Shown here in pieces: positions 1-64,000 of a stretch of DNA of 64,000 bases. Source of the DNA: Octopus vulgaris (lineage: Eukaryota); assembly GCA_951406725.2 (NCBI GenBank), contig OX597834.1:29202001-29266000 (forward strand). Reading direction: 5' to 3'. Within the stretch, counting starts at the first letter, position 1. Every line of letters starts with the position of its first letter. The position numbers and the translations under genes were made by a program. Under the pieces are notes generated by a model. The model did no database searches. It had not been told where the DNA came from and saw only the letters and a list, made by a program, of their open reading frames with translations.

Positions 1-65
1 TATGTGTGTGTGTGTGCATGTGTGTGCATGTGGCCAACTTTGTCTTCCATCCTTTTAGAGTTGAT

Positions 66-349
66 AGCCTCGGGCCGTTGCCAGCCTCGTCTGGCCCGCG
101 TGCCAGTGGCACATAAAAAGCACCATCCAATCATGGCCGTTTTGCCAGCCTTGTCTGGCACCTGTGCAGGTGGCACGTAAAAAGCACCCACTACACTCAC
201 GGCGTGGTTGGCGTTAGGAAGGGCATCCAGCCGTAGAAACACTGCTCGATCAGACTGGGCCTGGCACAGCCTTCTGGCTTCCCAGACCCCGATTGAACCG
301 TCCAACCCATGCTAGCATGGAAAACGGACGTTAAACGATGATGATGATG
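66..349 (+). mobile_element. RTE LINE 3' end with (GAT)n tail
   Basis: ...ccgtccaacccatgctagcatggaaaacggacgttaaacgatgatgatg matches the 3' end of the 61118-61894 copy. Confidence 0.75.
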
Positions 350-613
350 AAATTTGAGTATCAGTCAAATAGTAGGGCTGGTGTTATTGACCAGACCTTC
401 TCTATGCAACAGTGAACCTGGTACCAAAATCTGAATCTCTTATTAACTTTACATTTTGAGTTGCTTTTCTGTTGGGCTGAACTTAGCTTCATCATCATCA
501 TCATTATCATCACTATCACAATCATTATCTTCATCATTCTAGCAGCTACACTTTCAGCACACCCTCCCCTGCTACTGACTTGGTCATCTAGGTAATGGAA
601 GCTATCAACTACT

Positions 614-1565
614 TCAAGTTTTTCTCCCTGGAAACTTCTCCTCTAGTTCTGATAGTGACTCAGCAATTAGAGCAAGGTCGTCAGCAGAGAGGAGCTCCCA
701 GGGGTATCCTGTCTTGAATTCCTCTGTTATTGCCTGAAGGACTATGATAAATAGGAGGGAGCTGAGGACTGAACCTTGGCGGACCCCTGCCTCTACCCAG
801 AATTCTTCACTGTACTCGTTGCCAACCCTCACCTTACTGACAGCATCCCTGTATGTGGCTTGCACAGTTCTCACTAACCATTCACCTATCCCTAGTTTCC
901 TCATTGACCACAAGATAAGTGATCGGGGGACCCTGTCAAAGTCTTTCTCCATATCAACAAAAGCCAGGTACAGAGGTTTATCTTTGGCTAGGTATTTCTC
1001 CTGCAGCTGTCTTATCAGAAATATAGCATCAGTGATGCTTTTTCCTGGCACGAACCCAAACTGCATCTCATCTAAACTGATTCTCTCCCTAATTAGTTGG
1101 GCTATGACCCTCTCCATGACCTTCATTATCTGATCCAACAACTTGATACCTCTGTAATTATTTGTATCTAAAGTGTCACCTTTATCTTTGTTGCAGTTGA
1201 CTATGGTGCTGCTACACCAGTCATTGGGTATGACACCTTCATGTATCACCTGGTTAACTATACAGGTGACTAGGCTATAGCTAACACCACCAGATATTTT
1301 GAGCATCTCTGCAGTGATTCCTGATGGGCCAAGGGCTTTCCCTGTCTTCATATTCTTAATTGCTTTATCTACCAAGGTACTGTCAATTCGGATAGCTGGT
1401 CCCTCTGTTGGGTTGACATTCGGCAGACTCTCTTTCTCTCATTCATTCTGTTTATTGAGCAACCTTTCATAGTGGTGTCTCCAAACCTCTCTCTTTGCAG
1501 CCTCGTTTAGTGCAAGTGAACCATCATCCATGCGGACAAATTTCTCTCGTACGCCATCACGATTC
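614..1565 (-). mobile_element. RTE-clade LINE reverse transcriptase fragment (inactive)
   Basis: Motifs KTGKALGPSGITAEMLK, NYRGIKLL, QFGFVPGKSITDAIF, AFVDMEKDFDRV, GVRQGSVLS and a mutated LSADD (normally YADD). It is truncated after the DD motif and has an upstream stop. Confidence 0.9.
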
Positions 1566-3049
1566 TATGATGATGATGTTTATTATTATTGAGTGAGAGA
1601 GTAATGCATGCCATTAAGTGACCCTGAAGTACAAATACTTGAAGCCCAATATACCCAACATGACTACCCATCTGATAAGGGTATACCAGGCATATGTATC
1701 ACAACCATATGTGCACGACATGGTGATCTCATATCAAGATAAACAGGGCATGACTTTACAGGTTGGGCCCAGTTAGAATTTTCTTAGGTTGAGTAGCCCA
1801 TCCCACTCAAAAGGTCCCTGAATAAGGGTTGTTTAAGGATGTTGAACGAAACACCCATGTTTCCTGAGATGAATTATTCAAACCCCAAAGAATTTCTCTC
1901 AACACATGGCTATGATGCTCCCCCACTACTTCTGCTTGTGATCAGCAATGCACATAACGTCAACCACTAAAGGACATGCTCAACTAGTTAAGGTCAAACA
2001 ACTGACAAGCAAATCTGTGGTATTGAGCAGGATATTTGCTGTAGCCCATCTTTTATACCAAGACAAAACATGTACATAACACTTCCAATCACTTAAGATC
2101 AGAAGCCATGTGAGCCATTATCATCATCATCATCATCATCATATGTTTCACTTCTCAGAGATCTTGCTTTCCCTTGCTCTGTCTAATTCTATAAAAACAG
2201 ACAACAATCTGCTTTCAAAAGTCTCAGAGGTTCTTCTTCCACAATACTTAACATCCAAGAACCAATCTCAAAATCCTTGCTGTCCCCCAATAAAACAGTT
2301 TTCTCAGCATGTGTTACCCTCATGTCGATCCCAATTTCTCCAACAAATTTCTAAAAAACTTGGTTTGTTAACGCTCCCTGTAATAGCAGTAGTAGTAGTG
2401 ATAGTGGTGATGGCAGTGGTGGTGCTGGTGCTGGTGACAATACTGGTGATATTGAATGGTGGTGGTGTTCTTAACAACACACATACACGCACAAATCCAA
2501 CTTTAACACTGCAGGATCAACGTAACATATGTCAGGATATTGTTTCAGTGTTTTTAGTGAACCATGTGCGTGCGTGTACATGTATACGCGCGTGTGTAAT
2601 ATACTTTACTGCATGTAACATGTTTATAGTGAGTGTATAACAATACAGTCCAATATGTTAGTACATGTAACAATAACAATATGCTCTGATGTGATCAATA
2701 TGTAATGCACATATGTGTGTGTTTGTATGCATACACACACACACACACATATACATATGCATGCATATATACATGTATGGTACGTACGTATGTATACACC
2801 TGTGCTTAGATATAAAGTAAATAGACTGTCTGTCTATATATCAATACATTTATCAATATTCTTATTGATATTCGTTCCTATTTCTTTGAATGTATCTGTG
2901 TATTCATCTAAACATCATCTACCTGTCTGCCTGCCTACCTGTCTGCCTGCCTACCTGTCTGCCTGTCTACCTGTCTCTTTCTTTTCTCTCTTCTCTGTTG
3001 TGGGTGTGTGTGTGTGTAAGCATTTGTATGAATACTAGCATACACACAT

Positions 3050-3247
3050 ATCATCATCATCATCATCATCATCGTTTAACGTCCGTTTTCCATGCTAGCA
3101 TGGGTTGGACGGTTTTGACTGAGGGCTGGCAACCAGATGGCTGCACCAGGCTCCAGTCTTGATCTGGCAGAGTTTCTACAGCTAGATGCCCTTCCTAACG
3201 CCAACCACTCTGAGAGTGTAGTGGGTACTTTTTACGTGCCACCTGCA
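3050..3247 (-). mobile_element. RTE LINE 3' end fragment
   Basis: (CAT)n followed by cgtttaacgtccgttttccatgctagcatggg...atgcccttcctaacgccaaccactc. Confidence 0.75.
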
Positions 3248-3354
3248 CATATATATTCACATAATATACAAAATACATATATATTACATATAGACATGCA
3301 CATATACCTACATATTTATACATACATACATACATACACACATATATGTAAATC

Positions 3355-3401
<47 letters not shown>

Positions 3402-4257
3402 ATATATACATATGTATATATATATGTATGTATGAAGAAATACATACAAAGATAATATTGTGTATGTGTGAGTAGCAGCATTTTGTCGATCCTTACATTC
3501 TGAGTTCAAATTCTGCCATGGTCAACTTTACTTTTCATCCTTTCAGGGTTGATAAATTAAGTACCAGTGAAACCCTGGGGTTGATGTAATCGATTAGTCC
3601 CCTCCCCTAAAATTTCAGGCCTTGTGCCAATAGATGAAAGGATTGTTATTATCATTGTGTAGATGTGTTTCTGTGTTGCGTGTGTGTGAACTTGATCTAT
3701 AAATTAAGAGTGAATTTTGTGTATATGTTTAGAGTTGAACTGTTGATGTTCCAGTAATCTGATGAGAAAGCTTTTCTTATCTGCATTAATTTGTGAATAT
3801 ACAACTGTATTGTATAATGTTGTGCACACATTAGTGCATAATTTCTGGTGTATAGAAATTAATTTGGCGTGAAGAAGGTAGTGAAACAGCCATAATCTTA
3901 TGAAAGTCAACTGGTTAAATTAATATATATTCACCTTACATACCTCATGTCTTTATAATCCTCACAAAATAATTTTATCACTTGGAATGTCTAGATTTTT
4001 CGTAAAATGGACACTTTACATAACACTACTTCATAACTGATTACTTTGTGGACTGACTGATAACCAACTCCATACAAGGAGCTTACTGTGCTAGTCACAC
4101 TGCTCATATATATATGTGTGTGTGTGTGTGTGTATACATACATACACCCCCCCGTATGTATGTATATGTATACAGGTAGAAAATACATAGTAAAAGGCTA
4201 GAATGAAATATATATATATATAAAGAGATAGAGAAGTATTTAACATATACAACCATA

Positions 4258-4694
4258 GGCGTAGGAGTGGCTGTGTGGTAAGTAGCTTGCTTACGAACCA
4301 CATCGTTCCGGGTTCAGTCCCACTGTGTGGCACCTTGGGTAAGTGTCTTCAACTATAGCCTTGGGCCAACCAAAGCCTTTCGAGTGGATTTGGTAGATGG
4401 AAACTGAAAGAAGCCCATCATATATATGTATATATATATATATATATGTATGCGCGTGTTTGTGTATCTGTGTTTGTCCCCCCAACATCGCTTGACAACC
4501 GATGCTGGTGTGTTTACGTCCCCGTAACTTAGCGGTTTGGCAAAAAAGATACCGATAAAATAAGTACTAGGCTTACAAAGAATAAGTCTTGGGGTTGATT
4601 TGATCGACTAAAGGCGGTGCTCCAGCATGGCCACAGTCACATGACTGAAACAAGTAAAAGAGTAAAAGAGTAAAAGAGTAAAAGAGAGTAAAGA
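4258..4694 (+). mobile_element. tRNA-derived SINE family A (~400 bp)
   Basis: A box tggctgtgtggtaag, B box gggttcagtccc, CORE-like cttgggcaagt, internal (TA)n(TG)n, and (gtaaaaga)n tail. More than 12 copies occur in the window. Confidence 0.9.
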
Positions 4695-4756
4695 GTATAT
4701 ACATAATAACACATAAACACATATATTCAATTACACACAGCATACACAAACAAATA

Positions 4757-4794
<38 letters not shown>

Positions 4795-5083
4795 AAGTAA
4801 TAGCACATACTCAACCAAAAGCTAATGGTGGCATTGGTGGAAGGAAGGGTTCCACATGTAGCAGCATAAGTATCGGTTAATCAAATGTGATAAGTTGCTT
4901 TAATAGATCACTTTTATTACAGGAAGACTACTATCTTGGAGAAGCATGCCATAATGGTAAATTCTACATCTCAAATCTTCTCACTCCTGCAAGGAACTAA
5001 ATGCAATAATGGAAGAAGAAATGGCAACAAGAACCAGTGTTTCCTTACCAACTGCTGCTGCCATTACATAGACACTCAGCTCT

Positions 5084-5607
<524 letters not shown>

Positions 5608-6232
5608 ATTTACTTTATATTGCTGTCCCTCTCTCTATCCATCTATCTAACTATATTTCTCATTTGTTGTCCTTGTCCCTCTCTCTCTCTCTCTCTCTCT
5701 CACTTCCTTTCTTCATCTATTTCTCTCTTCTATCTGACTATCAGTCTGTCTTTCTCTCTCTCTCTCTCTCCCACTTTGTTCCTCTTGTTTCTATCTCTCT
5801 CTCTCTCTGTTTATCTGTCTCTCTCTCTCGTTCTCTCTCTCTCTCTCTCACTACCTATCTTCATCTATTTCTCTCTTCTATATGACTATCAGTCTGTCTT
5901 CTCTCTCTCTCTCTCACTTTGTTCCTCTTGTTTCTATCTCTCTCTCTCTGTTTATCTGTCTCTCTCTCTGTCTCTCTCCTCTCCATCTTCATCTTTTCTC
6001 TCTCTGTTCGTCTGTCTTTCTCTCTTTTTCTCCCTTTGTTCCTCTTGTTTTCTCTCTCTCTCTCTCTCTGTTTATCTGTCTCTCTCTTTCTCCCACTCTC
6101 TTTTCTCTTTCTCACACTTTCTTTTCTTCCTCCTTCTCTCTCTCTGTCTTTGTCATTTTGTTAATCTTTATTGCTCTTCCTTTGCTTATTTCCATACAGA
6201 CCAATGTTCACACTCACACATGTACACATATA

Positions 6233-6464
6233 TATTTCTTTATTGCCCACAAGGGGCTAAACATAGAGGGGACAAACAAGGACAGACAAACGGATTAAGT
6301 CAATTACATCGGCCCCAGTGTGTAACTGGTACTTAATTTATCGACCCCGAAAGGATGAAAGGCAAAGTCGACCTCGGCGGAATTTGAACTCACAACGTAA
6401 CGGCAGACGAAATAAGGCTACGCATTTCGTCCGGCATGCTAACGTTTCTGCCAGCTCGCCGCCT
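6233..6464 (-). mobile_element. SINE family B (~230 bp)
   Basis: Head ggcggcgagctggcagaa, B box gagttcaaattcc, central gcctttcatcctttcggggtcgataaattaagtaccag (resembles the MetaSINE-type domain), tail ttgtgggcaataaagaaata. Confidence 0.85.
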
Positions 6465-6561
6465 ATACACATATATACTTACATACACATACGTATGTAT
6501 ATGCAGATGTGCACGCACGCACACACACACACATATATATATGTATATATACACATATATA

Positions 6562-6988
6562 GGTGCAGGAGTGGCTGTGTGGTAAGTAGCTTGCTAACCA
6601 ACCACATGGTTGCGGGTTCAGTCCCACTGCATGGCATCTTGGGCAAGTGTCTTCTGCTATAGCCCCGGGCCGACCAATGCCTTGTGAGTGGATTTGGTAG
6701 ACGGAAACTGAAAGAAGCCTGTCGTATATATGTATATATATATATATATGTGTGTGTGTATATGTTTGTGTGTCTGTGTTTGTCCCCCTAGCATTGCTTG
6801 ACAACCGATGCTGGTGTGTTTACGTTCCCGTCACTTAGCGGTTCGGCAAAAGAGACCAAAAGAATAAGTATTGGGCTTACAAAGAATAAGTCCCAGGGGT
6901 CGATTTGCTCGACTAAAGGCGGTGCTCCAGCATGGCCGCAGTCAAATGACTGAAACAAGTAAAAGAGTAAAAGAGTAAAAGAGAGAGT
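6562..6988 (+). mobile_element. SINE family A
   Basis: Full-length match to the other copies. Confidence 0.9.
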
Positions 6989-7142
6989 ATATCTGAAGGG
7001 CCAAGAGTTTCCTGCATTTGCTGAAATCCTCAATCCTTGAATAACTCTGTTGCTTCTCCTGGAGATTAATAAATATACATATGCTCATATTTTTACTGTT
7101 TGCATCACCACACCTATACACACAAACACACATATATAGATA

Positions 7143-7373
7143 TATTTCTTTATTGCCCACAAGGGGCTAAACATAGAGGGGACAAACAAGGACAGACAAA
7201 GGGATTAAGTCGATTACATCAATCCCAGTGCGTAACTGGTACTTAATTTATCGACCCTGAAAGGATGAAAGGCAAAGTCGACCTCGGCGGAATTTGAACT
7301 CACAATGTAACAGCAGACGAAATACGGCTATGCATTTCGCCCGGCATGCTAACGTTTCTGCCAGCTCGCCGCC
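7143..7373 (-). mobile_element. SINE family B
   Basis: Near-identical to 6233-6464. Confidence 0.85.
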
Positions 7374-7721
7374 CAGATAGATAGAGAGAAGGTTGGATGT
7401 GGTGTACAAGACGGAGCAAGAAACACCTGAAATAGGCATGGACATCTATCCATTTCCTGTTTGTTTGGGTTAGGGTTAGGGTTAGGGTCATTTGCACTGT
7501 TTACATTGCTGTATTCATATGTGAAGCATCAGAACTTTTAGCGCTGGTTCTAAATTCTAAAGACAATCTGTAAGACTTAACTTAAAAACTGACTGAATCT
7601 GTCTGCTGACTGAAAAAGTTGCACTTAGTATTTTCACTTATAAACCTTTCATATACTTTGGTAGAATATAAGGTTGCAAAACGAAATAGAGTGTCTGTAC
7701 CAGCAATTAACATGTACCAGC

Positions 7722-7840
<119 letters not shown>

Positions 7841-7944
7841 CAACAACAACAACAACAACAGCAGCAGTAGTAGCAGCAGCAGTAGTAGCAGCAGCAGCAG
7901 CCACCGCAGCCACCAACCACCACCACCACCACCACCACCGCCAT

Positions 7945-8290
7945 CATCATCATCATCATCATCAACATCATCATCATTCAACGTCCATTTCCCATGTGGG
8001 CATGGGTTCGATGGTTGAACTAGAACTGGTAAGCTGGAGGGCTGCACCAGGTTCCAGTCTCATTTGGCATGGTTTCTATGGCTGGATGCCTTTCCTAATG
8101 CCAACCACTCCGAGAGTGTAGTGGGTGCTTTTTACGTGCCACTGGCACAGATGCCATTCACCTGACACCACTGGCAGCAGCCATGACTTTTATTTCACTT
8201 GGTTTGATGAATCTTCTCTAGCACAGCATATCACAAAAAGGTCTTGGCCACTTGTCATTGCCTCCGTGAGGCCTGACATTTGAAGATCAC
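7945..8290 (-). mobile_element. Diverged RTE LINE 3' end fragment
   Basis: Same 3' UTR motifs, plus an ORF-end remnant (gtcattgcctccgtgaggcc). Confidence 0.65.
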
Positions 8291-8555
8291 ACTATTGGCA
8301 AGGGCCACGGTTACGATTGCACAGGTGCCATATATGTATCTAAATGCCTATGTGTATGTTGGTGATTCTTTGGTTGAGCACAGGTCACGGCAACAGGAAA
8401 GCACATCCAGCCATAGGAAAACTATCTCAATAAAGCCTGTCTGACTCAAATGAGGCAAGTAAACATTAAAAGATGAGGACAAAACATAGAGATGCGTCTC
8501 TATCTATCTGTCTGTCTGTCTGTCCCTACCTCTCCCTCAATTTATATACATATAC

Positions 8556-8646
<91 letters not shown>

Positions 8647-8665
8647 GTAATATATATATATATAT

Positions 8666-8718
<53 letters not shown>

Positions 8719-9494
8719 TATGTGTATATATATATATATACACATATATATATATAACACATATATATGTACATATATATATACACATATATATGTATAT
8801 ATATATATATATATATATACATACACATATATACATATGTGTATATATATACACATATGTATATGTATATACACACACACACACACACACATGTATGTAT
8901 ATATATATATATATATATGGCATTGGAAAAATAAAGAAACTCATACTTGAATGAATTTTAAAATGATGACAATGGTAGTGGTACCAGAGCTGCTGCTGGT
9001 GCTGCTGCTGCTATTGCTATTGCTACTTACGCAGCTGATGATGATGATGATGATGGTGGTGATGGCGATGACGACGACGATGTCAATGATGATGATGATG
9101 ATGATGATGATGGCAATGATGGTGGTGGTGGTGATGACGATGATGATGATGACGTGATAAATTATCATTTCAAATTATCTGCAAATTGGAAATGGAAGTA
9201 GTTGTAAAGATAACGGATAAGTCTATTGATGAGAAGTGATTGGGGGTGAGACATCAATAGAAGTTGATTGAATCAATCAGATTAGAAAACTAGGAGAGTG
9301 GGTGGGGGGGGAGAGGAGTAGAGGAAGATGGGTGGAAGAAAAAGAAAAAAAGAATGAGAGAGAGAGAGAGAGAAAAGGAAAGAAGAGAGAGTGAAAGTGA
9401 AAGAGTAAAAAATGTGTAAAGAAATGTCAGTAAATTTTATACATATACACTAATATTATATGTTTAAATATATATATGTGTATATATATATATG

Positions 9495-9572
<78 letters not shown>

Positions 9573-9788
9573 TATAGATTATATGTATATGCATACACAC
9601 GCGCATAACTATTTTATACATATATATATATATATATGCATACACATATACATACATGTGTGCATAAGCCTTAACAATATAGGTAATTATATTCATACAT
9701 ATACACACATACACACATTAATATACATACATTTCAATATGTACATATATACTTATTTGTGTGTGTGTGTGTGTGTAAATATATACAG

Positions 9789-9823
<35 letters not shown>

Positions 9824-9975
9824 CATATATATATGTATAAATTTCATCTATTGATATATTTTTATGTGTGTATGTATAAATACATTTACATATATGTGTG
9901 AATGTCTGTATGTATATAAGTGAATGTATGAATGTATGTAGGGACGTGTAGGCACAAGTGTGCGCACGTATGTAT

Positions 9976-10037
<62 letters not shown>

Positions 10038-10559
10038 GATTCTCAGATGAGACACAACAGAAAACAAGATGACCAAAATAACTTTCAATTTATCTGCCAG
10101 CGATGAGACAACAAGCGAGAACTTTAACAACAACTGCAACATCACTTTCTACCACCACCACTGCTTACTTCGACAGGTACTTCTATTTTTGCCATCAAGT
10201 TAAAGAGAAGTTTTATACTCACCAACATCATCATCATCAAAGGAGCAAAAAGAGACCACTCATTGTGGGTCCATAATCAGCAAGAAATAGAAGCCAAATG
10301 TCCCTCCAATCACAATCTTTTCTTCACTCTCTCTGTCTTTTTTATTTGAATCTCTCTCTCTCTCACATATTTTCTCGGTCTCCCTCTCTCCCTCTGTATG
10401 TTTGTGTGTGTGTGTCTGTGTGTGTATAAATATATCTATATACGTTAATATTGAACAGTGAGAATGAGTGCTCAACACTGCTTTGATGGATAAATACCAT
10501 TGAGGGATATCTCTCTCTCAACATGAAACCAATGGTAGTCTGATTATCCTGTGAGTGAA

Positions 10560-10610
<51 letters not shown>

Positions 10611-10714
10611 TAGATATATACACACACATATATATGTATACACATATATATTTAAATATGAAAATAAGAAAGAGAGATGACAAAGGAATAAATTATTATC
10701 TTATGAACTTCATT

Positions 10715-10797
10715 AGCTTACAACTGTTTCTGCTATAAGATGCAGTGGGCTTATAGTTGAGTGCCTGAGTAACACCTTAGAGCTTCATCAGAGCCCT
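10715..10797 (-). ncRNA. Hammerhead candidate with a long stem II
   Basis: Minus strand reads agggct-CTGATGA-agctctaag...cttatagca-GAAA-cagttg-TA-agct. Confidence 0.5.
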
Positions 10798-11638
10798 CTT
10801 GTGGAACTACGTCCGGTTTTAGGAGTAGGGGCCGAAACCGGACGTGGTTCCTCCTGATGATGTCTTGAGCTAACTGGATCCTATAAAGGAGCTGTTGTGG
10901 TAGCAGACCATGAAACACGGCTGTAATTCCTCCTGCAGTGGACTCATAGTTGAGTGCCTGAGTAACACCTTAGAGCTTCATCAGAGCCCTGAATACGAAG
11001 TGCAATTTATTTTGGTAAAAAGAATTACATTTGTGTCTATATAAGGAACAGTATCAAGTCAATACAGATGTACATCAGAAAAACATATGTCCAAAATGTA
11101 ATTAGGTGCATTAGTGGAAATATATGGATAAATACGTACAAACACACTTTGAGGCAGTTGCAGATATAGAAAGACATACACACACACACACACACACTCA
11201 AAAACCCAACTCACAGGTACACAGAGACTTGCACGCACACACACACACACTGGGACATACGTACGCATGTATGTGTGTACCCAGACACCCAGACTTCCAC
11301 AGGCAATCAGTATCACCACCAGCACCATCATTGCCATAAACAGCTCCACCAATGTCTGTCTCTGTCTCCATCGCTTCCACTATTAGCATCACCGACACAC
11401 TACATCAATTACCGCCACCGCTGCCACAACCACCAGTAATGCATCCCTCTCTGTTGTGATGCGGTTTAGCTATCAAAGACATAGAAGGTGGACTTCTGCA
11501 TTGCTGTGTCTTTGAGACATAGAAGTAATTTCACCTGATCTCTGAGGAATTCTTCAATACTTAAATTGATTCTGTATCCGGAATCTTCTGTAAGAAATTA
11601 TTGAAAGACCATACCTACATATAACGCACAAACGTATA

Positions 11639-11682
<44 letters not shown>

Positions 11683-11775
11683 TACATGTATATATATATG
11701 CATATATATATGTATGTGTATATATATATATATATATATATGAATACATGTATATATATGCATATATATATATAG

Positions 11776-11820
<45 letters not shown>

Positions 11821-11856
11821 AATACATGTATATATATGCATATATATCTATATATG

Positions 11857-11901
<45 letters not shown>

Positions 11902-12293
11902 TGTATGTATATATATGTGTGTGTGTATGTGTATATACACCATATATATATTATAAATTGTCTGTATACATATATATATATGAATAAATATAGATGTGTG
12001 TTTCTATGCATGGATATATGTATTTTTATATATATGTACATATGTGTATGTATATGTATCATCATCATTATGTGCACATCTTAAGCTGACATTGGTTGGA
12101 TGGCCATAGGTAGTACATGTGTGTGTGTGTGTGTATGAATATATGTATATAAGTATGTACGTATGTACTCTCTGTCTATTCTCAGCTAAACTCAATGTTT
12201 TATTCTGTCTTCAATGACTTAATCTCTTTAATTTTTTCCCTTTCTATTCTTAATATAATTGTGTGTCTGTGATTATGTATATAAGTTTATATA

Positions 12294-12708
12294 GGCGCAG
12301 GAGTGGCTGTGTGGTAAGTAGCTTGCTAACCAACCACATGGTTCCGGGTTCAGTCCCACTGCGTGGCATCTTGGGCAAGTGTCTTCTGCTATTGCCCCGG
12401 GCCGACCAATGCCTTGTGAGTGGATTTGGTAGACGGAAACTGAAAGAAGCCTGTCGTATATATGTGTATATATATATATGTGTGTTTGTGTGTCTGTGTT
12501 TGTCCCCCTAGCATTGCTTGACAACCGATGCTGGTGTGTTTACGTCCCCGTTACTTAGCGGTTCGGCAAAAGAGACTGATAGAATAAATACTGGGCTTAC
12601 AAAGAATTAGTCCCGGGGTCGATTTGCTCGACTAAAAGGCGGTGCTCCAGCATGGCCGCAGTCAAATGACTGAAACAAGTAAAAAAGAGTAAAAAAAAAA
12701 GAAGAGTA
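12294..12708 (+). mobile_element. SINE family A
   Basis: Full-length match. Confidence 0.9.
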
Positions 12709-12839
12709 TAGCCATGAATCTGGACAGATTGGTGATTTTCATTCACCTTGTTTCCCTCCTCTTCCCTTTAATACGATCTCTCTCTTTCGCTCTCTCTCTC
12801 TCTTTCTTCCTCATTTACTATCTTACAGTGAAAATACAT

Positions 12840-13200
12840 TGCGGCCGTGTGGTAAAAAGTTTGCTTCTCAACCACAGGGTTCTAGATTCAGTCCCATTGT
12901 GTGGTAAGGTGTTTTCTACTTTGCCCTCAGGCCGACCAAAGCTTTGTGTGTGGATTTGGTAGACGGAAACTCAGAGAAACTTGTTGTGTATGTGTGTGTG
13001 TCAGTGTTTGTACTCCACTACTAGTGTTAATGTGTTTGCATTCCTGTAACTTAACAGTTCAGCAAAAGAGACCAACAGAGTAAAGTATCAGGCTTCAAAG
13101 AAAAATATAATCATAGGTGTCTACTCATTTGACTAAAAAATTCTTCAAGGCAGTGCTCCAGCATGGCCACAGTCTAATGACTGAAACAAGTAAAAGATTA
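12840..13200 (+). mobile_element. Older diverged relative of SINE family A
   Basis: Same module order with more substitutions and an aaattcttcaaggc variant 3' part. Confidence 0.75.
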
Positions 13201-13325
13201 AAAAAACAAATGACTGAATGTCAAACTGTCCAACTCATACCAATATGGAAAGCGGATGTTAAATGATGATGATATATATATACATATGCACATACACACA
13301 TATAAAAGATATATATATGTACATA

Positions 13326-13724
13326 CTCTTTACTCTTTTACTCTTTTACTTGTTTCAGTCATTTGACTGCGGCCATGCTGGAGCACCGCCTTTAGTCGAG
13401 CAAATCGACCCCCGGGACTCATTGTTTGTAAGCCCAGTACTTATTCTATCAGTCTCTTTTTTTGCCGAACCGCTAAGTGACTGGGACGTAAACACACCAG
13501 CATTGGTTGTCAAGCAATGCTAGGGGAACAAACACAGACACACAAACACACACATGCATATATATTTATATACATATATACGACGGGCTTCTTTCAGTTT
13601 CCGTCTACCAAATCCACTCACAAGGCTTTAGTCGGCCCGAGGCTAGAGCAGAAGACACTTGCCCAAGGTGCCACGCAGTGGGACTGAACCCAGAACCATG
13701 TGGTTGGTAAGCAAGCTACTTACC

Positions 13725-13725
<1 letters not shown>
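13326..13725 (-). mobile_element. SINE family A
   Basis: Reverse-complement match with the head slightly clipped. Confidence 0.88.
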
Positions 13726-13767
<42 letters not shown>

Positions 13768-14765
13768 TGTAGACATACATAAGTGCATGTGTGTGTCTTC
13801 ACTCACCAAGGATCATCCAGTGGCAAATAAACTGCTATTAAGTCACACAATCTGTTAGAAACAGCAGCCAAATCTCCCTCAATCTCATATCTAGCATCTT
13901 AGAAATAAAGAACGCAAATAGCTGGGAAATTAAGAATGTTGGTGGAATGTTTTTCATGGATGTGATGGATTAAGTTTAAACAAGAAGAACAACATGGCTG
14001 GTAACACCAACTTCACCAATAATACTGCTGCCACCACCACCACCACCACCACCGCCACCAAAACTACCAATGATGTGGCCATCACATTTCTCATCCACCA
14101 CTATCATCATGACCAATATTACCGGTACTAATGCCACCACCACCACCACCATCATCATCATAATCATCATCCTCGCCATCTCTACCCCAACAACAACTAC
14201 CACAACCACCATCATCACCACCACCACCACCACCACCATCACCAACAAAACTACCACTACCATCATCACCACCATCACCAACAAAACTACCACTGCTGTC
14301 ATCACCACCACCACCACCAACAACACCACCATCTCTACCATCACCACCACCATCTCCACCACCACCACCAACACTATCTCTACCATCACCACCACCACCA
14401 CCACCATCTCCACCACCACCACCATCTCTACCACCACCACCACCACCACCACCACCATCTCCCCCCCCCCATCAACAATACCACCATTGGCCGAAGATTA
14501 GATATATTTAAATCTTAAGATCTAAGTGTATCAGAGGAAAGATATCGAGAGGGGTGGGTGAGACATTGTGGAGAAGAGGGGGTAGGGAGGGGGATGGGTG
14601 GATTATTTTGCTGCTTTTTTTTTTTAATCTTTTGTTTTCTTGCTGCTGAAGTGTAGAATTTTCCAGCATCAAAACACATTTATATACATACATATATAGG
14701 TATATATAAATATATGTGTGTGTGTGCATATACACACATTCATATACATACACATACATATACAC

Positions 14766-14807
<42 letters not shown>

Positions 14808-15029
14808 GATATATAACCATGCAACATACGCTGCATGTGTCTCACAAATGCTGGAAAACAAAATAGGAAGAAAATAAAAATGAAACCTCAAAAAGCGAAC
14901 ACTTTACAACAAAACTGTGAATTGCATGTGTATGTGTGTGTGTACACTACCTATATATCCATCTATCTGTCTCTCTACAGATATTAATATATACATATAT
15001 ATATACTACACATACATACACACAGATAG

Positions 15030-15080
<51 letters not shown>

Positions 15081-15258
15081 AGAAGGGAGGTTATAGGCCA
15101 CTGACCATTAGGGTTTGAGAAGACATATGTAAAATCAAGAACTTTATGGATGCAAACCCTATGACCCATCTATAACTATCTTTATCTAAATACTCTAACT
15201 CTACTGCACTGTAACTTAGAATGTGCTTCTCTTTTGGATTTATGATTTACTGATGAAG

Positions 15259-15322
<64 letters not shown>

Positions 15323-15381
15323 ATAATAAGGAGAATGAAGAATTTGAACATTCAAACTTTATGTTTATTTACCATTGGTTT

Positions 15382-15490
15382 ATTTATAATAATTGTCCAA
15401 TGTGTTTCGATCACATTAATTGCAAACTGTTGCATATTGATATGCAGTGATTTATGCATTATTAGTATGATCTCTTCAGGGTGTATAAAT
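15382..15490 (-). ncRNA. Degenerate hammerhead in an insert between two (TA)n tracts
   Basis: Minus strand reads atttatacacc-CTGAAGA-gatcata...tgtgatc-GAAA-cacattg. Stem II pairs well, but the UH cleavage site is missing. Confidence 0.45.
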
Positions 15491-15571
15491 ATGATATTGT
15501 TCAAAGAGGAATTTTCCTCCATTATTGATATCAGTTGTGCCCATTGTGTATATATATATTACACATATATC

Positions 15572-15606
<35 letters not shown>

Positions 15607-15635
15607 CTCTTTATATATATATATTTATATATATA

Positions 15636-15999
15636 CTCTTGACTGCGGCCATGCTGGAGCACCGCCTTTAGTCGAGCAAATCGACCCCGGGATTTATTCT
15701 TTGTAAGCCCAGTACTTATTCTATCGGTCTCTTTTGCTGAACCGCTAGGTGATGGGGATGTAAACACACCAGCATCGGTTGACAAGCAATGCTAGGGGGA
15801 CAAACACAGACACACAAACACACACATACATATATATACATATATACGACAGGCTTCTTTCAGTTTCCATCTACCAAATTCACTCACAAGGCATTGGTCG
15901 GCCCGGGGCTATTGCAGAAGACACTTGCCCAAGATGCCACGCAGTGGGACTGAACCCGGAACCATGTGGTTGGTTAGCAAGCTACCTACCACACAGCCA
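15636..15999 (-). mobile_element. SINE family A
   Basis: Reverse-complement match. Confidence 0.88.
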
Positions 16000-16034
16000 T
16001 ATATATGTTACATGTTGTTATATATACTCGCCTT

Positions 16035-16256
16035 AAGGCAGCGAGCTGGCAGACACGTTAGCACGCCGGGCGGAATGCTTAGCGGTATTTCATTCTGGGT
16101 TCAAATTCCTCCGAGGTCGACTTTGCCTCTCATCCTTTCGGGGGTCGATAAATAAAAGTACCAGTTTCACACTGGGGTCGATGTAATCGACTTAATCCCT
16201 TTGTCTGTCCTTGTTCATCCTCTCTATGTTTAGCCCCTTGTGGGCAATAAAGAAAT
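16035..16256 (+). mobile_element. SINE family B
   Basis: Match with a small deletion. Confidence 0.85.
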
Positions 16257-16371
16257 ATATATATACTCAATGTTGAACATTTTGCTTCTGCATAACTTAA
16301 AAGTTAAACTGTTTCACTAAGAAGACTTTAAAGGAGATGGAGAAATTAATCTCATCTTGAAGAATGAGGAG

Positions 16372-16695
16372 AGGGAGGAGAAGGAAGAGTGAGTGAGATA
16401 GAAAGAAAGAGACAAGTGTGAGATGGTGGGATAGAGAGGAGAAGGAAGAGTGAGATAGAAAGAAAGAGACAAGTGTGAGATGGTGGGATAGAGAGGAGAA
16501 GGAAGAGTGAGTGAGATAGAAAGAAAGAGACAAGTGTGAGATCGTGGGATAGAGAGGAGAAGGAAGAGTGAGTGAGATAGAAAGAAAGAGACAAGTGTGA
16601 GATTGTGGGATAGAGAGGAGAAGGAAGAGTGAGATAGAAAGAAAGAGACAAGTGTGAGATGGTGGGATAGAGAGGAGAAGGAAGAGTGAGATGGA
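16372..16695. repeat. Purine-rich minisatellite, 58-62-bp unit, about 5 copies
   Basis: Repeats of gagaggagaaggaagagtga(gtga)gatagaaagaaagagacaagtgtgagatggtgggata. Confidence 0.9.
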
Positions 16696-17550
16696 GAAAA
16701 AGAGAGAGAAAGACCAGTGTGAGGGGGGAAAGATAGAGAGAAGAGGTGGTTTGGTTGCTTAGGTGGACCATGGAGGAAAATATTGGCTTCAAATGTCAGA
16801 AATTTTGATGTAAATATCTGTTGTAAACAATAAGCAAGAGGCCATGATGACGATGATGATGATGCTGTTGGAGGTGGTAGTGATGATGATGATGTTAGTG
16901 GTGGTGGTGGTGTTGATGATGACAACAACAAGGACGAGGAGGAGGTAGCGATGATGGTGGTTGTGGTGGTGATGATGATAATGATAGTGCTGGTAATGAT
17001 GATGATGATGACCACAACGATGACGATGGTGATGATGATGACTATAATTGTTGATGTTGTTTAGCCCTTGGCCAGTCCTGTTTGAACAAACTTGTGATCA
17101 AAGACTTTCCAGCCTTGACGGTCTCTTGGTTTTTTTCCCAAAATGCAGGAAACACATGACAACACTGTTCAATCTGTTTTGTTTCTTTGATGACATGTTG
17201 TGATATGAGGGAGATTTGGCTGCTATTACTAACATGTTGAGTAACCACAGTGAAACAGTCTTGGTGGTCATTTGGTAAGGATTTCATCTTGTGAATTGGT
17301 GGTAATGATTATGTTGGTATTGAAAGCAAAACTTGTAATAGTAGATGTTAATGATGATGATGATGGTGAAGATGGTCGTGGTCGTTGTCATGGTGGTGGT
17401 GAAATGGGCGTTGCTGGTGTGTGGGGCAGCTTGTAGCCTTCCACCACTACCCACACCACCACTAATACCATGTGTGATTATTACCACTAAGGAATAATAA
17501 ACACAACAACAACAACGATAATGATAATACTGGTAATAATAATAATAATG

Positions 17551-17602
<52 letters not shown>

Positions 17603-18466
17603 TAATAATGATGATGATGATGATGATAATAATAATAATAATAACAACAACAATGAAATGAAAACAATAATCATTTAATACAACAACAACAGGATCATCA
17701 AGATAAGCAAGAACAATGTGGTGTTTGTACATGTATATAAATATATATATGGTATGTATATATATATGTGTGTGTGTGTGTGTGTATGTATGCATGTATG
17801 TGTATAAACACCTACATTCTGTAAAATTCCGATTCTCTGTTTGAGCGGATATTGTGAAATCTTATTGAGCATGTGATAAAAACTGATTTACGTTTCTTGT
17901 AGTGCTTAGGAGAGGATGAGAGATAGGAGAGGAGATTGGTTGGAGGTGGGCATGGAAGGAGGAAGGAGGAGTGGAAGACGTGTATGAAGAGATGGTGGTG
18001 GTAGTACTGGTGCGTTGTTAATGTTGATGGTGTTGGTGAGTTGGTTGTGATATTGACCACAATGATGATGATGTTGATGATGTTGATGGGGATAATGTTG
18101 ATGATGTTGATGGGGATAATGATGATGATGTTGATGATGTTGATGATGTTAATGGGGATAATGATGATGATGATGATGTTGATTACAAAGCAGCTGATGT
18201 AAGGACTAAAAAAACCGTTTTGGCTTCTTTTCGTAGTTGGTTTTATCCCAATCAATAAATCTCCCGATGACTCTCAAATATCGAACAGCAAATGTTTTAT
18301 GATTAATGAACTGAAATAATAATATATTCATGGTAATTACGATTAATTTTAGAAAATTTATTCATACTTTGATTCGTTTCATTTCATTATAGAGAATAAA
18401 TATACTAATGAGCATTTCATATACACACACAAATACACACACACATATATGTATGTGTGTATATTA

Positions 18467-18625
18467 GGGAAGGCACGTGGCTTAGTGGTTAGGGTAATCA
18501 GCTCACGATCATAAGGTTGTGGGTACAATACCCAGCAGTTTGTTTGTCCATGAGCAAGACATTTTATTTCATATCGCATCAGTCCACTCAGCTGTCAAAA
18601 CTTAGTTGTACCTGTAATTCAAAGG
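18467..18625 (+). mobile_element. Degenerate tRNA-derived SINE head
   Basis: tggcttagtggttaggg A box followed by tgagcaagac and cagtccactcagctg. Confidence 0.5.
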
Positions 18626-19379
18626 TTTTTTTAGTCCTTACATCAGCTGCTTTGTAATCAACATCATCATCGTCATCATTATCCCCATCAACATCATCAA
18701 CATCATCATCATTATCCCCATCAACATCATCAACATCATCAACATCATCATCATTTATCACAAAAATGCTATCACATCTTGCCTACCTAACAAAAGAGGA
18801 ATACACACACAGGCTTGTTTACAAAGTTCTAAATAACCCAAAATTTAATCAATTAAAATTTTTCCAAAACACCCTTCCACAACAACCAACCACAAAGACC
18901 TAATTGTCACCTCACTCAAACCCACACACCCAAAATGATTTTTAACTCGAGAAAGACTCTATAAACACAAGACTAACTCTGATGCATCACAGTCCAATGA
19001 TGGCTTAACTGGCCAAAACTTCAATGTCACTACCAACAACTTTTTTGTATAAGAATAATAAATTTATATTCTACAAAAATATAGAGTAACCAATCAGATT
19101 AAAGTAATGCTGTTTGCATTATAACTGAACATTAATAAATATGTGTGTGTGCATGTGTGTGTGCATGTGTGTGTGTTGTGTGTGTGTGTAGTTGGAGGAT
19201 GGTAATACCAATTTTGAAACTAAAATAACCAATTAAATCAGGAGTACAATACAATTAGTGTTGGAATAATAATAATGGTTCCAAATTTTGGCTCAAGGCC
19301 AGGAAGTTTGTGGCACAGGGTAAGTCAATTACATCGACCCCAGTGCTCAACAGGTACTTATTCTATCGACCTCAAAAGC

Positions 19380-20053
19380 CAGGCAAAATTCTGTTTTCTG
19401 CTGGAGAAAACAACAGCCGAAACAATTGTCATGCTTCAAACAGCTTACAAGGCTGCTGCCATAAGCAAAACACAAGCTTACAAGTGGTTTCCATGCTTTA
19501 GGAATGGTCACTCGTCACTTGAAAAACGACTTCATTCAATGCAACTGTCGACCTACCAAAGAAATGAAAACATCCAGAAAATTCCTGAGGACCATCACCA
19601 AACAATTGACAAACTTGTTGATATGACTGGTGTGTCCTGGAGCTCCTGCCAATGAATTTTGAGTGAGGAATTGTGAATGAAAAGAGTTCCAACAAAATTT
19701 GTGCCTTGATTGCTCATGGAAGAGCAAAAGCAGTAACAATTGAATGCCTGTTGTGAACCGAAAGAACAACTGGAAGTTGAACTGGACCTCTTTTTTTGAA
19801 GGTCATCACTGGTGATGAAAGCTGGTGCTATGGAATTTGCAGATGTGGAAGAGGTGAAAGAAAAACCAAAGGAGGCATTAAAAGACATCACTTTGTAAGA
19901 ATTCCAGCACCGTTTTGAACAGCGGAAAATGCAGCTGGACTGATGCATTGCTTGGAATGGAGAATACTTTGAAGGCAATAAAAGCGTAAACATGTAAAAC
20001 TAAGTGAATAGAATATTGCAAAATTCCGGTTTCTTTTGGGTACCCCCTTTGTA
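19380..20053 (+). mobile_element. Mariner transposon remnant with an internal deletion
   Basis: KFCFLLEKTTAETIVMLQTAY...YKWF..F.NG helix-turn-helix. KVITGDESWCY is joined directly to FADVEEVK...CIAWNGEYFEG. The right end is ttttgggtaccccctttgTA. Confidence 0.85.
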
Positions 20054-20782
20054 TAAACATACACACACATATATGTTCTTTTTTCTTCACTAGTTTCAGC
20101 TCAAGAGCAGTGGCCATTCTGGGGCACTGCTGCCATTACCACACCAGCTGCTGCAGCTACCGCAAGCATCTCCACCATCACCACCATACCTACAACCACC
20201 ACTACTTCCACCACCATCACATCCACCATCAACCACCACCATCAACCACCACCACCACCACCACCACCACCACCACCAAAACCATCAATCTCACTCTTTC
20301 AAATTCCATCACTCTTTATCAACAGATATTTTCCATTTGTGAAAATGTAAAATAGAACAAAAAGAAAAATAATTCCATTAAAATAAGTAAGCCTAGAATT
20401 AATTTATTGAAATTATTTTAAAATTCATTAAATATTTATTTACTTATTTATTTATTAAAATTTTCATTTTGCATTACTTCTTTTACTGTTTTTTCTTTTT
20501 GTTGTTCTACATGTATTTTATTATTTTTGATTCTTAATGAGAATATGCTCCTCTAATTAAACCATCATGTTTGCACATCTTCACACTTTGAGTGCCTACC
20601 CGCACCCTCCACTGTATCTCATACCCGCACACCCAACACCAGGCATTTTTAACACCACCTGCCCACCCCTTGCACCACCTGCTACATGTTACTTTGGTAG
20701 ATTCTGATGATTCAAGGAAAAGATGCAAATAGATGTAACACAATTTATTCGGGTGTCATAATGCCAACTGTTAGTCATATTA

Positions 20783-20828
<46 letters not shown>

Positions 20829-20860
20829 CATCATCATAATGACTATTTTGTTATTGTTAC

Positions 20861-20911
<51 letters not shown>

Positions 20912-21710
20912 CATAATGACTATTTTGTTATTGTTACTATTATTATTATTAGTAGTAGTAGTAGAAGTAATAGTTTTTGTGGTGGTGGTAGCAGTGGTAG
21001 TAAGGCAGTGAGGTGGCAGAATCGTTATTACGCTGGGCAAAATGCTGCTAAGCACTTTGTCTGTTTCTACTTTCTGAGTTCAAATTCCGCTGAGGTAAAC
21101 TTTGCCTTTTGGGGCTCGATCAATAAAGTACCAGCGAAACACTGGGGTCGATGTAATCAACTTGTTTCCCCCAACCCCCACCAAAAAAAAAATGTTTTTA
21201 ATTGCAGGCCTTGTGCCTTCAGCAGAAAGGGTTATTATTACTATTGTTGTTATGGCGAAGAATGTCCGAATACATTCATTATTGGAATATCAAAATAAAA
21301 CATTAGATTCGTATACCCACCTCAACTGCACTACACCCATATGCTATGCAAACATACACACATGCACATACACACACACACAAACACATACACACAGCTC
21401 ACCAAAAACAAACATACATTTATATAAACACTTTTAACTAGTTTCTATCATGCTGTGTGTACCTGCACATGTTCAGCTACCACCACCACCACCACCACCA
21501 CCACCACTGCCACCACCACCGCCATCACCACCACCATCACTACCACTACTTGCAGTTCTCTTGTCTTTGTTTTCTACTAAACTGATTTGCTGCATCTTTT
21601 GCACTTGTATGCATATATTCATGTATGCATATATATATATCTGTGCGTTGAATATATACACACAAATGTATATGCATACATGCACAAACAAACGTGTACA
21701 TACATACATG

Positions 21711-21757
<47 letters not shown>

Positions 21758-21780
21758 TACATATATACATACATACATGC

Positions 21781-21813
<33 letters not shown>

Positions 21814-21960
21814 CACAATACATGTACATCTATGTGTAAATATGTATGCATAAATTTGTACATGTATGTGTATATACATATGTATGTACTATCTGTGTGA
21901 ATGTGTATGTTTGTATGTGTATATGTGTACCTATGAAGATATGAATATGTGTGTGCATGT

Positions 21961-21991
<31 letters not shown>

Positions 21992-21995
21992 TATG

Positions 21996-22062
<67 letters not shown>

Positions 22063-22065
22063 TGG

Positions 22066-22115
<50 letters not shown>

Positions 22116-22119
22116 TATG

Positions 22120-22189
<70 letters not shown>

Positions 22190-22226
22190 CAGATAGATAG
22201 ATAGATAGATGGATGGATAGATAGAT

Positions 22227-22268
<42 letters not shown>

Positions 22269-22308
22269 GGATAGATGGATAGGTAGATAGATAGATAGAT
22301 AGATAGAT
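21961..22308. repeat. (GATA)n microsatellite; another at 42414-42580
   Basis: Seen directly in the sequence. Confidence 0.95.
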
Positions 22309-22725
22309 TGGTTTGACAGAGACAGACAGATGGAGAGTACTGAGGGAGAAAGAAAATGAGAGTTCAAAACTTCTTTTTGGCATCTATATTCACACATATA
22401 TATTTCTCTTTCTCGCTTTCTCTCCCTCTCTCCATCTCTTTCTCTCTCTTTGAGTGTGTGTGTGTGTGTGTGTGCTACTGTGTCTGTGTGCACGTGTCAA
22501 ATAACGAGTCTACATATGTTAACATGTAGACATTTTTATATATGATATTCAAGCACACGCTTGCGTATGTGTATCTTTGTATTTCATTTGTATATTTGTA
22601 TACACATACACACACATGTATGCATGTATGTATATTTATACAATATTCAAAACGATTCATTATAAGCAAACACAAAAAATTATGCCTATTAAAATCAATT
22701 ATCATTATATGTATGTAAGTGTATG

Positions 22726-22809
<84 letters not shown>

Positions 22810-23339
22810 TATATAAAAGACATTCGTACATGTTTACTTGAACAAATGATTGGAAATTTGTTGACCAATGTTGTGCTGTCTCTATTCTGTAATGGTGTTT
22901 CTAATAAGAATTCAAAATTTGATGTAATATCTTGACTGCTTTCAGAGTTTGGGAGGTGGAGGAGGAGGAGAAGGAGGAGGTTAAGAATGCCAAGCACCTG
23001 TGCTTACACTCACACACATGTAAGTATATAGAAACATCTAGACACATGCATATTAACACACAATTATATATACTCACATACATATGTGTGTGAATGTGCA
23101 TGCATCTATATATGTCTTTATTCAGTGTTATTTCAAGATTTCTTGCCAATAAGGAAAGAGACAGTTTCTAATCTAGATCCAAGGCTCTTTCATAGGAATT
23201 TCAACATTAACAACAACAAGGTATTTTTGTATGTAGGTAGGTAGTATTTGGAGGGAGTCAGTGCATGTGCAATTTTGTATATTTTGTTTTATGTATGTCT
23301 TCTCATACATATAGCTGTATGTCTAGATATATGAATATA

Positions 23340-23925
23340 GATTTCTTGGTTTTGAGAAGCTTAACCCTTTTGATACCAACCCGGCTAAAACCGTCTCTGG
23401 CTCTGAGTACAAATGTTTCGTTTCCATAAGTTTTGAATTGAAATTTTCCACCAAACCTTAGTCTCAATTTATGTTCCTAACATTAACTTAATGATAACTA
23501 AGTTATTTTACTAAATTCTTTGTTATATTTAAAGTAATTGAAAGAAACACAGAATATCTCAAAATAAATACAGTAACGAAAGGGTTAATTTCTCAAGAAT
23601 GGTACTTAGGCAGTGCGTTACATATCCCAGTGCCCCAATAATTACAGGTATAAACCTGAACTTGGAATCTGAATAGAGTAACTGCAAATTTCTCAATAGT
23701 TCGGTGTAGGTATTCTCATTTTCATTAATCTTCAGCTTTATGTTAACATCCGCTAGGCAGCTGATTTCCACAACTGTACACAGTTTCTCTTCTCTATCTC
23801 AAATCACCATGTCAGGTCTATTATGTGTACATTTTATTGAGGTTTTCACTGGAATATTCCACCAGTACTCCTTCTTATTATGAGTGGGTATGGCTTGTAC
23901 CACACGGCGGGTTCTTATTTCTTTG
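23340..23925 (-). mobile_element. Non-LTR retrotransposon restriction-like endonuclease fragment (R4/Dong-like), interrupted by the MITE
   Basis: EYWWNIPVKTSIKCTHNRPDMVI*DREEKLCTVVEISC...FIPVIIGALGYV (PD-(D/E) RLE motif). Confidence 0.75.
23365..23584. mobile_element. piggyBac-type MITE with TTAA target-site duplication
   Basis: TTAA|cccttttgatac ... gtaacgaaaggg|TTAA (TIR match 10/12). Removing it restores the host LINE frame ILEKL-SFSKPRN. Confidence 0.8.
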
Positions 23926-24120
23926 TCTGTTCTTCAGTTGTGTTGTTGATGTTACCATGTTCAGCCATGTTGTTTGTAGAAAGTTTCAGTCGAAAATCAT
24001 TACAATCTTGAATAAACGGCTCCTCCAGCTTCAAAGCTGGAGATAGTATTTGTCATATTTTTGATAAATAGTCTCTCACACCAAATACACAACTTGTTGC
24101 TTCAAGTGTATGTATGTATG

Positions 24121-24149
<29 letters not shown>

Positions 24150-24152
<3 letters not shown>

Positions 24153-24566
24153 ACAAAACCTGTCAAAGGGCGGAGGAACTCTTGAGAGTCAATGGCCATC
24201 CAATAAATGTCTTAAGGCTTTATTATGTGCGGGGACATAGAAATAATTGGACTGAATACCCGATCGCGCGGTTAAACCATTGGGAGTGAAGGACTCCTAG
24301 CCTTTGTTAGGGCATCCTTCTAGGAGAAGGTAACTCAGGTAACTGGGATAACTCCGACATAAAACCTGCGGCTCAGCGGTTACCGATGATGTTGACTTGT
24401 TCTTCTTTTCGGATTATGGCTGCTGTTGCTTAGTGAGTGGGATTGACTCAGTGCACAGCCTTTCCTCACTTTAAAAAAAATCTTCTTGCACAGGCATTAC
24501 ACGATAACAACATTGATTAAGCTTTGTGCAATGGTCATACTCGATAATGAGGGGGCAGCCACCATG
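24150..24566 (+). mobile_element. Probable RTE-derived non-autonomous element in (TATG)n
   Basis: agggcatccttctaggagaaggtaactc resembles RTE 5' UTR motifs. (TATG)n lies on both sides and there is no ORF. Confidence 0.4.
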
Positions 24567-24999
24567 TATGTATGTGTGTGTGTGTGTGTGTGTGTGTACG
24601 TATGTATGTCACTCTGAGCAGCACACACTTTCCAACAGTCTATCTATAGTCCCAAAAGCACCTCGTGAGTGTCCATAGTTTACACTGACTACAACATAAG
24701 CAAACATAGTTTCTGCATATTCTCCTTGATGGTAGCAGAGCCTTATCTTTTGCCCTACTTACTCAAACTTTAGCCTTTATTTCGAGGCCCTTCAAATCTA
24801 GTTTTAACTTGCATATTTGAGATTTCTTCTCAAGATCTCCTCCAGATTCTGCCATGAGAGCTAAATAACCAGCATACAAAGGTTCCTATGTATTGCTGAT
24901 TTTAAGCTCATCTTTTAAAACCTGAAAAATTAAATGTAAACAAAACACTCTACACTGAGGATTCTGTTTCTCTAATGCCCTTGTATATCAAGCATCCAC

Positions 25000-25330
25000 A
25001 ATGCCCCTAAAAGGTATTGAAAGACTCATTTGAGCTCTAAGGGTCATTATTACAAATATCTTCAAGCGCACAAATCAAAAGATAAGAATTCTATGTCCCT
25101 GTCCCAATTCATCTGGAAACTCAAGATCTCAGAATCTCAAAGCACTTTAAATACATAATCATTCTAAGCTTTGCCTAAACGTAAAGTTCTAGATATTAAA
25201 GCAGCTAACACTATTACTTCATTGAAGGTCAGATGTATGCTCAAAGTGTTGGCATTGGAGAAGGTTTCTTCTAGAAAGGTTCTAGTCAACAGAAATCAGA
25301 CACACTTACACAATATTGTAACTATCAAGT
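25000..25330 (+). pseudogene. Decayed PLE GIY-YIG fragment
   Basis: The frame from 25021 reads ...YYKYLQAHKSKDKNSMSLSQFIWKLK, which parallels FNNHTLSFRHWNKRKATQLSNHIWSLR in the 47.7-kb element. It is interrupted by stops and frameshifts. Confidence 0.45.
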
Positions 25331-25699
25331 TTAATGAGCTACGTGGAGTGATTGCCTTTGATGACCCAGCCTCGAAGGGAACAGTAACCTAATAATAATA
25401 TCAACCTGAAACACAAATAACCAAAACGGACTGATCTACCTGTTGCATTGCAAACATGGTTTTATGCACTGTGGAGTAGCTGATCAACCACACCTATACA
25501 GAAAGAATGTGAAATCCTGGGCAACAACAGAGCGAGTGGCACCAACAATTTCTCAATACACACACATGCACACATACATGTATAGGTGTCTATCTGGCAT
25601 GGTACTGCATATACCAAGTTATTGTACGCCTTATTGTACTCTTTGTAATTTTACCCATTGGATAAGTTCAGTTGGAATATACTGTGGTCAACACCTACA

Positions 25700-25759
<60 letters not shown>

Positions 25760-25761
<2 letters not shown>

Positions 25762-26187
25762 TCTTTTTTTTTTTACTCTTTTTACTTGTTTCAGTCATTT
25801 GACTGTGGCCATGCTGGAGCACCGCCTTTAGTCGAGAAAATTGACCCCAGGACCTATTCTTTTTGTAAGCCCAGTACTTATTCTATCGGTCTCTTTTGCT
25901 GAACCGCTAAGTTACGGGGACGTAAGCACACCAGCATCGGTTGTCAAGCGATGTTGGGGGGACAAACACAGACACACAAACACACACACACATATACATA
26001 TATATATATATATATACATATATACGACAGGCTTCTTTCAGTTTCCGTCTACCAAATCCACTCACAAGACTTTGGTCAGCCCGAGGCTATAGTAGAAGAC
26101 ACTTGCCCAAGGTGCCACGCAGTGGGACTGATCCTGGAACCATGTGGTTCATAAGCAAGCTACTTACCACACAGCCACTCCTACGCC
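25760..26187 (-). mobile_element. SINE family A
   Basis: Reverse-complement full-length match. Confidence 0.9.
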
Positions 26188-26404
26188 TATATATCTATAA
26201 ATATATATATATAATATATATACTACTCCTCTCTTGAGCAGCTCGAAATGAGGAGTAGATAGGCAGCCGACAACTGATGAAGGGTCGCTCTTTATGTTAC
26301 TTGTCCTGTTTTCCATTTGTTTCTCTTGCTTGCATACTGAACTCATTTGTCTTCATATTTCTTGCTGTTTGCTGTTGGTGAAGTCCTGTACCCATATATG
26401 CATA

Positions 26405-26435
<31 letters not shown>

Positions 26436-26495
<60 letters not shown>

Positions 26496-26509
26496 GTTAT
26501 TATTATTAA

Positions 26510-26558
<49 letters not shown>

Positions 26559-26592
26559 GTTATTATTATCATCATCATTATTATTATTATTA

Positions 26593-26657
<65 letters not shown>

Positions 26658-26730
26658 GTTGTTATTATTATTATTATTATTATTGTTATTATTATCATCA
26701 TCATCATCATTATTATTATTATTATTATTA

Positions 26731-26792
<62 letters not shown>

Positions 26793-26874
26793 GTTATTAT
26801 TGTTGTTATTATTATTATTATTATTATTGTTATTATTATCATCATCATCATCATTATTATTATTATTATTATTA

Positions 26875-26945
<71 letters not shown>

Positions 26946-26979
26946 GTTGTTATTATTATTATTATTATTGTTATTGTTA

Positions 26980-27038
<59 letters not shown>
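26436..27038. repeat. ~600-bp (ATT)n microsatellite with ATC/GTT interruptions
   Basis: Seen directly in the sequence. Confidence 0.95.
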
Positions 27039-27116
27039 TGATTGAACGCCACACATCCATTTCCAAGTAAGTTTATATATATAAATTGATATACACACAT
27101 ACATCTCTAAACACAC

Positions 27117-27168
<52 letters not shown>

Positions 27169-27900
27169 ACATACTTAAGCATATGCACATAACATCTCTA
27201 AATACATAATACATGACCCCACGAGGCAGATATATATATATATATATATATAAGGTGAAAGCAAAGTGGGACTCAGAAAGCAAATGAAACAAATGTCCAT
27301 CTGTTCTTGACCAGTAAATGAGGGCACAATTTCAGCAAGATCAACAAACAATTGTTTTTCCTGCCAAACTTTGAAAAGATCTTTTGGTCCAAGCAGAATT
27401 TAGAAAGTGTTGCAACTGACATTTTTGGTTTATACAAATAAAAATAGAGAAAATATAAAAAAAAAAAAAAGAATTGTTGGATTTTGTTTTTCTTCTTTGA
27501 TTTTGTAAGCATGTTTGATATATTAAGTAGGGAAAGAGGGAGAAAGAGAGAGAGAAAGAAAGAGTGGAAAAGAGGGAAGGAGAAACTGAGAAAGAGAGAG
27601 AGAGAGAGTGTATGTGTTTGTTCACCCTTCCCTGAATGCCAACACCGCTTCTACGATGAATGCAAAAATCACCACAACTGCACACAGCCAGCCTAAAGGG
27701 AGGTCAGATTTCATGTGATATTGTCATGTGTCTTGCTACACATACACATGCATGTAAATACATATACATACATGTTATGTGCAAGTGTGTGTGTGAATAT
27801 ATATGTATATATACATACACACACATATGTATACAGACGCCTGTATACAGACACATGTATAGACACACATACAACTGTTCATGTATATAAATATGTATGC

Positions 27901-27970
<70 letters not shown>

Positions 27971-29293
27971 ATATATATATATATATATATGTATGTAGTT
28001 ACACACACACATACACACATATAGATAGATAGATAGATAAATATATGTATGCATGTATGTATATATGTATACACAGATACGCATACATACTTATATGTAT
28101 ATATGTATGTATTAATACACACACACACACAGACACATATATATGTCTGTGTATGTTTGTGTATTTATCATCATCATCGTCATCATCATCATCATCACCA
28201 TATATATAAATATACACGCACACACACACACGTTAATAGGTAAGTACATACACACGAAAGATGCACAATACATAAGCATGCAAACTTCTGCTGATAACAC
28301 AAGCAAAGACTCTTCATTACTTTTCAAATCACATCTTAAATGCTGCATACTTGTTTACATCATAGACATCATAAATATATATATATATATACACATACAT
28401 ACACACATGTGTGTAGTGTTAGAAGTAGTGACCATTTTGCAGTTTTACACAAATATACATACACTTGCACCTTCACACACACACACACACACACTCATAT
28501 ATATACACACAAACATTCCTAAATGTATATGTATACGCACAGATGGTTGTGTGTATGTGAAAAAAGAGAGGCAAATGTTTGATTTGCTACCCTGTATAAA
28601 TATATACACCCATGAGCACATACATACACATGCATATAGGCAGGTTATACACTCACATATCCATAAACATATATATATATATGTATACAGACATAGACTC
28701 ATTCATACATACAAACGGACATATATACATACATGCATACATACACACATGCATATATAGATATATGTATATACATACATATATACAAGTACATACACAC
28801 ATACATACATGTGGAGTGTGCATGTGGCAAAGAGAACAAAGACCAGCAAATATATAAACACATGCATGATAGTATATCTGAGACAATATGTCAGTAAAGG
28901 TATGAAGAGAGTAAACAGAGCAGGAGGGAAAGAGAGAGAGAGAGAGAGACAGAGAGAGAGAGAGGGGGGATATACTGAGGGATAGATAGATAAATAGGTG
29001 GACAGAGACCAATAGATGCATGTGTGTGTGTGAGTGTATGTGTGTGTGTGTGTGTGTGTACACATATAGGTAGAAAAACAACAGATAGACAAATAGACAA
29101 ATAGACAGACAGACAGATAGATAGATAGAGATGGGAAATGAGGAAAATAAAAGTTTAGAGGTTTAGCAAAACATTCATAAATACACTTCTACATACAAAC
29201 GTACAGAATTAAAAAGGAAACAACGGATACGACAAATACACACACACATGAGCACACATGCATGTGTATATATATATATATATATATATGCGC

Positions 29294-29335
<42 letters not shown>

Positions 29336-29360
29336 ATGTATATATATATATGTATATATG

Positions 29361-29395
<35 letters not shown>

Positions 29396-29530
29396 ATGTA
29401 TATATATATATGTATATATGTATGTATATATATATATATATATATGCGCATGTATATATATATATGTATATATGTATGTATATATATATATATATATATA
29501 TGTGCATGTATATATATATATGTATATATG

Positions 29531-29588
<58 letters not shown>

Positions 29589-30661
29589 TACATATATATA
29601 TATACATGCGCATATATATATATATATATATATACATGTGCATATATATATATATATACACTCCACATGCATGTGTGCTCGTGTATGTGTGTGAATTTAT
29701 GAACGCTTTGCTAAACCTCAAAACTTTTCTTCTCCCCATTTCCCATCTCTGTCTATGTATTTATCTCTCTCTCTCTCTCTCTCTGTCTGTCTGCCTGTTT
29801 GTCTGTCTTTCTATTTGTCTATCTTGTTTTTCTACCCATATGTGTGTGTGTGTTTATATATATATATATAATATATATCTTTTCATATCATTCATATACG
29901 GATGAACATAAAACACATAGCACACGCACACACACATACACACACACACATAATATATTCAGTCATGTTCACCACACACACACTTAATATTCTCAGCACG
30001 CATGCACACACACACACATGCACAAACTGACACACACACATATACACACACCTCATCACATTCTCTATAACACACACCAGATCTGCTTCTATGCTACTCT
30101 GCTGTACCACAAAGCCTAAAACATGACACACATTATTGTTTCCAAAATAAGCAAATATCATTGGCTGAGAGGATTTAGCATAAGTCAAGGAGTCAGCCAA
30201 TCAAAGATAACAATAGCTCACCGATTGGCTAATCAAAAATTATCTGGATTTTCTAGTGTTGGTTTAAATGGAAATTGAATGTTAGATAATTGCACATGAA
30301 GTTTTATGGTTATTAGCATATGACAGGTTCAGTTCTTGAGCAGGTGATTTTGGTATTTATACATGTATTGTGGGTGTTTTTTTTTATTTATACATGTATT
30401 GTGAGTGTTTTTTTTTATTATAATATTAATATTTTATTATTTTTTTATTGTTATTAATTATTTAATTATTACACTGGTTGACAAAATTCATATATATAAC
30501 TTATAGAAAACTATATGCATATATGAATATATATATTTATAAATATTCATAAATATAAATACATACATACACACACACATATATATATATATATACACAC
30601 ACATATACATATATACATGGAGTGAGACAGAGAAAGAGGTGCATGTCAATCTCTCTCTTTA

Positions 30662-30692
<31 letters not shown>

Positions 30693-30708
30693 ATTTATCT
30701 ATCTATCC

Positions 30709-30792
<84 letters not shown>

Positions 30793-30824
30793 CTGTCTCT
30801 CTCTCTCTCTCTATATATTATATA

Positions 30825-30995
30825 ACGACAGACGTTCTGAGTTCAAATTCTGCCGCGGTCAACTTTGCCTTTCATCCTCTCGGGGTCGATAAATAAATTA
30901 CCAGTTTCGCTCTGGGACGATATAATCGACTAAATCCCTTTGTCTGTCCTTGTTTGTCCCCTCTATGTTTAGCCCCTTGTGGGTAGTAAAGAAAT
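30825..30995 (+). mobile_element. SINE family B, 5'-truncated
   Basis: Runs from the B box to the tail. Confidence 0.8.
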
Positions 30996-31267
30996 ATATA
31001 TATATATATATATAGACGTAGGCATATACATCTGATATATGTGTGCATGTACATTTATGTGTGTGTGTGTGCATGTATATAATTGCATGTCTGTGCATAG
31101 ATGAAAATGTATATACATATATATGTATATTCATATACATCTATATACATTCATGGCTGTATTTTACTTAAGTTGTTTAGCTGTCATGGCTAAAGCCAGT
31201 GAAGGGATTGCCTTTCTGCATATATGCATCTATGTGTGTGTTTATCTATATATAAGTATAAATATAT

Positions 31268-31428
31268 ATGCAGGAGTGGCTGTGTGGTAAGTAGCTTGCT
31301 TACCAACTACATGGTCCCAGGTTCAGTCCAACTGTGTGGCACCTTTAGCAAGTGTCTTCTACTAAAGCCTCGTGCTGACCAAAGCCTTGTCATTGGATTT
31401 GGTAAACAGAAACTGAATGAAGCCTGTC

Positions 31429-31485
<57 letters not shown>

Positions 31486-31645
31486 GTGTGCCTTTGTGGC
31501 TGTGTTTGTTTCCTACCCCATTGCTTGATTATTGATGTTGGTTTGTTTGTGTCCCCCATAATTTAGCGGATCGATCTGCTCAACTAAAGATGGTGCTCCA
31601 GCATGGCCAGTCAAATGAGTGAAACAAGTAAAAGAATAAAAGAAT
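31268..31645 (+). mobile_element. SINE family A, diverged with an internal deletion
   Basis: Head and tail are present, but the gaataagtac segment is missing. Confidence 0.75.
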
Positions 31646-31656
31646 ATATATATATA

Positions 31657-31826
31657 GGTGCAGGAATGGCTATGTGGTAAGTAGCTTGTTAACCAACCAC
31701 ATGGTTCCGGGTTCAGTCCCACTGCGTGGCATCTTGGGCAAGTGTCTTCTGCTATAGCCCCGGGCCGACCAATGCCTTGTGAGTGGATTTGGTAGACGGA
31801 AACTGAAAGAAGCCTGTCGTATATAT

Positions 31827-31857
<31 letters not shown>

Positions 31858-32078
31858 CGTGTGTGTTTGTGTGTCTGTGTTTGTCCCCCTAGCATTGCTT
31901 GACAACCGATGCTGGTGTGTTTACGTCCCCGTTACTTAGCGGTCGGTAAAAGAGACCAATAAAATAAGTACTGGGCTTACAAAGAATAAGTCCCAGGGTT
32001 GATTTGCTCAACTAAAAGGCGGTGCTCCAGCATGGCCGCAGTCAAATGACTGAAACAAGTAAAAGAGTAAAAGAGAGA
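31657..32078 (+). mobile_element. SINE family A
   Basis: Full-length match. Confidence 0.9.
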
Positions 32079-32144
32079 GATATTGATATATAAGTGTGTA
32101 TTTTTTGTGGTTTGAAGATCTGACATACACACAAACGTATATAC

Positions 32145-32197
<53 letters not shown>

Positions 32198-32284
32198 GGG
32201 CCTCTTTTAGTTTCCGTCAACCAAGTCCACTCACAAGGCTTGACTTGAGTCCAATGATTTGAACAAGTAAAAAAAACATAGAAG

Positions 32285-32330
<46 letters not shown>

Positions 32331-32607
32331 ATGTGTGTGTATGTGTAAACAGGTCTGGAAATAGCTGAACACAGAGCTGGCTTCACTGATGATAGCAACA
32401 GAAATTGCCAAAACTTACACCTCAGTCTTAAGAATTCTTGGTCAGTAGTTTTCGGACAATAATATTCCCATTCATGTGAGTTAACTACACCATTAGAGTA
32501 TTTTAGTTCTTATTTCTAGCAATGTAGGTGTTTCTTAACACCCAAGTCACATTTAGTGACAATTATAATTCTCCTTTTTGGCGAAACATTAATTTTGTTT
32601 GTTTTTT

Positions 32608-32646
32608 TGTATGTATGTATGTTTGTATGTATGTATGTATGTGTGT

Positions 32647-32682
<36 letters not shown>

Positions 32683-32727
32683 GTGTATGTATGTATGTAT
32701 GTATGTATGTATGTGTATGTATGTATG

Positions 32728-32766
<39 letters not shown>

Positions 32767-33016
32767 ATGTGTGTGTGTGTGTGTATGTATTTATGTATGT
32801 ATGTATGTATGTATGTATGTATGTATGTATGTGTGTGTGTATGTATGTATGTGTGTGTGTGTATGTATATATATATATGTGTATGTATATATGTATGTAT
32901 GTATGTATGTGTGTATGTGTGTGTGTATGTATGTATGTATGTATGTATGTATGTATGTGTGTATGTGTGTGTGTATGTATGTATGTATGTATGTATGTAT
33001 ATGTATGTATGTATGT
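32608..33016. repeat. (TATG)n/(TG)n microsatellite
   Basis: Seen directly in the sequence. Confidence 0.95.
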
Positions 33017-33489
33017 AAGTGCATATGTATACCCACATACATTCTCTTGAATGACAGGCTTTGGTACAGTTACCCTTGTACCAAATGTCACTATCTATCA
33101 ATCAGTCTTTCTGTCTCTGTCTCTCTGTCTCTCTGTCTCTCTCCCCTTAAAAATATGTATATGAATATATTTGGGTGTGTTTATCTCGCTATCTCTATGT
33201 CTTGCAATCTATTTTCTTCTCCTTTTTTTTTCCATTCTCACCCCCACCCCATCCTCATTCCCCTGACTATTTTTTATCCCCTGACTCTATTTCCTAACCC
33301 TAACCCTAACCCTAAACCTAATCCTTTTAATCCCTTCCAACATCCCTATTTTGTCTTAATTGAATCAACACCATTTACATTACCTATATTATCATCTGTC
33401 ACCCTTGTGGCAAATAATAAAAAAACAATTATCATTCTTCTTCTTCTTCTGCTTTTCATATTATTGTTGCTGTTATTGTTGTTATTAAT

Positions 33490-33505
33490 GTCGCCGTCGT
33501 CATCG

Positions 33506-33536
<31 letters not shown>

Positions 33537-33727
33537 CATCACCATTACCATCACCATCACCATCATCATCATCATCATCACCATCACCATCACCATCACC
33601 ATCATCACCATCACCATCACCATCATCATCACCATCATCATCATCACCATCACCATCACCATCACCATTACCACCATCACCATCACCATCACCATCACCA
33701 CCATCACCATCACCATCACCATCATCG

Positions 33728-33760
<33 letters not shown>

Positions 33761-33801
33761 CCATCACCATCATCACCATCATCACCATCACCATCACCAA
33801 T

Positions 33802-33843
<42 letters not shown>

Positions 33844-33844
33844 G
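33490..33844. repeat. (CAT)n/(CACCAT)n microsatellite
   Basis: Seen directly in the sequence. Confidence 0.95.
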
Positions 33845-34485
33845 TTGCATTCTGGCTGAATTGCTACCAATCTGGACAAAAAGTTCAGCAGCTCAGCAAG
33901 TATTTCTTCTGAACCTTTACATTCTGAGTTCAAATTTTGCCAAAGGTCGACTTTGGTTTTTTTCCTTTCAGGGTCAATAAAATAATGTAGCAGTCACAGC
34001 CTGGGGTTGATCTAATCAACAAGCCCCATCCCACCAAAAATTTCAGGCCTTATGCCTTTGGTAGAAGAAATGTACCAGGGAAACACCGGGGTCAATGTAA
34101 TTGACCAGTCCCCTCCCCCCAAGCCTTGCAGGCCTTGTGCTTTTAGTTGAAAAGATTCTTCTTCTTATTATTATTGATGTTCATGTTGTTAGTGATGTTG
34201 TTGTTGCTGTTGTGGTTTTAGTATTATAATCATTGTCAATTTTTCTAATTGAATTACAGGTGACACGGGATCAGGTGGGTGGAAAGAGCTTTCAGAGACA
34301 GATGAAGAGATTAGGAAGGACAGAGAGGTGGGGAGGGGAGGAGAAAGAACGAGAGTGAAAAAGAAAGATGAATGAATAGAGAGAAAGATTGATTGAGAGA
34401 GAGAAGAAAAGAGAGAGAAAGGGAGACAGAATGAAAGTGAAAGAAAAAGACGGCTGGGTAAATGAAGAGACAGATACACAGGAAA

Positions 34486-34528
<43 letters not shown>

Positions 34529-34644
34529 TGGACTGATAGATAGATAGAAACATAGAATGAAAATGAGAGAGAGAGAGAGAGAGAGAGAGGGAGAAGTTAG
34601 GTAATAGTTGGTAGAGGGATTAATTGATAAGTTTTTAAGTATGT

Positions 34645-34806
34645 GGAAGGTAAGAAGCTTGCTTCTCAACCACATGGTTCCAGGTTCGATCCCACTGCGT
34701 GACACTTTGGGCAAGTTTCTTCTACGATAGCTCCAGGCGGACCAAAACCATGAGAGTGAATTTTGTAGTCAGAAACTGAAAGAAGCTCATCGTATATGTG
34801 CACACA

Positions 34807-34844
<38 letters not shown>

Positions 34845-35620
34845 CGTGCGTGTGTGTGTGTCTTTGTGTCTGCGTTTGTCTCCTGTCACCACTTGAGAAC
34901 TGGTGTTGGTGTGTTTATGTCCCTACGACAAAAGGTGGCGAGCTGGCAGAAACGTTAGCATGCTGGGTGAAATGCTTAGCGGTATTTCGTCTGTTGTTAC
35001 TTTCTGAGTTCAAATTCCGCCAGGGTCGACTTTGCCTTTCATCCTTTCGGAGTTGATAAATAAAGTACCAGTTTCGCACTGGGGTTGATGTAATCGACTT
35101 AATCCCTTTGTTTGTCCTTGTTTGTCCCCTCTATGTTTAGCCCCTTGTGGGCAGTAAAGAAATATATGTCTCTATGACTTAGTGGTTTGGCAAAAAGAGT
35201 CTGATCGAATAAGTACCAGGCTTAAGAAAAGAATAAGTATAGAGGTTGACTCATTCAACAGAAAATTCTTCAAGGCAGTGCCCCAGTATGGCCACAGTCT
35301 AATGAGTGAAACAAGTATAAGATAAGAAAAAGTAGGAAGCAATAAAAAGAAGCCTGTCGTATATATGTATACATATATATATATATGTGTGTGTGTGTGT
35401 GTTTGTGTGAGTGTGTTTGTCCCCCTAGCATTGCTTGACAACCGATGCTGGTGTGTTTACGTCCCCGTCACTTAGCGGTTCGGCAAAAGAGACCGATAGA
35501 ATAAGTACTGGGCTTACAAAGAATAAGTCCCGGGGTCGAGTTGCTCGACTAAAGGCGGTGCTCCAGCATGGCCGGAGTCAAATGACTGAAACAAGTATAA
35601 GAGTATAAGAGTAAAAGAGA
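34645..35620 (+). mobile_element. Nested SINE cluster: an old family A copy interrupted by family B (34932-35165), followed by the 3' half of a young family A copy (35348-35620)
   Basis: The family A sequence breaks at gtttatgtccct and resumes at tgacttagtggtttggcaaaa after the family B copy. Confidence 0.75.
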
Positions 35621-36254
35621 GATGGGTGCAAAAGACAGGCTGATAGATATTGAGAGAGGTGGGGAGAAGGAGATACGGAAAGAAAGAGAGAGAGAGAGTG
35701 TAGCTGAGAAATGCCATGAAGACTGAGAAGAAAAGAAAGATGCAGAAAGGACGAGAAGAAAAGAGAGAAGGATTTGAAGAAGCTGAGAGATTAGGAAGGG
35801 ACAACGAAGAAAATGGAAGGAAAGAAACAGAAATAGGGGAAAACAAACATAAACAAAATAAATACATAAGTTTAAAGAAATAGAATTAATATTGAAAGAA
35901 AAAAGAAACAAGCAGAAGGTAACAAAATATAAATACAAATATAAAAAAAGGCAAAATAAAAAAAGGAAAAAAGGGGAAAGAAAGGACTAAGGCTGTGTAA
36001 GGGGAGAAAAAGTTGTATGAAAAATAATGAAAAGTTTGCAGGACTTTCTTGATCTCCTAATGAAAAAGAGCTCCTATTGTCCACGGTTATAATCCCTTTT
36101 TCTTGACTACAGATTAGGGAGGTGAGGTATTAAAATTGGAGAGATGGCTGGCTGGCTGGGTAGATAGATTGACAGATGGATGGAGAGACAGATAGATACA
36201 TACATATAAAGATATGTACATCATGGTCTTTATCTCTCTCTCTCTCTGACTCTG

Positions 36255-36295
<41 letters not shown>

Positions 36296-36403
36296 GCACA
36301 CACATGTGTACATATAAATATGCATGTTTTATATATATATATATGTGTGAGTGTCATTATCATACACACTTTCTTTTTGCATATATATATATATATATAT
36401 GTA

Positions 36404-36441
<38 letters not shown>

Positions 36442-36544
36442 TGAGTGTGTGTGTGTGAGCATGTGTCAGAAAGAGAGAGAGAGGTTCAAAGGTTGAGGAG
36501 AAAATTAAGGAGAGACTCAGATGAGATATTTTTTGTTAAAAAAT

Positions 36545-36632
<88 letters not shown>

Positions 36633-37092
36633 GCAATAAGAAAAAGCCCCAAAACCAAAAAGGGTAAAAGTAATAAAAAAAAGAGAAAAAAATCTTGTAG
36701 AACTTTGTTGATCTTCTAATGAAGAAGAGTTTACAAATATCCAACAATTATAATCCCTTTTTCTTGACTGCTCCAGATTAGAAGGTGAAAGGGGCTTCAG
36801 AGCCAAGGTATCCCCCACCACCAGATTAAAAACACCATCAGTCTCTTCTTCTCTTCTTTGAAAAACTAAGACTTTCTCAACATAATGATACATGTTGTTG
36901 TTGTTGCTGTTGTTGATATTGTTCTGTTAGTTTATGTCTTTTTATGTAATTATGTTTACATCCTATATGTGTGTGTGTGTGTGTGTGTGCATGTCCCCCT
37001 TTTTTGGCTTTTATAGAAACATTTTATTTGTTTTTTAAATGTTATAATTTTTGCATTGTTTATTTAGTTTCTTCCTTTATATTTGTTTGTTT

Positions 37093-37145
<53 letters not shown>

Positions 37146-37147
37146 TA

Positions 37148-37215
<68 letters not shown>

Positions 37216-37230
37216 CATATATGCATATAC

Positions 37231-37319
<89 letters not shown>

Positions 37320-37322
<3 letters not shown>

Positions 37323-37632
37323 AGGTGCAATGGCCCAGTGGTTAGGGCAGCGGATTCGCGGTTGTAGGATTGCGGTTTCGATTCCCAGACTGGGCGTTGT
37401 GAGTGTTTATTGAGCGAAAACACCTAAAAGCTCCATGAGGCTCTGGCAGGAGGTGGTGGCGGTCCCTGCTGTACTCTTTCACCACAACTTTCTCTCACTC
37501 TTTCTATTGTTGGCCTGCTCGCTTAGCCAGCGAGGTGGCGTCATTTGAAGGCTAAAACAATGCGAAGCGCATTGTGATCAGCGACGTGTAGCAACATCTG
37601 ATAGCCTGGTCGGTCACGGTGATCATGGTGAT
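37320..37632 (+). mobile_element. tRNA-derived SINE family C
   Basis: A box tggcccagtgg and B box ggtttcgattcc. The first ~180 bp are shared with 49919-50100. Confidence 0.75.
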
Positions 37633-37728
37633 ATATATATATATGTATGTATTTATATATCTATATATATATATGATATATGTCTATACATCTGGACAGA
37701 TGGATGATTATTATCATTATTATTATTG

Positions 37729-38055
37729 AAGGCAGCGAGCTGGCAGAACCATTAATGTGTTGGGCAAGATACTTAGTGGCATTTCATTCATCTCTATGTT
37801 CCGAGTTCAAATTCTGCTGAGGTCAACTTTGCCTTTCATCCTTTTGGGGTTGATAAATTAAGTACCAGTCAAGACTACTGGGGTTGATGTAATCAACTAT
37901 CCCTCTCCCCACAAATTCCAGGTCTTGTGCCTCAACTTTGCCTTTCATCCTTTCTGGCTTCATAAAATAAGGACCAGTTGAACACTGGGGTCAAAGTAAT
38001 CAACTAGTCCCCTTCCCCAAAATTTCAGGCCTTGTGCTTATGGTAGAAAGGATTA
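37729..38055 (+). mobile_element. Older SINE family B variant with a duplicated 3' module. Similar old copies lie at ~3478-3645, 21003-21235, 33880-34155 and 55689-55910.
   Basis: Same head and central domain with an alternative tail (caggccttgtgc...gaaaggattatt). Confidence 0.7.
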
Positions 38056-38279
38056 TCATCATCCTAGGGCTATATTTGAAGAAGCTTGCTGAAGCTATTC
38101 TGCTGTGGGATTGAACCCAAAGTCATGTGGTTGCAAAACAAGCATCTTAACTACACAGTCATGCTTGTGCCAACCTTTTTCATATGAACTTGTCTGCAAT
38201 TACCTCTGCTTTTCTGATACAAACTTTCAGGTTTAAACTGATCTAAGTTAAATCTTTCCATCAAAATTTCATGTTATTT

Positions 38280-38282
<3 letters not shown>

Positions 38283-38322
<40 letters not shown>

Positions 38323-38540
38323 GTTTAGCGTCCGCTTTCCATGCTAGCATGAGTTGGACGGTTCAACTGGGGTCTGGTAAGCCAGGAGGATGCACCAGGC
38401 TCCAGTCTGATCTGGCAGAGTTTCTACAGCTGGATGCCCTTCCTAATGCCAACCACTCCGTGAGTGTAGTGGGTGCTTTTTACATGCCAGATGAGGCTGT
38501 CAACGGCCACAATCGGTTGGTGCCTTTTATGTGCCACGGG
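38283..38540 (-). mobile_element. RTE LINE 3' end fragment
   Basis: (CAT)n tail and the same 3' UTR motifs. Confidence 0.7.
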
Positions 38541-38707
38541 CACGTTCTACACAATGTTCTACACAATAATGTGCCAATAATAACAAAATTATTTTATCAA
38601 ATTCTTCATTATTTTTTATATTAGTGTCTTTCAAGAAAAATATTGGCAACAAAAGAATTAAAATGATCTGAATTAAAACCTTCCATTCAAATTCCAAGTT
38701 AATTTTA

Positions 38708-39124
38708 GGCGTAGGAGTGGCTGTGTGGTAAGTAGCTTGCTAACCAACCACATGGTTCCGGGTTCAGTCCCACTGCATGGCATCTTGGGCAAGTGTCTTC
38801 TGCTATAGCCCCGGGCTGACCAATGTCTTGTGAGTGGATTTGGTAGACGGAAACTGAAAGAAGCCTGTCGTATATATGTATATATATATATGTGTGTATA
38901 TGTGTTTGTGTGTCTGTGTTTGTCCCCCTAGCATTGCTTGACAACCGATGCTGGTGTGTTTACGTCCCCGTCACTTAGTGGTTCGGCAAAAGAGACCGAT
39001 AGAATAAGTACTGGGCTTACAAAAAGAATAAGTCCCGGGGTCGATTTGCTCGACTAAAGGCGGTGCTCCAGCATGGCCGCAGTCAAATGACTGAAACAAG
39101 TAAAAGAGTAAAAGAGTAAAGAGT
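38708..39124 (+). mobile_element. SINE family A
   Basis: Full-length match. Confidence 0.9.
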
Positions 39125-39331
39125 ATTCCAAACACCAGTTTAATAAGGACAAAGTCATTTTACTAAATTGTTTATTAGTTTCAAAATTTTTGAAACCAAG
39201 TCTGTGTATTTCAATAGAAATACAGCAACAAAAGGGTAAGATTTTTACTTGTTCACCAGTTTAACGTAGAATTGGAATCACCAAATTTCATTCCAGCAGC
39301 TGAAGAAAATTGATTAATGAGATCCTTTTGC

Positions 39332-39753
39332 TTTTTGATGGATTTAACTTTCTACCCATAGAGTTCTTGGTAGTCTTTTTCAGATTTATTTTTAAAACAC
39401 CTATGCTTTTTGTGACCAGGTATGACATTGGGGTTAATGAGAAGACAGAAAGCATTAAAGGTGGTATATATGTGTTTTTTGATGGATTTAACTTTCTACC
39501 CATAGAGTTCTTGGTAGTCTTTTTCAGATTTATTTTTAAAACACCTATGCTTTTTGTGACCAGGTATGACATTGGGGTTAATGAGAAGACAGAAAGCATT
39601 AAAGGTGGTATATATGTGTTTTTTGATGGATTTAACTTTCTACCCATAGAGTTCTTGGTAGTCTTTTTCAGATTTATTTTTAAAACACCTATGCTTTTTG
39701 TGACCAGGTATGACATTGGGGTTAATGAGAAGACAGAAAGCATTAAAGGTGGT

Positions 39754-39762
<9 letters not shown>
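39332..39762. repeat. Three tandem 144-bp units
   Basis: gatggatttaac recurs at 39337, 39481 and 39625, and the units look identical. Confidence 0.95.
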
Positions 39763-39806
<44 letters not shown>

Positions 39807-40342
39807 TATGTATGCATGTATGCCTGCATATTTGTGTGTGTATATATGTATGTATGTATGTAAATATGCATGTATGTATGTACATATGTATGTATATGCG
39901 TGTGTATGCTTGCTTGAATGCATGTATGGATGTGTGTATGTATGCATGATTATATCTATGCATACATATGTGCATGTAAGTATGTATAGTTGCACATGTA
40001 TATATAGGTATCTATGTACAAGTATGCATGCAAGTATATATATATATATATATATAGATCTGTGTGTGTGTATGTAGGTATGTGCATGATTGCATGTATG
40101 CATGTTTATATGTATGTAGGCACATATGCATGTAAAAGTATGTGCATACATCTGTATATGTATGCATGCGTCTATGTCTGTAGGGCATGCATGTATTTAT
40201 GTCTGTATGTATACATGTGTGTGAATGTGTGTACATACATATTGAAGTATGTATGCAATGTATATTTGCATAAATGCTTGTATATAAATATATATATATA
40301 TATATGTATGTATGTATGTATGTACAGAGAGAGAGAGATGTA

Positions 40343-40417
<75 letters not shown>

Positions 40418-40982
40418 TCAGCATCATTGAACATCTATGCTCCATGCATATATATGTGCACACATATATATGTGTGCATGTGTGTTTGTGTTTATGTATA
40501 TAGACATGTATGTATATACATATATATGCATGTATTGGGGATTGAAAAATAGATATCACTGAAAAAAATTTAAAAAAGAACTCTAAATCTCTCATCAATT
40601 TCCCTATCATTTATTCTGTTCAATAATATCCTGATAGGGTCACACCACATCTACCCCTACCAACATAGCCACACAACCACTACCCCTTAATTCAACATCC
40701 ACATATAATCAACCCCATTTCCACCCCTTCACCACCCTTGATGCTAAGTTTATAATTTTTCTTTTTCAGGTATTTTGTTAGAATTTATTTTAAATCTTTA
40801 TTCCTCTGGGTTGGTGTGAGTCTGTGGTTTAGTGTTTTAATGTTTTTTTTTATTTAATATGTGTATGTATATGTATGTGTATATGTATGTGTGTGTCTGT
40901 ATGTGTGTGTATTTAGCTATGTATGCAGTCAATATATGTCAATGTCTGAGTTTGTATATATGTTAGTGTATGTCACATATAT

Positions 40983-41028
<46 letters not shown>

Positions 41029-41050
41029 TATATATTTGTCTGTCTCCCCC

Positions 41051-41111
<61 letters not shown>

Positions 41112-41191
41112 TACATACATATATATATATTATTATATATGATAATATATATATAATATATATATAATAATTTAATATATATTATTATATA

Positions 41192-41229
<38 letters not shown>

Positions 41230-41562
41230 TACATAGATACATATATATATGTATATATATATATACACACACACATATATATACATACATACATGTATGT
41301 ATGTAACCATTGCATGTGCACATATTCTTTTTCCAGATAAATTCTTCCTTTGTTGATGATGGCAGTGGGTGAGGAAGGGGTGGGGTAGTAATGGTAGCGG
41401 GGTGGGAGGTGGGGGGCTGGCACACGTTTATTTATCAAGTTGAGCAGTATTTATCTTTTCCACCTACGTCGGAGAATATCCTCTTTTCTGTTTTTCTTTT
41501 CTATTTTGTCGTTTTAACAAACACATATATGTATATATATATCATCATATATATATGTATAT

Positions 41563-41605
<43 letters not shown>

Positions 41606-42291
41606 CATTTGTATATTTATATAGATGTGGTATATTTGTATATTTGTGTTGTGTGTATATATATATGTATACTGATATATAATGATATAGACATATATAT
41701 ACATATATATAAGTATGTATATATATATTTATGTTCATATGTATACACATACATCCATATATATATATATGTGTGAATGTGTATATGTATCTGTGTCTAT
41801 GTATCTGTGTCTATGTGCATGTATGTATACATATGCATGTATGTATACGTATGCCTGCATATATTTATACATTTGTTTGTGTTTGTTTGAAATTGCTTTC
41901 CCATTTTACCCCATTAATCCAGATGTCTCAAAGGATTGGATCCATAATTAAGATAGGGTATGGCCTGGGTGGTGCGGTGCGGGGTGGTTTTGTCTGTTGT
42001 GCGGTGGTGCAGTGTTGTGGTATGGGAATGATTTTGCAATTATCTTCAAAACAATGGACACCAAAACACAACATTATCTTCATCATCACCACCAACACCA
42101 CCAGGTCTATCAATGCAACCTGTCTTATGTTCATTATACAGACATACAGAAACACACACATACACATACATATATACACACACATATGTATATACATATG
42201 TGTGTGTGTGTGTTTGTAATATAAATGAGCACATACCCACACAGAGACATGTACACATATGCACACACACATATATACATTAGTGTGTGTA

Positions 42292-42339
<48 letters not shown>

Positions 42340-42412
42340 CACACACATGCATACATACCTACATACATACACATATATATATAGAGACAGATTGATAACT
42401 AGAAACAGATAC

Positions 42413-42579
<167 letters not shown>

Positions 42580-42618
42580 AATAGACTGACAGAAAGATAG
42601 ACTGAGAGACAGACAGAC

Positions 42619-42668
<50 letters not shown>

Positions 42669-43449
42669 GGGCGAGTGCAGTATTATTCTGAAAGGGTCAT
42701 CAGGGACCAGGTCTGGTTTTGCACCTTTATTTCATTTCTTGCTTATAACATTTGTTTTTTTTTTGTTTTTATTGTTCTTTTGCTTTCATTACTGTTATTG
42801 TTGTTGTAATTATTGTTATTGCTAGTGTTATTGTTGTTGCTGATGTTGTTGACACTGTTATTGCTCCTGATTTTTTTTTTCACAATTATGTTTAGTCAAT
42901 TCATTTTTGAAATTTTACTTTAATTAATTTTATTTTATTATTTCAAAACTGCTTCTACTTCCATTATTTATTTCTTATATCGGCCCCCACCCACCTTATC
43001 TGCTCTCTAACTCCTTTAACTATTTGCTAGCATACCCCTAGCTACTCCCTAGCTATCCTTAAACTACCCTCACCCACCTCCAAACTACCCCCAACCACCT
43101 CACTACTCCTAAACAAACTGCATGTCCCCTACATTACTCCTTAGCTCCCTATCCACCTCTAATTTACCATCCTAAAATACCCCTTAGCCTTCCTTAATTT
43201 CTTCCCTAACTACCTCTAAACTATCTCCTAGCTACCCCTAAACTGATACACCCAGCCATTCTAAGCAATCTCCTTAACATCCCTAAACCACTACTAAACT
43301 ATCCCTAACTACCCCTAAATACCCTTAAAATACCAACTAACCACCTCTGCTCTCTTCCCCCTTAACCACCTCTATATTACTTACCACCACATAGTAAACA
43401 AAACCCTTGTTTGCAAAAGTATGAAATGAAATCTGAAATAATAAATATA

Positions 43450-43682
43450 TATTTCTTTACTACCCACAAGGGGCTAAACACAGAGAGGACAAACAAGGAC
43501 AGACAAAGGGATTAAGTTGATTACATCGACTCCAGTGCATAACTGGTACTTAATTTATCGACCCCGAAAGGATGAAAGGGAAAGTCGACCTCAGCGGGAT
43601 TTGAACTCAGCACGTAACGACAGACGAAATATGGCTACGCATTTTGCCCAGCGTGCTAACGTTTCTGCCAGCTCGCCACCTT
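43450..43682 (-). mobile_element. SINE family B
   Basis: Reverse-complement full-length match. Confidence 0.85.
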
Positions 43683-43789
43683 GTAATAATAAATATAATG
43701 AAGTCACATGACCTATTTGTAAGAGGCATTGGGTTCGTGATTGAAAGATTGTGGTTTCACTTTCTGGATCAGGTGGCACTTTGTGAAAA

Positions 43790-44095
43790 CAATTGTAATC
43801 AGAGCCATTTTGCATTGCTTGTGGAGAAAAGGAGTGAGCGCAAGGGCAGCAACAAAAGAAAGTAAAGATGTGGAAGGCCCAGAAATGGTCAAAGAACACG
43901 TGGCACAAAACTGGTTTAGACATTTCAAGGCAGTTGGCACCAGCCTTGAAGATGAAACAGAAAGACCTTCTGTTGTGGAAGATGAGAACTTGCTTGAAAT
44001 GGTCGGACAACAGCACAAACACTTGTGCATTGTTGACTGAATTTGGTCCTTCACAAAGCACCATCAATCAACACCTCCATAATCTTGGCCTAGTA
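43790..44095 (+). mobile_element. Mariner transposase N-terminal HTH remnant
   Basis: IRAILHCLWRKGVSARAATKE...VAQNWFRHFKAVGTSLEDETERPS. Confidence 0.75.
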
Positions 44096-45634
44096 TCAGA
44101 AACGTAATTTGGCAATTTACATGGTATAAATTTTCAGTTAAAAATGTGTAACTCTCAGTTGTCCTTTGTGTTTATTTTAAAATATTCTGGAATCTTACAC
44201 AAGATTCTTCAAAGTGAATTTTAAATGTAAAATCAAACTTTAGTTAATTGATTAATACTTCAACGTTCCCTGGCTAATCTTACCACTTCTGACAAATTGC
44301 ATAACAAAAGCTGGGCTTTTGTTATGCAATTTTTCATCTTACTATTTCCAACCAATTGGCTGTGGCCATGCAGGAGCACTGCTATTATGTCATTATCGAT
44401 GGTATTCAAACCCATGAAATATCTTCTACACAGTTGCTTCACTTGCTGCAATCCAACACCTGCCCCACCCAACACACTCTTGAATACTGGGTAACTTTAA
44501 ATAAAGGGATGGCACATTAGATAATGTAGTCCTAGTTAAACATTTCTATTCTTTCCTAAACAAGTTCTCTACATTTTTCATTTTTTCTCTCTCAATTTAT
44601 TTATTCCTGGAACACACCCTGCTCCCCACCTCACAACCGCTGTCAGGTTTTGTAACTCTGTTCCTCAACTGAGTGACTATCCTCTCCCCAGGTTTCACTC
44701 GGCACTCACCACCACCACCATATCCAAGTAATGATGAAAATGTGAAATGAATTTGTCTTTTTGAATGCAATTGTTTTGAAGTGGAGAGAGGAAGGGGTGA
44801 GGGAGGTAAAGGGGATCAGTGAGGTCAGAGCAAGACTAAACAACTACTACCCCCCTCCACTACCCCTCACTACCCCCCATTCCATGTCTTTACCACACTG
44901 ACCACACAGCCACAACACCTCTTCATTACAACCACCACCACCACCACCATCACCATCACTAACCAACATCAACACCACCATCGACAGCAACAAGGACAGC
45001 AATGACACTAAATACTACCACCACCACGACCACCACAACAATAACAACCACCACCACCACCACCACCACCACCACCACCGCCACCACCACCGCTGCCGCC
45101 GCCGCCGCTGCCACCGCCACCACCACCAACACCAGCACCACCACCACCACCAGCACCAGCACCAGCACCACCAGCACCACCACCACCACCACCACTAGCA
45201 TCACTACTATGAGCACTCCACCACCACAACCACATTTTTAACCCCACCCCCGCATCAGCACCACCACCACCAGCATTATGAGTACCAGCAACATCATCAA
45301 CAGTGTTGTTACCAATCAGGACCTCCACATGACCACTGCCACCACCACCACCACCACCACCACCACCCACCGTCACCACCAAGATGTTAATGGATTCAGT
45401 GAAGAAACTATAATCCCTTAAAGATAATCTCATTTAACAACATTAACAACAACAACAACAACAACAACATTGACACCCACAAAATAACGACAACAGCAAA
45501 AACATTAATGGCAACAACAACAACAATACTGGCAACAATAACAACAATAATAATAAAACATTGTTAACTGCAATGACAACAACATAATCATCAAAAACAA
45601 CAACAGCAACAATAACAACAAATGGCTGCAATAT

Positions 45635-46700
45635 AGCTGTGAGGTAAGAAGCTGACTTCCAAATTCTATGGTTCTGAGTTCAGTCCCACTGCATGGCACC
45701 TTGGGCAAGTGTCTTCTACTATAGCCCTGAGATGACCAAAGCCTTGTGAGTGGATTTGGTAGATGGAAACTGAAAGAAGCCCAATGAAAATGAGTGTATG
45801 TGTGTGTGTTTATGTCTGTTTGACCCCACCACAAGTGCTTGACAACTAGTGTTGGTGTGATTATGTCCCCTGTAACTTGGCAGTTCAGCAAAAGAAACTG
45901 ATACACATATGTTTCTCTTTTCTCTTTTCTCTTTTACTTGTTTCAGTCATTTGACTGCGGCCATGCTGGAGCACCACCTTTAATCGAGCAACTCGACCCC
46001 GGGACTTATTTTTTGTAAGCCCAGTACTTATTCTATCGGTCTCTTTTGCCAAACCGCTAAGTAACAGTGGTTGTCAAGCAATGCTAGGGGGACAAACACA
46101 GACACACAAACACACACACGCATATATATATATACATATATACGACAGGCTTCTTTCAGTTTCCGTCTACCAATTCCACTCACAAGGCTTTGGTCGGCCT
46201 GAGGCTATAGTAGAAGACACTTGCCCAAGGTGCCACGCAGTGGGACTGAACCCAGAACCATGTGGTTGGTAAACAAGCTACTTACCACACAGCCACTCCT
46301 ATGTATGTATATCATTTATCTTTCACTTGTTTCAATCATTAGACTGCAGCCATGCTGGGGCATCATGTAGAATTTTAGTCAAACAAATTGACCCAAGTAC
46401 ATATGTTTAACGTTTTTAAGCCTGGTACTTATTCTATCAAGCTCTTTTGCTGAACCTCTAAGTTACAAGTATATAAACACTCTGACACCAGTTCTCAAGA
46501 GCTGAGTGAAAGATGAACAGCGATACAATCACACATACTCAAACCTCTTTCAGTTTTCTTCTCCCAAATCCACTCACAAAGCTTTGGTCAGGCTGTAGCT
46601 ATAGTACAAGATACTTGCTGACGGTGCCACACAGTGGGACTGAACCCAGAACCATTTGGTTGAGAGACAAATGTCTCACCACAGAGCTATACCTGTGTCT
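45635..46700. mobile_element. Three adjacent SINE family A copies (45635-45900 +, 45915-46300 -, 46315-46700 - and older)
   Basis: Module-wise matches to the family A sequence. Confidence 0.8.
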
Positions 46701-46973
46701 ACGTATGTATATATACTAGTGTAACTATGTATGTATATACACTTGTGTGTCTGATTCTATATACATGATGGTTATATATTTGTATGCTTTTCTCCTCAGC
46801 GTATGTGCCATAGACACACATTCCAACACTTATATGTCTATGTATAATGTACACACACACATACACATTCTTATTCATATTATTCCCAAAAGTAAAAGTT
46901 AAACAATATTGCCTCAGTTGTAGAATGATAGGTGTATATATGTATACACATATTACACCCCCACACATGCATG

Positions 46974-47021
<48 letters not shown>

Positions 47022-47044
47022 ATACAATATGTTACATTACTCGG

Positions 47045-47118
47045 TAGTCAAGATAAAACTCTGAGTTTCAGATGCCGAAGTGGAAATCCACAACACCATC
47101 TCTTCGGTTATCTGGCTA
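47045..47118 (-). ncRNA. Mirror copy of the hammerhead candidate on the left arm
   Basis: Reverse complement of 48291-48364. Confidence 0.65.
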
Positions 47119-47308
47119 TTTGAAAACGTTATGAAAAAATACCGTTAAAAATGAAGGGAAATTACTCTGTTATAACTCTGCTTTGCCTGCGTACTTATAC
47201 ATCGCTCGCATTTTTCGTCATAAAAATTATATAAAAATACATAAAAAATATATAAAAATATATAAAAATATATAAAATCTTCTTGGGACATAACACAGAA
47301 AGCATGTT

Positions 47309-47713
47309 CTATCCGTTTTCTTTAGGGGACCAAAAACGTAACAGAAATTTAGTCACATGTGGGCATGATCCGAAAAGTTCTGTCCTTGTATTTAGACATG
47401 TGGTAGGGTCTAAGCTGCTTTTCCAGATAAGCCATCTCTCCATGTCGCATAAACCGCACCTTCCGCTGCCGTTAGTATAGGGCTTACATCTGGCCAAAAT
47501 CTTCCATTGTATGTTATAATCGACACCTTTATCTCTTAAAGACCAAATATGATTGGATAATTGTGTCGCTTTTCTTTTGTTCCAGTGCCTAAAGCTCAAA
47601 GTGTGGTTATTGAACCTGGTCTTGAAATTACCCTCTGTCAGGCCCACGTATTTCTTCGTCAAAACGGTGTCTTTAGTGGTTATAGAGTTTACGGTAGCCT
47701 CATATATGATGCT
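47309..47713 (-). CDS. Mirror copy of the same GIY-YIG domain on the left arm
   Basis: ORF 47309..47848(-) is identical to 47561..48100(+) except SIIYE versus SLIYD at the hairpin centre. Confidence 0.85.
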   Translation of the reverse strand, partial: SIIYEATVNSITTKDTVLTKKYVGLTEGNFKTRFNNHTLSFRHWNKRKATQLSNHIWSLRDKGVDYNIQWKILARCKPYTNGSGRCGLCDMERWLIWKSSLDPTTCLNTRTELFGSCPHVTKFLLRFWSPKENG

Positions 47714-48100
47714 ACCGTAAACTCTATAACCACTAAAGACACCGTTTTGACGAAGAAATACGTGGGCCTGACAGAGGGTAATTTCAAGACCAGGTTCAAT
47801 AACCACACTTTGAGCTTTAGGCACTGGAACAAAAGAAAAGCGACACAATTATCCAATCATATTTGGTCTTTAAGAGATAAAGGTGTCGATTATAACATAC
47901 AATGGAAGATTTTGGCCAGATGTAAGCCCTATACTAACGGCAGCGGAAGGTGCGGTTTATGCGACATGGAGAGATGGCTTATCTGGAAAAGCAGCTTAGA
48001 CCCTACCACATGTCTAAATACAAGGACAGAACTTTTCGGATCATGCCCACATGTGACTAAATTTCTGTTACGTTTTTGGTCCCCTAAAGAAAACGGATAG
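47696..48100 (+). CDS. C-terminal GIY-YIG endonuclease domain of a PLE ORF (no RT present). The N-terminal ~45 aa of the listed ORF are antisense read-through of the left arm.
   Basis: SLIY...KKYVGLTEGNFKTRFNNH...LSNHIWSLR...WKIL...CGLCDMER...LNTRTELFGSCPH has the IY/YVG motifs, the conserved R and H, CxxC-x2-E, LN and CxH, with no stops. Confidence 0.85.
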   Translation, partial: SLIYDATVNSITTKDTVLTKKYVGLTEGNFKTRFNNHTLSFRHWNKRKATQLSNHIWSLRDKGVDYNIQWKILARCKPYTNGSGRCGLCDMERWLIWKSSLDPTTCLNTRTELFGSCPHVTKFLLRFWSPKENG

Positions 48101-48290
48101 AACATGCTTTCTGTGTTATGTCCCAAGAAGATTTTATATATTTTTATATATTTTTATATATTTTTTATGTATTTTTATATAATTTTTATGACGAAAAATG
48201 CGAGCGATGTATAAGTACGCAGGCAAAGCAGAGTTATAACAGAGTAATTTCCCTTCATTTTTAACGGTATTTTTTCATAACGTTTTCAAA

Positions 48291-48364
48291 TAGCCAGATA
48301 ACCGAAGAGATGGTGTTGTGGATTTCCACTTCGGCATCTGAAACTCAGAGTTTTATCTTGACTA
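48291..48364 (+). ncRNA. Type-I hammerhead ribozyme candidate in the PLE 3' region
   Basis: agataa-CCGAAGA-gatg...catc-t-GAAA-ctc-a-gag-TT-ttatct. Stem I is agataa/ttatct, stem II is gatg/catc with an inner gtgg/ccac hairpin, stem III is ctc/gag, and the predicted cleavage triplet is GUU. Confidence 0.65.
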
Positions 48365-48454
48365 CCGAGTAATGTAACATATTGTATAGATAAATTTCCT
48401 CTATTTACATAATATTGAGGTCTCTTTCTTTCTTTTGTTATCTTACCGTTTTAT

Positions 48455-48527
<73 letters not shown>

Positions 48528-48607
48528 CATATTTATATATACATATATCAATATGTATATAAATATATATGTATCTATGTATATATAAAAGCTTAAGCTC
48601 TTTTAAC

Positions 48608-48656
48608 TCCTCTCTGATGATGTCAAATCTTTTATATCTCTGAAACAGCTGTAAGG
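48608..48656 (+). ncRNA. Degenerate hammerhead motif
   Basis: tct-CTGATGA-(21 nt, weak stem II)-GAAA-cagctg-TA-agg, with a palindromic stem III ACAGCTGT. Confidence 0.5.
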
Positions 48657-49445
48657 TCACCTTTCAATTTATAAATGTCCTAGGAATATCAAATTGCTTT
48701 GGCCTTGTTTTCTTATTTTATTTAACATATATCTCTATATGTATGTATATGTATATATATATATATGTACACATACACATACACAAACATACATAATGTA
48801 TATACACACATATACATGCTTCAATAACAATGTATATAACGATATATATCAGAGTATACAGTTTTACACGTGTACATCCATGCACACACACACACACACA
48901 CTTTTGCCCTGGCTATTGTGCCTATGGCCACTTATGAGATATTTTCCTTCAACCATTTAAAGGATGAGTGTGTGTGTTTACCACCTCACTGTCCCCACCC
49001 ATCCCCACCTGCTTCTACCTGTCCTTTAGCCATTGTCAACCACAATACCTGATGGCTGTTATTACAACATCACATTGAATAGAGCAAAATGGTTTCAGGT
49101 AGTTGATTGAGCTCTTAAAGTCTTTCGTCTTTATTCAGGTCTTTTCATAGAAATTACCACATTGCCACCATCACCACCGCCACAAGCACCATCACCACCA
49201 CCACACCATCATTACTACTCACCCTTATCAATACTATACTACTGCTACCATTAGTACTATCACTACAATATCACAAGCACCACCACTACCAACACCAACG
49301 ACAACAACATAATAACAGGTTCAACTATAAGAACATAATGGCTATTAACAATGAGGGGAAGTCCCAATGTGGTAGTTTAATTTACCAGAAATAGCAACCA
49401 AATATTCTTTAAATGACACCTTACTTTCGTCTTATGAAGAAGTTT

Positions 49446-49635
49446 CATCATCATCATTGTGTAACGTCCGCTTTCCATGCTAGCATGGGTTGGACGGTTC
49501 AACTGGGGTCTGGGAAGCCCGAAGGCTGCACCAGGCCTAGTCAGATCTGTCAATGTTTCTACAGCTGGATGCCCTTCCTAACACCAACCACTCCGTGAGT
49601 GTAGGGGGTGCTTTTTACGTGCCACTGACACAGGT
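49446..49635 (-). mobile_element. RTE LINE 3' end fragment
   Basis: Same 3' UTR motifs. Confidence 0.7.
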
Positions 49636-49918
49636 TTATAATGGATAATGTTGTCCATGGTTGGTTTAGATTTTAACCATAAATCATACTGCTTTATCAG
49701 AGCTGTTGTTATCATCATAATCATCCTCTTCCTTATCATCATCTGTATCATTTAATGTCCGTTTTTCCATAGATGTGGCTAAGTGGTAAGAAGCCATCAC
49801 CAATATAGCACCAAAAGCAGCTCCAACAGCAACGACAATGGCTATAGCAGCACCAACACCGCCACTAATGCTGTCCCATAACACCAGCACCAACACCAAC
49901 TCCAGCACTACCAGCAAG

Positions 49919-50242
49919 TGGAGGCACAATGTCCCAAGGGTTAGGGCAGCGGACTCGCAGGCGGAGGATCGCGGTTTCAATTCCCAGACTGGGTGTTGTG
50001 TGTGTTTATTGAGAGAAAACACCTAAAGCTCCATGAGGCTCAGGCAGGGGATGGTGGAGACTCCTGTTGTACTCTTTCGTTCCAACTTTCTCTCACTCTT
50101 TCTTCCTGTTTCTTGTCCCCGACTTCCTATGCAACTGCTGAGCCTGGATGCGCATTCATCCATCCGTCGATGCTCTCAGTGTCGGGGGTTGACCTGCTTT
50201 CTCTTCTGCGGGTCTTACGAATAGCAAAGGACAATGTTTCGG
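49919..50242 (+). mobile_element. SINE family C with a different 3' part
   Basis: Head matches the 37320 copy up to aactttctctcactctt and then diverges. Confidence 0.7.
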
Positions 50243-50865
50243 ACTTCTCCCATCTTGCGAGCTCTGGGATGGAGACTGTTCGCTCAACAGCAACAGCACC
50301 ACCAGCAAGGAAAGCAGCATCACCAGCAGCAGTATACAAAGATACATCAGATGTCCTGGAAACACCTTCAAGCAGTGCCTCTCCAACAACTGACCCTCAT
50401 TCAGGATCCCGGAGAGATGATGCACCACATCCTTTGCCAGCCATGTGTGATGCCTGAAGGACAAACGGACTCCATAAATAATCTCATGGAAGATCCTTGA
50501 AAACCCGAACCCTTAATGGGCAAGAATATTAAAGAACTCCCTTCACTTGGGGAAGATTTTAAATTCCAGAATGGAAGTCTTTGGACTCTACTTATACCTC
50601 AGGAGATTCCTACTGAACACCTGGGATCCACAGTCCTTCCTGCAAAGCAAATTAAATAAAATTTGGGATTTTTTATGGAGAGTGAAAGTGGTAACAAGGA
50701 CATATGTATGTATATGTGCATATAGTTATATATTATTTATATAAAATTGTTATATTTCGGAATGGTCATTTTGCCAGTTTAGCCAATAAAAACACACGCA
50801 CTATATATTTGGTGTTATTTTGCTTCAGTGTTATTTATTTTTTACATTAATCTTAATCTTATTTT

Positions 50866-50910
50866 GGCCAGAGTTCTTTCGTCTCACTCCTGTGACTGCA
50901 TCAGTGGTCC
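50866..50910 (-). ncRNA. Minimal type-I hammerhead candidate with a 1-nt core insertion
   Basis: Minus strand reads ggacca-CTGATG(C)A-gtc-acaggagtga-gac-GAAA-gaac-TC-tggcc. Confidence 0.6.
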
Positions 50911-51090
50911 TTTGTTTTCTTCTTTCTTATTTGTGTCTCTCCTTACTAACCGTCAGCCATTTTGTATTTCTATTGTATGTCTTCATTTGCGCATGCTTAT
51001 ATCTCGATGTGCGTCTATGTTTATTTAGTGTGTGTGTGTGTGTGGGGGATGCCTGTAATATTTGTATATACACATATATATATACATACA

Positions 51091-51422
51091 TATACAGCAA
51101 AAAAGAAAAGGGAGGGCATATATAAATGATATACATCAGCTGGTAGACATTCTATTACGTCTATTCTAAAACGTAAGTATAAGGAAGAGACATACTAGAA
51201 TGTCTACCGGCTGATGTATGTCATTTTTGTATTCCCTACATTTTCTTTTTTGCTGCATAAATTAAGGGTAAACCACTTTTTATCCCCACCCATATATGAC
51301 ACTCGATTGCAAAATTGCCACGCAATAACCAGCACTTGGCTATTAATATTTGAGTACCCTACCAGCAGTATATTGGATAGGTACTATCCCTTAGTTGGTT
51401 AGCTTCCCAATCTTTCCCACAG

Positions 51423-51425
<3 letters not shown>
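51091..51425. mobile_element. Older fold-back PLE-like remnant
   Basis: ~67-bp imperfect inverted arms (51091-51157 and 51193-51259), then a tail containing atttgagtac that ends at (TA)n. Confidence 0.55.
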
Positions 51426-51454
<29 letters not shown>

Positions 51455-51460
<6 letters not shown>

Positions 51461-51656
51461 TTTATTTAAAAGCAGCAGAAATTCAACAAAACCTGTTACT
51501 CGGAGTTTCACGTTCCCGTTCGTCGGACAGTTTTGTTAAAACTCCGAGTAACAGGTTTTGTTGAATTTCTGTAGCTTTTAGATAAAGTATATTACTCTAC
51601 CCCTGGCATTTGAGTACTCTTTTTTCCACTTTATTTCACATGTATGTGTTTACTCC

Positions 51657-51660
<4 letters not shown>
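51455..51660. mobile_element. Short fold-back PLE remnant in (TA)n
   Basis: ~53-bp inverted arms (51455-51508 and 51539-51592) with a few mismatches, a hammerhead spanning the left arm and loop, a unique tail to 51660, and (TA)n on both sides. Confidence 0.75.
51485..51537 (-). ncRNA. Minimal type-I hammerhead ribozyme
   Basis: Minus strand reads aacaaaactgt-CCGACGA-acg-ggaa-cgt-GAAA-ctc-c-gag-TA-acaggttttgtt. All three stems pair and the cleavage triplet is GUA. Confidence 0.8.
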
Positions 51661-51698
<38 letters not shown>

Positions 51699-51841
51699 AG
51701 GCTTCTTTCAGTTTCTGTCCACCACTCACACGGCTATAGTAGAAGATACTTGCCCATGGTGCCACATGGTTGGACTGAACCTGGAACCACATGGTTGGGA
51801 AGCAAGCTTCTTAGCACAGAGCCACACCTTCATAAATAGAA

Positions 51842-51924
<83 letters not shown>

Positions 51925-51926
<2 letters not shown>

Positions 51927-52074
51927 GGTCCCGGGTTGATTCGGGGTTAACCACAGTAAATAAGGTACTCAATACATAGCAGAGTAAAAATAATTTATTA
52001 TATAGAAGGAGCTTCTACAGGACTAGAACTGTTTCATTCGAATGAAACAGTTCTAGTCCTGTAGAAGCTCCTTC

Positions 52075-52083
<9 letters not shown>
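51925..52083. mobile_element. Short fold-back PLE-like remnant with a perfect 88-bp palindrome
   Basis: 51996-52039 is the exact reverse complement of 52040-52083 (centre ttc|gaa). A unique tail lies on the left, (TA)n flanks both sides, and the arms contain GAAACAGTTCTA. Confidence 0.7.
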
Positions 52084-52113
<30 letters not shown>

Positions 52114-52676
52114 CATGATGTCAACCTTAGTTTGCTCCATTGTTACGTGCAATATTTTTTTTCTGTATATATACTCATCTCCTTAGTCATTTGTAGTTGA
52201 ACAATCTTAAACATAACAAACAACAAACATAACCAACACAGACAAATATAAAACAAACAAATGAATGATGATTATCTTATTGTCCACCTGTTGTCCACTA
52301 GATATTCTTATTTTCCATCTTGGTGTTATATCAGTCCTGGTTGTGTTCGTGGTGTTTATCCAAGCCACTAACAATTGTTTTTGTTTTTTTGTCTTTTCCA
52401 TTAACCAGTTGTGAAACTGTGAAGGGTTTCTTTATACGTAAAGAACATCGATGTATTTTACATCTTCATGCCATTTTGGGATCACTTTGTGTTTCATGGA
52501 CAATAAGAAATTATGTAGCTTTTAGGATACATATATAGATATGCATATATATGTGTATATGTATGAAAATATCTATATCTCTATCTGTTCTTCCCCCACC
52601 TCTGTGTGTGTGTATGAGTATATATATATATATATAGACAGAGAAAGATAGATAGATAGAAATATATACACACACA

Positions 52677-53030
52677 CTAGCAATGCATCCTGGCATTGCC
52701 TGGGTGTTTTGACCTACAGCCATATTGTATTATTTGTTTCTTTCTTATGGAAATCATGGACATGCAGCCTACAAGATACTCTCAAAATCTTTCCAGTTTG
52801 AACTTCCATAAGGCAAACTGGAAATAAATTGAGAAAGAGATCCTCAAACAAAACTGGCCAAAATGTCTCTACTCACTGGACATCGACATGAAACTTCAAC
52901 AATTCGTGTCTGTAATGCAAACCATATGCTACAAATGTGTCCTGGAGACAAAGAACAAAATCCCCAGGGAGAGGAAAATTTTTCTGAGACAGCATACAAA
53001 AATTTCATCACTGCCTTTGTTTTTATGTGT
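52677..53030 (+). mobile_element. Possible non-autonomous Helitron/Helentron-like repeat
   Basis: Begins actagc...cctggcattgcctggg (terminal CTAG plus a short hairpin). Only one copy is present here. Confidence 0.3.
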
Positions 53031-53569
53031 GTGTGTATGAATGTATATACACACATATATACATATTTATACATATATGCACACATATATTGATATAATT
53101 ATAGATTTATCAAATATGTATATTTATAATCATAATTCTTTATCAATCTACTAATGTGTCTACCTATGTATATTTCTAGCTTTCTCTCTCTCTTTCTCTC
53201 TTTATATATACACACATATATACAGTATATGTACACATATATAGAAGATATATACACATATCTATAATATATATATATATATTAATCTATATTTGTTGAT
53301 ATATGTATATGAATATCTATACACGCTTTAAAGAAAGAAGAAAAGAAAGTAGATCAATTAAGACAAATTGCTTTATTGGACACAAATATAGACAAGTGCA
53401 GGAAGGAAGCCCGCCCCTCCCCCTCCCACTTCCGGGAAGACGTATTCATTCATTGGGTGGGTTTGGTGGAGGAGTGGGGATAGGGGAGTAATAAAAATAA
53501 AAGTACAAAACAATATTTATAGAATAAAATACTATGTAAACTAAATGACTAAAAGCAAATGACTAATAA

Positions 53570-53968
53570 AGAGGAGGAGGAGGAGGAGGAGAAGAGGAGA
53601 AGAGGAGGAGGAGAAGAAGAAGAAGAAGAAGAAGAAGAAGGAGAATGAGAAGAAGAAGAAGAAGAAAAAGAAGAAGAAAAGGAAGAAGAAGAAGAAGAAG
53701 AAGAAGAAGAAAAGGAAGAAAAAGAAGAAGAAGAAGAAGACGAAGACGAAGAAGAAGAAGAAGAAGAAGAAGAAGAAGAAGAAGAAGAAGAAGAAGAAGA
53801 AGAAAAAGAAGAAGAAAAGGAAGAAGAAAAGGAAGAAGAAGAAGAAGAAAAAGAAAAAGAAGAAGAAGAAGAAGAAGAAGAAGAAGAAGAAGAAGAAGAA
53901 GAAGAAGAAGAAGAAGAAGAAGAAGAAAGAAAGAAGAAGAAGAAAAAGAAGAAGAAGAAGAAGAAGAA
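53570..53968. repeat. (GAG)n/(GAA)n polypurine tract
   Basis: Seen directly in the sequence. Confidence 0.95.
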
Positions 53969-54125
53969 ACTGAAATAATTCAGAAATATCAGAATCTGTT
54001 AAGGTGACAATTATTCCTGTAGTATTTGGTGCACTTGGCACAACACCCAATCTGCTAACCAAGAAGCTGAAAGATGTTGCAACTGAGTCTCACACTGATG
54101 GTCCTGTATTCTGCAAGAATTCTAA
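53965..54125 (+). mobile_element. RLE C-terminal fragment of an R4/Dong-like LINE
   Basis: KYQNL..VTIIPVVFGALGTTPNLL. Confidence 0.55.
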
Positions 54126-54189
54126 AAGAAAGATAGTTGAAATTTGGGGTGACTTGCAGTCACTAAATCTCAAGAGAATCTCCCTGCAA

Positions 54190-54775
54190 AATAATATGTA
54201 AACCTAATGATACAATCATTTGTCATCCAGGCCGGTACTTGAATGTCACTATTCAGAATTTCATCCAACTGTCTCACAGTTCTCCGGTGCAGAGCTGTCA
54301 AGTTTTTAAGCCCAAAGCCCCGAATCCCATCTGGGTCAGACACTTTCCAGTTAGGAATTTTCCTGCACTGACCTCTAATCATCCCCACAGTTATTCTCAA
54401 TTCCTCTTGCTGATACTCTCCACTCTCCTCTTTCAGTGTTTTCAACCACTCTGCTTTACTTTCGAGGTGTTTCTCCTGAGACCATCTGGCACAGCTTTTT
54501 CACCTTTAGCTTCCCCATCCAGTTCCTGATAGACTCGTTTCTGACTTTGTTCGAAAAGTCTGTTTAATCTGTACTGCTCAATTCTCTGTTCATATCTCTT
54601 TAGTTTATGTACTTTAGCTTTCAATCTCTGTTTCAATTCCTCAATCACAACATTGATTCCCCTTTTCTTCAGCCTGTATTTCCTCTCTAGCTCAACATAT
54701 TTTTCTCTTCTGGAGCTTCATTTCCCTTTTTCTGTTCTAGAATATTAATATGCATTCTGGTCTTGTTAATAGACT
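54190..54775 (-). mobile_element. R4/Dong-like LINE fragment upstream of RT
   Basis: IEELKQRLKAKVHKLKRYEQRIEQYRLNRLFEQSQKRVYQEL...KIPNWKVSDPDGIRGFGLKNLTALH...VPAWMT. Confidence 0.8.
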
Positions 54776-54839
54776 GCGTTATTCTCCTTTCCACCGCCGC
54801 CACCACCACCACCACCACCACCACCATCACCATCACCAA

Positions 54840-54882
<43 letters not shown>

Positions 54883-55278
54883 GGCGCAGGAGTGGCTGTG
54901 TGGTAAGTAGCTTGCTAACCAACCACATGGTTCCAGGTTCAGTCCCACTGTGTGGCATCTTGGGCAAGTGTCTTCTGCTATAGCCCCGGGCTGACCAATG
55001 CCTTGTGAGTGGATTTGGTAGACGGAAACTGAAAGAAGCCTGTCGTATATATGTATATATATGTGTGTATGTGTGTGTGTGTTTGTGTGTCTGTGTTTGT
55101 CCCCTTAGCATTGCTTGACAACTGATGCTGGTGTGTTTACGTACCCGTCACTTAGTGGTTCGGCAAAAGAGACCGATAGAATAAGTCCCGGGGTCGATTT
55201 GCTCGACTAAAGGCAGTGCTCCAGCATGGCTGCAGTCAAATGACTGAAACAAGTAAAAGAGTAAAAGAGTAAAAGAGT
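54883..55278 (+). mobile_element. SINE family A
   Basis: Near full-length match. Confidence 0.9.
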
Positions 55279-55279
55279 A

Positions 55280-55562
55280 TATGTTTGACTTTTGATTTAT
55301 ATTTGTACAAGCTGGCTCCAAGTCTCACCCAGAGACCTCAAGAGACAACAGGTTGGAAGTTCGTATTGTTGTTATGCCTAGTGTGCTATATATTTGGTTT
55401 TGTATTTAGTGTTGTACTAGTGAATGCCTAAAGAAAAAAAGAAAAAATTATGTTTGTTTTAAAACTTGAGATTGCATAGAAAGTATTTTGCGTAGGATAT
55501 GAGCAGTTCCCATGAGCACTATCTTTTGAATTTCTGCCATTTTGGGGTTTCCTGGTATCTGA

Positions 55563-55563
<1 letters not shown>
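55280..55563 (-). mobile_element. 3' end of an R4/Dong-like LINE abutting (TAA)n
   Basis: IPGNPKMAEIQKIVLMGTAHILRKILSM followed by a 3' UTR, next to a (TTA)n tract. Confidence 0.7.
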
Positions 55564-55597
<34 letters not shown>

Positions 55598-55611
55598 CAT
55601 TATTATTATTA

Positions 55612-55678
<67 letters not shown>

Positions 55679-55915
55679 CATCATTATTAAGGCAGAAACC
55701 AAAAGAATTGTTAGCATGTTGGACAAAATGCTTCATGACAATTCTTCTTGCTCTTTGCATTGAGTTCAAAGTTTGCCAAGATTGACTTCATCTTTCATCT
55801 TTTTTGGAGCCAATAAACCAAAGCATTGATTAATTACTGGGGTCAATGTAATTAACGGACTCTCTTTCCCTCAAAATTGCTGGACTTGTGCCTATAGTAG
55901 ATAGGATTATTATTA

Positions 55916-55986
<71 letters not shown>

Positions 55987-58180
55987 ATTGAAACTTAGTT
56001 CTGATTTCTTTTTCTCCTCCAGTCATTTCTCTCCTCTTTACAATGTTAAGAATAAATTTTTATCTCTTTAATATTCATATAAACATTTGAACATCCTTTA
56101 TGCTCTCTCTCTCTCTTTCCTTCCCCTCTCTTTGATTCTCTCACTCTGTCTCTGCTTCCTGCTGTTTAAAAAAAATAAACATTATTGCCAGAGGCTTCAG
56201 ATTAACCATTTACCACCTTCACCACAACCACTGCCACAACTGTCAACACCACCACCACAACTATTTCCCCCAACTCCAGCAGCACCACCACCGCCGTAAC
56301 TACCTTCACTCTCACCATCACCACTACCACCACAATTCCCCTTCCCCTGTAGCCCCACCACCACCATCACAGCCACTACCAGTAATGCCACCTGGTGTGC
56401 TATGTAACCAATTTTACCTTATAAATGTCAACAAGATATAAACATGAATTAGACTCATGCTGGTAATAGGTATTAGGGTTTATTAGGGATGAAGGATAGC
56501 ATAGGTGGGGGTAGTAGTGGTTGTGGTGTTGGTTGTACTGTTCAGACTTCCTTTCCCACTTAACACCGAAATTAAGTTTTGGAAATTAATTATTAATTTG
56601 TTTAAATTATCTCCCCTTGTCTTTGAGAACATTTGATCACTATCACTTGCCCCCACCACCACTACCACCACTGTTAACCATCACTACCACCACTACCAAC
56701 ACAAACTACAACCACCACCACCACTACTACGACTAACAAATGCCCTAAGGTTTTTCTGTCTCTTTCTAATTAAGAATACTTTTCATAAAATATTCAGTAC
56801 TCCTCACCTTCACTTAATTATTCAAATCTCTATAATTGGCCTATTCGAGTTATTTCCCCTTAGCTTACTTCATTACCAATTTGTATTGTGATTTTTTCAT
56901 GGTTGTTTAGTCCTAGGTAAGTTTTCATTGAGCAAATCATTTATTTTTTACCATTTTTTAAGACACTAGGTTATTATTTCTTGCAGGTTTAACAAACCAT
57001 GTCATGCCCAGCTCCTTAATTCCTATGAGATTTGGGTAGTGTTGGTGGTGGGGTTCTTGGCAGCAGTAGTGATGGCTGTAGTAGTGGCCATGGTGATGAT
57101 GATGATGGTAGTGTCGGTGGTTGTGGTAGCAACAGTGTCAAAGTTGGCGATGGTGGGGGTGGCAGAAGTTGTGGTGGTGGTGGTCATCGTGGATCGTCAT
57201 TGTTGCAGCAGCAGTGGTATTAATGGTAGTGGTGGTATTAACGGTGGGTGACGTTTGTGGTGGAAGCGGCTGTAATGGCAAGATGGGGTGTGTTGGGGTG
57301 AAAGCTTTGGATATGGCTGTGGTGGTGGTCATGCTTGCTTGTGGTTGTAAGGATGATGGAGGATGAGAAGGATGACCCCACCCACGCCATTCTCTGCCAT
57401 GGAAGGATCAAGCCGATACCAAGAACCTTGACATACTTCACCACCTCCCCCACCCTAACCACCCTCCCAACCCATCGCACCGCCTTCCACCTCACCTCAC
57501 CACCCTCCGTCTACCCTGTAGAGCAGGAAATAAGCCACTAACAAACACATGCTGTCGGCGCAAACTGATGCTGAAATGCATGACAAATCCTAAACTTCCA
57601 GTGATAATTACCACCACCACCACAACTACTACCACTACTACTACTACTACCATAACTACTGCCACGACTGCAACAACAACAACAGCAACTTAAGTAGATT
57701 CAGTGACAAGAAAAAAACATTGTGAATTGTTGTTCCCGGCACATACATACAATCGCATGCATGTATGATACACAGATTTATGTAATACATATCTGTTTCA
57801 AATTTTGGCACAAGGCCAGCAACTTCGAGGAAGGGGCTAAGTTGATTACATTGACCCCAGTAGTCTTGATTGGTACTTAATTTATAAACCCCAAAAGGAT
57901 GAAAGGCAAAGTATGTATTTTTTATGTATTTTATTCAGTTTTAATTTTGCTTTGTTTTATTTTTATAGCAAGAGGAATCCCATGGAAAAAAGAGAGCATC
58001 TATATGGTTACATGATCTGCTAGAAATAACAACCAAAATTCTCTCAAATCACACTTTTTTGTTTGAAGAATGATACATTGAATAGTGTAGTCTGGGGTAC
58101 ACTATATTTAAAAAGAAAACATAAGTTGGGAGGATCATATCTGAGATGCTTTTTGGGGCATATGTCTACTCAACCAGGGC

Positions 58181-58521
58181 TAATCTTACGTTAAACAAAA
58201 ACAATAACAATAACAACAAAATTGAAATACTGAAATTTTCAGAGAGGCAGTGGAATGGATGAAATAGATATCGTTGGTGTGAGAAGCAGAAGAGGTTTGA
58301 TGTTTTGGGCTGCAGGCTCTTTATCAAGGAAGAGGCAGGAGATAAACTTACGTTAATCTTACGTTAAACAAAAACAATAACAATAACAACAAAATTGAAA
58401 TACTGAAATTTTCAGAGAGGCAGTGGAATGGATGAAATAGATATAGTTGGTGTGAGAAGCAGAAGAGGTTTGATGTTTTGTGCTGCAGGCTCTTTATCAA
58501 GGAAGAGACAGGAGATAAACT
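58181..58521. repeat. Tandem duplication with a 173-bp period
   Basis: taatcttacgttaaac...ggagataaact at 58181 and 58354, with about 3 substitutions. Confidence 0.95.
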
Positions 58522-58813
58522 GTGGCCAACATAAACTTCCATTGCTTGTTTTGGATTCTGGATCATCCCATCTGGATCATCCCATATGTATGTATGGATG
58601 GATGGATGGATGGAGGGAGGGATGGATGGATGGATGGAGGTTGGCATGTATTTAGGTAACTAGCTCTTAATCTCTCTCTCTCTCTGTCCATGCATTCTTT
58701 CTCTGTCTCCTCTTTCTATTCTCTCTCCCTCTCTCACACTTATCTATATATACATACTGACCAGTAAATAAGACTCAGAAATAGGTAAGTAGTTCTTTAT
58801 CTCTGCTTCCTTG

Positions 58814-58845
<32 letters not shown>

Positions 58846-59701
58846 GTCTTTTCTTGCTCTCTCTCTCTCTCTTTCACCTCACTTTCTGTTTCCTCTCTCT
58901 ATGTCTCCTCTGTTCTATCCCTCTGTTTCTCTCTCCCTTTCTATCTCTCTCTCTCTCTCTCTCTCTGACTTTCTCCTCACTATCTCTGTCTCCATTTCCC
59001 ACCTCTCTCTGTCTCTTCCTTTTTTTCTTTCACTCCTCAACTACTTGAAAAGTTCCAAGACTTGACAAACCACAACCAATCTCTGAAGATTCTCTTTCGA
59101 CCATTTGCCAAACATGCGAGGGATTTCCTTGTCTTGGAATGATGACATGTTCCAAGTCCTGAGGATTTCCTGTCTAAAGCAATAAATAATTGGAACAGGA
59201 AATAAATAAATGGTTTCAGACAAAGAATTGTCTTGTAGCAGACAGACAGACAGACAGGCAGGCAGGCAGACAGAAAGAAAGATGGACAAAGGGAGAAACA
59301 AAACAGAAAGTCGAATGACAGACTGATGGATAGGCAGACAGATAGAAAGATAATACAGACAGTCAGGCAAGCAGATAGACAGAAAGACTAACAATGGGAA
59401 ACAGAGAAACAGACACAGATAGAAAGACAGAAAGCTAGATAGACACACAGACAGACAGGTAAAAAGAAAAAAAAAACTGAGAGAGATGGATAAATAGCCA
59501 AATAGGCAGATTGACAAAGAAATGGAAAAGCGGACAAAAAAGGCAGGTTTTTGTCTTTTGTTTTTGCTGATGACACAGGGGTGGGTGGGTGTTTGGGTGT
59601 GATTTGAAGAATATTGCTGGGCCAAAACTGGAGGAGTTGATAAGCTTTAATGGAAGTAACAAAGCAAAGACACAAATATATATATATATACTATTTATAT
59701 A

Positions 59702-59737
<36 letters not shown>

Positions 59738-59775
59738 TGTATGTATGTATGTATATATGTATGTATGTATGTATG

Positions 59776-59846
<71 letters not shown>

Positions 59847-59848
<2 letters not shown>

Positions 59849-60267
59849 CGCAGGAGTGGCTGCGTGGTAAGCAGCTTGCTAACCAACCACATGATTCCGG
59901 GTTCAGTCCCACTGTGTGGCATCTTGGGCAAGTGTCTTCTGCTATAGCCTCGGGCCGACCAATGCCTTGTGAGTGGATTTGGTAGACAGAAGCTGAAAGA
60001 AGCCTATCGTATATATGTATATATATATATATATGTATGTGTATATGTTTGTGTGTCTGTGTTTGTCCCCATAGCATTGTTTGACAACCGATGCTGGTGT
60101 GTTTACGTCCACGTTACTTAGCGGTTCGGCAAAAGAGACCGATAGAATAAGTACTGGGCTTACAAAGAATAAGTCCCGGGGTCGATTTGCTCGACTAAAG
60201 GCGGTGCTCCAGCATGGCCGCTGTAAAATGACTGAAACAAGTAAAAGAGTAAAAAAAAAAAAAAAGA

Positions 60268-60270
<3 letters not shown>
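59847..60270 (+). mobile_element. SINE family A
   Basis: Full-length match directly after (TA)n. Confidence 0.9.
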
Positions 60271-60305
<35 letters not shown>

Positions 60306-60365
60306 TACTTTTTGCCAGCAGAAGTTAGACAGTTAATCAAGGGCTTAGAGTTTTGTGTGTGTATG

Positions 60366-60418
<53 letters not shown>

Positions 60419-60848
60419 GTATGTACACACATATATACATATACAAGCTTATATATATGGACACAAATTGAAGGATAGATGAGTGAATGTTGAATCTAAA
60501 TTATTGTAAAAAAAATATTAATAATAATAATAAATGAACCCCCTACAGGGATTTGACAGAAGTGAGTTTATATTAAATATATGATTTATGGGATTAAAAT
60601 AAGGGCCGTGTTGATGTATTTATTTGAAGAAGACTAAATGCTGTTGTGTGAGGAAGAAGTTTTAGTTTTGATGGATTTCTAAGTATTATTGTAACGAGCT
60701 ATGAAATTATACAACAGAGGTAATTATAGATGAAAATATATGGTTGTGTGTGGTGTGTGTCAGGGGTGGGGAGGATCTTTAATGAATGGTGCTGAATATA
60801 GATAAATGGACTTATTATTGCTGAAGTGACATCAGATTATTAGTGTGA

Positions 60849-60890
<42 letters not shown>

Positions 60891-60937
60891 TTATGTATGT
60901 ATGTATGTATGTGTATATATATATATATATATGTATG

Positions 60938-60981
<44 letters not shown>

Positions 60982-60995
60982 CACACACACACACA

Positions 60996-61043
<48 letters not shown>

Positions 61044-61056
61044 CACACACAAACAC

Positions 61057-61117
<61 letters not shown>

Positions 61118-61120
<3 letters not shown>

Positions 61121-61894
61121 TCATCATCGTTTAACGCCTGCTTTCCATGCTAGCATGGGTTGGACGATTTGACTGAGGACTGGCGAACCAGATGGCTGCA
61201 CCAGGCTCCAATCTGATCTGGCAGAGTTTCTACAGCTGGATGCACTTCCTAATGCCAACCACTCCGAGAGTGTAGTGAGTGCTTTTACGTGCCACTGGCA
61301 TGAGGGCCAGTCAGGCAGAACTGTCAACGGCCACGCTCAAATGGTGTTCAAATGCCACCTGCGCAGGAGCCAGTCCAGCGGCACTGGCAATGACCTCGCT
61401 CAAATATTTTTTCCACGTGTCACCAGCACAAGTGCCAGTAGGGTGAAACTGGTAACGATCACGCTTGGATGGTGCTTTTTATGTTCCACTGGCACAGAAG
61501 CTAATCAGCTGCTTTGGCAACGATCATGCTCAGATGGTGCTCTTAGCGCTCCACAACTACTGATGCCGGTCAACGAATTTGATTTCAATTTCGATTTCAC
61601 ATGCCTCAACATGTCTTTGCAAGCAGAGCTTACTATCCAATGAATGAAAGGTACACATAAGTGGGCTGGTTACACCCCTGGCATAGGCCACAGGTTATGG
61701 TCTCACTTGGCTTGCTGGGTCTTCTCAAGCACAGCACATTTCCAAAGGTCTCAGTCACTAGTCATTGCCTCAGTGAGGCCTAATGTTCGAAGGTCGTGCT
61801 TCACTACCTCATCCCAGGTCTTCCTAGGTCTACCTCTTCCACAGGTTCCCTCAACCGCTAGGGTGTGGCACTTTTTCACACAGCTATCTTCATC
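61118..61894 (-). mobile_element. 5'-truncated RTE LINE (ORF C-terminus, 3' UTR and tail)
   Basis: Minus-strand translation DEDSCVKKCHTLAVEGTCGRGRPRKTWDEVVKHDLRTLGL contains the RTE C-terminal GRP..W motif, followed by the 3' UTR and (GAT)n. Confidence 0.85.
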
Positions 61895-61928
61895 ACTGTG
61901 TGAAAAAAAAAAAAAATATATATATATA

Positions 61929-62343
61929 GGCGCAGGAGTGGCTGTGTGGTAAGTAGCTTGCTAACCAACCACATGGTTCCGGGTTCAGTCCTACTGCGTG
62001 GCATCTTGGGTAAGTGTCTTCTGCTATAGCCCCGGGCCGACCAATGCCTTGTGAGTGGATTTGGTAGACGGAAACTGAAAGAAGCCTATCGTATATATGT
62101 ATATATATATATTTATGTGTGTGTGTGTTTGTGTGTCTGTGTTTGTCCCCCTAGCATTGCTTGACAACCGATGCTGGTGTGTTTACGTCCCCGTCACTTA
62201 GCAGTTCGGCAAAAGAGACCAATAGAATAAGTACTGGGCTTACAAAGAATAAGTCCCGGGGTCGATTTGCTCGACTAAAAAAAGGCGGTGCTCCAGCATG
62301 GCCGCAGTCAAATGACTGAAACAAGTAAAAGAGTAAAAAGAGT
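61929..62343 (+). mobile_element. SINE family A
   Basis: Full-length match. Confidence 0.9.
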
Positions 62344-62562
62344 ATATATATTTATACATATACACACATTATGATAAAGGTAACTCTTTTCAACTATTCA
62401 GATGGCTTCCAGTCCTCCATGTCAGCTAACTTTTTCTCAGCTATGGCCTTAATCTTTATGCTCTCCAATGCTGTTGATCATTCACCAATACATGAAGGCT
62501 CTTCTTGAAAAATGAAGACAAAAAGACTGTAAAATTTAGCCTGACACCCAGTGTATGATATA

Positions 62563-62965
62563 CTCTTTTACTCTTTTACTTGTTTCAGTCATTTGACTGC
62601 GGCCATGCTGGAGCATTGCCTTTAATCGAGCAACTCGACCCCGGGACTTATTCTTTTGTAAGCCCAGTACTTATTCTATTGGTCTCTTTTTGCCGAACCG
62701 CTAAGTAACGGGAACATAAACACACCGGCATTGGTTGTCAAGCAATGCTAGGGGGACAAACACAGACACACAAACACACACATGCATATATATATACATA
62801 TGTACGACGGGCTTCTTTCAGTTTCCGTCTACCAAATCCACTCACAAGGCTTCGGTCGGCCCGAAGCTATTGTAGAAGACACTTGCCCAAGGTGCCACAC
62901 AGTAGGACTGAACCCGGAACCGTGTGGTTGGTAAACAAACTACTTACCACACAGCCACTCCTGTA
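62563..62965 (-). mobile_element. SINE family A
   Basis: Reverse-complement full-length match. Confidence 0.88.
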
Positions 62966-63872
62966 CATATATATGAGAGAGAGATAAATGGTTATAGTTT
63001 TTTGTTATTTTCAAAACAACAGAAGTCATAATACAAGCTGATGGTTCATGCAAAACTTTACTACTCCAACGTATCTAATATTCAAGGAGTTTTCGTCAAC
63101 TAACTAAAAGTAATTGGTATGTCCCTATACATACATATATACATGTATGTATATTCATGCAGTTTTAGTTTCACGATACCAAGAGATATCTGTGGTTACA
63201 TCTCATTATGTTATCATTCCTGTTCCATTAGAAATGTCTCAATCTGATAACAGTAACTGATTCCTGTGGAGGTGGTGGTGGTGGTGGTGCTGGTTGTGAT
63301 GGTGGGAATGGTAGTGGAGTAGTGATGATGATGATGGTGATGGTGGTGCAGAGGAAAATTTTTTTAAATCTTAGTTTTCTTGTTGCTTGAATGTTTTTTC
63401 TTCAACAAGATATCCCTGTACTGATAGATTAAGTACCAGGCTGTAAAAGAAATAAGTATTGGGGCTGATTCATTCGACCAAAATTCTTCAAGGCGGTGCC
63501 CCAGTATGGCCACAGTCTAATGACCGAAACAAGGAAAGGATAAAAGATATACATATCCATACAAAACATACAAATACGTATTCACACATTTACACAGACA
63601 CACATACACATTGAGGAACACACACACAAATACACTTAAACACTCACACACAGACATAGACACGTAAAAAACTACACTTGAATACACACATGAATTTACT
63701 GAAGCTCATACATACACAAATACACCCACAAACATATATACACACATACACCCAAACACATGCATGTATGCATTCACACACATATACATACACTTATATG
63801 TACATACACATATGTATATAGTGTATACTGATGCATAGACAAACATATACATTTACTCACAGAAATACACAG

Positions 63873-63932
<60 letters not shown>

Positions 63933-64000
63933 ACATACACACATACACACACAGGCACACATAATTTCTCACATGCACACATAATATCTACACATACAAA

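What the first reader, a model, noticed from the sequence alone, without database searches (positions are those of the whole stretch)
47017..48456. 1.38-kb near-perfect, spacer-less palindrome encoding a GIY-YIG nuclease and a ribozyme in each arm
Seen: two 688-bp arms with no spacer and one visible mismatch. Each arm reads outward as an uninterrupted GIY-YIG coding region, an AT-rich UTR, then a hammerhead. Only the right arm carries the last ~64 bp, and the whole unit sits in (TA)n. Known: PLEs pair RT with GIY-YIG, carry hammerheads in their pseudo-LTRs and often have inverted 5' ends. From memory, the CxxC/LN/CxH pattern and (TA)n targeting resemble the 'Hydra' group of PLEs, which needs checking. 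Inference: this is a very young insertion from an active family. A read-through transcript would form ~690 bp of dsRNA, a possible siRNA source or ADAR substrate, and the DNA could extrude a cruciform.
Basis: partly seen in the sequence, partly recalled or inferred. Interest (0 to 1): 0.85.

Follow-up and report, generated by a model that had tools for sequence, protein, structure and literature searches.

The report
Mirror-image Penelope-like retrotransposon fragment
This is a young, truncated copy of a known kind of jumping gene that landed as two back-to-back mirror copies, an ordinary product of these elements, though its centre and ends hint at how the mirror is made.

Summary
The palindrome is confirmed: two 688-bp arms, no spacer, axis 47704|47705, one mismatch 6 bp from the axis, a 64-65 bp tail on the right only, (TA)n on both sides. 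Each arm is the 3' end of a Hydra-clade Penelope-like element (PLE): a GIY-YIG nuclease fragment without start codon or RT, then a type I hammerhead. The family differs from the published Hydra-1_Obim. Head-to-head inversion with a one-sided tail is published PLE anatomy; it recurs twice within 5 kb and in three related Hydra-type insertions elsewhere, so an artefact is unlikely. The junction itself was not seen in independent reads.

New details: (1) the axis falls on a 14-bp palindrome native to the element; (2) Hydra tails share a conserved hairpin; (3) the hammerhead core has C at position 4; (4) the tail can sit on either the longer or the shorter arm. This favours two first-strand cDNAs, primed at the two tail boundaries and annealed at the palindrome (about 50%). 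dsRNA, siRNA, editing and cruciform ideas are untested. Verdict: a new family of a known kind, modest interest.

The parts
46975..47018 (.). Left (TA)n target tract; overlaps the arm end by about 2 nt; no target-site duplication discernible
47017..47704 (-). Left arm: inverted, tail-less 3' part of a Hydra-clade PLE; its outer end mirrors 48392
   Evidence: two contigs of run X17 also pass from 48392 into (TA)n
47051..47113 (-). Type I hammerhead, left arm (predicted cleavage after 47057)
47309..47704 (-). GIY-YIG endonuclease frame, left arm, with stop codon
47698..47711 (.). Junction: site of a 14-bp palindrome native to the element; holds the only mismatch (47699) and the GIY tyrosine codon (47705-47707)
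   Evidence: loose ends before 47700 in 17 contigs of X1 and 1 of X17; longest palindrome in 47700-48456
47705..48392 (+). Right arm: 5'-truncated Hydra-clade PLE 3' part
47705..48100 (+). GIY-YIG endonuclease frame: Y3, Y21-x-G23, R32, C85xxC88, E91, N107, C116xH118; no start codon, no linker, no RT
48101..48295 (+). AT-rich 3' UTR with short 10-bp repeats (about 48129-48181), identical in both arms
48296..48358 (+). Type I hammerhead: stem I 48296-301/48353-58, core 48302-08 with C at position 4, stem II 48309-39, near-palindromic stem III 48343-51, predicted cleavage after 48352
   Evidence: layout matches the Hydra table in the PMC8557442 supplement
48393..48457 (+). Tail, on the right arm only, with the conserved Hydra tail hairpin at 48398-48420
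   Evidence: (45, 74 and 8 contigs end near 48452-57 into TA)
48458..48525 (.). Right (TA)n target tract, interrupted once

Best explanation
It is one genuine, recent, non-autonomous insertion of an undescribed high-copy Hydra-clade PLE family into a (TA)n tract, made of two 5'-truncated copies joined head to head (about 0.92). Most likely mechanism (about 0.5, inferred): the RT-endonuclease of a full-length copy nicks both strands of (TA)n. Each 3' end primes a first-strand cDNA on element RNA, one at the far end of the tail (48457) and one at its near end (48392). Both cDNAs have the same polarity, so they can pair only at a self-complementary sequence. They annealed at the native 14-bp palindrome at the start of the GIY-YIG domain, and each then served as template for the other, giving a spacer-less palindrome with a tail on one arm. 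The lone mismatch is probably a junction error, not a clock tick. The insert is dead: no RT and no start codon. Shown: anatomy, clade features, native palindrome at the axis, two recurrent family ends, same layout in other copies. Inferred: two priming events, annealing, the role of the tail hairpin.
For: Protein: 50% identity (63/126) to the C-terminus of P0161, a 640-aa RT-linker-EN protein with DKT and CxCX5C; Hydra residues conserved in 143 aligned sequences; GIY-YIG fold. Layout is published: an inverted 5'-truncated copy and a tail at one end (PMC8557442), palindromes at inverted junctions (PMC3846280), Penelope-13_HM with hammerheads on both strands. Axis: loose ends give the native upstream letters, which extend the 10-bp centre to a perfect 14 bp; it is the longest palindrome among 756 centres in the arm, and P(half-length >=7) per centre is 1.1e-4. 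Ends: many contigs stop near 48452-57 into TA; 2 contigs of X17 stop at 48392 into TA. In vitro, the anole PLE cuts and extends both strands and starts RT at two sites bounding the tail (PMC11167929). Of 7 head-to-head Hydra-type structures read here, the tail is on the shorter arm in 2 (window 51455-51659; L024 3797-4142), on the longer arm in 2 (L004; L024 3108-3324), on one of two equal arms in 2 (this one; window 51924-52083), and both arms reach the tail end in 1 (L009). One cDNA that snaps back without further cutting cannot put the tail on the shorter arm alone.
Against: No independent read or contig was shown to cross the axis: no joint is listed there, and the stretch laid reached only 15 bases past it. 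No genome is held, so no full-length RT-bearing copy of this family and no empty site were seen. Support for 48392 as a family end is thin (2 contigs in one run; 334 loose ends not shown). The three other opposite-strand joints of the family show 0-1 letters of microhomology, so palindrome-guided annealing is not required in general. Snap-back followed by endonuclease cutting at the TA-like tail base gives the same products. Arm identity may be inflated by conversion or polishing.
Confidence: 0.6

Rival explanations
1. Same element, made by snap-back: one cDNA primed at the tail end folds back at the native palindrome and copies itself. The element's endonuclease then cuts the hairpin at the TA-like base of the tail on one arm and joins it to the target.
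For: The axis lies at a native palindrome and the only mismatch is 6 bp from it (about 1% by chance), as expected from an error at re-priming. Both arms share minority alleles (47748 T and 47789 A: at most 14.5% and 6.5% of summed depth in X1, about 0.1% in X3). Craig et al. ascribe the tail to EN-mediated resolution. The short-arm end is TA-like in all three window elements.
Against: It needs an extra cut to explain a tail on the shorter arm (2 of 7 structures). In vitro data explain the tail by two RT start sites without such a cut.
Confidence: 0.27
2. Self-priming on an antisense RNA template, as Arkhipova et al. 2013 proposed for head-to-head PLE palindromes.
For: Published interpretation of palindromes at inverted junctions (PMC3846280); it predicts an axis at a native inverted repeat, as seen.
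Against: The anole PLE uses the sense RNA with internal RT starts in vitro. No antisense transcript was shown here; contigs cannot give strand.
Confidence: 0.07
3. Assembly artefact: a fold-back chimeric read, or two separate truncated copies mis-joined at the native palindrome, with arms made identical by polishing.
For: The junction was not seen in independent data. The family is very repetitive (6,126 and 10,619 contigs laid in X1 and X3). Library fold-backs also start at native palindromes (recalled).
Against: A fold-back read would mirror the tail and the flank; here mirroring stops at a family end and the flanks differ. Two short structures of the same layout lie within 5 kb. L004, from another assembly, has 758-bp arms with 0 differences and a one-sided tail. 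Both arms carry minority alleles rather than family-majority alleles.
Confidence: 0.06

Closest known systems
Hydra clade of C-terminal EN+ Penelope-like elements (Craig et al. 2021, PMC8557442); nearest listed family Hydra-1_Obim
   Same: C-terminal GIY-YIG without CCHH, CxxC and CxH around E and N, (TA)n target, type I hammerhead with a 4-bp stem III and 1-nt loop. The motif GSCPH occurs once in the supplement, in a row matching the C-terminus that I translated by eye from the Hydra-1_Obim DNA.
   Different: A different family: 26 of 52 C-terminal residues identical by my by-eye reading, with different linker-side residues, UTR and hammerhead sequence. Its hammerhead has C4, whereas all 26 Hydra rows of table S2 have U4. 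This copy lacks RT.
PLE insertions with an inverted 5'-truncated copy, junction palindrome and one-sided tail (Arkhipova et al. 2013, PMC3846280; Craig et al. Fig. 2; Penelope-13_HM)
   Same: Head-to-head orientation, palindrome at the junction, tail on one end only, hammerhead on both strands.
   Different: The published junction palindromes that I read of are 18 and 38 bp and the tails 30-40 bp; here the whole 1,376 bp is a spacer-less palindrome and the tail is 64-65 bp (about 60-75 bp in the other Hydra-type ends read here).
PAc (Poseidon of Anolis) in vitro mechanism (Frangieh et al. 2024, PMC11167929)
   Same: AT-rich target, tail bounded by two recurrent ends, a stem-loop in the RT start region, hammerhead that may need protein help.
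   Different: Different clade. In the parts I read, that work does not explain inverted copies, and its stem-loop is AC-rich, not the CTC/GAG hairpin.
L1 twin priming (Ostertag and Kazazian 2001; recalled, not read)
   Same: Two primed cDNAs from the two target nicks are joined at microhomology to give a 5' inversion.
   Different: In L1 the second primer anneals internally, so the two parts do not overlap. Here both cDNAs would start at the 3' end and copy the same sequence, giving a palindrome.
Non-LTR retrozymes (bioRxiv 10.64898/2026.07.22.740005)
   Same: Non-autonomous, PLE-derived, type I hammerhead.
   Different: Those are non-coding head-to-tail tandem arrays; this is a head-to-head pair with 400 bp of coding sequence per arm.

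Membership tests
EN+ Penelope-like elements | [quoted passage not shown] | tested here: met
   Weak Pfam hit below cut-off; Y, YxG, R, E, N conserved; fold matches I-TevI Z 9.2; aligns to residues 517-636 of the 640-aa P0161
EN+ Penelope-like elements | PLE-type RT in the same ORF | tested here: inconclusive
   Absent from this truncated copy; present in homologues P0161 and L004; no full-length copy of this family could be fetched
EN+ Penelope-like elements | Inverted 5'-truncated copy and tail at one end only | tested here: met
   definition in the PMC8557442 Fig. 2 legend; tail is 64-65 bp, longer than the 30-40 bp quoted
Hydra clade | CCHH motif absent from the EN | tested here: met
   No Cys between Y3 and Y21, unlike the Naiad_Ovul sequence seen; that this is where the CCHH cysteines sit is recalled
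Hydra clade | [quoted passage not shown] | tested here: met
   C85xxC88, E91, N107, C116xH118, each at 90% or more in 143 sequences; definition
Hydra clade | CxCX5C linker | tested here: inconclusive
   Lies upstream of the truncation. The 30 loose-end letters read by eye like the residues that follow this motif in relatives but do not reach it. Present in P0161
Hydra clade | RT signatures (RWK, DKT) and RT tree placement | not testable with these tools
   No RT in the window copy and no genome held; DKT seen only in homologue P0161
Hydra clade | Insertion into (TA)n | tested here: met
   family ends run into TA in three runs
Hydra clade | Canonical type I hammerhead downstream of the ORF | tested here: inconclusive
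   Three stems and the other core positions are present, but U4 is C and there is an extra U before G12. No Rfam hit. All 18 hammerheads found behind the EN in 27 related loci have U4. Cleavage untested
Hydra-1_Obim family | Near-identical protein and 3' end | tested here: not met
   About 50% amino-acid identity over 52 residues and a different hammerhead and UTR, compared by eye with the supplement text; window motifs absent from the supplement
Non-LTR retrozymes | Non-coding head-to-tail tandem units, each with a hammerhead | tested here: not met
   Head-to-head and coding-derived; definition

The most novel reading that the evidence does not exclude
Hydra-clade PLEs integrate by symmetric double priming. 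A conserved tail hairpin (CTC...TGAG, outer pair covarying) positions two RT start sites about 65 nt apart, and the two same-polarity cDNAs are joined at native palindromes or inverted microhomologies. Every insertion then has two 3' ends and can be a long perfect palindrome. In this host a subfamily with a C4 hammerhead would still be amplifying and seeding kilobase dsRNA-forming hairpins.
Probability: 0.35. Interest if true: 0.6.

Novelty: new member of a known kind. Interest (0 to 1): 0.3.

Why it matters
The object itself is an ordinary dead transposon fragment. Its value is mechanistic: how PLEs make inverted ends is still open (the authors of PMC3846280 and PMC11167929 both say so), and this copy, its two neighbours and the related loci give testable rules. 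The axis falls on a native palindrome, the tail can sit on either arm, and a conserved hairpin marks the tail. A high-copy young family with a C4 hammerhead would be a good natural dataset, and long perfect palindromes in a host with heavy RNA editing could be dsRNA sources if transcribed.

Tried and rejected
No genome is held for this window, so no genome-wide copy census, full-length copy or empty allele could be had. Rfam: 0 hits at gathering in the window; the 38 E-value hits around the finding are hairpin and TA artefacts, none a hammerhead. PDB sequence search with alignment A1: 0 hits. Foldseek: 0 hits at E<=0.001. Pfam on 10 homologues gave no RT hit and one weak GIY-YIG hit, so Pfam is a poor test for this clade. 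Viral contigs: 31 pattern matches, 0 confirmed. No RNA holder was listed for the arm; this is no evidence on expression. In X17 (RNA only by guess) the A>G and T>C differences listed are all also in the DNA contigs of X1 or X3, so they show no editing. The read lay could not test the junction. The AT-rich repeat 48129-48181 was skipped by the tool, so its zero depth means nothing. Single-sequence folds of the tails and hammerheads are not better than shuffles (z -1.39 to +0.80); the hairpin claim rests on conservation. Of 15 inverted repeats read in related loci, 4 are Hydra head-to-head structures (L004, L024 twice, L009); 2 are cut by contig ends or rearranged (L008, L022), 2 are tail-to-tail or nested (L002), and 7 look unrelated and were dropped. 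Horizontal transfer (nine organism codes hold at least 0.77 of the words) was considered. The one non-A run laid (X6) had only 2 contigs, identical and at depth 7-8, which fits trace host DNA; unresolved. A TIR or foldback DNA transposon was rejected: the arms are retroelement 3' ends facing outward. No host exon was identified in a crude ORF listing, so read-through transcription could not be judged. Earlier-findings look-ups by sequence and by place returned nothing. Literature searches for twin priming in PLEs, for U4C hammerheads and for the tail motif found no PLE description; the library lacks most subscription papers, and I saw 3 of 59 supplement parts of PMC8557442 plus three searches of it.

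Full report
Observation. The structure is as described. The axis is 47704|47705 with no spacer; the arms (47017-47704, 47705-48392) differ at one pair, 47699/47710, and at 0 of 681 pairs outside the central 14 bp. Only the right arm continues, for 64-65 bp, before (TA)n; TA tracts flank both ends and no target duplication can be read. A self-BLAST of the arm finds no other copy in the window. Rfam reports nothing at gathering level and only hairpin or TA artefacts by E-value.

The coding part. Read outward, each arm has the same open frame, which starts at the axis and has no ATG until residue 90. Pfam gives a sub-threshold GIY-YIG hit (E 0.0032). A library-wide search found 4,823 relatives at E<=0.001. 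In an alignment of 143 sequences Y21, G23, R32, C85, C88, E91, N107, C116 and H118 are at least 90% conserved. The model (pLDDT 90) matches I-TevI, T4 EndoII, PD-T4-3 and UvrC as ranks 1-4 of 48,161 chains; Foldseek alone was not significant. The fragment is 50% identical to the end of a 640-aa RT-EN protein with DKT and a CxCX5C linker. These are the Hydra-clade marks in PMC8557442 (section 11). The closest listed family, Hydra-1_Obim, shares the GSCPH motif but only 26 of 52 C-terminal residues by eye, so this is another family. The host is probably an octopus (inference from that and from a recalled SINE).

The ribozyme. A relaxed type I scan of both strands of the window gave three hits: the two arms and a neighbour at 51526. 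The layout (6-bp stem I, long stem II, 4-bp stem III with a 1-nt loop, cleavage after GUU) fits the Hydra table in the supplement. The core, however, has C at position 4, where all 26 table rows and all 18 hammerheads found behind the EN in 27 related loci have U. No other letter is listed at that site in the runs laid, so it looks like a family trait. U4C is reported to weaken cleavage in vitro (PMC3088659); metazoan PLE hammerheads are weak as monomers (PMC4209133), and the anole one needs protein and is dispensable for insertion in vitro (PMC11167929). The hammerhead fold is not the minimum-energy fold. Activity is unknown.

The family. 20 of 24 listed runs hold at least half of the arm's words. 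On the four runs laid, 6,126, 10,619, 2 and 452 contigs aligned. Loose ends before 47700 (17 contigs in X1, 1 in X17, full agreement) give the element's own upstream letters. They show a native A at 47699, and that the centre is a perfect 14-bp palindrome native to the element. It is already the longest palindrome in 47700-48456, and such a site has a chance of 1.1e-4 per position. The single mismatch lies inside it (about 1% by chance), so it is probably a junction or base-calling error. Many contigs end near 48452-57 into TA (45, 74, 8), and two X17 contigs end at 48392 into TA, the place where the left arm stops. Both arms carry alleles that are minor in X1 and nearly absent in X3. No joint at the axis is listed, so the junction is not independently confirmed, and three other opposite-strand joints show 0-1 letters of overlap.

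Is the layout unusual? No. PMC8557442 describes an inverted 5'-truncated copy and a tail at one end as typical, and lists Penelope-13_HM with such a copy and hammerheads on both strands. PMC3846280 describes palindromes at inverted junctions and reads them as self-priming. Two more such units of other families lie at 51455-51659 and 51924-52083. Among 15 inverted repeats read in 27 related loci, four are Hydra head-to-head units, including L004 with 758-bp arms, 0 differences, a 771-bp spacer and one tail. A fold-back artefact would mirror the tail and the flank, which does not happen here.

The tail. All three window tails and the related loci share a short hairpin a few bases past the tail-less end: 18 hits in 80,533 nt against 0.13 in shuffles, with a pattern tuned on the same data. 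In 17 aligned ends (14 of those 18 hits plus the 3 window tails) three pairs are invariant and the outer pair changes on both sides in 3; with four pairs and related sequences this is suggestive only. Within one family some copies stop before the hairpin and others about 60-70 nt later (L013 and L024 against L018; L016 and L020 against L003). This parallels the two RT start sites that bound the tail of the anole element. I did not find the motif described.

Mechanism. Both outer ends are element 3' ends in (TA)n, one at each recurrent end. The simplest account is two first-strand cDNAs primed from the two target nicks. Being of one polarity, they can pair only at a self-complementary site, and the axis is one. 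The tail lies on the shorter arm in two units (window 51455-51659, whose spacer holds the hammerhead core of the tail-less arm; L024 3797-4142, whose spacer is native to the tail-less arm by comparison with L015) and on the longer arm in two. A single snapped-back cDNA cannot give the former without an extra cut. That cut is possible, since the tail base is TA-like, so snap-back with trimming stays open; antisense self-priming is a third option. I put the identity at about 0.92 and the double-priming mechanism at about 0.5. Searches for twin priming with PLE terms returned no PLE paper that uses the term.

Age and consequences. Zero differences in 681 pairs give a 95% upper bound of 0.44%, or about 0.6 My (0.96 My if the mismatch is counted) at the 0.0036 per My used in PMC13282606, if the host is an octopus and the arms were not homogenised. 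That paper counts 31 recently active Penelope-like families in O. vulgaris, so a young family is no surprise. The copy cannot transpose on its own. Read-through dsRNA, siRNA, editing and cruciform extrusion are plausible from general knowledge but untested here.

Papers seen. PMC8557442: passages, section 11, supplement parts 2, 52 and 53 and three supplement searches. PMC3846280: passages and Discussion. PMC11167929: passages and the second part of the main text. PMC4209133: parts 1-2 of 4. PMC3088659: one passage. bioRxiv 10.64898/2026.07.22.740005: part 1 of 5 (supplements closed). PMC13282606: passages. Others: search listings only. L1 twin priming is recalled. Unread supplement parts and figures could describe the tail motif or C4 cores.

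Verdict. A real and correctly described feature, correctly assigned to the Hydra clade, but a known architecture: a new member of a known kind. Interest 0.3, mainly for the mechanistic leads.

Noticed in passing
window 51426-51694: Second (TA)n-embedded head-to-head element of another family: 54-bp arms (3 differences), 30-bp spacer belonging to the tail-less arm, type I hammerhead on the - strand at 51526 also with C4, and a 66-bp tail on the shorter arm.
   Followed up: yes
window 51851-52109: Third such element: perfect 44-bp arms, zero spacer (axis 52039|52040), 72-bp tail on one arm, with the same tail hairpin.
   Followed up: partly
window 48398-48420; L001-L025 3' ends: Conserved Hydra tail hairpin: 18 regex hits in 80,533 nt of related loci against 0.13 in shuffles (regex tuned by eye on these data). 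CTC/GAG is invariant in 17 of 17 aligned ends; the outer pair is GC 13, AU 2, CG 1, broken 1. It is visible by eye in several published Hydra consensi.
   Followed up: yes
window 48302-48308 and 51520-51526: Two unrelated families in this host have C at hammerhead position 4, and no other letter is listed at 48303 in the runs laid. PMC3088659 says U4C lowers activity in vitro but suffices for a viroid in vivo.
   Followed up: partly
window 47748, 47789: The window's alleles make up to 14.5% and 6.5% of summed contig depth in X1 but about 0.1% in X3, under the same organism code. This may be a lineage-specific burst; summed depth is not copy number.
   Followed up: partly
window 47705-48456 in public runs: 20 of 24 listed runs, in 12 studies and nine organism codes, hold 0.77-0.95 of the words. 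Close species, trace host DNA or transfer cannot be told apart.
   Followed up: partly
window 48606-48656: Decayed hammerhead-like motif (U4 core at 48614-20, palindromic stem III) just past the right TA tract; probably an older PLE relic. Read by eye; it did not pass the scan.
   Followed up: no
window 617-1438 (-) and about 19224-19999: Open frames that look like a LINE RT fragment and a mariner-like transposase fragment (labels recalled).
   Followed up: no
window 45636-46698, 51681-51833: Several copies of a SINE-like repeat that I recall as the common octopus SINE. With the Hydra-1_Obim resemblance this suggests an octopus host (inference).
   Followed up: no
L002-L027: 26 loci in bacterial genome records carry Hydra-type PLEs, most with hammerheads and many with (TA)n tracts; these look like animal host DNA binned into prokaryote genomes.
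   Followed up: partly

Follow-up and report, generated by a model that had tools for sequence, protein, structure and literature searches.

The window (the whole 64-kb stretch of DNA that was analysed) contains at 47017-48392 an insertion that is identified by its sequence features as a 5'-truncated Hydra-clade Penelope-like retrotransposon together with an inverted copy of itself (Table 1). Only the 3' 688 nt of the element are present in each copy, encoding a C-terminal endonuclease with the R, H, E and N residues, which is followed by a stop and a 3' UTR; the reverse transcriptase, which in this clade has the RWK and DKT motifs and no IFD, lies outside the truncated copies. The truncation falls at the GIY motif, and the CxCX5C linker region, for which the homologue consensus is CNCRxKxxCP, is absent. 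With the Hydra clade as defined by Craig et al. 2021 (PMC8557442) the element shares a C-terminal GIY-YIG endonuclease that possesses the CxxC and CxH motifs (here CGLC and CPH) and no CCHH (translation compared with Fig. S2 of that paper), as well as a (TA)n target; where the clade has a 3' hammerhead, it carries a hammerhead-like motif with a variant core. The lack of CCHH in the endonuclease sets the element apart from Neptune and Poseidon, while this lack and the position of the stop, hammerhead-like motif and tail after the endonuclease, which is not N-terminal, set it apart from Naiad. The endonuclease has a weak match to Pfam PF01541 (E 0.003, below the curated cut-off), 1882 proteins match it at E ≤ 1e-10 with a best identity of 47%, and its look-alike protein clusters stand at 0.93-0.96. 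The nearest named family is Hydra-1_Obim, in whose row the string GSCPH makes its single appearance in the supplement to PMC8557442, a likeness that suggests a cephalopod host; a 19-nt probe and four peptide probes across the centre of the insertion had no match there, which marks the element as a different family, with a layout already known for the class.

The hammerhead-like motif fits in stems I-III and in position, while its core reads CCGAAGA as against the canonical CUGANGA (by-eye comparison with a published table), and Rfam returned no matches at the gathering score and 90 at E ≤ 10, all of them generic hairpins or microsatellites and none a hammerhead. Cores starting with CCGA instead of CUGA are present in two different families of the window (48302-48352/47057-47107 and 51497-51526). 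The tail is 64 nt long, compared with the 30-40 nt stated for Penelope-like elements (PMC8557442), and is derived from the element, as its CTC...GAG motif recurs in the tails of other Hydra elements. These elements belong to a comparison set of 25 Hydra-element loci (L001-L025) from a contig scan, which represent other Hydra families from other hosts and consist of animal-type DNA within bacterial genome assemblies; the occurrence of animal retrotransposon DNA in several bacterial assemblies points to host contamination. The full tail motif, CTC[TC]-N6-22-T[TC]GAG-NN-C, has 27 hits compared with 1-9 in shuffled sequence, 14 of them 38-63 nt past a hammerhead and one more at 143 nt. It is found in the window at 48399-48422 (+), 51595 (+) and 51984 (-), and in L001, L005, L007, L008, L010, L011, L013, L014 and L021. 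The shared motif could be a protein-binding or RT start signal, and no description of it was found in the accessible portions of PMC8557442 and other related literature.

Table 1. Features of the insertion and its neighbours in the window, and resolved head-to-head junctions of related Hydra elements.
Feature	Position or locus	Strand	Details
(TA)n target, left flank	46975-47016		
Left 5'-truncated copy, without tail	47017-47704	-	Endonuclease, 3' UTR, hammerhead-like motif
Left arm / right arm of inverted repeat	47017-47704 / 47705-48392		688 bp each; axis 47704/47705
Mirrored hammerhead-like motif	47057-47107	-	
Mirrored endonuclease frame	47309-47704	-	
18-nt quasi-palindrome at head-to-head junction	47696-47713		Mismatch 47699/47710; + SLIYDA, - SIIYEA
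Right 5'-truncated copy, with tail	47705-48392	+	
GIY-YIG endonuclease open frame	47705-48100	+	IY...YVG, R, H, E, N, CxxC, CxH
Hammerhead-like motif	48302-48352	+	Hydra-type topology, variant core CCGAAGA
Tail, right copy only	48393-48456	+	64 nt; motif CTCT...TTGAG at 48399-48422
(TA)n-rich target, right flank	48457-48525		No target-site duplication readable
Third Hydra-type inverted insertion	51455-51655		Inner ends 51508/51539, 30-nt spacer, tail on right
Second zero-spacer inverted repeat	51996-52083		Arms of 44 bp; from the 3' end of a different Hydra-type element
Junction	L018		2-nt microhomology
Junction	L013/5778		3-nt microhomology
Junction	L013/5056		2 inserted nt
Junction	L007		1 inserted or mismatched nt next to 3-nt overlap
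Junction	L010/7211		3 inserted nt
Junction	L011/2092		4 inserted nt
Junction	L013/6229		2 inserted nt; by eye

Penelope-like elements regularly have a 5'-truncated inverted copy next to their 5' end and a tail on one side only (PMC8557442; PMC8969392), with such an inverted copy recorded for Penelope-13_HM (PMC8557442), and in the literature the way in which these repeats and tails arise is an open question (PMC8557442; PMC11167929). The insertion is ordinary for its class and its value is that of a test case, in which a junction within a conserved coding motif and a single marker mismatch allow the native copy to be asked for. Outward from the axis, the arms are complementary at 687 of 688 pairs; their sole mismatch (47699 C / 47710 T) lies at distance 6, as the initial annotation had described, and pairing is not broken again before distance 689. 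For a single mismatch placed randomly in 688 pairs, the probability of falling within 6 bp of the axis is 0.009 and within 9 bp 0.013. The sequence at 47696-47713 is AGCCTCATATATGATGCT, and the + frame passes through the axis as ...YGSLIYDATVNS..., with SLIYDA at the centre, again in agreement with that annotation, which had missed that the - strand is also in frame across the axis, as SIIYEATVNS.

Near-perfect palindromes with no spacer are a familiar sequencing artefact, and a fold-back chimeric read arising in the library or the assembly could produce one. Such an origin is highly improbable in this case: the mirror ends exactly at the 3' end of the element and does not extend into the flanks, an element-type tail is present on one side and (TA)n on both, and the layout is the one described for such elements (PMC8557442) and recurs at 51455-51655 and 51996-52083.

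The 64-kb window has no non-inverted copy of the element family, no protein above 52% identity appears among the database matches listed, and the protein family was used as a stand-in for a non-inverted copy. The homologues are approximately 40-50% identical to the element and not independent of one another; 171 of 266 carry the motif, under a pattern that demands C at position -7 and Y at 0 and allows a limited set of residues at -1 and +2. Amongst these 171, S is the commonest residue at -3 (98), and V (82), I (59) and L (28) are found at -2. The family match thus extends across the axis for three codons of the opposite arm but no further, because the window's residues beyond them are rare, with G at -4 occurring once and Y at -5 and V at -6 never. 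Scored against a homologue profile (built from 81 of 124 aligned homologues), the mirrored codons attain 5.7 bits as SLI and 7.0 bits as SII. When the axis was moved to each of 654 other positions along the endonuclease ORF, the mirrors reached the SLI score once and the SII score not at all, with the real codons attaining 5.7 bits at 468 of these positions. No site combining 9-bp arms with one mismatch or none was present in 15,113 nt of native Hydra sequence, nor was there a near-palindrome of the same type in the 747 nt of the element that are not mirrored.

These scores have to be weighed against the possibility that there was no native palindrome, and that two copies joined flush at an arbitrary point gave a perfect mirror in which a later substitution or RT error made the mismatch, S-L-I being simply the reverse complement of the Y-E-A codons. 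The mirror of the Y-x-A codons at this boundary is indeed motif-like (x-[LV]-[IV]; SLV in L014) at 17 of 19 non-palindromic native sites in relatives, several of which are near-identical copies; such a likeness arises from the structure of the genetic code, and therefore the evidence is the position of the axis and not the residues. A native palindrome is also used at none of the seven resolved junctions in relatives (see below), and a last mismatch close to the axis could be what remains after conversion between the arms or polishing of the assembly. A flush join nonetheless has to accommodate three coincidences, namely an axis at the best or second-best scoring of 655 placements, a mismatch within 6 of 688 bp, and a zero offset of two 688-nt copies, compared with offsets of 144 to about 3300 nt between the long copies in relatives, and it is considered unlikely. 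A palindromic I|Y site is not a general property of Hydra elements, since the 19 native sites show 4-7 mismatches in 9 pairs and none of them has fewer than four. The claim of the initial annotation that the small hairpin pre-existed in the element is very probably correct, given the mirror null (1 and 0 of 654) and the mismatch position (p about 0.01), and the 18-nt near-palindrome appears to be native to the element and to mark the join with a probability of roughly 0.85-0.9.

Which strand preserves the native reading can be approached through the residue after the Tyr. E is found at this position in seven of the 171 homologues and D in none, the same counts hold among 88 homologues dereplicated at 70%, and the best homologue match carries E; at -2, Ile (59) exceeds Leu (28). 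On these residues the native reading would be SIIYEA on the - strand, within the tail-less arm, by odds that the authors estimate at roughly ten to one after allowing for the distance and relatedness of the homologues, and the left copy is probably the one that reads natively through the centre. The earlier choice of SLIYDA as the native motif, the equivalent of GIY, is not supported by these counts.

Junctions of the related Hydra elements provide a comparison for the join itself. Twelve distinct candidate junctions were tried and seven were resolved against an independent near-identical copy (six by script, L013/6229 by eye); L013/1303 and L015 had no independent copy, anchors failed at L003, L005 and L014, and L008 and L009, with no near-identical native copy, were excluded from the junction count. 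None of the seven resolved head-to-head junctions has a native palindrome, and the general rule proposed by the initial annotation, that inversion axes fall at short self-complementary sites, finds no support in this small sample of related elements from other hosts. Five of the seven possess 1-4 inserted nt, as in end joining, and offsets of 5-7 nt without microhomology are also present amongst the relatives. Of five clear cases, two (L008, L013/5056) have the tail attached to the longer copy and three (L013/5778, L010/7211 and 51508/51539 in the window) to the shorter, with L007, L011 and L013/6229 ambiguous. Arms are fully identical in L008 (758/758), L013/1303 (236/236) and L011 (68/68), while other arm pairs differ at 1/80, 1/102, 3/137, 3/225 and 4/67 positions, which fits either of the models discussed below; in seven other pairs none of the arm differences could be assigned to different source copies. 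L009:1-3787 consists of head-to-head Hydra copies with 1.5-kb arms of 92% identity and a fully open left frame. Of 73 scored substitutions between these arms 55 affect the third position of a codon, and the changed codons comprise 55 synonymous and 17 non-synonymous ones, suggesting that the arms derive from different active templates that diverged under selection before they were joined, unless the locus, a 3.8-kb contig that terminates within the repeat at both ends, is a chimera created by an assembly path switch or represents two separate insertions.

For the insertion at 47017-48392, the explanation that is slightly preferred over snap-back, and is given an even chance, is that reverse transcription was primed on each of the target strands and that the two cDNAs then annealed at the native palindrome. 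A young Hydra-clade element would enter a (TA)n tract, where its endonuclease would nick both target strands, and reverse transcription would be primed on each strand, from a start site that includes the tail on the right and from an internal start site that omits it on the left. The resulting cDNAs, both antisense and identical, could pair with each other only at self-complementary element sequence and would anneal where the S-[IL]-I-Y-[ED]-A codons form the native 18-nt near-palindrome, after which overhangs would be trimmed and gaps filled, with the mismatch surviving. Two priming events with an intermolecular join have moderate support. The preference for two-strand priming exists because it covers a tail on either copy, a native reading in the tail-less copy, the arms of L009 and the inserted bases, and because it matches the in vitro behaviour of the PAc protein (PMC11167929). 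Against annealing of two cDNAs, the duplex must escape repair to keep the mismatch, which snap-back would keep by default, and near-zero offsets without microhomology (L013/5056, L003) resemble local fold-backs. A further 7-bp match past a 2-nt bulge in L013/5778 and a possible 5-nt microhomology in L009, judged by its M-K-N-I-P motif, also count against it.

The initial annotation had instead proposed intramolecular snap-back, in which the antisense strand folds back at the native near-palindrome and primes the sense strand, a plausible origin that is considered to have a lesser, though substantial, chance of being correct. In its first form a single tail-first cDNA has SLIYDA as the native sequence and its second strand stops 64 nt early and anneals to (TA)n; in a second form it is a tail-less cDNA that folds back, and the tail comes from a second, short cDNA made on the opposite target strand; and in a third an antisense RNA template primes itself, as proposed in PMC3846280. 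Snap-back explains the identical arms, here and in L008, L013/1303 and L011, as well as the 5-7 nt offsets without microhomology, it leaves room for a further priming event as the source of the tail, and there are precedents in the snap-back of cDNA recorded as a junction class for R2 proteins (PMC11371274) and in the palindromes at inverted Penelope junctions interpreted as self-priming (PMC3846280). The second strand cannot outrun its template, and a single snap-back must therefore begin on the tail-bearing side, which requires SLIYDA as native. The first form thus depends on a D after the Tyr, a residue with no occurrence in the 171 homologues, and fails in the three of five cases with the tail on the shorter copy. 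The 18-mer is predicted to fold into a 3+3 bp stem closed by a 4-nt loop, weak as a hairpin (-1.5 or -2.8 kcal/mol) with three pairs past the mismatch, compared with -12.7 / -15.3 kcal/mol for the homoduplex, a comparison that overstates the duplex in that a hairpin is unimolecular and has no concentration cost. Arms from different templates, as suggested for L009, could not be produced by snap-back, and at L021:4887-4917, a Hydra hairpin directly before the hammerhead core and cut by the locus end, the 1-nt spacer is too short for a loop, with the native context inferred.

Both processes need self-complementarity at the join and either can leave an asymmetric centre, and arms without differences are expected from a single cDNA as well as from two cDNAs of one source. 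The sequence predicted by snap-back is here also the one predicted by annealing of two cDNAs; of the origin put forward by the initial annotation the self-complementary join is very probably right, whereas the centre does not single out snap-back.

Twin priming of L1 on one RNA gives an inversion without a duplicated 3' end. Both copies here contain the 3' end, and therefore two 3'-end primings or a fold-back are needed. For L1, twin priming and fold-backs have both been described (PMC11702581), and the likeness to two-strand priming is that two target-primed cDNAs are joined by microhomology or end joining. A published account of Penelope inversions by two-cDNA joining or twin priming was not found in the literature covered, which includes subscription journals incompletely. 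The closest described junctions are those of the inverted Penelope pLTRs of Adineta vaga (Arkhipova et al. 2013, PMC3846280), which are also head-to-head with junction palindromes (a 15-bp overlap, an 18-bp palindrome and a near-perfect 38-bp palindrome) and a one-sided tail, and for which self-priming on an antisense template was already proposed in 2013; in the accessible part of that study there was no test of whether the palindromes are native. In contrast to the pLTR junctions, the junction here is inside the endonuclease ORF, and nativeness can be tested with a protein profile. In vitro, the purified PAc protein of Poseidon nicks and extends both strands of an AT-rich target and starts reverse transcription at two sites, one at either boundary of the tail; the protein is predicted to form a dimer (Frangieh et al. 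2024, PMC11167929). PAc comes from another clade, second-strand synthesis is untested in that work, and its accessible text holds no account of inverted copies. In the R2 snap-back junctions (PMC11371274), the 3' end of the cDNA primes on the cDNA, as in the snap-back considered here.

Taken across Penelope-like elements, the inverted copies and one-sided tails could tentatively be explained by a protein dimer that primes both strands, sometimes on two RNAs, with the cDNAs joining where they can pair; in the same proposal, which falls somewhat short of an even chance as a whole, native near-palindromes would be hot spots that yield zero-spacer hairpins. If this were true, junctions within ORFs would be readable by protein profiles, and arm pairs from different sources (as in L009) would provide a genome-wide fingerprint. 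Hairpins of this kind can also give rise to long double-stranded RNA and to errors in genome assembly.

The region from 47 to 52 kb is a local cluster of Hydra-type insertions in (TA)n tracts, consisting of a remnant and three hairpins. In the repeat at 51996-52083 the axis lies in hammerhead stem II by alignment, which is compatible with a native or a non-native centre, and a tail is found at ~51930-51995 on the - strand. The initial annotation had noted that this hairpin (axis 52039/52040) is centred on ttcgaa; the observation is accurate (44-bp perfect arms, no spacer), whereas its use as support is circular, because every zero-spacer inverted repeat has a palindromic centre by construction and the centre adds nothing without a native copy. 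The spacer of the insertion at 51455-51655 belongs to the tail-less copy because the hammerhead core there is on the - strand. An older inverted repeat at 51095-51255 (about 82% identical arms, a 41-nt spacer and a short near-palindrome at 51188-51205) is probably another Penelope-like 3' end, and degenerate remnants of Hydra-type endonucleases occur at 50337-50633 and 25169-25276. Elsewhere in the window there is a solitary hairpin in AT-rich DNA (44294-44332; perfect 18-bp stem, 3-nt loop), a reverse transcriptase fragment (617-1438, -; PF00078) and a fragment of a mariner transposase HTH (19224-19652, +; PF17906). Further, a dispersed repeat of ~430 nt is present across the window in more than 10 copies of 83-95% identity (e.g., 4255-4680, 6533-6992, 12288-12710, 59818-60273 and 61916-62344) and is probably a SINE-like family.
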